DNA from: Antechinus flavipes
Taxonomy: Eukaryota
NCBI RefSeq assembly: GCF_016432865.1
Contig: NC_067398.1
Location: 117,304,001-117,368,000, forward strand
Direction of reading: 5' to 3'
Length of the DNA: 64,000 bases
The stretch's first letter is position 1, and the number at the start of each line of letters is the position of its first letter. Of this stretch, positions 1 to 64,000 are shown piece by piece. The notes beneath the pieces were generated by a model. That model had not been told where the DNA came from, did not search any database, and saw nothing but the letters and a program-made list of their open reading frames with translations. Position numbers and translations under genes: made by a program.

Positions 1-570
1 TTTTTCATGCATGCTTCATATATTTTTGAATGCTTTTCTTGACTTAGTTCTTTATGAGAAAGCATGGATAGGTGGAGTGAAAATGACCTTGTGAGAAAAT
101 AGAATCCTTGGAGTTTTTAAACACAAAGGAATGGGACACTGTACATAAGCAACCAATCAATATTTATTAAATGCCTACTATGTGCTAATAGTATATACTA
201 TATTAGGCATTTTGCTAGGCATGAAATGGTTTCTACTTTCAATGAACCTACTACATAAAAATTAAACTTTAGAAAAGTAGATTTCAAAAAGTTCAGAGGA
301 AAAGATATGTAATTCCATGGACAAAATGGTACAGTAGACAATAAAGATAGTTCACACAAGATGGAAGACTCTAAAAATAAGATTATAACAATACCATACC
401 AAATAATCTTATAGGAGAGAGTATTGGAAAAAGCCAATTTGATTATCAATGAGGCAATATTTTAAAAGGGCAGGTTCAGTGGAAGATGGAAGTACAGTTA
501 TATGAGTAAGGAAAAATAATCTTAAAAGAAAATGTCAGAAAAAGCAATGGCTATTAAAAACAAAGGATAA

Positions 571-1536
571 AAGTCATTATTAATCAGAGAAATGAAAATT
601 AAGACAACTCTGAGATACCACTACACATCTGTCAGATTGGCTAGAATGACAGGGAAAGATAATGCGGAATGTTGGAGGGGATGTGGGAAAACAGGGACAC
701 TAATATATTGTTTGTGGAATTGTGAATACATCCAGCCATTCTGGAGAGCAATTTGGAAATATGTTAAAAAAGTTATCAAGCTGTGCATACCCTTTGACCC
801 ACCAATGTTTCTACTGAACTTATATCCCAAGGAAATCTTAAAGGGAAAGGGACCTGTATATGCACGAATGTTTGTGGCAGGTCTCTTTGTAGTGGCCAGA
901 AACTGGAAACCGAGTAGTTGCCCATCAATTGGAGAATGGCTGAATAAATTGTGGTATATGAATATTATGGAATATTATTGTTCTGTAAGAAATGACCAGC
1001 AGGAGGATTTCAGAAAGGCCTGAAGAGACTTACATGAACTGATGCTGAGTGAAATGAACAGGACCAGGAGATCATTATACACTTCGACAACAATACTATA
1101 TGATGATCAATTCTGATGGATGTGGCCTTCTTCAACAATGAGATGAGCCAAATCAGTTCCAATAGAGCAGTAATGAATTGAACCAGCTACACCCAGCGAA
1201 AGAACTCTGGGAAATGACTATGAACCATTACATAGAATTCCCAATCCCTATATTTTTGTCCACCTGCATTTTTGATTTCCTTCACAGGCTAATAGTACAC
1301 TATTTCAAACTCTGATTCTTTTTGTACAGCAAAATAACTGTTAGGACATGTATGCTTACATTGTATTTAATTTATACTTTAACATACTTAACATGTATTG
1401 ATCAATCTGCCATAGGGAGGGGGAGGGGATGGAGGGAAGGAGGGGAAAAATTGGAACAAAAGGTTTGACAATTGTCAGTGCTGTAAAATTATCCATGCAT
1501 ATAACTTGTAAATAAAAAGCTATAATAAAAAAAAAT
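571..1536 (+). mobile_element. 5'-truncated LINE-1 (end of ORF2, 3'UTR, poly-A)
   Basis: ORF 592-1023 is the L1 ORF2 C-terminus (TTLRYHYTSVRLA...CWRGCGKTGTLIYCLWNC). It is followed by a G-rich tract, AATAAA and an A-tail. 14-bp TSD AAAACAAAGGATAA at 557-570 and 1537-1550. Confidence 0.93.
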
Positions 1537-1889
1537 AAAACAAAGGATAATTAGAAATGTTCTTTCTTTCTTTCTTTGTTTTTTAAACTATGTTTAAAAT
1601 AAAAATAAGGAAGTGATAGATCCTCTGCTTAGGACACATGGTGTAATGCTAACAGACAACAAACAAAGAAAAATTACTCAATCCTTATGTCACTTCTGTT
1701 TTTCTTTTTAAGCAAAGAGGATGATTTTTAAAATGGAAGTAATATGATATGTGGTAGGAATAGTGAATAAACAATTGTTAAGAAGAAATTCTTAATAGGT
1801 GAAAAGGACACTTATTTAACTCTTTTAAATAGGTTCAAGTTGCCATGTCCAACAAAACACATTTTCACAATATTGAAACACTGCCAACA

Positions 1890-2760
1890 TGACCTCAGAA
1901 CCACTTTGGGGAATTGTGGAGAATGGAGGAAAGTATCAAAAAACTGGATATGGGCAAGTGTCCCAATTTTCAAAAAGAGTAAACAAAGAATAAGGACAAT
2001 CCAAACTGTTGTAAGTCTCTGGCAAAATTCTAGAGCAGACAATTGAACAGGTCTTTTGTGTTAACTTAAAAAAGGGAAAGTTCCTGATCACTAGGAACCA
2101 ATTTAGATTTACTAAATCATGGCGAACTAAACTGATTTCTTTCTTTCTTTTTTAAATCAGATAATTAGATTGATAGAACTGCAGAATAATGTAGAAACAG
2201 TGTATTTTAAGTTTTGCATGGAACATGAGAAAATATCTCAAGATACTCTTGTGAACAAGGTAGTAAAGTATGAGCTGAATGATGAATATTCAGTTGTTTT
2301 TTCAGTTGTGTCCAACCCTTTGTTACTACATGTGGTTTTGCTTTTATTTTTGTTTCTTTTTGTTTTTGTTTTTGCAAAAATACTAGAATAGTTTGCTGTT
2401 TTCTCCTCCAAGTCATTTTACAAATGAGGAATGATACTTTACAGTATCAACCTGGAGAGACATTTCAAGTGAAGGTCTATCCTTGACCTTATCACCTTGA
2501 CCAAAAATTTTGGACAGGATAACTTAGCTAAAGAGGTAGATGGTGTGCTCATCAAATTTCTAGATGGGCAACATTAGACTAGATAACTACAGAAAGGAAT
2601 AATAATTGGATAAGAAAAGATCTCGACAGGCTGAAAGAATGGGCTAAATTTAATTTAATGAAATTTAATAAAATGAAATTTAATATAATGTAAAGCCTTG
2701 CATGTAGGTTAAAAGAAGCACTTCTATAAGAATAGGACAGGGGAGACCCGACTTAAAATT
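1890..2760 (+). mobile_element. Degraded L3/CR1 LINE fragment (probably continues at ~3340-3830)
   Basis: CR1-like RT-region phrases (gggcaagtgtcccaattttcaaaaag; ctcatcaaatttctagatg; gatctcgacaggctgaaagaatgggc). No open frame; boundaries approximate. Confidence 0.55.
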
Positions 2761-2829
2761 GCTATGAAATTCCTATGACAAATATTTAGGGGCTTTATTT
2801 GACTGAAATTAAGTATGAAAATTGAAATT

Positions 2830-3300
2830 AAGTATGTGTGATAGATATACATCCCAAAGAGATCAAAGAAAGAGAAAAAGAACTAGTATATATGAAAATG
2901 TGTAATGCAGTTCTTTTTGTGGTTGCAGAAAATTAGAAACCATTAATCAGGAATGGCTGAATAAGATAGAGTAGATAAATGTGATGTAATACTATTGTGC
3001 TGAAAGAAATGATGAAGAGAATTAATGATGAAAAAAGAATTCCATGAGATTTCAGAGAACTCAGAGAAGACTTATATGAACTGATGAAGTAAAGAGAATC
3101 AGAAGAACAATTTACATAATAACAGCAATGATCAACCCGAATTGGATGTGACTAATGTGGAAATTTATTTTGCTTGACTATATATGTTTGTAAAAAGAGA
3201 TTTTGCTTTGCTTTTCTTTTTAGTGGAAGTAAGGGAAGAGAAATATTAGATGAGAGGGAGAAGATATAGATCTTAAGGTAAAATAAATTTGGATTTTAAA
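2830..3300 (+). mobile_element. Old L1 3'-end fragment
   Basis: Diverged paralogue of 830-1100 (aggaatggctgaataag...aatactattgtgctgaaagaaatgatga...gaagacttatatgaactgatg). Confidence 0.6.
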
Positions 3301-4063
3301 AAAATTGGTGTAGGACATATTAGACATCCGTTTTTGGTAGCTATCAAAAAAAGGTAGTTTAGTTTTATCTGCATGAAGAATCTATGATAAGGGAATCCCT
3401 ACTTTCCTGATCAGGAAACATCTAGAATATTATGTACAGTTCTGGAAATTACAGTTGTAAGAAGGACTTTTTAAAGAAATTTAACAGATCCAGAATTATG
3501 ACCAAGTCTGGAGACTACATCATATGAGAAATAGCTAAAGGAACTGGTTTTGATTATTTAGTTAAAAAAATAGAACTCTTAGGGATGGGAAATTGGCTGC
3601 AGAATTCAACACTAATAGCAAAGGGTAGACATTATAAAGAATCAAATTTAAGCTTCTTATAAGGAAAAAGTTCTTAAATATTGGAGCTATCCAAAAATAT
3701 CCAAAACAGATCCCAGAGAGCAGTAGATTCATCCTCATAGGAAGTCTTAAAACAAAGTCTGGATTTCTATTAGACAACTATTTTGTAGGATATTTTCGTT
3801 CATATAAAGATTGAGCTAAAGGAACAATGAAACCCCTTCCAACTTTGACTTTATGGGATTAAAATAATAGTTGCCTTCAAATAGTTGAAAAATTATTCTA
3901 TGGAAGAGGGGTAGATTCAGCCTTTGTAGCTTCAGAGGGTAGAACTGGAAACTATGGGAAGAAAAATAAAGTTAAGTCCAAAAAAAAAGGAATGATTCTG
4001 GCTCAGTGTGACATAGAACTTTCTATTAATAAGAATCCTCAAACAATGAAAAAAGCCATCTTG

Positions 4064-4594
4064 TGTGAGACCAGCTCAAGGGCCTCGTGGAGAAAAAGGC
4101 ATGACACAGGGTAGGCAGAGGCTTCCATTAATGAATTTCAAAATTCATTTATTGATCTGAGAGCCAGGGTTTATATACTCTTTATGCTAGTATTGCAATA
4201 ACACCAGGTATCTTAAAGTTACATAACGTATATTCCATTGTTACTTTGTAGCTAGACAATATTAAACAGTAACTGGCTATAACAATCTGTGTACCACAAT
4301 ATAATCATAAATTGTCTAGTTTGTGTTCCTGTTACATGCATTTATTACCAAAGTTATACTGAATTTATATCAAACATGTTTTCCTGGTGCTTACATGTTC
4401 ACATAGGTAATTTCCAGATTCATTACATCTTTATTCAACAGCACTTGTTTGATCTAACAGTCAACTCATCTTCTTCTCATCCCTGTTTGTTGATAAGAAT
4501 TTATGAGCCTACTGCAGATCAATCCCACCGCTACACAGAGAGTTTGTTAATCCTTGCAGAGCTTTTTAAGAGATCTTGTTGCTGGTCCTCTACA
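4064..4594 (-). mobile_element. Solo LTR
   Basis: TG...CA termini with imperfect inverted ends. 4-bp TSD CTTG at 4060-4063 and 4595-4598. Minus-strand TATA-like (plus tttatata ~4169) and AATAAA (plus tttatt ~4148). Confidence 0.65.
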
Positions 4595-5054
4595 CTTGTG
4601 AGATAGTGAGCTCTCTGTTTTCAGCATTGGGCAGTTAGGGATTTAGAACAAATTCTTGTATTGAATACAAAATTGGACTGGATAACCTCCTAGGGTCCCT
4701 TCCCTTTCTTACTATGGTTGGAAAATGATTTGTGTTTCCCCACTCGATTTCACATTAACTGCTTTCCAGGGCCTAGCACAGAGTAAGCATATAGTAAATA
4801 TCTGTTGACAGTAGTGGAAAGAGCTCCATGTTTCATGACATTAAATAGGCTATATAACCTTGGACAAATTACTTTACTTTTCTGGGTCACCTGTAAACTG
4901 AGGGTGTTGGATAAGATGATTCATTCATTAATCACTTTAAACCTGTGGTTTCAGTTTTGCAGTTTAACCAGAATTCCTATGAATTGTAGCACTAGAAAGA
5001 TAGCTAATTAGTCTCTCCAGTCAATACAAGCACTTTCTTCTGGCAGGGATTTTT

Positions 5055-5421
5055 TTATTATTATTATTATAGCTTTTTATTTACAAGATATATGCATGGG
5101 TAATTTTTCAGCATTGACAATTGCAAAACCTTTTGTTCCAACTTTTCCCTTCCTTCCCCCCATCCCTTCCCCCAGATGGCAAGTTGACCAATACATGTTA
5201 AATGTTAAAGTATAAGTTAAATACTATATATATATATATACATGTCCAAATAGTTATTTTGCTGTACAAAAAGAATCGGACTTTGAAATAGTGTACAATT
5301 AGCCTATGAAGGAAATCAAAAATGCAGGTAGACAAAAATAGAGGGATTGGGAATTCTATGTAGTGGTTCATTGTCACCTCCCAGAGTTCTTCCACTAGGT
5401 GTAGTTGGTTCAGTTCATTAC
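5055..5421 (-). mobile_element. L1 3'UTR fragment, same subfamily as 571-1536
   Basis: Reverse complement of ~1170-1530. 16-bp TSD TCTGGCAGGGATTTTT at 5039-5054 and 5422-5437. Confidence 0.9.
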
Positions 5422-5739
5422 TCTGGCAGGGATTTTTAAAAATCTTGTTCTGAAATCTAAGTTATAATTAAATACATTTTTGTATTTTTTTTGTATTACT
5501 GTTATGAATCTTATCCCCTAAAAATGGTCAAGTTTAGAAAAATCCTTGCAAATGACAAGACAAACAAAGGAGCATAATTATGTATTGGGAGTGAGTGTAA
5601 ATACCAAGGCTGCCCAGATATGAGAGAGGTCTGGAGCTTCACAAAGGATTGCTGATTTTGGGAAACCCACACAAGGACATCATGAAAAGGATTTCATACA
5701 TTTCCTTTGATGCCTAGGAATGATGCTTCTTGTTATTCC

Positions 5740-5990
5740 TGTTATTTGTCCTTCATTCTCAAAGACCATGACATCATGACTTGCAAGTGAATTGGATTTA
5801 AGTGAGGCAGGGCTGTGTAAAGTCAACAGCTTCACTCTTTCCTCTGGAGCTGTCTGAGTCCAGTGGCAATATGTGGATCAGGACAATTGGATATGGCACT
5901 GGATGCAGCTAAAGACCTTGGTCTTTCTAAGCTAAAGTCTTTCCCTAGTCTCAGTTTGTTTGAAGTATCACTTATTCAATGATTAAAGCT
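5740..5990 (+). mobile_element. Marsupial SINE-type repeat (related copy in opposite orientation at ~50540-50730)
   Basis: ttgtccttcattctcaaagaccatgacatcatgacttgcaagtgaattggatttaagtgagg; its reverse complement occurs at ~50620-50725. Exact family not determinable. Confidence 0.55.
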
Positions 5991-6374
5991 ACACTTAGAA
6001 ATAAGGCAAAGAATGGCCCATTTGCCTATTTTTTAAAAACAACAACAACAAACAGTCTGGGAGGGGAAGACCTATGAGCCAAAAAAAAAGATGAAATTTT
6101 TGAAAGACAAACAGTAAAAGAATATAAACTAAGCATAGTTTCTTCAGGTCTTCTAGTTCCCCTGTAAGATGTATTCAATGACCCCAGATAAAAGTGACCT
6201 AAAAAGGAACTAAGATTTGAAAAGCTGATAAAGGGTATACATATTTACATATTCTTCCCTACTAGGTGATTGTTTATCTGAAAGCCTGTGCCAGAGGTTA
6301 TCTCCTTAAAACAAATTCCTTATTGGTCCATACTAGATATCCTGCATTTGTTATCTTACCAGGTCTTGTTGCCT

Positions 6375-6518
6375 GTTGCCCAAGTTAGTTATTGACTTAC
6401 CATGTTCACAAAGCTATGATCCTATCCCGAATTTTGCCCTAGGGTTGTGTTGCCCAAGTCATTTGCTGACCTACCATACTCACAAAGCTATAACCCCATT
6501 CCCAATCTTGCCCTAAGA
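6375..6518. repeat. Two-copy ~74-bp diverged tandem repeat, possibly within an LTR relic (~6160-6600)
   Basis: gttgcccaagt...tgac(t/c)taccat...cacaaagctat...ttgcccta starts at 6375 and again at 6449. Confidence 0.7.
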
Positions 6519-6930
6519 TTCTGGTCCCTATCTCCAACTGTCTTTGTATAGTTTTACCTGTATATCCTAACTAAATCAATTCAAAATATAAAATGTGAAA
6601 TAATTTTATTATTGCTGCCCCCAAACCTACTCTTTCCCCAGTTTCTCTTCCTGGTATCACCATTCAAGTATGTAATCTCTTATGTTTTCATCTCTTCCTT
6701 CTTCCTCATCTCATATACTCCATCAGTTGTCACATCCTGTATAGTTTACCTTACCTACATATCTACATATCTGCTTTCTACTTCTATTGCAATCATTCTA
6801 GTTCAAGCCTTCATCCCTTCTCAATTAGATTATTATAATAGACTCTGTTTTTCTTTTCTTTCTTTAATGCATTTCACCTGAACAATCTTCCAAATTTTAA
6901 TTTCCATACTTTGATTATCAAACCTTTACT

Positions 6931-7421
6931 TGTTGTGCCAAAGTTCCCTTTTAATGTTATGACTCAGTTTCTCCAATTGTCCTATTTAGTTATTCTGCCT
7001 CAGGTTATAACATTTCCCTCTTAATATTTGATGAGATAAAGGTCTACCTCAGTGGTTGATGAGATAAAGGTTTTATATCTTTAGGTTATAGACATTCCTT
7101 CTTAATGTTTGATAGGATAAAGGTTTATCCATTTTAGATGTCATTAGAATATCAATAACCTCTCCAGTACCTCCTTCCATTATGTCATCCTAGGGGTCTC
7201 CCCCCCATTGGGTTATCCCCACTCAGGTACCTCCCCCATTGTGTCTTTGTTCTTGTTATCCTATGAAAAGGTTTACCCTCTGATGCTGAAGTACTGGACT
7301 CTTTGAGATGATAGTCCAGCCCTGGGATCAAACATGGACCCATTGGTCCCAGTATTTCTCTCCATTTATTAAACTATTGAATTGGCTAATCTCTGTCTTA
7401 CTCAGTTTCTTCGGCATTACA
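6931..7421 (+). mobile_element. Solo LTR inserted into an L2 relic
   Basis: Termini TGTTGTGCC...GGCATTACA (7/9 inverted match). 4-bp TSD TACT at 6927-6930 and 7422-7425. Internal ttgat(ga/ag)gataaaggt repeats; ATTAAA at ~7368. L2-like sequence on both sides (6620-6900, 7430-7740). Confidence 0.75.
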
Positions 7422-8684
7422 TACTCAGAAAACAGTCTCTTCTGTCTACACAGTAGAGTAGCAATTATCGACTCCCTATTCCCTACCTTCCAAAACACAC
7501 ATATTCAGTCTCATTCTAACCCAGTTTTCAGCCTTATCCCATGCTATTTTCCTTCACATAGTCTACACTGTAGCCAAATGGTACTACTTTGTATTCTCTT
7601 TCTTCATCTTACCCTTTTTCTAGTACCATACCTTTACCTATGGATTTCTCCTCCCTGTCCTACCTACCCAATTGATTGACATTTTCCTTTCCTTTAAAGC
7701 CCAATTGAGGTTGAACCTCCCTCACAAACTTTTTTTCACAGAATAATGTCCTTTTTTTTCACAGAATAATTTCCTGGGAATAAGTATCTAGCAATCAGGA
7801 CTAATGAGACCTGGGACTATATCAGGAGAAAATGATTGGCTCACAAAGTAGTAATCAAAAGCCAAAGAAAGAAAACCAGGACTGAGCTGGGAGACAAGAC
7901 CTAGAACTGTGGGCCTACTACAACTTCTGTGACTGACTAATATATCTCCTGTCATACTGGAGAAACTAAAGAGTTAACCAGAAAACTAGTGCTCCCCAGG
8001 AGAGACACACACTGCATGTGTAAGGTGAAATGTAGCAGTCATTGAGGATAAATGCTAGGAGTTTAAAATTTGATTTAATTCCAATATTCTTTCATAATAA
8101 ATACCTTTGCTTTGAATTTACAGACAGTAAGTTTAGTTCAGTAAAAGAAACTTTAGTAGGGACTTGTCAACAGTAGATTTAAATTGCCAATTAATCTAAC
8201 AGAACCAAGAATCTAGAATTAGCTGGAAAAGGAAAGAGAGTGGTTCAGGATACTACACTTGATAAATGTAAATTATATTCATTTGGGAGTAAAGAGAAGG
8301 CCTCATCAAGGATAAAGATCAACTGGGCCTTAAAGCATGGATAGGATTGCAAAAGACAGAAATGGTAGAATTTTCTAAAATTAGGAACTTTATAATCAAA
8401 GAAATTAATAAATTATGGTGTGACTGGCCATGCTAGTATACATCCTTAATCCTTACTACTGAGATGTCTAATTCTGGCATATTGATTGATTTTGGATGTT
8501 GCGAAGTACATTGCAATAAATCTAGAAGTGATCAGGGGTCCACACTGACTATGACACTAATATGAGAGGAAGTGTTTCATCAGGCTGCCTAAGGAGAAGC
8601 TGACTCAGGAGGAAAATGAAGCAGGTCAAATGCTCCCATGTCATCAGTAGTAGGATTAGGCCTTAGAATGGCCACTTTACTTCT

Positions 8685-8937
8685 NNNNNNNNNNNNNNNN
8701 NNNNNNNNNNNNNNNNNNNNNNNNNNNNNNNNNNNNNNNNNNNNNNNNNNNNNNNNNNNNNNNNNNNNNNNNNNNNNNNNNNNNNNNNNNNNNNNNNNNN
8801 NNNNNNNNNNNNNNNNNNNNNNNNNNNNNNNNNNNNNNNNNNNNNNNNNNNNNNNNNNNNNNNNNNNNNNNNNNNNNNNNNNNNNNNNNNNNNNNNNNNN
8901 NNNNNNNNNNNNNNNNNNNNNNNNNNNNNNNNNNNNN
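8685..8937. other. Assembly gap (253 N)
   Basis: Run of N. Confidence 0.99.
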
Positions 8938-9053
8938 AGAAGATGGCAACTAATTCAATTTGACCAGAATATAAAATACAGAAAAAAAAAGTACTCATAT
9001 AAGGCCAGAAAAGAAGTTTAGACATTATATATATATATATACGTGTGTGTGTG

Positions 9054-9592
9054 TGTGTGTGTAGTTGAAGAACTTCCAGCAGCTGTGTGTAGTAAAAATA
9101 AGGTGAAGAAATTCTAAGGACGTTTAAATTCCTCTTCTATATTTTAGTTTCTCTAGGTCGCTGTGACCTAAGTATGTTGAATAGTAGCCAATATGTACTT
9201 ATATTTTAGATATATGTATTTAACCTAGAATGATGACATTTATTGCTGTTCAAGTTATCAATGTTTATACAACTAGTTGCCTGATGTATGGTTCCTCCCA
9301 GAACTAGAGAATCTGCTGTTTTGGGCACGAATAACATCCAATTAAGGGGTGGGGGGGCACCTATCTCTTAATGTTCTCCAACTCATGATATAATCCTTTG
9401 TAACTAAAACCTATAAAAACTGTATACCTTATCCCCTTCTTTAGCTCTTCTACCATGAGCTCTCTTTCTCTTTCCCTCCTCGCAGTGGAATTGCTCATTC
9501 TTATGAGAATTAATTAAATAAATAACTTTTCTGCTTTTTACTTCGAAAGTCTCTGAGTAGTCATTTTTGGATAGGATTTTCTATCCCCCACA
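9054..9592 (+). repeat. 5' LTR
   Basis: TG...CA; aligns end to end with 16035-16562 (about 25-30 substitutions and ~8 small indels by manual count). TATA-like cctataaaaa ~9411; AATAAA ~9517. Confidence 0.93.
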
Positions 9593-9596
9593 GTTT

Positions 9597-9614
9597 TGGG
9601 GGCTTGTCCAGTAT
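9597..9614 (+). promoter_or_regulatory. Primer-binding site, tRNA-Pro type
   Basis: TGGGGGCTTGTCCAGTAT is a 15/18 match to the tRNA-Pro PBS TGGGGGCTCGTCCGGGAT and lies 4 nt after the LTR's CA. Confidence 0.85.
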
Positions 9615-11709
9615 GAGTCTTTGGGGGAGATGGCTGCACACCCCAAACGGGGATAGGCGCACTCAAGGCTAGTTTTTCTGTGGTCTCTGCTCTGAATGTG
9701 TAGCCTCCCTCTCTCTCTTACAAATGACCCAAGGCAGAGATACTCAGTGAAAAGCAGAATTGAAGACAAAAAGGAGAAATAGAGTCCTAACAGGCCGTGG
9801 CGGCAGTCTGAAAAGAAACACGTGTTCTCGAGGTGAGCTTGGAAAAGTCTGGGGTCTATTGGCTGGGTCAAGGGAGACCCAAGGGACTAGCCCTCCTAAA
9901 AATTGCTTTGGTAGACTGCTATTGACCCAATGGTAAAGGACTATCTAAGGAGACTCTCTTGGATGACTGCGGGGCATGAGGGTAACAAAGGACCTCTGCT
10001 GACAACTTGGTTTGAGACCAAGTTGTAAAAATGGGGCAGAAGCAGTCCAAAGATTTATGTCAGGACATTAGTTAGGAAATTCAAGAAAAATAGAGCTCTG
10101 GGTCTGTCTGTGTATGTATGTTCATCTGCTTTGCATTCTGTTCTGTGTTAAAAGTTAGCAAGCTCATAAGAGATAAGAATCCAGCCTCTGTGTTTCAGGC
10201 TTCATTTAGAGTATTAATTCTTTCAGAGTGGATTAGGTAAGAGAAAGAAGTTTGAAAAAAATCTTTTTCTCTCTCCTCCCTCTAGCTAACAGCTTCAGCT
10301 TTGTGGGGAGAAGGGGGAGGAGGGAGAGAAGGAAAAAAATGTTTAAGGTAAAGCAAGGATTTGGTGTTTAACTCTTTCCTGGCTTACTAAAGAAAAGAAG
10401 TTTGAATGGAATATCTAGATAAATTTCAGGAAATCTCACAAACTAAAATATGGGTTAATTTTAAAATAATTTTAAATTGGTATGTTGGAAACAAGAAACT
10501 GCAGATATTGGAAGGGAGGAATAAAAATTGGTTAAGAGAGGTAAATAGATGAACACGGGGGTTCTCTGACTTGTTGGACCTGTGGGAAAACTAAGCGTGT
10601 TTCTTTAAAAAAAAAATTGTGCCAGGAGAAGAAAGAAAAATCATTATTAGCAAGTTTGCTTTCACGAAATTAGAGAACAGAAAGTTTAAGAAGACTAAAC
10701 TGGGTAATTGTCTACAACATTTGATTAAGAGTTTGGGGAACTTACTATATTTTAAAGAGGTACTATAATTTTGAAATTGAAATAAAATTGAAATTGGAGG
10801 AAATAATTTTACTGTTGCCTTGCACATGTTAGATTTATTCTGGGTAAAAATCTTAAGAATTGCTTGAATATTGTGGCCTTTACATCTGAAGAGAAAAACT
10901 TTTCTCTTTTTTATTATTTGGTTAGACTTCAAATTGAAATTCAAAATTATTGTTATTAAACAAAATGCCAGTAGTTTACCTTGGGGTGGGGGGTCATGTT
11001 TGTATCTCCCTACTTAAATGGTATATTGCTTTTTTAAAGTATTGGGTAATTTGTAAGCTATATTATAAGTTTTATGAAATTTGGTTCAAAATTAATTGTG
11101 AATCTTAAAGTTTAAAAAAAAAAAGGTGATTTAAAGACAAGGGAAAAGAGAGATTGATTTACAAAAGCACCTAATAGTTTAAATGGAGCATATAGTCAGA
11201 AGAGTCACAGAGAGATAGCTGTGAGACAGGATATGTTTTTGCAGGAGGAGAGCAGCAGTGGAAAGCTTCAGCCGCTTTTGGCTGAAGAAAGCTAACTTTT
11301 TTAAAGGGACACACTGCTCTTTCAAGATATTAATTGATTGAACATTTGTTTCTTTAGATACATAATGTTTTTTGTGTTTAAAGAATATAATCAGAAATAT
11401 GATATATAGTTTGAAAGAATTATTTCAAAAAGGTTTAATTGATGTTTTTAAGAGCTTTTCAGATTCTTTTATGTAAAAATAGGAAGTTTTAATTAACTGC
11501 CAATTATTTAAAAGGGACTCCAAGGATCATAGTTTTTGCCTCTGTCCTTTTGAAAATGTTTTTGTTATGGACAATATGTAGTTTGGGATTTTTCTATGTA
11601 TTGGGTATATTAAAAAAGCAAAATGATTGATATAATATTCAATTTATGGAACATCTACTTGGGTATATGAGAATTGTGTGAGCATTTTGGGATAAATTTC
11701 TTATTGTTA

Positions 11710-14070
11710 AAAGTCTTACAATATGTAGATGATCCTCTTGTGACAGGGAGGAAAAGAATGACATTGTCCAAGTCACTATCAGTTTGTTAAATTATTTAGG
11801 GACATGGGGGACTGAGAATTTCTTAAGACAAATTGCAATTTGTGAAATGTGAGGTAAAATATTTAAGTTATTGTATAAGTGAAGGAAAAAGAGATTAGAC
11901 CCTGTACGGGCAGAGGGGATTCTTGGAATTCCTAAGCCTAGGATGAAAGAGAGCCTCCGGAAATTTCTAGGATTGGTCAGGTATTGTAGAACCTGGATTG
12001 ATGAATATGTATTATTAACTAAGTCTTTATATACTCATTTGTTAGAAGAGAAACCAGATATAGTGCAATGGGATCCAGAAGGAGAACAGAGTTTTGGTCA
12101 AAAATGTTAGACCCAGTTGCAAAGGGGTGGCCTATTTGTATTCAAGCTGTGGCAGCCACGGCATTTTTGATAGAAGAAAGTTGGAAGTTAACCTTGGGGT
12201 GGGGGTGCAGTTTAATGGTGAGTGTCCCGCACCAAGTTCAATCAATTCTGTATCAAAGGGCCGGGAGGTGGCTAACTGATTCAAGGATTTTAAAATATGA
12301 AGCAATTTTACTGGAAAGAAATGATTTGGTATTCTCACCAGACCACAACCTTAATCCAGCCATGTTTTTATCTGCTTCCCCTGGGGAACACGTGTCCCTT
12401 GAACATGATTGTCTAAATGTGATTGATTACCAAACTAAGATTAGGTAAGATTTGCAGGAGGCCCCTTTGTTAAAAGGCGCTCAATGGTTCATAGATGGGT
12501 CCTCATGAGTAGTTAATGGGAAAAGGGAAAAATGGATATGCTATTGTTGATGGGGAGGACTTGACTCTGGTTCAAGTTGGATCCTTCCCAAAAGAGTGGT
12601 CAGCTCAAACTTGTAAATTATATGCATTAAATCAAGCCCTAAAATTGCTTGAAGGAAAGAATGGAACCGTATATATATACGGATTCAAAATATGCCTGGG
12701 GAATTGTTCACATATTTGGAAAAATATGGGAGGAAAGGAGAATGGTAAATAGTAAAGGTAAGGGATTGGCACACAGGGCATTGGTCACTGAAATTTTGAC
12801 TAATCTTATGTTACCTAAGAATGTTGCAGTGATTCATGTGCAAGGGCATCAAAGAGGAGATTCATTTGAGACAAGGGGAAACTGCTTTGCGAATGAGGAG
12901 GGGAAACGGGCTGGAGAAGAGGAATCTGTAAGTACGGAGGAGATGATGGTGCTAATTCTGGCATTTCTGCCTCCAATGCCTCCATCTTCCCTTACCCCAG
13001 AAGAGAAGCAGGAAACCCAAAGCCTTGACACTCAGGAGGATAAAGAGGGGCACTGGCTCCTCCCTGATAGCAGAGAGGTACTGACCACAGCAGGTACTAG
13101 ACATGTACTCCCACATTTACATCAGGGCAGTCATTGGGGTGTCCAGAACCTGTGTGACGTGGTGCTGACTAAGTTGGTGGTACTGGGCTTGTACACAATA
13201 GCAGGCAACTGGCCAACGGGTGTCCTGCTTGTCAGAGGATGAATAGAGTGGCCCAATAACAAGTCCAGAAAGGAGGGAGGCCCCCTGATATCAGGCCTTT
13301 CCAAAGCATTCAAGTGGACTTTACTGAACTGCCACTAGTGGGGCGTCTCAAATACATGTTGGTTGTAGTGGACCATCTGACCTCATGGGTGGAAGCCTTC
13401 CCCCTTGCCAGGGCAACAGCCTCAGTGGTTATAAAAATTCTTCTTGAACGCATCATTCTGGGGTTGGTGGAGCGAATAGATTTGGACCAAAGAACTCATT
13501 TTATAGCCAGAGTCCTCCAATCTATAGCCCAAGCTCTAGAAATATTCTGGGATTTGTATACCCCATGGCATCCACCCTCATTAGGCAAAATGGAAAGGAT
13601 GAATCAGGAAATTAAATGGCAATTAACTAAATTGGCCTTAAAAACACAATTGCCCTGGACTAAGTGCCTTCCCTTTGCCTTGCTAAGGATTAGAACAAAA
13701 CCTTGGAGGGATGTGGGATTATCACCTTATGAATTATTGTATGGTCACCCTTATCCAAAAGGGATTCAAAATTCTTCCTTGGACCCAATATTTGAGACTA
13801 AGGATTTGTTTTTAAGGAAATATGTCATGTCTCTACTGCAACATCTGAAAACTTTATAACTAAAAGGGCTTATTGCTCATACTCTTCCCTTAGGATTCGC
13901 AGTGCATAAATTCTAGCCTGGAGACTGGGTCCTAGTTCAGACATAGACGGAGGACAAGCTGACCCTGAGCTGGAAAGGACAGTTCCAGATCCTCCTAACA
14001 TCAGACACAGCAGTTGGTATCAAAGAGAGAGGATGGACTCACCATACCAGAATTAAAGGACCAGTGGATG
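11710..14070 (+). pseudogene. pol: ERV pol remnant (RT C-terminal half, RNase H, integrase)
   Basis: LQYVDD at 11716-11733; FLGLVRYCRTWID; KMLDPVAKGWP; RNase H WFIDGSS / YTDSKYAWG / HVQGHQ; integrase DFTELP...WVEAFP...HPPSLGKMERMNQ...SPYELLYG. Multiple stops and frameshifts. Confidence 0.93.
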
Positions 14071-14137
14071 CTCCAAGGGTGTGGACTTTGAAGCTGAATC
14101 CAGAGGAGCAGTTAAAGCAAACGTTAAAAAGGACCTG

Positions 14138-15993
14138 ATGAATTGTGCATGCAAAATCTTAATAGTAGTATTGATCTGGGGTACTATACTGGGGCTTTTT
14201 CTGGTAGTGTTAGATTTTATTTTCTGTTGGACAGTGTTACTTCAACTCAGAAATCTGACATATTATTTGGTAGAATGGAGGCCAAACAAAACATACACAG
14301 AAGGGGATTGTGCTTTCTATCCCTAGGTATAACACTACCCTTGTTGCACCAATCCCTAATCCTTTACTGAAGGAAGGCAATAGCTTCTAGAACTTGCTTC
14401 AGGTTATTGCCGATACATTTTATCTTAAAAACTGCTGGATATGTGGGGAACCTGAACAACTCACATGATGGCCCTGGATACCTGTCCCTTTATATCCAGC
14501 CTGGATATTGAGTAATAGATCAGTTGTACATGACGGTACAGGATTTTGGTCAGATCAGGAGGACCATCAGTGGAAACTAACGAATGCTGTCCCAGGAGGA
14601 CATTGTTTAAATCAAACAGGCACAGGGCCTTGGATGGGAGAAAATAAATGCAAATGGGCTTTTACCCGCCGGCCAGAAAAGGTAGATATTATAGATTGTA
14701 GTAAATATAAAAATAGATGGGATAAAACAAGTGTTGTTTGTGATGATGGGTCAGTGACTAAATGTACTCATCAACATGCAGCAGAGGGTAGTGAAGAATG
14801 CTTGAAGGAATTTAAAAAGAAACCAACTTGTCAAACACCCCGAGATTTATGGAGATGTTTAAGGTTAAATAGTACAAAGTCAGGTACTGCTAGTACTGTA
14901 ATGGGATGGAAGTGGGAAAATAGTAATGAAACTATTAGAAGAATGTTTAGTAACTTTTGGAGTAATATAGATTTTACTGGGAAAAATGATTGTAATTGCA
15001 CTTGGATGCCTGAAAAGCAACTTTGGAAGTGCAATTCAAACCATGAAAGGGGGACCGTTAGACCCACGGAATGTTATATATTTCCCATCCTCAATAGGAG
15101 CTTTTATCTTCTGGCATGAGAAAAACCCAGCTTTAAGGGGACACTATTGGATTTATGGCCAGATGACATATACTCACCTCCCAAGGAATTGGACTGGGTG
15201 TTGTTATATAGGTACAATAAGGCCCAAGTTTTCCTTCCTTCCAGAAGATAGTGACAATTAGGAATACGACTAGCATAGATACTTCTCTGATTCAAACAGG
15301 CGATGCTAATGGATGGGAAGTACATGGCCCTCAGAAAGAATCATCAAAGAGTAAGGGCCAGCCACATGGGTCAGGATGGAGGCTGGGGGTATAGGACAAC
15401 AATATATATATTAAATAGGTTAATTAAATTGCAAGCAGTTCTGGAGATAACAACTAATCAAACTGCTCAGGCCCTTGATCTGCTAGCTGATCAAGCCATT
15501 CAAACACGAGAAGCTGTTTTACAGCATCGACTTGTCTTAGATTATTTGCTAGCAGAGGAAGGAGAGGTCTGTGGAAAATTAAACTTGTCCACTTGTTGCA
15601 TGCAAATTGATGATAATGGGTGAGTAGTAAAAGAAATTACAAAAGGCATTCGCAGAATAGTTCATGTGCCTACACAGGAGTGGAAATTTCTTTTCTAATA
15701 GTTGGTAGTCCTGGTTTGATGGTAGCTGGTGGAAATGACTTTTATGGTATGGACTAATTGCAATCAGTGGCATTATATTGTTACCATTATGTTTGCCCTG
15801 CATGATTACATTAATAACCAGAATAGTTCAATGCTCCCTATCGAAATTATTGCTTCCAGAGGATGCTGTTAAGATGATGATTCTCCAGAAAAGAGACAGG
15901 AGGATGCTGGAAGGAGATAATTCTGATAGTGAACTTGACAAACAATGTGTAAGTCTGTTAACTGACTTTGAGCAATGTGTAAGTTCTTCATAG
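14138..15993 (+). pseudogene. env: ERV env remnant, ERV3/HERV-I-like
   Basis: Hydrophobic leader from ATG 14138; CWIC (CXXC) at 14433-14444; YWIYG...LPRNWTGCCYIGTIRP; [26 protein letters not shown]; immunosuppressive domain [15 protein letters not shown] from 15519; CX7CC ([10 protein letters not shown]) at 15570-15599; TM anchor. Stops and frameshifts present. Confidence 0.92.
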
Positions 15994-16021
15994 ACAATAT
16001 GATAAAAATCATTTACATATT

Positions 16022-16033
16022 AGAAGGGGGGAG
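16022..16033 (+). promoter_or_regulatory. Polypurine tract
   Basis: AGAAGGGGGGAG immediately before the 3' LTR TG. Confidence 0.85.
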
Positions 16034-16034
16034 C

Positions 16035-16562
16035 TGTGTGTATAGTTGAAGAACTTCCAGCAGCTGTTTGTAGTAAAGATAAGATGAAGAACTTCCAAGG
16101 ACATTTAAATTCCTTCTATATTTTAGTTTCTCTAGGTCTCTATGACCTAAGTATGTTGAATAGTAGCCAAAGTACTTAGATTTTAGATATATGTATTTAA
16201 TCTAGAATGATGACATTTATCGCTGTATCAAGTTCAAGTTAGACAACTAGTTACCTGATGTATGGTTCCTCCCGGAACTAGGGAATCTGCTGTTTTTGGC
16301 ACGAATAACATCCAATTAAGGGGTGGGGGGGCACCTATCTCTTAATGTTCTCCAACTCATGATATAATCCTTTGTAACTAAAACCTATAAAACTGTATAC
16401 CTTATTCCCTTCTTTAGCCCTTCTACCGTGAGCTCTCTCTCTCCCTCCTCGCGGTGGAATTGCTCATTCTCATGAGAATTAATTAAATAAACAACTTTTC
16501 TGCTTTTTACTTCAAAAGGTCTCTGAGTAGTAATTTTTGGATAGAATTTTCTATCCCTCACA
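16035..16562 (+). repeat. 3' LTR
   Basis: Direct-repeat partner of 9054-9592. Confidence 0.93.
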
Positions 16563-16589
16563 CACACACATATATAAAATAGCTTTATA

Positions 16590-16715
16590 TATTATATATA
16601 TTATAGCTTTTTATTTACAAAACATATGCATAAGTAATTTTTCAACACTGACCCTTGCGAAACTTTCTGTTCTAACTTTTCTCCTTTTTCTCCCCACCCC
16701 TCCCCTAGATAGCTT
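16590..16715 (-). mobile_element. Very short L1 3'-end fragment
   Basis: tatagctttttatttacaa...tatgcat...taattttt matches the L1 tail at 5068-5170. Confidence 0.7.
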
Positions 16716-17849
16716 GTATAGACTTTATTAGCAGCCAAAAAGGACATATGGGAAAATTGTGAATAGAAGTGACATGATCAGATCTGTACATAATAATTTG
16801 AATCCTGTGCAGAGGTTGATGTGTTGGGATGTAGATGAGATAAATGAAAAAAAATAAAAATAATTTTTTTAATTACCAAAAAAAAAATGAAAAGGGCCAA
16901 AGAGAAAGCCTTGGAGAATAATTTTATTAAAGATCTGGGAAGAAGACCAACCAGAGAAGGAAGCAGAGAAGGAATAGTTAAAAGTAAAACCTAGAGAGTG
17001 CTGTGTCACAGAAGGCAAGGGAATGTTAAAGAGGAGGATTCTCTTTCTCTGTGTGTGCAAACAATAAGACCATTTATTTAGAACATAAATGCATAATAAA
17101 GCACATTCCTAGTGAGTATAGTTTCATTTCCCTTCCCCCCAGAGTAGTTTGGGTTTTGGTTGCCATCAAAACTCATGATTCTGATAGGGAAAGATTTGTT
17201 CTCTGGGTTTCTCCTTACAGGAAGAGGGTTTCACCAGTGTCAAATGTCCCATAGGTCAGAGACAAGAAGAGGAAGAGGTGGAAGGAAGGAAATGGGGTAG
17301 TTTCTTGGGCTCTGCATTTGCACCAGCTGGAGGGATTCTGTGTATTTTCAGACCTCTTGTTCATTTCTCAGATCAGATGTCGTTTACAGGAAACTTCTAG
17401 ATCCAAGCAGCTTTCCTGAATGTTGCCTTGTATTGGCAGACATCCATTTCCTTCTCCAAATCATTTCACAGATGAGGAATACAAGGCAAAGGGGATTAAG
17501 TGACTTGCCCAAGTATCTATCTGGGTCTGGATTTGAATTCAGACATGTATTGGCAGTATATCCGAATGCTTGTTAGATACACTCAGTTAAGCCTAAGTTT
17601 TTTTTAGTGTAATGACTGTTCTTTGTCTTTGCAACCTTAGTAAATCTTTAATGTTTATTGAAATTAACTTAATTTCTAAGATTCTTTTAGTTGCAGTTAT
17701 ATGACTGATTTAATAGGCTGAATCAGTTGCCTTCTATATGGAAGCTAGTGCCGGGAAATGTAAATCATAATCACCAGAAAATGATTTTTACAACACTACA
17801 TTGGCAAAATAATTGTGATCTTATGTGACAGTCATATAACAAACTTCCC

Positions 17850-18407
17850 TGTGTAATACTAATGAAGGGACCCCAAACTCCAAAACTCCTTGAAGTAGAA
17901 AATCTTCAACTCTGCCTCAGTGAGGGACCCCAAGAGGGAAACAAGACAGTTTCATTCTGTTATCTAGGGGGGGTTGGTTCAGTCCTGAGCAAAAGAATTC
18001 CAACCCTATTCAATTAAAGAAACTTATTCAATTCTATTCAATTTCCAGCTCAAGCTGAAACCCAGCTTGTAGGTGAGCCAACTTGGGCTGTCCCAGCTCC
18101 CACTGGATCTATCCTGCTTGGGCTGTCCCAGCCCCCACTAAGACCCAATATAATAGCTTCCTTCAACGAAGGTCTTTTGCAGATGGACCTCGGTAGCTCA
18201 CTCAGCTGCCAGGACTTTTTGTCCACTGAGAACTGCATTCTCAGTGCAAAACTCCATTTTCCAATAGATCTGCCACTATAGAAGTCAGTCTCTTGGTAAA
18301 CTGATTTCTATCTAACAATAAACTTTCATTTTGCAACTAATAATTCGGGAATGAGCGAATTCTTTCACTCCTAAAACCTGTGGCCGATTTAAAGGAGATT
18401 CTTAACA
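17850..18407 (+). mobile_element. Probable LTR relic
   Basis: Internal ~36-bp duplication (gggctgtcccagc(t/c)cccact, 18085-18138), TATA-like tatagaa, AATAAA ~18317, ends ttaaca. No convincing TSD, so boundaries are uncertain. Confidence 0.45.
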
Positions 18408-18984
18408 ACTCTCTTATAGCCACGAATCTAGACTACTCAAACAGCATCACAATAATCCCCACCCATGAATCATAGCAGATCTCTATCTAGCACTTTATTG
18501 AGTCACTAATATCTTGTAATTGCATGAATAAGTTTTTTTTTTTTAAGGGCTTATCAAATTAGCAAGGACTAAACACAGATCCTGCCAGGCCTATTGTATG
18601 TTCTTCTGGGGTCTATTAAATTGGCATATGAGTCATGCTACCTTGAATTGGTATATCTGGTCCAGAAGCAAATTATGGGGGAATTATAGAAGTCTCTGCC
18701 TGGTCATTTAAGAAGAAAAATAATTTACTGAAATCCTGCAGATATGTTTTTATAATCCTACCCTATTGAACAGTTGTTCTTTTTGTCCTTTCAAGGAATT
18801 TAATGATAGGGAGCAGCAATGTATAGATAAACTAGAGGAAGAGTTCCATCATATTAAAAAGAACTTCTAGGAAAGATTAATGGAAAGCTAGGAATAAGAT
18901 TCACACACAAAAGACAGGATGGGTTGCTTTGTGTATACTCCATGGAAGAGAGCAATGATAATCAGTATCAAAGAAAATCTAAGT

Positions 18985-19195
18985 GGTGAAGTGGATAAAG
19001 GCCTGGGACCTCTAGTTAGGAAGACCTGAATTCAAATCCAGACCCAGATACTTGGACAAACTTAACCCCCTTTGCCTTGTATTCCTCATCTGTGAAATGA
19101 TTTGGAGAAGGAAATGGCAAACCACTTCAGTTTCTTTGCCAAGAATACCCCAAATGAGATCACCAAGAGTTGGATAGGATTGAACAGTAACATCC
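18985..19195 (+). mobile_element. CORE/MAR1-like SINE
   Basis: gaagacctgaattcaaatccagacccagatact...gagaaggaaatggcaaaccacttcagtttctttgccaagaatacccc. Similar copies at ~23050-23200 (-), ~52760-52940 (-) and ~60945-61190 (+). Confidence 0.65.
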
Positions 19196-19605
19196 GAGGA
19201 AATAGCGTATCTGTACTGGAGAAAAGGTAGGCAGATTGCTATATATTGTTGACTGGTGAGTTTAACTCATGGTTTCTGTCATTCTCCAGGGTTGGGTGTT
19301 TTTTTTTTTTTTTTAACTCATATAATTGAACAGCCATTGCTATTCTAAATTATTATCCTCTGTGCATCTTTCTCAGTCCAATTTGTGCTCAGGAAAAAAA
19401 AAAAAAAAAAACACAGACTGAGCTGAGATAAATGCACAAGGGATGATGTTTCTAACAGCAGATGGTCCAGCTGCAGACTGGCTCATGTCACATCCCAGCC
19501 TGCTGCCAATAAGCTTCCTATCCCTTTCAAGATCAAATGCAAATCTCTCTTCTTGGTGATCCAAGTTCCTCCTAACCTAGATCCCTCTTACCGTGCCAGT
19601 CCCCC

Positions 19606-20054
19606 TGAACGAGATGAGGTGAGATCTTTCAAGATAGTTGTGAAAATTGAATAAGGCGTCATCTACTTCAGAGTTGGAGTAGGTCTGAAGGACTTTAAGA
19701 ATTGAGTCAAGGGCATACTTAAATCCCCTTTCTGCTATCCTCCCATGACATTAGTGTCTCCCTATTTCAGTCACATATGGGCAACTATGTACTTATTGGT
19801 CAAGTTCAATTTCTTGGGTAATTCCAAGTTTAGAATGTAAGATCCTCAGCCAATAAGAATGAGGGTCAGTGGTGGGAGGGTATTTGGGATTAAAAGCGGT
19901 GTTGGTGCCCCATGGTGCTTCCTCCCTTCCATTGTGTGCTCCACGGGTGGGACGCCCTTCTCCAGAGAATGTATAATAAACTTTGCTTTGCTTCTAGAGA
20001 GCTCTCCCGCTTTTTTTTATTAAATGGTGACCCCCTCACCATTTCTGAACCACA
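19606..20054 (+). mobile_element. Solo LTR about 1 kb upstream of the MAPK3 ATG
   Basis: CCAAT ~19850, TATA-like attaaaa ~19888, AATAAA ~19975, ends CCACA. 5-bp TSD CCCCC (19601-19605, 20055-20059) if the start is TG 19606; an alternative start at TGTG 19639 has no TSD. Confidence 0.65.
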
Positions 20055-21084
20055 CCCCCTTTCTTCTCGTGGCTTCCTAGCTGCTCCAGGGAGAAAGTCC
20101 GTCCTCTCCGGCTCCATGCCCGGATTATCCCACTAGATTCCCCATCTAGTGCCCAAACCGCCTTAATCCGAGTGCCTTCCCTTTCTTGGTCACTTCCTAT
20201 TTGTCCTGCTTGGTGGTTTATATGTGCTGGCCGGGTTTTCCGTTAGATTGTAAGCTCCTTGAAGGCAGGAGCCATCTTTTGCCTCTTTATCTCCAGGACT
20301 GAGCACGATGTCTGGCACACCCTCGGCCTGGCTGAGATGGAAACCTTTGCCAAATACACATTAATTCCCTGTCCATGAAAAAGAAAAGCCGCCCTTCCAA
20401 AGATAACCTCTGTGGATGTTCCCGGCATCTGCTGCCAACACTGGCTAGTTAACTAGTTACCTAGAGTCTAGACCCTGTCCCCGTAGTGTTATAAGATCAC
20501 AGATTCGGAGCTGGGAGCTGTCCTTGGAGATGGTGGCGTCGGGACCACCCTTTTCCAGAGGGGAAAGTCAGGTGGCTTGCCCTAACGCACCCTTCAGAGG
20601 GATGCAAGTCTGACAGCCTTTCGGGCTTTTCCCACCGGCTAACTAGGAGGAAGAGGCAAGCCTCCGCGAGCCCGGCTCTTCCTCCCACTTGGGCTTCCCG
20701 TAACGCGCTTTAAGGAAGTCTAAGCAGTCTGACTACATTGGAGGGCCTCGTCCCAGCCGCCTCAAGCTAGAAAGCCTGGGATCTCGCCTCTCAGGCCAGG
20801 GCGTGGGGTACGAGGTTCTGGACATGCTCCCAGAAGGCTCGGGCCTGAAGGGAGGGTAAGGGGGAGGTGAGGGGGGGGGGGGGAGGACGCCTAGGCGGGG
20901 CAAAGGCGTCCCGGGCAGGTGGCCCAAGCGCAGGCGCCGAACCCGGATGCCCAATAGTCCTGACTCGAGGGCTGGCTCGAGTCGGGGGGCGGGGCCGGCG
21001 CGGCGGGGTGACGACACGAAGGCGGGGCCGGCGCGCGCCTAGGCGGGACCCCGGGCGGAGCCGCGGGGAGGGAGGGGAGTGGAG

Positions 21085-26555
<5,471 letters not shown>

Positions 26556-26689
26556 AACAAGGATCCTCTCCTCTTGAGGACCTGGTAAGTACTTCTGATC
26601 CATCCTATGTTACACATCCTATGTTCAAACACCTAACTACAGCCCTGTTACCATAAACAAACTGCTACAAACATCTGAGGACGCAAAGG

Positions 26690-26690
<1 letters not shown>

Positions 26691-26756
<66 letters not shown>
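26691..26756. repeat. (CT)24 plus (AT)n microsatellite
   Basis: Direct reading; lies in the MAPK3 last intron. Confidence 0.95.
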
Positions 26757-29306
26757 GCATCCTGGATGCATACACATTCCCTCCTTCACCCCATATCACC
26801 CCATATTGTACACAAACCCATATCTATACACTTCTCTAAACAAACACCTGTTCCATCATATCTTTACAAGTCTACCTCTTCTCCTGGGTTTGCTTCCCCC
26901 AGCAAGACCCTCCCCTCCTCTTTCCTACCTCTTCTGTTATGAAGCTTATTCATATTATATAATACTTCAGAGTTTACAAAGTGCCTTCCTCACAACAGCC
27001 TTGTGGGGTGAATAGTACAAATACTGTGATTGCCATTTTAGACATGAGAATATTTAAAGTACAGATGGGTCAAAACAGTCAGTAAGTAGCAGAATTGAGA
27101 ACTAAAACCAGTTTCTTTCATGACAAGTTCAATGCTCCTTCCACTAGGCTTTTCCATCTTACTTACCCCTCCTCTGTTTGTCTGGCCCTACAGCATGGAA
27201 AAGCCAGGGTTTCCTGGGCTGAGTTTTCTTGGGTCCCTTTATCAACCTCTCTCCAGTTACCAGACTGCCCTAGTGGGAACTGGAGTTCCTTCAGGGTACC
27301 CCCAGTCTTCATTCCTTGGCCTCCTAGGAATTTGGAACTACAAATTAACTTTTAGAAAGAGATGTGTGGAGAGGCCTTTCTACCAGAGGGGCATCCCTCC
27401 TGTCATCTCCTTTCCTCCAGTGAATAATGATGGTATAGCCATATTCTTGGCTCCTTCAACCCCAAGGGTGGTGGTAGGGGATATAAATATTTGGGAAGAA
27501 GACCAACTATGTTTACACATGTCTGAAGGTCCCAGACAGTTTTCCCTGACATTAATCAGATCAACTTTTCCACCAACTTTGGCTAATTGGTTCCCTGCCT
27601 CTTTCTTATACCCTTTTGATCTCAGATTTCTTTTCCTTCTTCATAAATCTCTGAATTTGGGTCTTGGCCTCTCTTTTTCCATCCAGAGTCTGAATTCCAC
27701 CTGCCCCTTTTCCTGCTGGACTGTTTGAAACTGGATGCCACTCACACCCTGGCCCCCCATTCCAGGCAGGGGACGGATGGGGGTGTGTGTGTGTGAGGGG
27801 GGTGTTTGGGCCCCTGTGTCCTAACATGCATTATCTCAGAGAAAGCCTCTCATCCCCTTTACTTCAGGCGGTAACCATGGCCCCTTCTGCAGCTGGGGGT
27901 TTTGGACCAAACCTTTGCTCCCCTAGCTGGCTCACCACTGCCCCAGAAGCCTTCACTCCCCTTCCCATTTCAGCCTGGCCTAGGGAGCCCACGGCTGCTT
28001 TGCCCATTTCCTTTCACATGCTCCTTTTCTCAAGGGCTAGTGCTGCTTCTCAGCCTTCTAATCCCTACAAGGCACCTTGAAGAATGTTTGGTGGGGAGTG
28101 AGTTGGAAGGGTTTTGGCTCTTTCACATGATTGACACCTCCCCCAGATCTTTTCTAACCTCTGTGGGACATTCCTGACTCTTAAGGGCTAGTTTTCAGAT
28201 TTAGGAGAAAGGAAGATCTGGAGGGAGGAAGTGGGGTCCTTCAGACCCTGGGCTTGTGCCCCTGAAGCTGCCACGTTTAACCCCATTGCCCCTCACCCTT
28301 CCTAGAAGGGGTGCCCCTGCTGCTTGTGTGTGTGAATGTGTGTGGGAGGGAAAGGCTGGCCAGCCAATTCTACAGTATTGTAGGGGGAGGCTATGCCTGT
28401 CTCCCAGCATCTGTATCTAATATATAAATATATAGATGTGTATCAGGATGCCCTGCCTCCGTGTCTCTATTTGCTGCCATTTCCTAAGGGCTTCATCGAC
28501 TATTCTGGGCCTTTTTTGGAATTGACCAGCATTTTGGGGGGATGGGGGATGGGGGATGGGGGATGGGGGATGGTAAGGAAGTAGAAAGGGCTTAATCATC
28601 AACAACCTAAGCCCTGCCGACTCCAGAGATCTGTGACCTCAGCTAGCCGGACTCCATTCTTTCTCCACTTACTTGAATGGGTACAGTTGGGCCTGGGTAG
28701 GGTAGGGGTGGTGGAAGGGTTTGGGAAAGCCAAAGATGCATGTAGGGGCCTCCTTCCCTGCAAAGGAGTGGGGGTCATTTTCTCCATTAAGTCCCCACTC
28801 TTCCTACCCTGACCATTTCCTGTCTAACTGGAATGGGGGTGACTCAAGGGTTTTCCATTTGTTCCCCCACACACCCCATAACTGCCTGGAGGCACTTGAC
28901 CCTGAGCACCCAGTGGAGGGGGCGGGAAGGGGAGCTCTCGGTCAGTCACCTTCTAGATCAGCAGGGGGCGCCTGAGCAAGCATGCTAGAGTGAGCTTTCC
29001 TGTTCCAGTTCTGCTCTGTCCCTAGGGATGGAAGGCAGCCGGAGACGGAAGGGGGGTGGGGACATGGCCTGGGGCGGTCCAGGTCCCAGGCTGTCCCGCC
29101 CTGGCTCTCGCCCTATCGCCTGGGCCTCCTGCCAGTGGCAGGTTCAGCAGGTCCTAGGGGCGTGGTGGAGCCGTAGAGGTAGCCTTCTGCAGCCCCAGCA
29201 GAATCAACCTGCAGTCAGAGAAGGAGCTGGAGAGGGAGCCGAGAGGAAGACTTTCCTGCTGGAGCCGGAGACCCTCCCATCTCACCCTCTGATGTCGGCC
29301 TCTGCC

Positions 29307-32300
29307 ATGACCTCCTTTCTCTACTATGCCCTCCCTGCCTTGGGGGGCTATACTTTGCTCTCCCTGTTCTTCCTTCGTCGACCTCATCTACTCCATGTTC
29401 CTCTGCATCGTGCCTTCCGCTGCCAACTTGCTGCCCACAGAGGGGGTGAGGATACTGCTTCCAAGGAATAAACAGTAATGAGTCTGGGACCAGGAGACAA
29501 GAATGGAAGGGGGAGGGGAGCTTAAAGAGAGGGATGAAAAGTTCTGGGGTAGATGGAGGAAATGGATTAAGATTGTTTTAAAATTAAGTTACTGTGGGTT
29601 CTTTTCTATTAAAAAATATTATTATTATTTTCTATTAAAGTTTGACACCATTGTAAAGGATGAATGGGATGGAATTGGGGAGAAGAGATGTTCTTAAATA
29701 TATAGTAGGGAGAGTATTGGGGCAGGGAGACATGTACAAAGGGATCAGATTGAAAAGGGGTTCTGGGGAATAGGTAATTGGGTGGATAGTGGGATTGGGT
29801 AAATAGGGAGAAGAGACAAGTACTTTGGGAAGGAATGGAATTGGAGAAAGAGGAAACCCGAGTTCTAGGGAATGAAAAAGAAATTAGGAGGGTAGAGGAG
29901 TAGTATGGAGAAAGAAAAAAAGACCAGGTACTGATTAGAAGAACAAGAAAACAAAGTAGTACAGAGGAATGGAATGTGATTCACAGAGAAACTGGAACTG
30001 AAGAAGGGAGCTCAGACTTATGTCCCATCCCTTCACATAGGTTCTGGAGAACGGCTTGAGAATACCATGGAAGCCCTTGAGAAGTGAGTTTGCCCCTCTC
30101 CTTTGATCTTTGATCCCAGTGTTTCCTTTCTAGGCTCCATGTCCCATAGATATTGGGTTAAGAGTGACCTGTACCCTTTCCTTCCTACAGCTCTGTGGCC
30201 CAACGACCAGATCTCTTTGAGCTGGACTGCCATCTGACCCGGGATGGCCAAGTTGTTGTCTCCCATGATAAGAATCTCTTTCGGCAATCTGGCCTGAACA
30301 AGGATATTCAGGATATAGACTTTCAGGTGGAATCCTTATATAAATCCTTCCCCACATTTAAGACTTTACTGTCTTCCCCCAGAATCTCCTTAAGGACCTC
30401 ACCCTTATGCCCCTCCCCCACATCAGGGTCCTTCAAATCTTTGCCCTTTCATTCTGCCAGCATGGTTTCCCCATGATATCAACCCTTTCTCTCCTACACT
30501 CCCCCCAGGACCTGCCTCTTTACAGGGAGGAGTTGGAAGTGTACTTCTCCCCAGGTGAGAAATAGAGGGGCCTTGGATTGGGAACAGTTTACTATTAAAG
30601 TTATCTTCTGTATTCACTGGGAACTACTGTAGGGAAGGGAGGGAGAACTAAGCAAACCTACATTCTTTAGTCAGTGTGATGGGAGAGAGGGAATCTTCAC
30701 ATCCTGCCTTCCTTCCTAGACATATATCTGAGTTTTCTGTGATCCCAAACCTCTCTTTTACTATGACCTTTTACTCTTTACTTTGACACTCCCCTTTCAG
30801 AATCTTCAATCCCCTTAGTAACCGTAACCTCTGATCTTTCTGATCTCCAATCTCTTCTCTGTAATCCCTTTCTTCTTTCCATACCTACTATTTCCCTTTG
30901 ATCATAGGCAAATTTGCACATGGATCAGATCGAAAGATGATTAGTCTAGAAGATGTTTTCCAGAGATTCCCCAAAATGCCTGTCTCTGTGGAAGTGAAAG
31001 TGGACAATGAGAAACTCATTAACGAGGTAAGACTGAAATTAGATCGCAAGATTGGGGAAGAGAAATTGAAAAGTGGGGCACATTGACCTCTGAATGGGGA
31101 GAACGAGGGATTGAGGACGTTTTCAGAGCCAAGAAAGCCCCTCTGACTTTCACACCCCCAGATCGCCACCTTGGTCAAACACTTTGGCAGAAATGAAATC
31201 ACCATCTGGGCTTCTACAAAGAATTCTATCATGAAGAAATGCCGCATAGCTGTAAGTTACCTCTTCTGCCCTAAACTCCCTTGTCTCCCATTTCCTGATA
31301 TTCCCTTATTCTTCTATTACCTCAAACCCCTACCTAATTCCATCTGCCCATTACTCATGAAATCCTATGCTCCCGCTCCCTCTTCAAAGGACTTCTCTCT
31401 CCTTCAGGAGGCAACATATGAGATCGATTGGACTTATTCTACAGCTGTTTCTTAAGTGCCGTTCCTTTCCTTAGCCTTCAGGTTTTTTGTAGATTACAGC
31501 AACATGTAAGAGGCCACATCAAAAAAGGACTTTTGCTGCCTGAAGGAAGAAGAGTTAATCAGGGAAGGTTTCATTAAGTGAGGAAGTGATTGAGTCACCT
31601 AAAAGGTGGCTTGGAATCTGAAAATTTGGGGGTTAGAATCCTGATTTTGCTGCTTACTACCTGGGTGGTCATAGCAAAAAAGTTATTTATTTAATCCTGT
31701 TTTCTCATCCATTGAAATGGGGTCAGGCTAGAGAATCTTAAAGGTCTCTTACTATTTTAACATTCTATTTTTTCAGTAGGAAGGACATTGCAGGTAGAGA
31801 ATGTGCTTTGATCCTTTAAGCAAAGCAAGTTAACATGATATCTGAAGGGGAGGAGACACATTGAAGTGTCTCTGGCTTATCTGGATAGGAGAGTTATATA
31901 TCAGAGAACCAAGACTAGGCTATTAAAGAGGAAATCAAGTTGGGGCCAGATTATGAAGGATCTTGAATCTCAGGATAGAGAGGCAACAGTTGGAGTTTAG
32001 ACTTAATAATGTAGGTATTGGTAATCCTTGGAGCATTCTATTGTCCTATACTCTTGAGCAACTCTTTCCTGGAAGGCCCTGCTTGCCATTCTCCTTCAGA
32101 TAAGCCTGGATTTCCCTTTCCTCTCCTTACCCCTAGCACTGACCTTCCTGACTCCCCTAGAATCCAGAAATGCCAACTTCTTTCACTGTACTTCGAGTCG
32201 TTTGGTTGCTGTTGATGTACTATGTGGGACTGTTGCCCTTCTTTTCCATCCGTGAGAAATTCCTGCTGTGCTTCCTGCCCACCATCATCAACAGGTAATG

Positions 32301-33376
32301 GGGCTGTTAGATTAGGCTTTGACTTTGGGAAAGAGACAGGGCACATAAAACAAAGGGGCCAAGGGACATCTCTTCCCCTCTCTCTTTTGTGATCACTGAT
32401 AATGAAAATTAGAATCATGGTGATGGGACTGAGGAAGAAGTTTTTGAGCAGTATCTCAAAGCCAGGCCTAATTGATCAGATTTCATCTGTTGAACCAGGA
32501 CCTACTTCCCATTTCGGTGGTCTGCTTTGAATAGATTGGCAGCAGCCTTAACTAAGAGGTAAGATGAGCAAGGAGGGTAGTTTGGGAATGCTTTGGCCCT
32601 GTGATCTCTGTTGTCTGAGAATATTGCCTCTTTCTTCCCTCAGGCTGATCATGAGGAAAAGTCTAATCAGGCATCTTGAAGAAAGAGGGATACAAGTGAG
32701 TTCAGTCATTACTTGTCAACTTAATATTTCAGAATATTTCATGTCTACTCAGCCCTGTGTTCGTTGCTAAGGAGGAAAGAGGAAGCAAAAAAAAAAAAAA
32801 TCATTTTTGAGTTTCCATTATGCTTTTACGGTTTTCAAACTATTTTTCTTAGAATACCTCTGTAAGATAGATAGTATAAATCCTCTTATCTCAGTTTTAC
32901 TGGGTAAACAACTTAAGATTTAAAGAAGTCAAAATGATTTGCCCAAAGTCATATATCTAGGAAATGTCTGAGCTCTACTCCACAATGTCTGCCAGTCCCT
33001 ACACCCAGGAGCTATCACACATATGAAAAAGATAGAAATGTATTTTTTTTTTGGTCAGTGGTACAGGTAAATAGAAGTAATCATAGGAGTTCTGAGGAGG
33101 CTTTAAGGAGAAGTCTTTATGGAGGTGGAGAAGAAATAATAATTTTGATAAGTGGAGGGTTTCTGAGAAAACAAAGCACTTTCCCAACTTTATGTACTCA
33201 CTTTCCCAACTTTATCTACTCTTTAGGTGGTATTTTGGTGCCTTAATGAAGAATCCGATTTTGAAGTAGCATATAGGCTGGGAGCCACAGGAGTCATGAC
33301 AGATTACCCTACTGCCCTTCGGCATTACCTGGACAATCATCCCCAGAAGCCTAATCAGAGCAACTCGGACAGGTGA
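29307..33376 (+). CDS. GDPD3: Glycerophosphodiester phosphodiesterase domain-containing 3 (lysophospholipase D), 322 aa
   Basis: Exons 29307-29445, 30041-30083, 30191-30326, 30509-30554, 30908-31026, 31162-31251, 32161-32294, 32499-32558, 32644-32695, 33227-33376 (969 nt). N-terminal TM helix YYALPALGG; AHRGG, ENT, ELDC, SHD and TDYPT motifs. Confidence 0.96.
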
Positions 33377-33989
33377 CTCCGAAAGCTAATTGGGTCAAGG
33401 AGCTCTACAATTTTTTTTCTTTTTAAATGTTTTATTGATTCTCCAGCTCTACCACAATAGAAATTTCCCCAGGAGTCAAGCAAGGAAATTGATTTGTTTC
33501 AACTGGTTGGCTGAAAATATATGCTTTCTGTTTGTTTGTTTTAACATTTCTCTGCTGATAGGCAAGAAATATATTTCAAAATTGAGTTTTCTTAAATGAC
33601 AAGTGAACACGAACACATGAATCAGAACTTAAATCTTTTAGTGTTGTTTTTCTTTATTTTGTGATCGTCTTGTATATTCAATTGATTTTGCGCAGCATCG
33701 GATCATGCAAGTTTTTCAAGATCTCCCTTAACGCTTTTTCACGAGCACAATTACTCCTTCCCTGCTGCCTTTCATCTTTATTCCCCAATAAAAGTTTTCT
33801 TACTGAGTCAAGTGTCTTTATTGAGGAGGGGGTTGGGGAAGAAGACATGAGCAAAGGAGGAGAGTCCTGGGCTTCTGGTCCGGCCACATTCCTGACCCTG
33901 AGAGCAAGTGTACTTTCTGGTGCCACTCCCAGCCTTTCTGGGTCAGCCCAGTCGAGGAATCAATACTTCCAGGTGGGGTGACCTCTAGG

Positions 33990-35260
33990 GGGCAGGCCGA
34001 GACGAGACGTGGGATTGGGAGTGGGGGAGCGGACGTGCTCCCACTGGGTTAGGAAGCACAGTAGGGAGTCCGCCTCCAAATTTCACTCCTCCTGCGTCCA
34101 CTTCAAGGCCTGAGGCAGCTTCCCAGGCTTCGCATCCCCGCATCCCCGGGATACTGGAGACGCGAGATTCCTTCCTCCTTGCGCCCCAGGGCATCCCGGA
34201 CCCGAGGCCGCCGCCTAGGAAAAAGGAGGGAGGGAGCCGCCGCCCCGCCCCCTGTGCCGAGAGGATTCGGGAGGCTGGATGGCTAGGATAGCTCCAGGCC
34301 CGGGATGGGGACCCGCGGGAGAAAGACAATCAAAGCGCAGGCTCCCCGGCCTTGGGGGCGCGCAGGGAAACTTTGTTACAGCGCCGCGGAGGCCTGGCGC
34401 CCGAGACGGTTGCGGCTGCGGCGGGGAAGGGAGGGCGGAGCGCGGCGAAGCCCCGCCCGGACTCGGGCTCCTTTGTTTTCAGAGGGTCGGCGTCCTGGGC
34501 GCCCTACGCACCCACTGCCCTTAACCCAGCCCCAGACTCCGCCGCATTTCCGGAGGCGACCAGCCCTCGGCTCCGACGCCACACAGAAAGAAACAGACCG
34601 AGAACACTGGGAGAGAGAGAGAGAGAGAGACAGAGGAGAGGGCCGGGGCTGGAACGCTCCCGGATGCGTGACGCTCCCCGTTCATTTGCATAGAACGTCC
34701 TGATTGGCCGCGGCGGCCGCCGGGAGAGTGCAGGGAGGGAGGAGGGAGACCTCACAGCGGCAGCAGCTGGTCTCGGTGTAAACAAGTCGCGGCTGCGAAC
34801 CCCGGGCGTGGGGACAGCGCCCCGGCTCCGGAGCGCCCCACCACCCGACCCCAGACCCCGGAGGACCGGGCCCCTCCGTGCACCTAGGTGAGGCCCAGCA
34901 AACTCCCAGAGCCCATGGGTCCCCCCGAGCGATGCCTGTGCTCCTAGCCCCCCAACCTGAGCTCCCAAGCACCCTCCCTTCTGCAGCCCTCCCCCTCCCT
35001 GGAAAGGCAGAGACTACCCCCAAGCCAGAGCCCATCGGGAAGACCCAGACTTTTGGGGTGCTCACCCTTGCAGCGTCAGACCTGTGCACCCCTTCCCCTC
35101 CCCCTTCCCAGCTGCGCAGTTTTTACAAAGCAAGACTACTTCCCCCCCAGCGGGTCCCCTCCAGCTTATTCTTCCCTTTCGGGTTTCCCTCCCATATATC
35201 GAGTCGTGGCCCTGCTTCCAGAACACACTGGATTGTCTGGGCCCGGGTGGAGGCGCTGGA
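33990..35260 (+). promoter_or_regulatory. YPEL3 CpG island, promoter and non-coding exon 1 (donor after 34887)
   Basis: CpG-rich; TGACG 34669-34673, octamer ATTTGCAT 34684-34691, reverse CCAAT 34703-34707, GTAAACA 34778-34784; donor TAG|GTGAGG. Confidence 0.75.
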
Positions 35261-35646
35261 CGGCTGAGTCACATCTTCCAGCCTCAGTTTCCCCTGTGAT
35301 GCAACTTGAGGTCTCTTAAGGCAATGAGTCAAATCGATGCTTTGACTGAACCCAGGCTGAGCAACATTCCTCCCCCAGGGAGGCAACCTGGCTCTAGGGA
35401 AAGCAGAGAGCTAAGTGTAACAGCCGAGACAGCCTTAGCTCTGGGGAGAAGTCGGACACCAGCTAGAGGAGATGCTGAGATGGGTTTGGTTCTGGGAGGG
35501 AGAGAAGCTGTATAGAAGGTAGAGAACTTTGGGGTAGGAGATGAGGGCCACGATCCTGATACTTCTTCATGATCTTCTAGGCTCTGGGCTCCCTTTGCTC
35601 ACCGTGGTCCCCTCCCCGGGTGGGGCCACTACCCCCAGCCCCCACC

Positions 35647-36936
35647 ATGGTTCGGATCTCTAAGCCCAAAACCTTCCAAGCTTATCTGGATGACTGTCAC
35701 CGAAGGTATAGCTGTGCCCACTGTCGGGCACACCTGGCCAACCACGATGACCTCATCTCCAAGGTAACCCGCCTAAGGAATGGGAACTGTCAGTCCCAGG
35801 GATTGTACTCAGGAGGGAACTTGAAAGCCCCCAGAAATGACAGTAACTGTGACTCGTTTCCTTTTCTCTAGTCCTTCCAGGGCAGCCAGGGCCGAGCCTA
35901 CCTCTTCAACTCTGTGTGAGTATCAGAGATTCCTCTCTGGAGGGATTCCCTTTAGACTTGGTGGGTGAAAATTCTTGGGACGGTCTCACAAACTCTGCTG
36001 GCCCATGAACCTCCTCTTTGAATGTGTACTTGCTCGTAGTGCTGGAGTTTCAGGGCCAACCAAGGGTCAGGTGGGATTGTGACCCATCTGGGATTGAAGA
36101 CCCTAGATAACACCATAGGGGGAGGAGTTGGGCCCCAGGCTTGGGATGGGGCGCTGTTTGAGGCCCAGAGTCCCCTGAGGGACTAGTCTCATTTGTGACA
36201 GCCTGGTGACCCACCCCACAGGGTGAACGTGGGTTGCGGGCCAGCTGAAGAGCGTGTGCTGCTAACTGGGCTCCATGCTGTGGCTGATATCCATTGTGAG
36301 AGCTGCAAGACTACCTTGGGCTGGAAATATGTGAGTGTGATCTCAGACCCTCTCCTGATTGTAAAAGAATAGTCAGATTCCAGGTTCTATTGAAAACAAG
36401 TTTTAATGACTTGGGCTCAAATTATGGCTCTGCCACTTACACCTGGAACTTTGCTCAAGTCACTTCCTCCCTCAGGATCTGAGATTCTCTATAATGTAGA
36501 ATGAGGATTAAACTAGATTACCTCTTGAAGTCCCTTCTAGCTCTGAATCCATTAGAGTTTTCAGCTACTTTGCCAAGTCCTTTAAAAAAAATACACTTAT
36601 AGAGTCCTGAACTTTTTCAAAGCTGTTTCACATTTGTTAACCCCATTTGATTTTCACAACCACAAAGTCTGTGTGAGGTAGGTAGCTTAGGTTAACAACC
36701 CTCATTTTGACATGTGAGAAAACTGGAGGCTTGGCGAAGGCAGAAATTGACCCCAGTCTCTCCAGAACTATCCCAGTCTCTTCTAACCCCAGTCTCTCAT
36801 ACCTCCTCCTCCCTCTTCCCCCAACTGACTATTCCCTGCCTTCCAGGAACAGGCCTTTGAGAGCAGTCAGAAATACAAGGAGGGGAAGTACATCATTGAG
36901 CTCAACCACATGATCAAGGACAATGGCTGGGACTGA
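35647..36936 (+). CDS. YPEL3: Protein yippee-like 3, 119 aa
   Basis: Exons 35647-35763, 35872-35915, 36222-36330, 36847-36936 (360 nt). [14 protein letters not shown]...CAHC...CESC...HMIKDNGWD*; AATAAA at 37403-37408. Confidence 0.97.
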
Positions 36937-37929
36937 CCTCTGACCTCCAATCTCTGCCCAATGAGTCTCCCTGATAAGATGATTCGGCTGCCCCCCTCAC
37001 TCCAGCCAGGCTGCTGGAGGAGGGGCACTGGTGGGAGAAACAACTACTTGCTTCCTCTCCAGGGACCCTGGGGAACTGCAAGTTCTCCCTCCTCAGGGCT
37101 TTGTTGGGAGATGGTCCCAAGCCCTTGTACATACATTTTATTATTTTATTGCATGCACTGTGACTTTGGGGGGGGTAGGGGAAGAAATGTCCCCATTCTG
37201 CTTCCCCTCATGATCTGGCTGGTTTGGATCTCATTTTTAACCCTCTCCCCGTCCCAGATTCACCTGTAGATATGCCCTTTGTTGTACATAACTCCCTCGC
37301 TTCCTCTCCATGGCATTCCTTTTCCTCCTGCCTATATACCTCAAGCCTGTACCACTCTTTCCCCATGATTTCCTTATCCCTTCGTGGTCTGTAGCATCTG
37401 TAAATAAAACTCCCAGAGATACCACTCACCTTTCTCTTTCTTGGAATCTCTAGGTCCTGGAAAGGACTCTGGTACCCAAGCACCCCACCTTTCACCTCCC
37501 CCTCTCGAAAAGTCATGGACTTAAAAGCACTTTCTTATCTAGCAGTTTGAACAGGCGCTAGGCACTTCACCGTTCAACTATGGACAGAGTCTTAGCTCTG
37601 AACTTTATTCGTTGTGTGGTGATCTTGAACGTTAGTTAACTTATTTGTAAAAATGGGGTAATTCCTTGTACTACCTACCTCACAGGGCTGTTGTGAGGAA
37701 ACGCTTTAAAGAGCTAAGGAACGGAGAGTTAGTGCTTTATGAGTTTCATCTTCTGCCCATTAAGTGTCAGCCTGTCGTGTTTTGGAATTGTCAGGGCTCC
37801 TGGGACAGGGTCTAGCCGGTGCTCTCAGACCTCCTTGGAGCTCCCCAAAGCAGCCATGGTGAAAGGGGAAGGCTCTGGGGAAAGCGTGAAGTAGCACGTA
37901 TAGCATCTCCTCCAGCCTAACGTCTACGC

Positions 37930-38480
37930 TGTGTATTTTGGAACCGATGGAGTCGAGACTACGGCTCCCAGCCTCCCAAGAAACGCAGCCCGGATTCTAG
38001 GCAAGCACGCAGGCTCCTGCTGCGCTCAGTCTCCTGGGAACTGTAGTTCCAAAGAGCCATTCCTTCCTAACGAGGCGGAGCGGAGAGCTCCTGGGCGGTT
38101 CTTCCTGGGTAACGTAGTCCGGCGCAGCGTGCAGCGGCTAGCCAATGGCCCGGGCTCTCCCAGACCTCCGGGCTCTCCCAGACCTCCGGGCCCGAGGGTG
38201 CTGCGGCTTCTCCCGGGCTCCACAGGCAGCTTCCCGACGTGGCAGTCTAGACTGCTGAGCTCAGGTTGCGGCCGCATTCTTCCCCGGGGATCTCAGGGTT
38301 TCTCTCTCACGCCCCAACACAGGCAACACGCTCCGGGGTCGGGGTCCGGCTGCAGTGTCTTGTTACTTACCAGAGGCCCCGCCTCCAAGTCAGATGGCCC
38401 CGCCCCGAGTCCCGGTGGCCCCGCCTCCTAGATTCTCCCAGGTTCCCTCGTGGGAACCCCGAACAGCTGGCAGGAAGCGC
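37930..38480. promoter_or_regulatory. CpG island between YPEL3 and TBX6 with three ZNF143/THAP11-type motifs
   Basis: ACTACGGCTCCCAG 37958-37971 (+), ACTACAGTTCCCAG 38034-38047 (-), ACTACGTTACCCAG 38105-38118 (-); 18-bp tandem duplication 38150-38191. Confidence 0.7.
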
Positions 38481-38808
38481 CAAACTGCTGTCCTGGTTCA
38501 AGCCCCCGGGGATCAATCAGGCCGAGGAGTTAATTATGTAATTAGGGAGTAGGGGGCCAGAGCTAATGAAGCCCAGCCGACGGGCTGGCTGGAGGGGACT
38601 GGGAGAGGGGGAGGGAGGTGGACTGACTTGTTGGACAGATGGGATTGGGGAGGGGGGAGCCCAGGCATTCCCATCTGGGCCCCATGGGCCGTCCCCCTCC
38701 TCCCCACACCGACTTTTCTCCCCTTTCCTACATCCTGCACCCCCAGCCCTGAAGGCCCCCGGGGGAGGAGGAGCTGTGATCAGGGGCCAAAGGGGCTGAG
38801 CCCAGGGC

Positions 38809-38814
38809 TATAAA
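38809..38814 (+). promoter_or_regulatory. TBX6 TATA box
   Basis: GGCTATAAAGG, 79 nt before the ATG. Confidence 0.7.
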
Positions 38815-38892
38815 GGGGGCATCACCTGGGCGGGCGGCTCAAAGCTGAGCAGACAGGACAAGACAAGCCAGGAGGGGCTTGAGATCTGCCCC

Positions 38893-43006
<4,114 letters not shown>

Positions 43007-44449
43007 ATTAGCGGCATCTACCACCAACCTCTTCTTGGAGCCTGGGTGACTTTTGGGGCCATCTCCTTCCCGCACCAAATGGCTGCTTTTGCCTCCTTCA
43101 TCTCAGCCAAGCCTCCCCCCCTCAGTTCACACTTCAGCTTTAGCTCACACCCCCCTCCTGCTTCAAAGCCTGTGGAGGTAGGCTGGGGGGGAGACCAGCT
43201 GCTCCAGCTTCCCCTTCCTGGGCTCTCACCTGGGTGTGAATGGAGGGTGGGGGCTGGGCCAGCAGGAGACCGGCCCTCACCAAAAGGACAGGTCAGGGGC
43301 CATCACCAGGAACTTTCAAGGGCAGCCCAGCTAAGGGAGTTCCAAGGCCTCTAGGCCCTCCACCCCAGGCTCTTTACCCTTACCACACCGCTGGCTGACC
43401 AATTTACATTTACATACCTTACCTCCATGTGGGGAAAGTCTCCCAGGGATGTAGAGCAGACTGTCTTCACCCCCACCGCCAAATGTACAGTAATTACTAT
43501 TCTTGCCAAACACCTTTGGGCTCCAGGCTTTTTTATTTCCTCTAAAATAAAACTTTTGAGTCATCGTGTGATGTTATACAAATCTGTTAGATTGGGGGCA
43601 GTTGGCTTCCTGCCCTAAGGTGATTTCAAAGCCCTCTTCTTTCACAAAGCTCTCCCATTTCCAAGAGGGATTCTAATCCAAGGAAGAGTCCTATCTTTGT
43701 ATCCTTAAAATCCTATCAATCAGCCCAGTTTCTAGGTAGTAAGAGGTACTCAGGATCCCTGGTCCTAAACAGGAATAATGGAGAAATTAGCTGGGAAGCA
43801 GAAGGGCCTCCCTGATGCTCTCTAACTGCAACCAGAATTGTCTGGTAGGACAGAAAAACTTGCTCTCGGATCTCACTATTAGTTACCACTGCTAGAGCTA
43901 TTGACTCATCTCCCAAAGGGTGCAGTAGTAATTACTCTAGCACCTTCCTTCATAGTGCTGTAGAGGGAAGAGTGCTCTGTGTAGAAATGTGCATTAGGAT
44001 CATAGTTTTGTAGTATAGGATAACTGTTCCCACTGAGCCAGATGGAGGTAAGAACAAAAGGTCATTTTCTTTCTTTTATTAGAATTTTTTTTCATTTTTC
44101 CCCAAAGTTTTTATCTAAAAACAAACAAACAAAAAAGAGAAAACCAGAAAAAATCGCCAGAAACTTCAAAACAAAGAATCTGGGGGAGGAGGAAATTGGA
44201 TCAAAGCTTGTCCTCCTTGCCCCCTGACCTCTGCCTAGGACAGAACACAGGATGGGAGAGGCTTCTCTGCTCTCCCAGTGTCCTCTGAGATCCTAGAGAG
44301 GAGAAGGGGAAATCCCCCCCCAACCCTGGGAGACCCTGTCCTGCAGATGGTGGCAACAGGAACAGCAGAGGACAGAGTCACAGTGGTCCAAAGGATGTTG
44401 AGGCTGGGGAGAGGAGTAAAGGATAGGGGTAAGAGGGGCTTGGGTGGGG

Positions 44450-47400
44450 TCACAGGAAGTAGTCAGCCACTGGCTTCTTGGAAGGGATGCCCCGGGTTTC
44501 CTGGGGTGCAGCTTCAAAGATGATGAAATCTTTCTGGAGGTGCTCATCCAGCTCCAAGATGGCTGCCACATTTCCGCAGCTATTCAAAGAGAAAAGTCAA
44601 TCATCTAAGGTACAGGACACAGAAAATTTTCCTCAGGGCTCCTCTGCCAACTCCCACCAACTTCTAAGGAGATAAGCCTTCTCTCTTTCCAAATTGACCT
44701 AAGGGTACCAAGGCTTCTCTCCCTCTGAAGCCGTCTCCTCCCACCCCACTCACCGATAGCAGTAGTTGGGTGCTGACCACACCGTGAGCACAGTTTCATT
44801 GAAGTGCCACTTGTAGCCTTCCATCACCAGCTGGTGAGCCCGGCATATCATGTCAATGTCATTGGCCGCATTGAACTGGGCCACCACATCACTGCCAAAC
44901 AGGTAGCCAGCTCCTCGGGGACTAACACCCCAGCCCGTCGTGTCTGTAGGGAATGGAGAGAAGACTTAATGGGGCTTCCCTCTTCTAATTCAACAAACCC
45001 AGCTTTGTCAACGCTTGACACCTACTTCCTTACACTAAATTGGAATGCTGAAAAATCTGGGAAAGGTGGAAAGAACCAAGGATGATGTTCAACTACAATG
45101 TAGTACTGGGGGAAAACTTCAACATCTTTAGATCAAAAAGAAAGTTTAAATTTCAACTTTAACATTTACTAGCTGTGTGGTCATGGACAATTAACTTAAT
45201 CCAAGGCTCAGATTCTTCATTGGTCAAACTGGCAGGGCCTGCCTCACAGGGCTGTTTTAGCAATGATAAAATGAATGTCATGCGCTTTGAAAATCTACAA
45301 GGATTAAATGTCACACCATGATGGTGGTCTTCAAATATCTGAGGGATTAGATTACAATGTGGAAATGTGATCCTACTTTTTTTATAACTTTAGAGAATAG
45401 AAATACAATTTTTAAAAAAGGTATAAAATTACCGGGAGCCAGATTTTGTTTCAATAAGAATGATCATCTTAACCATCAGTTGCTCTGTAATGAAAATGGG
45501 CTCACTGGGGAGTTAGTAAGAATCCAATCACTGGGAAAGCAGCAGGATGACATTTATTAGATAGGATTCCTGAACTAGTTTGAAGTGACGGATTTGAAGT
45601 CAGAGGTGTTGATTTGGATAGAGCTCCTTTACCTATTCCTCATTTCTAGGTAAGTTACAATCTCTTTGGCTTTCTTCCTTGTTTGTAAAGAAACTGAAAA
45701 TTAAATTATCTTAAGGCTCTTTTTAAGCACCCCCCTGACCTTTACAGTAATTTTCAATGTTATGATTCAATTCCTAATGTCTTTCCCAAACACCCCATGA
45801 AATGCTTATTCTTGGTCACTGGCCGATTAAAAGGACCCAGCTTCCCCTGGTCAAATGTTTCCTATAATGCTGTTCCCGAGATGAAAGTTCCCACATTTGT
45901 TATCCAAATGAGAAAGTTCCAGATTCATGGTGCCTCATATAGGCAAAGGCTAAGTCACTGGGCTGATTTCCATAGCTAATGCACAATATCCCAACAAATT
46001 AAAAATTCCACTGGCTGCTCCTCTCATGAAGAACATGCTCCAAAACTTAGTTCCGCAAACTGGCCAGGGAATAAAACATTCCAGGAACCAAAAAATTAAA
46101 ATCTTTCTTTTACAATCTATTTTCTATTGCCTTGAATTACCTTTCCCCTCTCCTTCTCCCTGGCCCCACTAGTACTTCCTACCAGTCTTCTAAATAAGAA
46201 TCAAAGTCCCTAACAAAATAACACATGAACATGTGGAGTAATTTGCTCTTTTACCCCATCTCATCTTCCACCCTCAACACCTCACCTTCAGGGTCAGACC
46301 AGAGCAAGTCACACATGGGCCCATCATGAGGCACCTCCTGTTTCCGGTCAATCGTTCGAATCTGGTCCAGGGTTTGGATAGAGGGAGAGAGGCCTCCGTG
46401 CACACAGAAGATCTGAGGAGAATGGGAGGAAAGACTGAGGTTCATTGTTTCCTTTGACTGCCTCCCAGATGACAGATACCTTTCCTGGCCAAAAATTCAA
46501 CCCCCTTCAGCCTCACTGTTCATCTTGATCCTGCAACTGAGATGACCTCCCTTTGCAACATTAGCTCCTTCCTACCTTGCCGTCGATGATGGCGGACAGG
46601 CTGAGGTAGTCAAAGATCTCAGTGCAGTAGCGCCACACAGTCACTGAGCCATACTTTCGCAAACACTCATCATAGAAGCCATAGACCTGTGTGATCTGCC
46701 TGCTCTCGTGGTTCCCCCGAATCAGAGTGATGCGGTCAGGATACCGGACCTGGCAAAGGTAAGGGTGTGGGAGGGATGATGGTCAAAACTGGTAGGTGTA
46801 GGTACATGACAGTCTAGGAAAAACTGGCCATGGAGTTGGAGTAAAGATGCAATTTGGAGAAGTCTCCACAGACAAGGCTATTGGGGAACATCTGGAATAA
46901 AGTCTGAGGTGACTGGGTCTGGGCTGTCTCATGGTTTGGTAGTGCTGTTTGAAATAGTAGAAGGTAAATGTCTAGATTAGGGTCCGAGAGCACGATCAAG
47001 AGTCCTTAGCTTAATCACCTTGAGGGCAAGCAGCAGCAGGAATGTTTCAACGCTGTAGAAGCCTCTGTCCACAAAGTCCCCCATGAAGAGGTAGTTGGTC
47101 TCAGGGACATCGCCACCCACCTGGGGAGGGAGAGGAGGTTTCATTTGTACCACTTAGCTCACCATGCCAAACCCTTTTGAAAACCACATACACATGCTTG
47201 TCCCATATACCTTGTCCAAATTAAAGGCCCACTCCACGTTGAAATGTCCCTAATAATGCCAATGAATATGAATAACACCAAATTCAGAACTGGCCTACAT
47301 CAAATTTCCCCTTTACCTTATATCTTCAAGTAGATTAAAAGCTCTCATTCTTTGATTAAAGAAGTTTTCCAGAAATTTCTTTACGAACCTGCTTTTTGCC

Positions 47401-50400
47401 ACTAAATCGAAGGGTCAGAATAATAGTCCCTTCCCCCAGCTTCATCCCAACACAAACACTCATACTTACTCTGAATAGCTCCTTGAGATCATAGAATTGT
47501 CCATGGATATCTCCACACACCTGGCATAAAAATCACAGAATGTCAGAGCTGGAAGGAATCTGAAAGAACATCTAGTCTAATCCCTCGTTTTACAGATAAG
47601 AATCTGAGACCCAGAGACCTGGAGTAACCTGCACCAAGATTAGGCAGTGATAGGGCTAAAATTCAACCCAGCCAGGAGGCAGCTAAGAAAGAAAGGAAGA
47701 GGCCCTTCCTTATAGCCCCTCTCCCCCAGCACAGCCTAGAGTTCTTGAGCTAGCCCAGGCATAAGCAGGGGCTTATGGGGACAAAGTAGCTCAGCCTCTA
47801 AATTGTGTGTCCTGAGATTTACATCTCTTTCCTGTTAACCACTTGGGTAATGGTACCTTAATAATGGCAGAGAGAGTAAAACAATAACACAAGATTCCTG
47901 AAAGCAAGAGTCTGACTTTAGAGAACTCCAAGCCAGTCTTCCATTAAAGGGAATTCCAATCTGATGTGGGACCAAGCTGGATTCCAAATGTGTTATGCCC
48001 ACATGCACATGTGTAAAATCAGGCCATGGGAACTGCATAGGGCACAGTATTTAGAACTGGAAGGCACCTAACAGGAGATCATCTAGTCCTGGAATTCTTA
48101 ACCTGGAGGTATTGTAGGGTACATGTGTCCATGAATCTTTAAAACATACTGTGATAATCATTGCAATGTAAAACAATTTCCTTTGTAATGTGTGGACTTC
48201 AGAGATTTAAAAATATATTCTGAGGAGTTCAGAGAGCTTCAGCAGACTGCTAAAGGAGTCCAGATCACAAAAAAGGTTAGAGTTCTTGATCTAGACCAAG
48301 CCAGTTAGAACTAGAGTGGTCGCACCTAAGGACTAAGGAGTAGAGTCAGAATTCCAACCCATATTCTCCAAGTCCAGCACTTTCCTATCATGTGTGTGTG
48401 CACACAGATGAAAGAAGGACCAAACTCTTTCTGCAGTGCTATGTACTAGCAAGTCTAACAAGGGATGGGCAGACATGCATAAAACCAGCTCAGATTTAGG
48501 GATCGGGAAGGGGGGGGGGGGGAGACTTTACTCACCGTGACGGGGGAGTCCACCCTCTGTACATTGCTCTCCTCCACCAAGATCTCTCTGAAGACACAAG
48601 GAGATAGTTGTCATAGCCAGACCAATAGCCCCTACCCTACCCTCTATTCAAGACCAGGTCTGACCCTGCCTTACTGGAGATCTGTTCAGTTGATCTAGAA
48701 AAGCTTCAGGAATCACTGAACCAGAAGAGTACTGGCACTCAAATAGGATTCATGAGTGGATCAGGAGACTCTTCTGTTCTCCCTGCCTTCTTTAATCTAT
48801 GTTGTGTCTTGATAGCAATCTTTCCATAAGATATAGTTCTGAGGATATCATTGGCTCCTTGTTCAAAAACCTCCAAAGCCTCAATTCAATTTAATTCAAC
48901 ATTTATTAAGCACCCACTACATTCAAGAGACATTGTGCTTGGTGCAGGGGATAATACAAAGACAAAAACAAAACAGTACTTGCTCTCAGAGCTTACATTC
49001 TACAGAAGAGACAACATACATACAAAGACATAAATACAAAAGATGCAAAATAATACAAAGTAATCAAAAAGGGACAATATTGTAACTGGAGGAAGGAAGA
49101 CAAACAGAAAAAGACCTTGTGCAGAAGATAGCGCCTGAGTTGTACATTGAAGAGGGGGACACCAAGAAGAGAAAGTAAGGATACTTGTGCATCCCCATTG
49201 CCTAAATGGCAAGTATCCATTCCCTCAGCTTGATTTTAAGTGTCCCCATATACAGACTTCATAGAATCACAGAATGTTTAAGACTTCAATCAAAGAGACC
49301 ATCTAAATCCAGATTCCCATTTCAAAGGAGGAAAACTGAGCTTGATAAATGAGAAAGTCACTTGCTAAAAGTCACAAAGAACGTAACAGAGATGAGACTT
49401 TTAGCTAGGTCTTCTTACTTCAAAGTTCAGTCAATGTGTTTTATATATCATGCCTGCTCCCAGATCATCTTCAGCACTATTCTGCATAACATCTTGGCCA
49501 AACTGGGGAACCGGTTCATTTCCCAAAAATGTTTTTGTTTCCCCACCAATCCACTTTGGATCATGCAAGTCCTTCATGCCTTTACTTCTCTAGATTACTT
49601 CTTCCTTCAAAGTCTCAACCTAACGTCCCATTTTCTCTGTTACATCTTCCCAGATCTTTCTAGACCACACCTGTCCATCCTCTGAAACTTTTTATATATC
49701 TCTTGGAATAACATATTCAGCCCTTTATTCCATATAATAATTACACCTCTTTCCATTCTGGATTGTGTGTGCCTTTATGGTATAAACTGCCTTTTTTTTG
49801 GTGAGGGATGAGGGAAAAGAGAAGATAATTCTCACTCTTAGATGAATAAATTTTTAAAGTTTCTCTTGTTTTCTAGGCGCCTAAGATAAAAGAAAAAAAG
49901 GAAGAAGCCTAAAGAAGAGCTACTTTGAGTCTTGGAAAAGCAAGATGGATTCAGGATAGAAGTATAGGATGGATTGATTCTCTCAAAAGTAAAGGCCCAG
50001 TTTTCTCTTAGGATCATAGGAGTCAAATATTATCTCATCTGGTGCTATACCCAAGGTCAGTACAAGTATCAATTGGATCTCAAACTAGTAAAAACATGGT
50101 TCCAATGATAAGAATAGTGCTCCATAAATTCTTAATACTTTTTTTTTTTTTTTTTTTGCTGAGGCATTTGGGGTTAAGTGACTTACCCAGGGTCACATAG
50201 CTAGGAAGTGTTAAGTGTCTGAGATCAGATTTGAACTCAGGTCTTCCTGACTTCAGGGCTGGTGCTCTATCCACTGCACCACCTAGCTGCCCCTGCTCCA
50301 TAAATTCTTTAAGAATAGTAGGGCTCTCATTAGCACTAGTTTACTTCTTTATAAGCAGTTTGTCCACTGGGGACATCAAGACAATCTCTTCCAATTTGGC

Positions 50401-51536
50401 TACCAGATATTTTAGCCAAACATGGAAATTAAATACTCCAAGACCCTGGATCTAACCAAACTTGCCCTGTTTCATAGCAGGTAGGGCCTCTCTTTCTACT
50501 CCAGAGACATCCAGGTCCCATTGTTAAGATAATAGAGTTCATGACAATTGGAGATGACCCTGGATGCACTGGAAGAGCTTGGCCCTAATCCAAATGGCTC
50601 TGGAAAGTGAAGCTGGTGACTTTGCACAACCCTCCCTCACTTAAATCCAACTGACTTGCAGGTCATGGCATCACCTCTCTGAAGTCATGGTCTTCTTCCA
50701 GATTGAAGGACAAAGGACAACAAGAAGTCAGGGCATAAGAGCTTACCCAGCTTGTTTTCAATGTAAGATATGAACTCCAACTCAGTATTCCCTTCTATAT
50801 TCACCTGGGTTCCATAGGCCAACAAAGTTTTGTTGTTGTTTTACCATGTCACTCCTTTCCTTGAAAATTTTCATCTATGCCTATCAAGCCTAAACTACCT
50901 GGCTTTCAAGGTTGCCCATAATCAAGAGGCTCTCTTTACTGTTCCTAGTCCACATTCAATTTCATTCTTGCCACAATGTCGTCCTATTGCTCACATTGTT
51001 CTCCCTCATCTCTTAACTCCTATTCATCCACTTTGAATCTAATTCTAAAGCCCAGCTGAAGTCTCACCTGTTTCCAAGAAGCCCTGGCTGATCCGATCAC
51101 CCTCCCTGATCTTCTCTTTGAACCCCTACAGGAACTTGTGGCCCAGCACAAAATCCAGGACCAACCAGGCTTCACCAGGAGTAAGTAGGGCTGTTTTCAG
51201 TTTGTATGGCTTATTCCTGGCAGTGAGGGGGTCCCTTCCTGAAGGGTGGGACGATTTGATTTATTTCTCCTTTTGAGTTGAGCTTTCAACAGGATTTGCC
51301 TAATGACTTTACCATTTTACAGTTGCCAGGGGCAACCTGGTCAGTTCTCTGTAAGCATGGAGTTTTATCCCCACAAGAGACACCCTCAGACCTAGCTCGG
51401 GGGCTACTGTCTGCCTCGCGAGAGTTCTGGAGGCTCACCTGGCCTTGGCGCACAGAGCCTTGACCTCGCTCTCCTTGATGAGCTCGCAGCGGCGCAGCTG
51501 CTCGATCTGCCGGTCCAGATCACTGATCTCCGCCAT
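44450..51536 (-). CDS. PPP4C: Serine/threonine-protein phosphatase 4 catalytic subunit, 307 aa
   Basis: Exons 51536-51439, 48587-48536, 47520-47470, 47120-47019, 46749-46576, 46412-46286, 44943-44754, 44579-44450 (924 nt). GDIHG, GDFVDRG, RGNHE, SAPNY motifs; ends VADYFL*. Minus-strand AATAAA at 44075-44080; non-coding exon 1 donor at 51801. Confidence 0.98.
48880..49160 (-). mobile_element. L2 3'-end fragment
   Basis: attcaacatttattaagcacccactacattcaagagacattgtgcttggtgcagggg is a typical reversed L2 tail. Confidence 0.65.
50134..50293 (-). mobile_element. WSINE1-type SINE in PPP4C intron
   Basis: Poly-T plus gctgaggcatttggggttaagtgacttacccagggtcac...ccacctagctgcccc. 16-bp TSD TGCTCCATAAATTCTT at 50118-50133 and 50294-50309. 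Confidence 0.88.
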
Positions 51537-52260
51537 GGTCCCCCCGCCTCACGCGGCCCCCCCGGTGCGGGGGGCGGGGGGGGGAGACGCACCCAGGGGG
51601 CCGAGCCCCTCCCTACTCCGCCCTCCCGCCCGCACGGGTGTCTCCTGGAAACAAGGGTGAAGAGACAGAGTCAGCGGATCAGTCACATAATGTGGCCCGC
51701 GCCACCCCGCGCCAGCCACGGGCTCACCAAGCCCGGGACTCCGCATTTTTTCCCCACCCCCTAACCCCTCGTAGGCCCCAGGCCCGGCCCGGTGCCTCAC
51801 TCCGGCCGCCGCTCGGGATCTCCGAGAGGTATGAGGGGGAACCCCAGCACAGCGAAGCTCATAGGCTAGCCAGGAGAGCTAGACGGTGGCCCACGGGTGA
51901 GAGAGGACTACTGAGGGTATTACCGACGCGGCGGCTTCGGGACCCCACTCTCGAGCCGCGGGCTCTGGGCTCCACCTTCGAGCCTCCGTCCGCTCCCGGC
52001 CGCCACCGCTGCTGCTGCTTCCGGCCCCGCCGCGGAAGCCGAAGGTCACTTCCGTCGCACAGCGGAAGTGGCGTCAGAAGTTCGACGCCCCCACCCCTCT
52101 CATCTTCAGAAAAGGAGGGCGGAAAGAAAAAAAAAATCGGGCCAAGGAACCGGATGTTGTACTTGAGGGCGGAAGTAATTCCTGAAGCGCGAGTCTGAAG
52201 AGGGCTTCCTGTGTAAATTATTGCTAGGCCCCGCCCAGAGCTCTAGCGTTCTTCTTCCCC
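51400..52260 (-). promoter_or_regulatory. PPP4C CpG island with clustered ETS/GABP sites
   Basis: CGGAAG 52033-52038, CACTTCCG 52047-52054, CGGAAGTG 52063-52070, ACCGGATGT 52149-52157, CGGAAGT 52170-52176. Confidence 0.75.
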
Positions 52261-55006
52261 TCCCAGAAGTGCTACCGTGGTTCCCTTTCTAAGAAAAAGC
52301 AGATTTTATTATTATCGTTTTAAGTAACAGTACAATTGTGTTATGAGTGATAGTTGGTTGAAAAAAGTAGGGCTCAGAAGGCGGAAATGATGAATCCAAG
52401 GTCATGGCAAATTCGTAGTCAGCCCTGGTTTCAAACGCGAATCCCCGGAGCCCCCGCAGCCTTTCTTGTCTCTCTCGATTTGGCTCCTTCTCGCTGTTTT
52501 CGGTCTGATGGGCCCCATTCATGGATATATCGGTTGAAGCAGTTTAGTTTGAGAGCTTAAGTTGGACTGCAGTATCGATCTTTTTTTTTTTTTATCCAGG
52601 GCCGCCTTAAACCGTTCATCTTTTTCACCCTTCTCCATTTTCCCGTATTTCCATCTTGCCCATCTTTCCAGGATAATCTTGTGTGGAGTTCCCTAAACCT
52701 TTTCCATGAGAAAAGGTTTTTCCTTTTCGTTCAATCATGATCCCATTTGGATTTTTCTTGGCCAAAGATAGTGGTTTTTCCCATTTCTTTCTCTGCTGAT
52801 CTTTCTTGGGGGAGTGAGGCAAACAGGGTTTAGTGACTTGCCCAGGATCACACAGATAGGAAGGAAGCCTCAAGGCCAAATTTGATTTCAGGAATGAGTC
52901 TTCATTCCAGGGCCGGTACCTCTGTGCTTAAGTGCGCCACCTAGCCACCCTATGGCATCCATCATCTTAGCATCTGCCAACTCAATAAACATAATGGCAC
53001 CTAATATTTTACATGTTTCTGTCCTCAAAATGTTAAATCTGGAGGTTGTCCATTTTACAGATTCAGAAAGCTTTAAGCGTTTTGCCTGTGGTCTTGAAAC
53101 TAGTATGAGATATGCAAAACACCTGGTAGTCATTTCTCTCGATTCCTAAGGCCAAAAACTTTTTACTGTTATTCGGCCTCCTACACTAGTAACTTGTCTT
53201 ATCTTTCCCACCCAACTGTAGGCCTTTTGTCCATATTAATCTTGGCTAAAGTGCCCGTACAGGACTTTGAATGAGGAAATAAAGAGAAATCTTGGTTTGG
53301 GAATCTGGAAGCCCAGACTCTTCCTTTAAAGGTAACCAAGACACTTCCTCGCCCTGAGCCTTATGCATAGGGCTGAAGTAGGTAATTTTGTCCATTGAAT
53401 GAGTTGAAATAGGCCTCAGAGAGCATCCAGTCCACTCATGCCTGAAAAGGAATCCATATCAAGTGATCAGCCCCCACTAGACTTTCAAATGCTTTAGGAA
53501 TCCATTACTTTTGGAGACAATCCATTCCCGTAACTTTCAAAATCTGTACCCTGTTAACTTCTATAAGCCATGAAAAAAATATAGTCCAGAATCAGCTAGA
53601 TGGCAGGGTAGATAAGAGCACAGGCCCTCAAGTCAAGCGGACCAGAGTTCAAATGCAGCCTCAGATCATAGGTCTTTGTGTCTTCCTGGGCAAATCATTT
53701 AACCCCAACTGCTTCAAGAAAAATTTTTATGTAGTTCCAATTTTTCTCCTGTATGAAAATCCACTATTTTAGAACTATCATGCCATAATTCTCTAATTCT
53801 CTCCAAATTAAATATGTATAGTTCAGTTGAAGTTTCAATTCCTAGTCTCATCATTTTGGTTACTTTTTATGTGTGACCACTGTATAGGAAATGCTCAGTG
53901 ACTGATTCTGATTAGTGTGTCAAATGCAATAAAAATATAACAAATGTGTGTTAATTACAAATATGTAAAGACTTTCTAAGAAAGTTTTCTTTGGGGCTGA
54001 GCTTTTCTCAGATTCTAGAAGAATGACTAAATAGATTTATTCAGCAATCAGATTATAAGAATTGACTCAGGACTGAATTTAAGTTGGGGCAAATTTACAT
54101 TGAGGTAAAGAAGCTATTTATTTAAAAATTAGAAGGCCCTTGTCTATATAGCATCCCTTAAGGACTGTACATTTTACACGATAATTCTAAATGAAAATTT
54201 GTATAGTAGAACCTAATGATAAAAGGGCTTCCTATGAAGCTTTTTCAATATACTACTATGTATTAAGAGACAGGAGGAATCTTAAGATCCATCCACAATA
54301 TTAAAACCCATAATTATAGGATTACATAAGGACAATGTTTGGGAACAACCCTGACTTTCAAGGGGGTGACAGAATTTTAAGGAATAACTAACCTCTGGGA
54401 CCCATCTTAACATCTATGCCTTAGGCATGCTAAACATCTAAGATAACAATGAGTCCTAAAAGTCCCCAAATGTGATCCACATCAATATTCCCATTGGGAA
54501 TCTTACTCTTGGGGAAGGGGAGAGTTGGTATACATGGACTACATATACATAGATCCTTTGACTCTGAATGACTTTTCCTCTTCTCCAATGATCCACAGCT
54601 AATTTATAGCTTGTATTATAAGCTAGCAAAACACTCATTTCCTATTTATAAAGCTCTCCCAATTCCCCTACATAAGGGGTTAATGATCTCCCCCCCCCCC
54701 CAAGGCAGAGATTAGTTCTACTCGATACAACAAGCCAGTACAAATCTACAGAAAGATTCAATCAATCCATCAAAAGAAAATCATTAAGTTAACCCTCCAT
54801 TCACAGGCATCAGACTCCTTGTTAAATAGTTGTTTATTGGAAAAAGTGGGCTGAGGAGGGGTCACTAGATTCACCAGAGAGCAACAACACCACACAAGTT
54901 AGGAGTGATGGGAGAGGTCAGCACAAAGCTCTGGGATCTCAGCCTCTTCCTGGACTGTGAGGGATGGCCTGGAGTGTTAGGGCATACCCAGATGGAAGGC
55001 CTTGAC

Positions 55007-57536
<2,530 letters not shown>

Positions 57537-58679
57537 GTTTTCCTTGGCTATGTTGGTAGTTTCCTGGGTGGAGATAGTAAAGTATAAGCCAGACTTTTCT
57601 GTAATAATGGCATAATCCTGTTTATTATGTAATTCAAGATCAGATCATTCTCACTACCCAACTTCTCTTTCCCCTGCTCTGTGTATCTCTACTTCCTTAA
57701 TTTTTTTTTTTTTTTTTTGCTTCTCTACCTTTCTAAAACTTAGGGTGGAGATCCAAATCCAGGGTGTGGCTGCTCTAGCAGAAAACAAGGACTGAGAAGT
57801 CTGGGCTACAATGAAAGGAAATTAGTTTGGGACCCTCTGGCATATCCACCATCAGCTCTAGAGTCACCTTATTTAGATGCACACAAGGGCCTGTTAAATA
57901 ATGTCTGCCTCAATCTTCTCATTTAATAAAGCAACAAACTCAAGAGGGGAAAGCAAGCTTAGAACCTCAGATGAAAGTGAAAGAAGTATTTTGGGGGCAG
58001 CAAAGAATAGACCCCCAACCAACTAACAATTTCCAAAACCCAGAGCTAGAATACAGGTTTCCTAATTCCCTAGGCTCCTGTTTCTTTTCTTTATACCACA
58101 TATCCTTTCCTTGCCAACCCCTCAAGGGCATTTCAAGGTCAGGCTGCTCTGTCCAGTAAGCTTAGAGATACTTTCACAAAATGAACATAGTAGATGACTA
58201 GAGGTATTAGGTTGACCCCTGTGAAGGGCAAGAGCCCAGCCTCCATTTTAAAAGACAGCTCTGCCTTCCATCATTCCCAGTCAGCTGACTGCTACAGGAG
58301 CTAAAAGGGGCAGTGAAAAGGGAGGCAGCAGCAAGTCAGACATGTCCTGGGGGGCAGACGTGTCCAGACAGTTTCCCTCTAGATTGCTCCTTTCCATCAT
58401 TCCATCCACAGTTGCAACCTAGGTAGCTCAAGGTCACTCCCGATTAAGAAAAGCTACAGGATGTGATGGAAGGCATTAGTGGAAGGCGATAGCAAACCCC
58501 GATGGTAATTTCCCCTGTAATCGGGTTTCCCTTCTTCTCCAACTCACTCCCTTCATTAAATTTTCCTAAGGTAGTTATTGCCCGGAAACACCAGGACCAG
58601 GCCGAGCCATGCCCACAATTGTACCCCCTTCGCATTCCTCCCTCGTGGCAAGTCGTCCTCTTCCCATCCTCAGCTGCGG

Positions 58680-59460
58680 CTGGGCTCTAGAACCCTCAAG
58701 CCCCCACTCCCCTCCCCCACTCTCTCCCCGGCGGAGGGCAGCTCTCGGGCGCGCCCTCCCCCGCGTGACTCAGCCTTCCGCCCCGGCTGTCGCATTGCGC
58801 ACAAAGCATCAACATTCCAGTTCGGGAATTGTGAAGCGGGATGAGGGGACCAGCGACCTGCCTGTTCCCAGCACCACCTTGTCCCAAAGGGCAGCGCGGG
58901 TCGGGGCACAGGTACGGGTTCGGCCGCAGGGGTTCTATCGGGCGCTCCTCGTAGCCTAAGATCCGAACTCCCTCAGCCCCATCAGCCTCGCTCACCTGGC
59001 CTTCGGAAGCGGGCTGCGGGCCTCGGTGGTGGGCTTACCGGCAGGAAGAAGACTGCTTACGGTCGGGAGCCGAACTTCTGCGCTTTCCGAATCCGAACGT
59101 CGCCTATTGAACTCAGGAGGGGCGGAGCAAAGGCGGAGTCTGACCATTTAAAGAGACCGCGCCTCCTACCCGGGGGTTGGGGGACGGAAGGGGCGGGGAA
59201 AACTGTTTTCGCCCAATCAACGAGCGAGAATGCTAAAGCCAGGGATAGCGAATGACCATACGCAGCAACGCTCCCAGAGCTCCAAAAAAGGGACGGGGGA
59301 GAGATGTTCTGCTTCTGTTCCCGCCCTACCTTCGGACGTGACTGGGACCACGTCCTTTGGGTCGCGCACCACCCCCCCCAAACCCCAGGCAGCTGCTGCT
59401 CCCCCAACCCCCCCCTCGCCGCCCCCATCCCAGCTTAGGACAGCGTGACGCACACATTTT
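58680..59460 (-). promoter_or_regulatory. ALDOA housekeeping-type CpG promoter and leader exon(s)
   Basis: CpG island; TATA-like TTTAAAT ~59146-59152 (-); donor GACC|GTAAGC ~59060; HRE pair at 59334-59355. Confidence 0.7.
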
Positions 59461-60317
59461 CGTCCTGAGGGAAGAGTAGGAAGATGGGGGAGGGGTGTAC
59501 AAAAGGAGGATAGATGAATGTTGGCAGGTGATGGGGTGGGGGGTGGGGGGGAGCGCCAGAAGATGAAGCAAAGTGGCTGAGGAGGAAAGGAGGAAGCTAG
59601 ACATTGGGGTGATTTACCCAAGCACTATTTCCTTGGTATTTTCCCCTCCCAGATTACCCAAACTTCCTGGAGAGGTACTCAGATCTGCCTCCACTTTTAT
59701 GTCCCATTCCATTTTGTCCCCTCCACCCTCTCTTTGCTGCTTGCAGTAACCCTTCCACGAAATCTGATCTCCTCCCAAGCCCCGATCTTCCTTAAAGGTC
59801 AGCTCAAGCCCCGTCAGTTCCCCTCCCTCCTCCGCTCCCCTTCGAAGATGCAGCTGCGCAACTTTAGTGCAATCCTCTAGACAGCCAGCCCGGTGGCCGC
59901 GCCCTATCTTGCAGGAGCCAGCAGCGACAGGTCTCAGCTGGCTAGAATGCTAAACCTGGCCGGTTCGAGCCGGAGGTTCGATGGTTCCATCCCCTCAAGC
60001 GCTAGATAAAACCCAAGGGAGGGAAGCGGGAGGTCATTTTGTCCTTTGGATAATACCCAAATTTCATTCCTACATGCACCATCTGCCCAATTAGTTCCCA
60101 AATCACATTCCTCCTACTTTGCTTAGAATTTAGATTTCCCTGGACTTTGGCATCATTTCATTACTTTCCCTCTTTCCAACTTTCCCCCACCTACCCTTCC
60201 TCACCCTTATTAAAACCACTTTTCACCAATTCTTATTTTCACTCCCTCATTATTCCCTCCCGCCCAAGAATCCAGCCCACCCCATTTTCTCTGCTCAGCT
60301 ACCCTCTCAATACCCAC

Positions 60318-60510
60318 CTAAATGGAGCCTGGAGGTAGTTTAGACTCAAGCCTGGGCAGTGAGTGCTCAGGCAGGGGTTGGTTGGAGTTATAAAGTACTC
60401 CCCACCCTCCTCTTGGAATTTTCCCGACCTTCTCTTATGACCCCTGCCCTTTCCCCATCCCAGCTTCTCTGGCAGGGAACTATATTTAGGGGAAACCTGA
60501 AGCCCCTGAC
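60318..60510 (-). promoter_or_regulatory. ALDOA muscle-type promoter and short leader exon
   Basis: Minus strand: MEF3 TCAGGTTTC (60492-60500), MEF2 CTAAATATAG (60480-60489), TATA TTTATAA (60388-60394), donor TAG|GTGGGT at 60318/60317. Confidence 0.75.
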
Positions 60511-61626
60511 ATTCGGGCCAGGATAGGGCTTAGAGCAGGGGAGGGGAAGAAATTAGAGGAGGGGGAGTGACCAAGAGGTCTTCTGCTAGGTAGAGAGTGA
60601 TCTAATAGACCGAAGGCAAAAGCAGGCAGAGAAAGGCAGACATATGTAACCACTTCCCACTCACCAGCAGTTGAGTTGCCATCCTTTTCTATCGTGATCA
60701 GTGATGCTGCCCTGCCTGCCAAAGGAGATACAGGGTTGAAATCTTTACGGTAGTAAACCACAAAGTAGTTAGTATTAAGTCTCCTTTCTCCCAACCTTAG
60801 GCCTTCCTTGATTCTCTTCCTGGACCTCAATAGTGTCAGTCCTTATTCAGAGTACTTATTTCAGAGTTGGGAAGAGAAAGGTATACACATATTTCCTAAG
60901 AGAATGGGGAGTTGGCAGATGTAGCAGTACTAGTCCCACATAGGTCACCCTGAGGCAGCTGAATGGCTCAGTGGATAGTATGTTGGGCCTGGAAGCTGTA
61001 AGTCCTGAATTCAAATCCAGCCTCAGATGCTTACTAACTAGGTGACCTTGGTCAATTAAGTTTTTCCCCCCTTTTCTTTTTTTGTCTTAATCCACTGGAA
61101 AAGGAAATAGAAAACCATTCCAGTATCTTTGCCCATGAATGGCATGGTTCACAGAGTTATGAACAGTGGGACGTGACTGAACAACAAAGGTCACCCTGAA
61201 ATCTTAACTCTGGGCAGAATTTCCTGAACTCAGCCTCGTCTGAGGAGGAATGAATACTACCAGTCCTAACTTGAGCCATGTCCCTTCACTCCTCTCTACT
61301 GGTAGGGGTAAGGCTGAGCAGGAACCAAGAATTTACTCAAGAAAACTAGCCTCTCATGAATTTTCTCCAAGGTGCTTGAGGTCCCCAGCTCTTAAGAAGG
61401 TTTACTTCTTTTAGGGTAACTGCTCTCTGCATCTTGCTAGGAGAGCCTGGATCTTCTCTGCTTAGGTCCAATGAAGACCAAAGGATGGCCCGCCCTTGGG
61501 AACAGGTGGGCAAGACAGTTGGGGCTCCAATGAGGTGGTGATCCTACTGCCAGGGAATGTTTCTCAGCACTTGGGGTAGACAGGTCCTCTGGAAGGCCAC
61601 GTTCCATAACCGTGAACAAACGATCC

Positions 61627-61740
61627 TCATCTGAGCTTGATTTCAAAGCAAAGGCAATTGAGGCTTTGACAATCGGGCAGCTGGCAGGCACAGGCACAGT
61701 CACACAGTGGGAAGCATCTGGGGCACTGGGGAGTCCAACC
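61627..61740 (-). CDS. Terminal coding exon of a cysteine-rich uncharacterised protein upstream of ALDOA (5' exons lie beyond the window)
   Basis: Acceptor ttttccctcag then phase-0 frame GWTPQCPRCFPLCDCACACQLPDCQSLNCLCFEIKLR* (9 Cys in 37 aa). Recalled match to the C-terminus of human LOC112694756 (...PRCCPLCDCACTCQLPDCQSLNCLCFEIKLR); not database-verified. Confidence 0.8.
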   Translation of the reverse strand, partial: GWTPQCPRCFPLCDCACACQLPDCQSLNCLCFEIKLR

Positions 61741-61989
61741 CTGAGGGAAAAGGATGAAAAGGAATGATAGGAAAAGTTAAAAGAGGAAAGCAATAAGGGT
61801 TGTGAAGTTCAGAGAGGTTACAGGAGTGTTGTAGGAAACAAAATATGATAGCTCCCATTTAGAGAAACACTTTTCAAAGTGCTTTATTCACAACAACCCA
61901 GTGAGACATTATAAGCATCTTTATCTGCATTATATGGATAAACAAGGTTCAGAAAGAATAAATGCCTTGCCCTTGATCCTAAAAAAAGC

Positions 61990-63240
61990 AGTCTACAAAT
62001 CAGGTCTTCTACCTCCTCCTATTCACTTCTCAATTGATTCCAGTTTGGGCTTCTAACTTAATTCAAATAAAATGTATTTTTCCAAATTGCCAAATCCCAC
62101 AGGTGTCTCAATCTTCTTGAATTCACCTCTGCTGACATTGCTACCCAGTTTCTCCTGGATACTGTCTCTTCAATAGTTTTAGTGGCACTGTTCTCTACAG
62201 GTTGTCTTTGTTTGACAACTCCTTTAAAATCTCTTTTGCTGAAACATTGCCTGTGTCCTACCCCTAAATTATGGACACTTTTCTCTCTATACTCCTTCAG
62301 TGATCTCATAAACCCTCACCAATTTGATAATCATATCCATATAGAAGACTTCCAGACTTTGTTTTATTTCTAAGCTTCAGTTCAGCATCATTATCTACTT
62401 TGATATCTCCTGTTCTTTGTGATTTATGCCTCTCAAATTTCAACATCTTAAAAACATTATTTCCCCTTCCTTAAGCTTCATCATTTCTGTTCAGGATACA
62501 ACCACCCTTCCAACACTTCAGGTTTGTAAGCTGGGACTCATCCCTGCTTCTTTTTCAACCCCTTTAGTTAGCTGCCAATTCTTGTTAATGTTCCCTCTCC
62601 TCCCAGTTGTTCCCTTCTGTCTCTCATATGGTCAACAATCCTACTTTAGGCTTCATCACTTCTCACTGTAACTACAACAGTAACCTTCTACTTGAATTCC
62701 TGGTCTATCTCCTCTCTAAGCTATCCTTAAAATTATTTTTCTAAAGCATATGTCAGAACATATCACTGCTCTACTCAAGACCTCCAGTGCCTCCCTATAC
62801 CCCTTAAGATAAAATAGAAACTCCTCAGGTAGCAATTAAATTCCTTCACAACCAGGTCCCAGTCTGCCATTACTCTCCTTTATGTACTTCATTCTCTTCA
62901 CTAGTCAGCTTCTTGTTCCCCAAGCTATGTGTCCCATTTCCCACTTTTAAGCTTGTGCACAAACTGCCTTCATACCGGAAACACATCCTTTTCAGTTTCC
63001 TTTTAGCTTCTTCAAGGGTCATTTCATGTACCATCTCCTATGAGAAATTGTTTCTGGTTCTCCTCTTTTCTCTCTCTCAAATCATTATGTATTACTTATC
63101 TGTTTACTCACTGTTTCCTCCCAGTAGAGTATAAATTTCACAGAATCATGGACTTTGCTTTTTGTCTTTATATTCTTGGCCTCTGGAATGATGCCTTATA
63201 CAGCATCCATCACATAGGCACTTAATATTTGTTGGATTGG
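61990..63240 (+). mobile_element. Degraded L2 LINE fragment
   Basis: Pyrimidine-rich L2 ORF2/3' phrases ending cacataggcacttaatatttgttggattgg; boundaries approximate. Confidence 0.6.
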
Positions 63241-64000
63241 ATATAAATATAATGAATGTTAAGAGCTAGATTGGAACTCATTTTGATTCTAAATCTATTG
63301 CCCTTTACTTTTTGCTATGTTGCTTTTAAAGGATAGTGGGGATATGAAAGTTGATATATCATTCAAGATCACTATATAACAATGTGTTCATTTCATGTCT
63401 AGTCTTAAAATAGATTCTCATGTAGAAGTAAATGCAATTGGATAGTGATTTTTGACTCTATTTAAAGACAGCTAATTTCCCCTCTCAGAATCACAAAAAG
63501 AAGGTTGGAAAAATGGCCAAAAAACAACTACCAGCTAAGAGAAAGAGATAATGGTTAGAGAGACTGTCTTCCAAGGAGTAGGAACAATTTGTCACTGAAA
63601 CAGCAGTATGTGGGAAATATTCGACTTCTTCCTTTTCCCCCTCTAGAGCAATGTATTGGATTTAGGCCAGCCAAACTGAAGCACTTCCCCCCTTCCCTCT
63701 CCCCACCCTGAATTCTCCTGGAGGGGTATGGGATTAAAAGGTCAAATGTTTAAAGCCAGAAAGAGGACTAGATATCAGTCACAGTTAAAAAGCCTGATCA
63801 AGACCTGCCCAGTCCAGAAATAGGAAAATGGCATTTACAAGATCAGAAGTTTCAGGATTAGGTGTCATATTCTTTAAGAGATCATGTTATCTCCAGTGTT
63901 GGTGTGTGTATGTCTGTACACCCAGTACAGAGGAGGAGGACAGGACACTACACGTGTATACACACACATACACACACACACACACATTCTTTATGCTAGT

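What the first reader, a model, noticed from the sequence alone, without database searches (positions are those of the whole stretch)
57537..61626. Possible bicistronic transcript: Cys-rich ORF followed by ALDOA
By eye I found no minus-strand AATAAA/ATTAAA between the stop at 61627 and ~58000, and the region runs directly into the ALDOA promoters. The Cys-rich mRNA may therefore splice onto ALDOA coding exons and share its poly(A) site. That would give an mRNA carrying two conserved ORFs, coupling them through reinitiation, leaky scanning, NMD or promoter interference.
Basis: inference. Interest (0 to 1): 0.7.

Follow-up and report, generated by a model that had tools for sequence, protein, structure and literature searches.

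The report
Known upstream gene sharing ALDOA transcripts
The cysteine-rich exon is the last coding exon of a small, conserved membrane-protein gene that sits just upstream of ALDOA and lacks its own standard poly(A) signal; GENCODE curators already described this gene in human and mouse as co-transcribed with ALDOA, so this is a marsupial copy of a known oddity.

Summary
The window is Antechinus flavipes: it is 100% identical over 12.4 kb to GCA_016432865.2. On the minus strand there is no AATAAA or ATTAAA from the stop (61629-61627) down to 57928. Alone this is weak evidence, because 20% of dinucleotide shuffles also have none.

The 37-codon Cys-rich exon (61740-61627) is the last of four coding exons of LOC127556114. 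This gene is the orthologue of human LOC112694756/ENSG00000285043 (139 aa, one TM helix and a Cys-rich tail), which is conserved from coelacanth to mammals.

Mudge et al. [quoted passage not shown] They describe it as co-transcribed with ALDOA, with no polyadenylation evidence before the ALDOA ATG, and note that ALDOA keeps its own downstream promoters.

New evidence here:
- Rodent RNA contigs join the CDS, a post-stop splice donor, a small leader exon and the Aldoa ATG.
- That small leader exon is conserved in the window (60715-60665) and has a strong donor.
- Turtles and a gecko, where ALDOA is not the downstream neighbour, have AATAAA 155-240 nt after the stop. Four mammals have none for 2.8 kb or more.

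Verdict: the core idea is probably right (about 0.7 for this species) but already known. The proposed translational coupling is untested and unlikely.

The parts
61627..61740 (-). Terminal (4th) coding exon of LOC127556114, the orthologue of human LOC112694756/ENSG00000285043. It has 37 codons plus TGA (61629-61627). The acceptor is cag|G at 61741/61740, phase 0.
   Evidence: Translation. phmmer gives 89-95% identity over all 37 residues at the C-termini of mammalian, turtle and gecko proteins. The exon is identical to the C-terminus of P0141, Antechinus flavipes XP_051844966.1. tblastn maps the other three coding exons beyond the window end, at L001 10001-10837. Nucleotide conservation with Acomys stops exactly at the stop codon.
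60716..61626 (-). Post-stop stretch of 911 nt. It has no AATAAA or ATTAAA. It has two AGTAAA variants (61406-61401, 61337-61332) with U-poor downstream sequence. No 5' splice site scores 5 or more on a rough PWM.
60665..60715 (-). Small conserved ALDOA leader exon of 51 nt. The acceptor AG is at 60717-60716 and the donor GT at 60664-60663 (CTG|GTGAGT). It holds an ATG (60682-60680) that is in frame with the ALDOA ATG if the exon is spliced to exon 2.
   Evidence: The donor scores 10.5, the first strong donor after the stop. The exon is identical in Sminthopsis. It aligns with the echidna and Acomys small exons and shares the donor GTGAGTGGG(A/C)AGTGG with Acomys. In rodent RNA contigs L002/L003 the homologous exon joins the CDS 3' extension to Aldoa exon 2. 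Frame check.
60325..60529 (-). ALDOA muscle-type promoter block and its leader exon. It holds a MEF3-like TCAGGTTTC (60500-60492), a MEF2/TATA-like CTAAATATAG (60489-60480) and a leader-exon donor TAG|GTGGGT after 60318.
   Evidence: Conserved with Acomys (77.6% over 107 nt) and echidna (74% over 203 nt). Donor. Motifs read. The MEF3 site of the aldolase A pM promoter is cited in PMC3157005; the consensus itself comes from my own knowledge.
58600..59400 (-). CpG island, taken to be the housekeeping ALDOA promoter region, with a leader-exon donor CAG|GTGAGC after 58996.
   Evidence: CpG observed/expected 0.72-1.04; GC 0.58-0.62; donor score 11.0. The promoter function is inferred from position and from the P2/P3 promoters reported in PMC6886504.
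57922..57927 (-). First canonical poly(A) hexamer (ATTAAA) after the Cys-rich stop, 3700 nt downstream and inside the intron before ALDOA exon 2. The next one is AATAAA at 57626-57621.
57425..57563 (-). ALDOA first coding exon: acceptor 57564|57563, ATG 57536-57534, donor after 57425.
   Evidence: A 364-aa PF00274 gene is called at L001 18850-21379.
54833..54838 (-). ALDOA's own AATAAA, 169 nt after its TAA (55009-55007). This is the poly(A) signal the upstream gene would borrow.

Best explanation
The interval lies between two same-strand genes of Antechinus flavipes.

Upstream is LOC127556114, a four-exon gene for a 140-aa single-pass membrane protein with a Cys-rich tail. It is the orthologue of human LOC112694756/ENSG00000285043. 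Only its last coding exon, 61740-61627, is in the window. Downstream is ALDOA.

As reported for human and mouse, the upstream gene most likely has no efficient cleavage/polyadenylation site of its own. The proposed path is:
1. Transcripts start at its promoter, which lies beyond the window end.
2. They run past the stop and continue about 1 kb to a conserved small ALDOA leader exon (60715-60665).
3. They splice from its strong donor to ALDOA exon 2 (57563), possibly via other leader exons.
4. They carry all ALDOA coding exons and end at the ALDOA AATAAA (54838-54833).

The RNA would therefore be structurally bicistronic. The 5' ORF would be translated by normal scanning. ALDOA on that RNA lies behind a 140-codon ORF and about 1 kb with 10 AUGs, so it would be translated poorly if at all. 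Nearly all ALDOA protein would come from abundant monocistronic mRNAs made from ALDOA's own promoters downstream of the stop: the muscle-type block at 60529-60423 and the CpG island at 59400-58600. Because the upstream stop precedes many exon junctions, the chimeric RNA is a predicted NMD substrate.

Shown: gene identity, exon and ORF structure, absence of canonical signals, the conserved leader exon and promoters, and the rodent RNA contigs. Taken from the literature: the human and mouse co-transcription. Inferred: everything about RNA in Antechinus, and the NMD and low-translation predictions.
For: Identity:
- phmmer hits over the whole exon, with source names.
- Exact match to the Antechinus protein P0141.
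- The window is 100% identical to GCA_016432865.2 over 12,374 nt.
- ALDOA is called 4091 nt downstream on the same strand.

Literature (PMC6886504):
- The 139-aa CDS lies within the ALDOA 5' UTR.
- No human transcript covers the CDS without also using ALDOA CDS exons (cDNA BC004333).
- There is no polyadenylation evidence before the ALDOA ATG.
- Mouse short reads run on into Aldoa.
- ALDOA has two conserved promoters downstream of the stop.

Rodent RNA contigs:
- L002 holds the full spliced CDS, 376 nt past the stop, a GAG|GTGAGT donor, a 144-nt intron (retained in L002, spliced out in L003), a small leader exon and the first 32 nt of Aldoa exon 2 with its ATG.
- The exon map on the Acomys genome agrees.

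Window features:
- No canonical hexamer for 3.7 kb.
- The small leader exon is conserved with a donor scoring 10.5.

Comparative:
- No canonical hexamer before +2824 in echidna, +3700 in Antechinus and +4018 in Sminthopsis, and none in Acomys.
- Two sea turtles and a gecko, whose downstream neighbour is an SH3-SH2-SH3 gene and not ALDOA, have AATAAA at +155, +163 and +240.
- A Mauremys RNA contig has AATAAA at +161.
Against:
- In dasyurids the post-stop donor used in rodents is absent. No site between the stop and 60665 scores 5 or more. The model therefore needs a 1076-nt terminal exon, or use of a weak site.
- Two AGTAAA variants at +221 and +290 are kept in Sminthopsis and could serve as a weak poly(A) signal.
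- The hexamer gap alone is not significant, with P(0) = 0.20.
- The Logan contigs are de Bruijn assemblies. Continuity of k-mers does not prove that single molecules carry both the CDS and the Aldoa ATG; a start site inside the post-stop stretch would give the same 3' junctions.
- NCBI annotates the gene separately from ALDOA in marsupials.
Confidence: 0.7

Rival explanations
1. Independent gene in marsupials. LOC127556114 transcripts are cleaved and polyadenylated a few hundred nt after the stop at a non-canonical signal (AGTAAA at 61406-61401 or 61337-61332). Only minor read-through reaches ALDOA.
For: Two AGTAAA hexamers lie 221 and 290 nt after the stop and are kept at +224 and +293 in Sminthopsis. 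No good donor exists between the stop and 60665 in dasyurids, unlike rodents and echidna. The zebrafish and reptile homologues are, or appear to be, separate units with their own signals. NCBI lists the gene apart from ALDOA.
Against: AGTAAA is a weak variant, and the 40 nt downstream of each copy are U-poor (15-17% T). Antechinus and Sminthopsis are 93-98% identical across this whole stretch, so retention of the hexamers says little. In human, curators found no polyadenylation evidence before the ALDOA ATG. All four mammals examined lack a canonical signal where reptiles have one.
Confidence: 0.25
2. The Cys-rich exon is only an alternative ALDOA 5' UTR exon. Its ORF acts as a regulatory uORF of ALDOA rather than encoding a functional protein.
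For: The CDS was found inside transcripts previously annotated as ALDOA 5' UTR. Ensembl-derived UniRef entries for Prolemur label the peptide as ALDOA.
Against: The amino-acid sequence is conserved from coelacanth and sturgeon to mammals, including the TM segment and the Cys pattern. Turtles and gecko keep the gene although ALDOA is not downstream. PhyloCSF ranks it as protein-coding. Most ALDOA mRNA starts at promoters downstream of the stop, so the ORF cannot gate most ALDOA translation.
Confidence: 0.04
3. The ORF is a chance open frame in intergenic DNA and there is nothing to couple.
For: Pfam finds nothing. A 118-aa ORF in another frame overlaps the same DNA.
Against: E-values are 5e-14 to 1e-12 against a 1.8-billion-protein library for a 37-residue query, always at the C-terminus of annotated orthologues. 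There is an exact match to an annotated Antechinus protein whose other exons lie upstream.
Confidence: 0.01

Closest known systems
Human ENSG00000285043 / LOC112694756 with ALDOA, and mouse ENSMUSG00000114515 with Aldoa (Mudge et al. 2019, Genome Res, PMC6886504, Suppl. Fig. S3D)
   Same: It is the orthologous gene, with four coding exons, about 139-140 aa and the same C-terminal exon. It sits on the same strand just upstream of ALDOA. It has no canonical poly(A) signal after the stop, and ALDOA's own promoters lie downstream of the stop. The published description is 'cotranscribed with ALDOA'.
   Different: The species differs (a dasyurid marsupial), and no RNA evidence was obtained here. The strong donor that follows the stop in rodents (+374/+376) and echidna (+588) has no counterpart in Antechinus or Sminthopsis; the first strong donor is 962 nt after the stop, at the end of the small leader exon.
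Zebrafish ENSDARG00000097765 (si:ch211-198p11.6) and the reptile homologues (turtles, gecko)
   Same: The protein family is the same and TLCD3B is the upstream divergent neighbour. The zebrafish gene is also adjacent to aldoaa.
   Different: These are separate transcription units. The zebrafish gene has annotated poly(A) features. Turtles and gecko have AATAAA 155-240 nt after the stop and a different downstream gene.
Classical mammalian bicistronic or conjoined loci: SNURF-SNRPN, CERS1(LASS1)-GDF1, and read-through 'conjoined genes' (from my own knowledge; not tested here)
   Same: Two conserved, unrelated ORFs lie on one spliced, polyadenylated RNA, and the upstream gene lacks its own 3' end.
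   Different: In SNURF-SNRPN and CERS1-GDF1 the downstream cistron depends on the shared RNA. Here ALDOA has strong promoters of its own, and the shared RNA is a minor, tissue-restricted form (testis and cancer lines in human and mouse).

Membership tests
LOC112694756 / ENSG00000285043 orthologue group (TM plus Cys-rich tail protein) | The C-terminal exon encodes the conserved W-x-P-x-C-P-x-C ... C-D-C-A-C ... C-F-E-I-K-L-R tail. | tested here: met
   89-95% identity over 37 of 37 residues to mammalian members and 73-75% to turtle and gecko. Identical to Antechinus flavipes XP_051844966.1.
LOC112694756 / ENSG00000285043 orthologue group (TM plus Cys-rich tail protein) | Four coding exons with a TM exon and a middle Cys-rich exon upstream. 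| tested here: met
   tblastn of P0141 on L001 gives ATG at 10001, then exons 10199-10345, about 10682-10837 and 14646-14759. The first three lie beyond the window end.
LOC112694756 / ENSG00000285043 orthologue group (TM plus Cys-rich tail protein) | Synteny: it lies between TLCD3B (divergent) and ALDOA (same strand) in the 16p11.2-like block. | tested here: inconclusive
   ALDOA lies 4091 nt downstream on the same strand. MAPK3 and YPEL3 in the window are known only from first-reader notes and were not checked here. TLCD3B as neighbour was seen in turtle and gecko but was not checked in Antechinus.
Co-transcribed (structurally bicistronic) upstream-CDS/ALDOA unit as described by Mudge et al. 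2019 | No polyadenylation site between the upstream stop and the ALDOA ATG. | tested here: inconclusive
   The canonical hexamer is absent for 3.7 kb, and the same holds in three other mammals against three reptiles. Two AGTAAA variants exist, and actual poly(A) usage could not be measured.
Co-transcribed (structurally bicistronic) upstream-CDS/ALDOA unit as described by Mudge et al. 2019 | Transcripts that contain the upstream CDS also contain ALDOA exons. | not testable with these tools
No marsupial transcript contigs were found. The feature is met at contig level in a rodent and reported for human.
Co-transcribed (structurally bicistronic) upstream-CDS/ALDOA unit as described by Mudge et al. 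2019 | ALDOA keeps independent promoters downstream of the upstream stop. | tested here: met
   This is met at sequence level only. A muscle-type promoter block at 60529-60325 is conserved with Acomys and echidna. A CpG island lies at 59400-58600. Strong leader-exon donors follow 60318 and 58996.
Co-transcribed (structurally bicistronic) upstream-CDS/ALDOA unit as described by Mudge et al. 2019 | A splice donor downstream of the stop links the CDS exon to ALDOA leader or coding exons. | tested here: inconclusive
   The conserved small leader exon ends in a strong donor at 60665|60664. The nearer donor used in rodents is missing in dasyurids.

The most novel reading that the evidence does not exclude
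Loss of the upstream gene's own poly(A) signal may be a shared mammalian trait. The signal is present at +155 to +240 in turtles and gecko and is annotated in zebrafish. It is absent in the monotreme, marsupials and rodent examined. If so, a conserved membrane-protein gene has depended on ALDOA's 3' end, and has been exposed to NMD, since before the three mammalian lineages split. Dasyurids would then have gone a step further and lost the post-stop donor, so the terminal coding exon runs about 1.08 kb straight into an ALDOA leader exon.
Probability: 0.4. Interest if true: 0.45.

Novelty: already known. Interest (0 to 1): 0.3.

Why it matters
Stable mammalian RNAs that carry two unrelated conserved ORFs are rare. 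This locus also lies in the 16p11.2 CNV block. The case is already documented for human and mouse, so the marsupial copy mainly shows that the arrangement (no canonical 3' signal, a conserved leader exon, ALDOA's own promoters downstream) extends across mammals. The comparison with reptiles gives a testable date for when the upstream gene lost its own 3' end. For annotation it matters in two ways. The stretch 61626-57537 is not plain intergenic DNA. And the automated names given to the protein, such as keratin-associated protein or sperm mitochondrial cysteine-rich protein, are misleading.

Tried and rejected
- Pfam on the exon and on four full-length homologues gave no family.
- The bacterial-type promoter/terminator scan is irrelevant for this genome.
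Later protein-level searches of the exon followed the tool's instruction to go on with other tools.
- Searches for marsupial transcript contigs through the protein index found only genome-derived entries.
- Monodelphis and Trichosurus loci came back without DNA. The Notamacropus protein was not on record.
- Nucleotide similarity between the rodent post-stop stretch and Antechinus was not detectable.
- Antechinus-Sminthopsis identity is too uniformly high (93-98%) over 61886-60390 to reveal constraint.
- I read the 61190-60940 stretch by eye as SINE-like. It has only one further 33-nt match in the window, so I do not rely on it.
- The Mauremys RNA contigs carry AATAAA at +161, but one runs on past it and the other diverges after +135. 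They do not prove the cleavage site.
- Contigs L007-L014 are unspliced genomic pieces from an unidentified mammal and were not analysed.
- P0117 and P0125 look human or primate and were not pursued.
- The spliced ALDOA protein was not joined or searched. This is why Antechinus ALDOA transcript contigs could not be looked up.
- A literature search for 'ALDOA' with 'bicistronic' and for the gene identifiers found nothing beyond Mudge et al. 2019.
Full report
**Source of the window**

The window is Antechinus flavipes. The locus L001 was fetched through the protein P0141 and comes from GCA_016432865.2, CM028217.1. It is 100% identical to the window over the whole 12,374-nt overlap. The coordinate map is L001 x = 76386 minus window position.

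**The observation**

A scan for AWTAAA on both strands shows no minus-strand AATAAA or ATTAAA between 61883-61888, upstream of the exon, and ATTAAA at 57927-57922. The next is AATAAA at 57626-57621. Both lie in the intron just before ALDOA's first coding exon (acceptor 57564|57563, ATG 57536-57534).

The acceptor is cag|G at 61741/61740, followed by 37 codons and TGA at 61629-61627.

The gap itself is not remarkable. In 1000 dinucleotide-preserving shuffles of the 3699-nt interval the mean was 1.5 hexamers and 20% had none. A larger gap exists elsewhere on the same strand.

Two AGTAAA variants lie 221 and 290 nt after the stop, each followed by U-poor sequence.

**What the Cys-rich exon is**

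Pfam finds nothing. A full phmmer search of 1.8 billion representatives found six proteins with E-values of 5e-14 to 1e-12. All 37 residues align at 89-95% identity, always at the extreme C-terminus. Turtle and gecko proteins match at 73-75%.

The sources call these proteins "uncharacterized LOC112694756 homolog". Some carry misleading automatic names such as keratin-associated protein 10-x.

The family has about 132-140 aa, one hydrophobic TM segment and a Cys-rich tail. It reaches coelacanth and sturgeon.

The Antechinus flavipes member P0141 (XP_051844966.1, LOC127556114, 140 aa) has a C-terminus identical to the window exon. Its other three coding exons map to L001 10001-10837, which is beyond the window end.

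Conservation with Acomys ends exactly at the stop codon. This fits the Cys-rich frame and not the overlapping 118-aa ORF in another frame.

**What is already published**

Mudge et al. [quoted passage not shown] Supplemental Data and Fig. S3D state the following:
- No human transcript covering the CDS could be found that does not also use ALDOA CDS exons (cDNA BC004333).
- There is no evidence of polyadenylation before the ALDOA initiation codon.
- Mouse short-read coverage runs on into Aldoa.
- ALDOA has two conserved promoters (P2, P3) downstream of the new stop codon, so ALDOA can be made independently.
- The zebrafish homologue is adjacent to aldoaa but is a separate unit with its own poly(A) features.

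**New RNA evidence from a rodent**

Protein P0088 (176 aa, Logan only) sits on short spliced contigs.

Contig L002 (ERR6226392, 1258 nt) contains, in order:
- the complete CDS;
- 376 nt beyond the stop;
- a GAG|GTGAGT donor;
- a 144-nt intron;
- a leader exon of about 70 nt;
- the first 32 nt of Aldoa exon 2, ending in ATG CCC C.

Contig L003 (ERR12549874) has the 144-nt intron removed.

Mapped on the Acomys genome (L006), the pieces are collinear with the three upstream exons and with the post-stop region.

One caveat applies. These are de Bruijn assemblies, so k-mer continuity does not prove that single molecules carry both ORFs. A start site inside the post-stop stretch would give the same 3' junctions.

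**Anatomy of the interval in the window**

Only three blocks between the Cys-rich exon and ALDOA exon 2 are conserved with Acomys and echidna:
- the terminal coding exon;
- 60529-60325;
- exon 2.

The middle block carries TCAGGTTTC (60500-60492) directly followed by CTAAATATAG (60489-60480). These are the MEF3 and MEF2/TATA-like elements known from the aldolase A muscle promoter. The MEF3 site is cited in PMC3157005; the consensus sequences come from my own knowledge. A leader-exon donor follows 60318.

A CpG island at about 59400-58600 ends in a strong donor after 58996.

Upstream of the muscle block lies a 51-nt exon-like element at 60715-60665. It has a pyrimidine tract and AG acceptor and a CTG|GTGAGT donor, which is the first donor scoring 6 or more after the stop on a rough PWM. 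The element is identical in Sminthopsis. It aligns with an echidna element, and it shares its donor context with the Acomys small exon. The Acomys exon is the one that links the CDS extension to Aldoa exon 2 in the rodent RNA.

In dasyurids no site between the stop and 60665 scores 5 or more. Acomys has strong donors at +253 and +374, and echidna at +588. If Antechinus follows the mammalian pattern, its terminal coding exon is a single 1076-nt exon (61740-60665), or a weak site is used.

**Comparative test of the poly(A) argument**

In four mammals with ALDOA 3.1-4.4 kb downstream, the first canonical hexamer after the stop is as follows:

| Species | First canonical hexamer after the stop |
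|---|---|
| Antechinus | +3700 |
| Sminthopsis | +4018 |
| Echidna | +2824 |
| Acomys | none |

In two sea turtles and a leopard gecko the downstream gene is an SH3-SH2-SH3 adaptor, and a TLCD3B-like gene lies upstream and divergent. In these species AATAAA lies at +155, +163 and +240. A Mauremys RNA contig has AATAAA at +161.

This contrast is stronger than the single-species gap. It fits loss of the gene's own signal in the mammalian stem, but seven genomes are few.

**Likely mechanism and its limits**

The best-supported reading has these steps:
1. Transcripts from the upstream promoter pass the stop.
2. They meet no efficient cleavage site.
3. They are spliced from the 60665 donor into ALDOA exons.
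4. They end at ALDOA's AATAAA (54838-54833), 169 nt after its stop.

In a model spacer of 989 nt (61626-60665 joined to 57563-57537) there are 10 AUGs. With a 140-codon first ORF as well, leaky scanning or reinitiation at the ALDOA AUG is improbable.

The last of those AUGs (60682-60680) is in frame with ALDOA and would add 15 residues.

ALDOA protein should come almost entirely from its own promoters. The upstream stop would precede many exon junctions, so NMD sensitivity is predicted.

None of this could be tested in Antechinus.

- I did not analyse the unspliced contigs L007-L014 from an unidentified mammal.
- I did not pursue P0117 and P0125, which look human or primate.

**Verdict**

The identity of both genes is settled. 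The co-transcription idea is supported by orthology, published human and mouse evidence, rodent contigs and a mammal-versus-reptile contrast, but it is unproven for this species; I put it at about 0.7. An independent 3' end at an AGTAAA variant remains the main rival, at about 0.25. The arrangement is already known, so interest is modest.

Noticed in passing
window 60682-60665 with 57563-57537 (minus strand); L006 17828-17830: The small leader exon carries an ATG that is in frame with the ALDOA start if spliced to exon 2, giving a 15-residue N-terminal extension in Antechinus. In Acomys the last three bases of the homologous exon are ATG, and the annotated 418-aa ALDOA model starts there. The rodent RNA contig L002 has no ATG at that spot. 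A conserved N-terminally extended ALDOA isoform may exist.
   Followed up: partly
window 61437-61793 (minus strand): A 118-aa ORF in another frame overlaps the Cys-rich exon and runs 190 nt past its stop. It has no homologue, and nucleotide conservation with Acomys stops at the Cys-rich stop, so it is probably chance.
   Followed up: partly
L015, L016 (sea turtles), L017 (Eublepharis): In reptiles the Cys-rich gene keeps its TLCD3B-like divergent upstream neighbour. It is followed by an SH3-SH2-SH3 adaptor gene 3.5-3.7 kb downstream instead of ALDOA, so the link to ALDOA is not universal in amniotes.
   Followed up: partly
protein clusters: Automatic names for this family are inconsistent and misleading. 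They include keratin-associated protein 10-x, sperm mitochondrial-associated cysteine-rich protein, late cornified envelope-like proline-rich protein 1, male-specific sperm protein Mst84Db, elongation factor Tu, G-protein gamma 4 and agouti signalling protein. One 90% cluster also holds an unrelated 451-aa protein from a Logan contig (P0041).
   Followed up: no
window 61190-60940 (minus strand): This stretch looks SINE/MIR-like by eye, and an A-rich run at about 61090-61060 precedes it. Only one other 33-nt match occurs in the window. The A-rich run could cause internal oligo-dT priming artefacts in 3'-end data.
   Followed up: partly
window 61886-60390 versus 60266-58530: Antechinus-Sminthopsis identity is 93-98% from the intron upstream of the Cys-rich exon through the muscle promoter block. 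It drops to 63-88% in the GC-rich and CpG-island part. The cause was not resolved; it could be constraint or a CpG-driven difference in mutation rate.
   Followed up: no
window 8685-8937 and 63960-64000: There is an N run of 253 bases, which was left untouched. A (GT)n-type microsatellite lies at the window end.
   Followed up: no

What the first reader, a model, noticed from the sequence alone, without database searches (positions are those of the whole stretch)
61627..61740. Hidden cysteine-rich protein exon in the ALDOA upstream region
The ORF track misses this exon because it has no start codon and only 37 codons. It follows a clean acceptor and encodes GWTPQCPRCFPLCDCACACQLPDCQSLNCLCFEIKLR*. 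I recall a nearly identical C-terminus in an uncharacterised human protein (LOC112694756, with an N-terminal TM segment) encoded in what was long treated as ALDOA 5'UTR. Such identity across the marsupial-eutherian split would mean strong protein-level selection on an essentially unstudied gene. The CxC/CxxC-rich tail suggests metal binding or clustered palmitoylation (inference). The upstream exons must lie beyond base 64000.
Basis: partly seen in the sequence, partly recalled or inferred. Interest (0 to 1): 0.9.

Follow-up and report, generated by a model that had tools for sequence, protein, structure and literature searches.

The report
Last exon of unnamed Cys-rich gene
The 37-codon stretch is real: it is the last coding exon of the marsupial copy of an annotated but never-studied small membrane protein gene (human LOC112694756), which lies just upstream of ALDOA and whose cysteine-rich tail has barely changed from invertebrates to mammals.

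Summary
On the minus strand, window 61627-61740 reads 37 sense codons plus TGA, directly after a pyrimidine tract and AG. An in-frame TAA lies 13 codons upstream and there is no ATG, so it can only be a spliced terminal exon.

A whole-library search with the 37-mer hit the C-termini of proteins named "uncharaterized LOC112694756 homolog" at E 5e-14 to 1e-12 and 89-95% identity. These include a human 87-aa entry and annotated marsupial genes.

Compared with eutherians and echidna, substitutions in the exon are mostly synonymous (pN/pS 0.07-0.17, Fisher p 1e-7 to 1e-10). The flanks are at random-level identity, and the AG and stop keep their positions. ALDOA lies downstream in every mammal checked.

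The full protein is about 139 aa: a short N-terminus, one transmembrane helix and a Cys-rich, probably cytosolic tail. The upstream exons lie beyond base 64000.

A profile search extends the family to fish, amphioxus, a hemichordate, a nemertean and an annelid, with the C-terminal motif almost unchanged. I found no Pfam family, no solved structure and no functional paper.

The exon is therefore not hidden. It is an already annotated gene of unknown function. Metal binding versus palmitoylation remains open.

The parts
61627..61740 (-). Terminal coding exon (37 codons plus TGA) of the marsupial orthologue of LOC112694756. It encodes the Cys-rich C-terminal motif.
   Evidence: sequence and translation. 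(E 5e-14, 95% identity to C-termini). (97% identity to the Sminthopsis and Notamacropus proteins). (pN/pS 0.07-0.17; variable sites by codon position 7/5/26).
61741..61780 (-). 3' splice site: pyrimidine-rich tract ending in cAG (AG at 61742-61741), phase 0. A possible branch point is ttaac at 61780-61776. The in-frame TAA at 61779-61777 closes the frame upstream.
   Evidence: sequence; the AG and a pyrimidine tract sit at the same position in Tachyglossus, Tamandua, Echinops and Acomys; phase-0 junctions follow from exon-by-exon tblastn. The branch point is inference only.
61743..64000 (-). 3' part of the last intron. It holds no other coding exon of the gene, so the start-codon exon, the TM exon and the middle Cys-rich exon lie beyond the window end.
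   Evidence: no match to residues 1-103 of the marsupial proteins. (no plausible ORF piece). (collinear with the Sminthopsis intron at 91% identity). (last intron 3.8 kb in Sminthopsis).

Best explanation
Window 61627-61740 (minus strand) is the last coding exon of this marsupial's orthologue of the annotated, uncharacterised gene LOC112694756 (mouse Gm57854, zebrafish si:ch211-198p11.6). This part is shown. The gene lies head-to-tail upstream of ALDOA. It encodes a protein of about 140 aa built from phase-0 exons: a short N-terminus, one transmembrane helix, a middle Cys-rich exon that some annotated isoforms lack, and this terminal exon. The next steps are inferred. Basic residues follow the helix and there is no signal peptide, so the N-terminus probably faces outside or the lumen, and the tail of about 88 residues with about 20 cysteines sits in the reducing cytosol. 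The terminal exon carries the most conserved motif of the family, which reads roughly CDCAC-x-CQ-x-P-[DE]-C-x2-[IL]-NC-[LI]-CFE-[IV]-K. Both its cysteines and its non-cysteine residues are nearly fixed across bilaterians. My preferred reading, which is inference, is that this tail forms a membrane-tethered metal-thiolate (Zn or Cu) or partner-binding module, and that the juxtamembrane cysteines are probably S-acylated as well.
For: Identity: six C-terminal hits, E 5e-14 to 1e-12; names, accessions, human and many mammalian members; 77 and 121 family members. Protein-level selection: pS 0.62-0.72 against pN 0.05-0.12; Fisher p 1e-7 to 1e-10; 26 of 38 variable sites at third positions; exon 76-82% identical, flanks 23-38%. 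One search shows the exon as an isolated island of alignability. Synteny: an ALDOA (Glycolytic) gene lies 2.7-4.4 kb downstream of the gene in Sminthopsis, Monodelphis, Tachyglossus, Tamandua and Echinops; its called start is 0.9 kb downstream in Notamacropus and 0.6 kb in Acomys, where a longer ALDOA isoform is annotated. In the window the distance is 4.1 kb. Architecture: alignments; AlphaFold helix 25-54, pLDDT 83-97. Deep conservation of the motif: (amphioxus, Ptychodera, Tubulanus, shark, teleosts).
Against: No RNA, ribosome or peptide evidence could be examined, and exons 1-3 of this genome are outside the window, so an intact full-length gene in this species is inferred from Sminthopsis (98% identical exon). 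The biochemical role is unsupported by any test. AlphaFold gives the tail pLDDT of about 40-48, there is no Pfam or PDB relative, and one otherwise near-invariant cysteine is Phe in the window and in Sminthopsis. Several 'conserved' cysteines are replaced in some lineages: C19 of the exon is Y, F or W in sauropsids and coelacanth, and one Cys is Phe in amphioxus. This fits neither a strict metal site nor a strict acylation site cleanly.
Confidence: 0.85

Rival explanations
1. Same gene and same exon, but the cysteines act mainly as a multi-site S-palmitoylation cluster that pins the tail to the inner leaflet, as in a cysteine-string protein, and not as metal ligands.
For: CC and CxC clusters start a few residues after the TM helix. 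By protein-language-model features, the nearest named clusters are small single-pass proteins with a short ectodomain (influenza B NB, coronavirus E, influenza M2, scores 0.67-0.76, leads only). From my own knowledge these proteins are acylated next to the membrane. AlphaFold predicts no fold for the tail.
Against: Non-cysteine residues of the terminal motif (D, A, Q, P, D/E, N, F, E, K) are as conserved as the cysteines from nemertean to mammal. This points to a defined structure or binding surface, not to a generic acylation patch. The motif lies about 60-85 residues from the membrane.
Confidence: 0.35
2. The segment is not translated: it is a conserved non-coding element or an untranslated upstream exon of ALDOA transcripts, and the open frame is incidental.
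For: Two Prolemur database entries of this protein carry the ALDOA gene name, which suggests shared transcripts. No AATAAA or ATTAAA follows the stop for 3.7 kb.
Against: The substitution pattern is that of a coding frame: third positions dominate and pN/pS is 0.07-0.17. The stop codon and the acceptor are fixed in position. The frame is kept, with the same motif, in animals where ALDOA is not the neighbour (turtle and gecko) and in invertebrates. The lack of a poly(A) hexamer is not significant given the G+C content.
Confidence: 0.03
3. The exon is a relic: the gene is decaying in this dasyurid lineage (Cys-to-Phe change, upstream exons perhaps lost).
For: A cysteine that is conserved in at least 90% of 44 family members is Phe here and in Sminthopsis. 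The upstream exons cannot be seen in the window.
Against: The frame, acceptor and stop are intact. There are only 2 differences in 114 nt from Sminthopsis, against 91% identity in the surrounding intron. Sminthopsis has a complete four-part gene with the same Phe.
Confidence: 0.04

Closest known systems
LOC112694756 family (human A0A2R8YDM7, mouse Gm57854, rat LOC103691235, zebrafish si:ch211-198p11.6, amphioxus C3YCS3)
   Same: The C-terminal 37 residues are 89-97% identical to mammalian members. The window shares the phase-0 acceptor, the stop position and the location upstream of ALDOA.
   Different: Thr at residue 3 and Phe at residue 10 of the exon, where most members have Ala and Cys. 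Only the last exon is inside the window.
Keratin-associated proteins, SMCP and late cornified envelope proteins (the names automatic pipelines gave many members)
   Same: High cysteine content with CC and CxC spacing.
   Different: There is no Pfam keratin-associated, SMCP or LCE match in any of 44 members even at E 10. The family has a conserved TM helix and a unique C-terminal motif and is not a tandem-array gene. These names are composition-driven misnomers.
Metallothioneins and other metal-thiolate cluster proteins
   Same: CxC, CC and CxxC spacing, about 25% cysteine and, by inference, a cytosolic location.
   Different: This protein is membrane-anchored, its non-Cys residues are strongly conserved, and it has no sequence-family match. 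Metal binding is untested.
Small single-pass proteins with a short ectodomain (influenza M2 and NB, coronavirus E) and cysteine-string proteins
   Same: Short ectodomain, one helix, basic residues and cysteines just after the helix. Feature similarity is 0.67-0.76 (a lead only). That those viral proteins have acylated juxtamembrane cysteines is my own knowledge.
   Different: No homology. The tail here is much more Cys-rich and ends in a fixed motif, and there is no evidence of oligomeric channel function.

Membership tests
LOC112694756 / si:ch211-198p11.6 family | C-terminal motif of the form CDCAC-x-CQ-x-P-[DE]-C-x2-[IL]-NC-[LI]-CFE-[IV]-K-x-x, ending the protein | tested here: met
   the motif is present unchanged, and the stop follows at the family's position.
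LOC112694756 / si:ch211-198p11.6 family | Terminal exon entered through a phase-0 acceptor directly before the G/S/D-W codons | tested here: met
   cag|GGTTGG in the window. The same junction occurs in Sminthopsis, Tachyglossus, Tamandua, Echinops and Acomys.
LOC112694756 / si:ch211-198p11.6 family | In mammals, a position immediately upstream of ALDOA on the same strand | tested here: met
   (ALDOA first coding exon at 57333-57536 on the minus strand, 4.1 kb downstream). Searches show the same order in seven other mammals. The TLCD3B side lies outside the window.
LOC112694756 / si:ch211-198p11.6 family | N-terminal single TM helix (P-x-P-A-I-V..Y-L-L-L) and a middle Cys-rich exon | not testable with these tools
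   these exons are not in the window because the intron runs past base 64000. They are present in the closest relative, Sminthopsis.
LOC112694756 / si:ch211-198p11.6 family | Purifying selection on the reading frame | tested here: met
   pN/pS 0.07-0.17, Fisher p of 1e-7 or less, and codon-position bias 7/5/26.
Keratin-associated protein / SMCP | Match to the curated family profiles | tested here: not met
   none of 44 family members matches any such Pfam model at E up to 10.
Metallothionein | Match to metallothionein profiles or structures; demonstrated metal binding | tested here: not met
   no profile or PDB match. Metal binding itself cannot be tested here.

The most novel reading that the evidence does not exclude
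The gene encodes a bilaterian-wide, membrane-anchored metal-thiolate or redox module with no described relative. In mammals it is physically coupled to ALDOA, with shared or read-through transcripts, and it sits inside the 16p11.2 copy-number interval. It could therefore be an overlooked dosage-sensitive gene with a conserved cellular role, for example metal handling at a membrane.
Probability: 0.15. Interest if true: 0.7.

Novelty: already known. Interest (0 to 1): 0.35.

Why it matters
The gene model already exists in public annotation, so the exon itself is not a discovery. The family remains a blank. It is a protein of about 140 aa whose C-terminal 25 residues are almost unchanged from nemerteans and amphioxus to mammals. 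I found no Pfam model, no solved structure and no functional paper, only mentions in lists of genes inside the human 16p11.2 deletion/duplication interval. Many database names for it (keratin-associated protein, SMCP, LCE-like, and even 'elongation factor Tu' and 'G protein gamma 4') are wrong. A protein this conserved and this unstudied is a reasonable target for basic characterisation.

Tried and rejected
- I searched for the upstream exons in window 61741-64000 by six-frame inspection and by tblastn with marsupial, monotreme and eutherian proteins. Nothing was found.
- Pfam scans of five members at E 1 and of 44 members at E 10 gave no family, only scattered single hits to TM families.
- A profile search of PDB sequences at E 10 gave nothing.
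- AlphaFold2 with a 44-sequence alignment was confident only for the TM helix. The tail had pLDDT around 40-48, so I ran no fold search, because a low-confidence model gives meaningless matches.
- I tested for a poly(A) hexamer between the stop codon and ALDOA as a sign of read-through. It is absent for 3.7 kb in the window and largely absent in five other mammals, but shuffles show this is expected at that G+C content, so it is uninformative.
- Logan and ENA contigs carrying P0004 turned out to be unspliced genomic fragments, not transcripts. They gave no evidence on transcript structure and I did not pursue them.
- Literature searches on LOC112694756, AC093512.2/ENSG00000285043, Gm57854, LOC103691235, ch211-198p11.6 and A0A2R8YDM7 returned only gene lists and expression tables.
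- The coelacanth protein was not on record for a locus look-up. Monodelphis and Notamacropus DNA was not retrievable because the files were too large.

Full report
**What is in the sequence.**
- A pyrimidine-rich tract of about 40 nt ends in cAG, with the AG at 61742-61741, immediately before the first codon.
- The same frame holds a TAA at 61779-61777, and there is no ATG in between.
- The frame can therefore be used only as a spliced terminal exon.
- The only run of N in the window is at 8685-8937, which is irrelevant here.

**Context.**
The window carries TBX6 on the plus strand at about 40.6-43 kb and PPP4C on the minus strand at about 46-51.5 kb. ALDOA is on the minus strand, with its first canonical coding exon at 57333-57536. 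A CpG-rich stretch lies at about 58.5-59.5 kb. The exon lies 4.1 kb upstream of the ALDOA coding start on the same strand.

**Homology.**
- phmmer of the 37-mer against 1.84 billion representative proteins gave six hits at E 5e-14 to 1e-12 and 89-95% identity. Each hit is at the very C-terminus of its target.
- The cluster look-up names them "uncharaterized LOC112694756 homolog". Many members carry composition-driven misnomers such as keratin-associated protein 10-x or SMCP. One member is a human 87-aa entry.
- Papers on 16p11.2 rearrangements list LOC112694756 between TLCD3B and ALDOA.
- A full-length query found annotated marsupial genes (Sminthopsis 140 aa, Monodelphis 141 aa, Notamacropus, Petaurus), an echidna gene, turtles, an alligator, geckos and coelacanth.
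- tblastn of these proteins against the window matches only residues 104-140, at 61630-61740, with 92-97% identity. The earlier exons are not in the window.

**Gene structure and synteny.**
- I fetched loci for Sminthopsis, Tachyglossus, Tamandua, Echinops, Acomys, a turtle and a gecko.
- They show the same exon plan: a start-codon mini-exon, a TM exon, a middle Cys-rich exon and the terminal exon.
- The exon boundaries imply that all junctions are phase 0. This explains why shorter annotated isoforms that lack the middle exon stay in frame.
- The last intron is 3.8-11 kb in mammals.
- ALDOA is the next gene downstream in all seven mammals checked. Its called start is 2.7-4.4 kb from the stop in five of them, and nearer in Notamacropus (0.9 kb) and Acomys (0.6 kb), where a longer ALDOA isoform is annotated.
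- In the turtle and gecko the downstream neighbour is an SH2/SH3 adaptor gene. In the gecko a TLC-domain gene lies upstream.

**Selection.**
| Measure | Result |
|---|---|
| Synonymous differences per site, window vs Tamandua, Echinops, Acomys, Tachyglossus | 0.62-0.72 |
| Non-synonymous differences per site, same pairs | 0.05-0.12 |
| pN/pS | 0.07-0.17 |
| Fisher p | 1e-7 to 1e-10 |
| Variable sites by codon position, six mammals | 7 / 5 / 26 |
| Exon identity to eutherians and echidna | 76-82% |
| Identity of the 114 nt on either side | 23-38% (random level) |

- The AG, the pyrimidine tract and the stop codon are at the same positions in all of these species.
- In a 7-kb blastn comparison the exon is an isolated island of alignability.
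- The window is 98% identical to Sminthopsis in the exon and 91% identical over 4.2 kb of intron. It also shares the Sminthopsis Cys-to-Phe change, so the genome is probably a dasyurid (inference).

**Depth of the family.**
- A profile of 15 members retrieved 121 proteins.
- They include salamander, caecilian and frogs, lungfish, sturgeon, bowfin, teleosts, a ray and a chimaera.
- They also include amphioxus (E 5e-24), the hemichordate Ptychodera (E 5e-22), the nemertean Tubulanus (E 2e-14) and the annelid Paralvinella (E 3e-12).
- Apart from the annelid entry, whose C-terminus diverges, the invertebrate members share the whole architecture. The C-terminal motif is nearly the same, roughly CDCAC-x-CQ-x-P-[DE]-C-x2-[IL]-NC-[LI]-CFE-[IV]-K.
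- No bird appeared among the rows listed. This is not evidence of absence.

**What the protein may do.**
- AlphaFold2 with 44 sequences gives one confident helix at residues 25-54 (pLDDT 83-97). The tail has no confident fold (pLDDT about 40-48).
- Arg and His residues follow the helix and no signal peptide is apparent. By the positive-inside rule (established knowledge), the tail is probably cytosolic. This is inference.
- A cytosolic tail with about 20 cysteines cannot rely on disulfides. The realistic options are metal-thiolate clusters, S-acylation, or both.
- The non-cysteine residues of the terminal motif are as fixed as the cysteines. I therefore favour a defined metal-stabilised or partner-binding module, with S-acylation of the juxtamembrane cysteines likely as well.
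- None of this is tested. There is no Pfam family and no PDB relative. Only architecture-level similarity to small single-pass proteins with a short ectodomain appears in the Atlas.

**Known or new.**
The gene model is public and widespread, so the exon is already known and was not hidden from annotation. I found no functional literature, only gene lists and expression tables.

**Relation to ALDOA.**
A companion note in this scan (s1-204766) suggested a bicistronic transcript.
- No poly(A) hexamer follows the stop for 3.7 kb, but shuffles show this is not significant.
- Two Prolemur entries of this protein carry the ALDOA gene name. This hints that annotation pipelines see shared transcripts.
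- A conserved promoter-like block lies between the stop and ALDOA, so at least some ALDOA transcripts probably start downstream of this exon.
- Transcript data are needed to settle this.

Noticed in passing
window 60325-60529 (minus strand): This is a second island conserved from echidna to eutherians, about 1.1 kb downstream of the stop codon. It contains an invariant CTAAATATAG (MEF2-type consensus) and, about 120 nt further on, a TTATAA box. It looks like a muscle-type promoter, probably the known muscle-specific ALDOA promoter; that identification rests on my own knowledge and was not checked against a reference sequence.
   Followed up: partly
window 57537-61626 (minus strand); L001-L004, L007: No AATAAA or ATTAAA occurs for 3.7 kb after the stop of the Cys-rich gene, and such hexamers are few or absent in the same interval of five other mammals. 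Shuffles show this is expected at that G+C content, so it neither supports nor refutes read-through into ALDOA.
   Followed up: yes
window 61711-61713 (minus strand; codon 10 of the exon): TTC (Phe) stands where at least 90% of 44 family members have Cys. Sminthopsis has the same change but Monodelphis, Notamacropus and Petaurus do not, so it is probably a dasyurid-specific substitution.
   Followed up: partly
L005 (turtle) and L006 (gecko): In these reptiles the gene is compact (last intron 0.27-1.3 kb). It is followed by an SH2/SH3 adaptor gene, not ALDOA, so the tight linkage to ALDOA is not ancestral to amniotes, or has been rearranged.
   Followed up: no
database names of family members: Many members carry clearly wrong automatic names: keratin-associated protein 10-x/5-x/4-3, SMCP, Mst84Db, LCE-like, delta homolog 2, agouti signaling protein, elongation factor Tu and G protein gamma 4.
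   Followed up: partly
window 63945-63990: A (TG/CA)n-type microsatellite lies at the window end. It matches simple repeats in the Acomys locus and is of no relevance to the gene.
   Followed up: no
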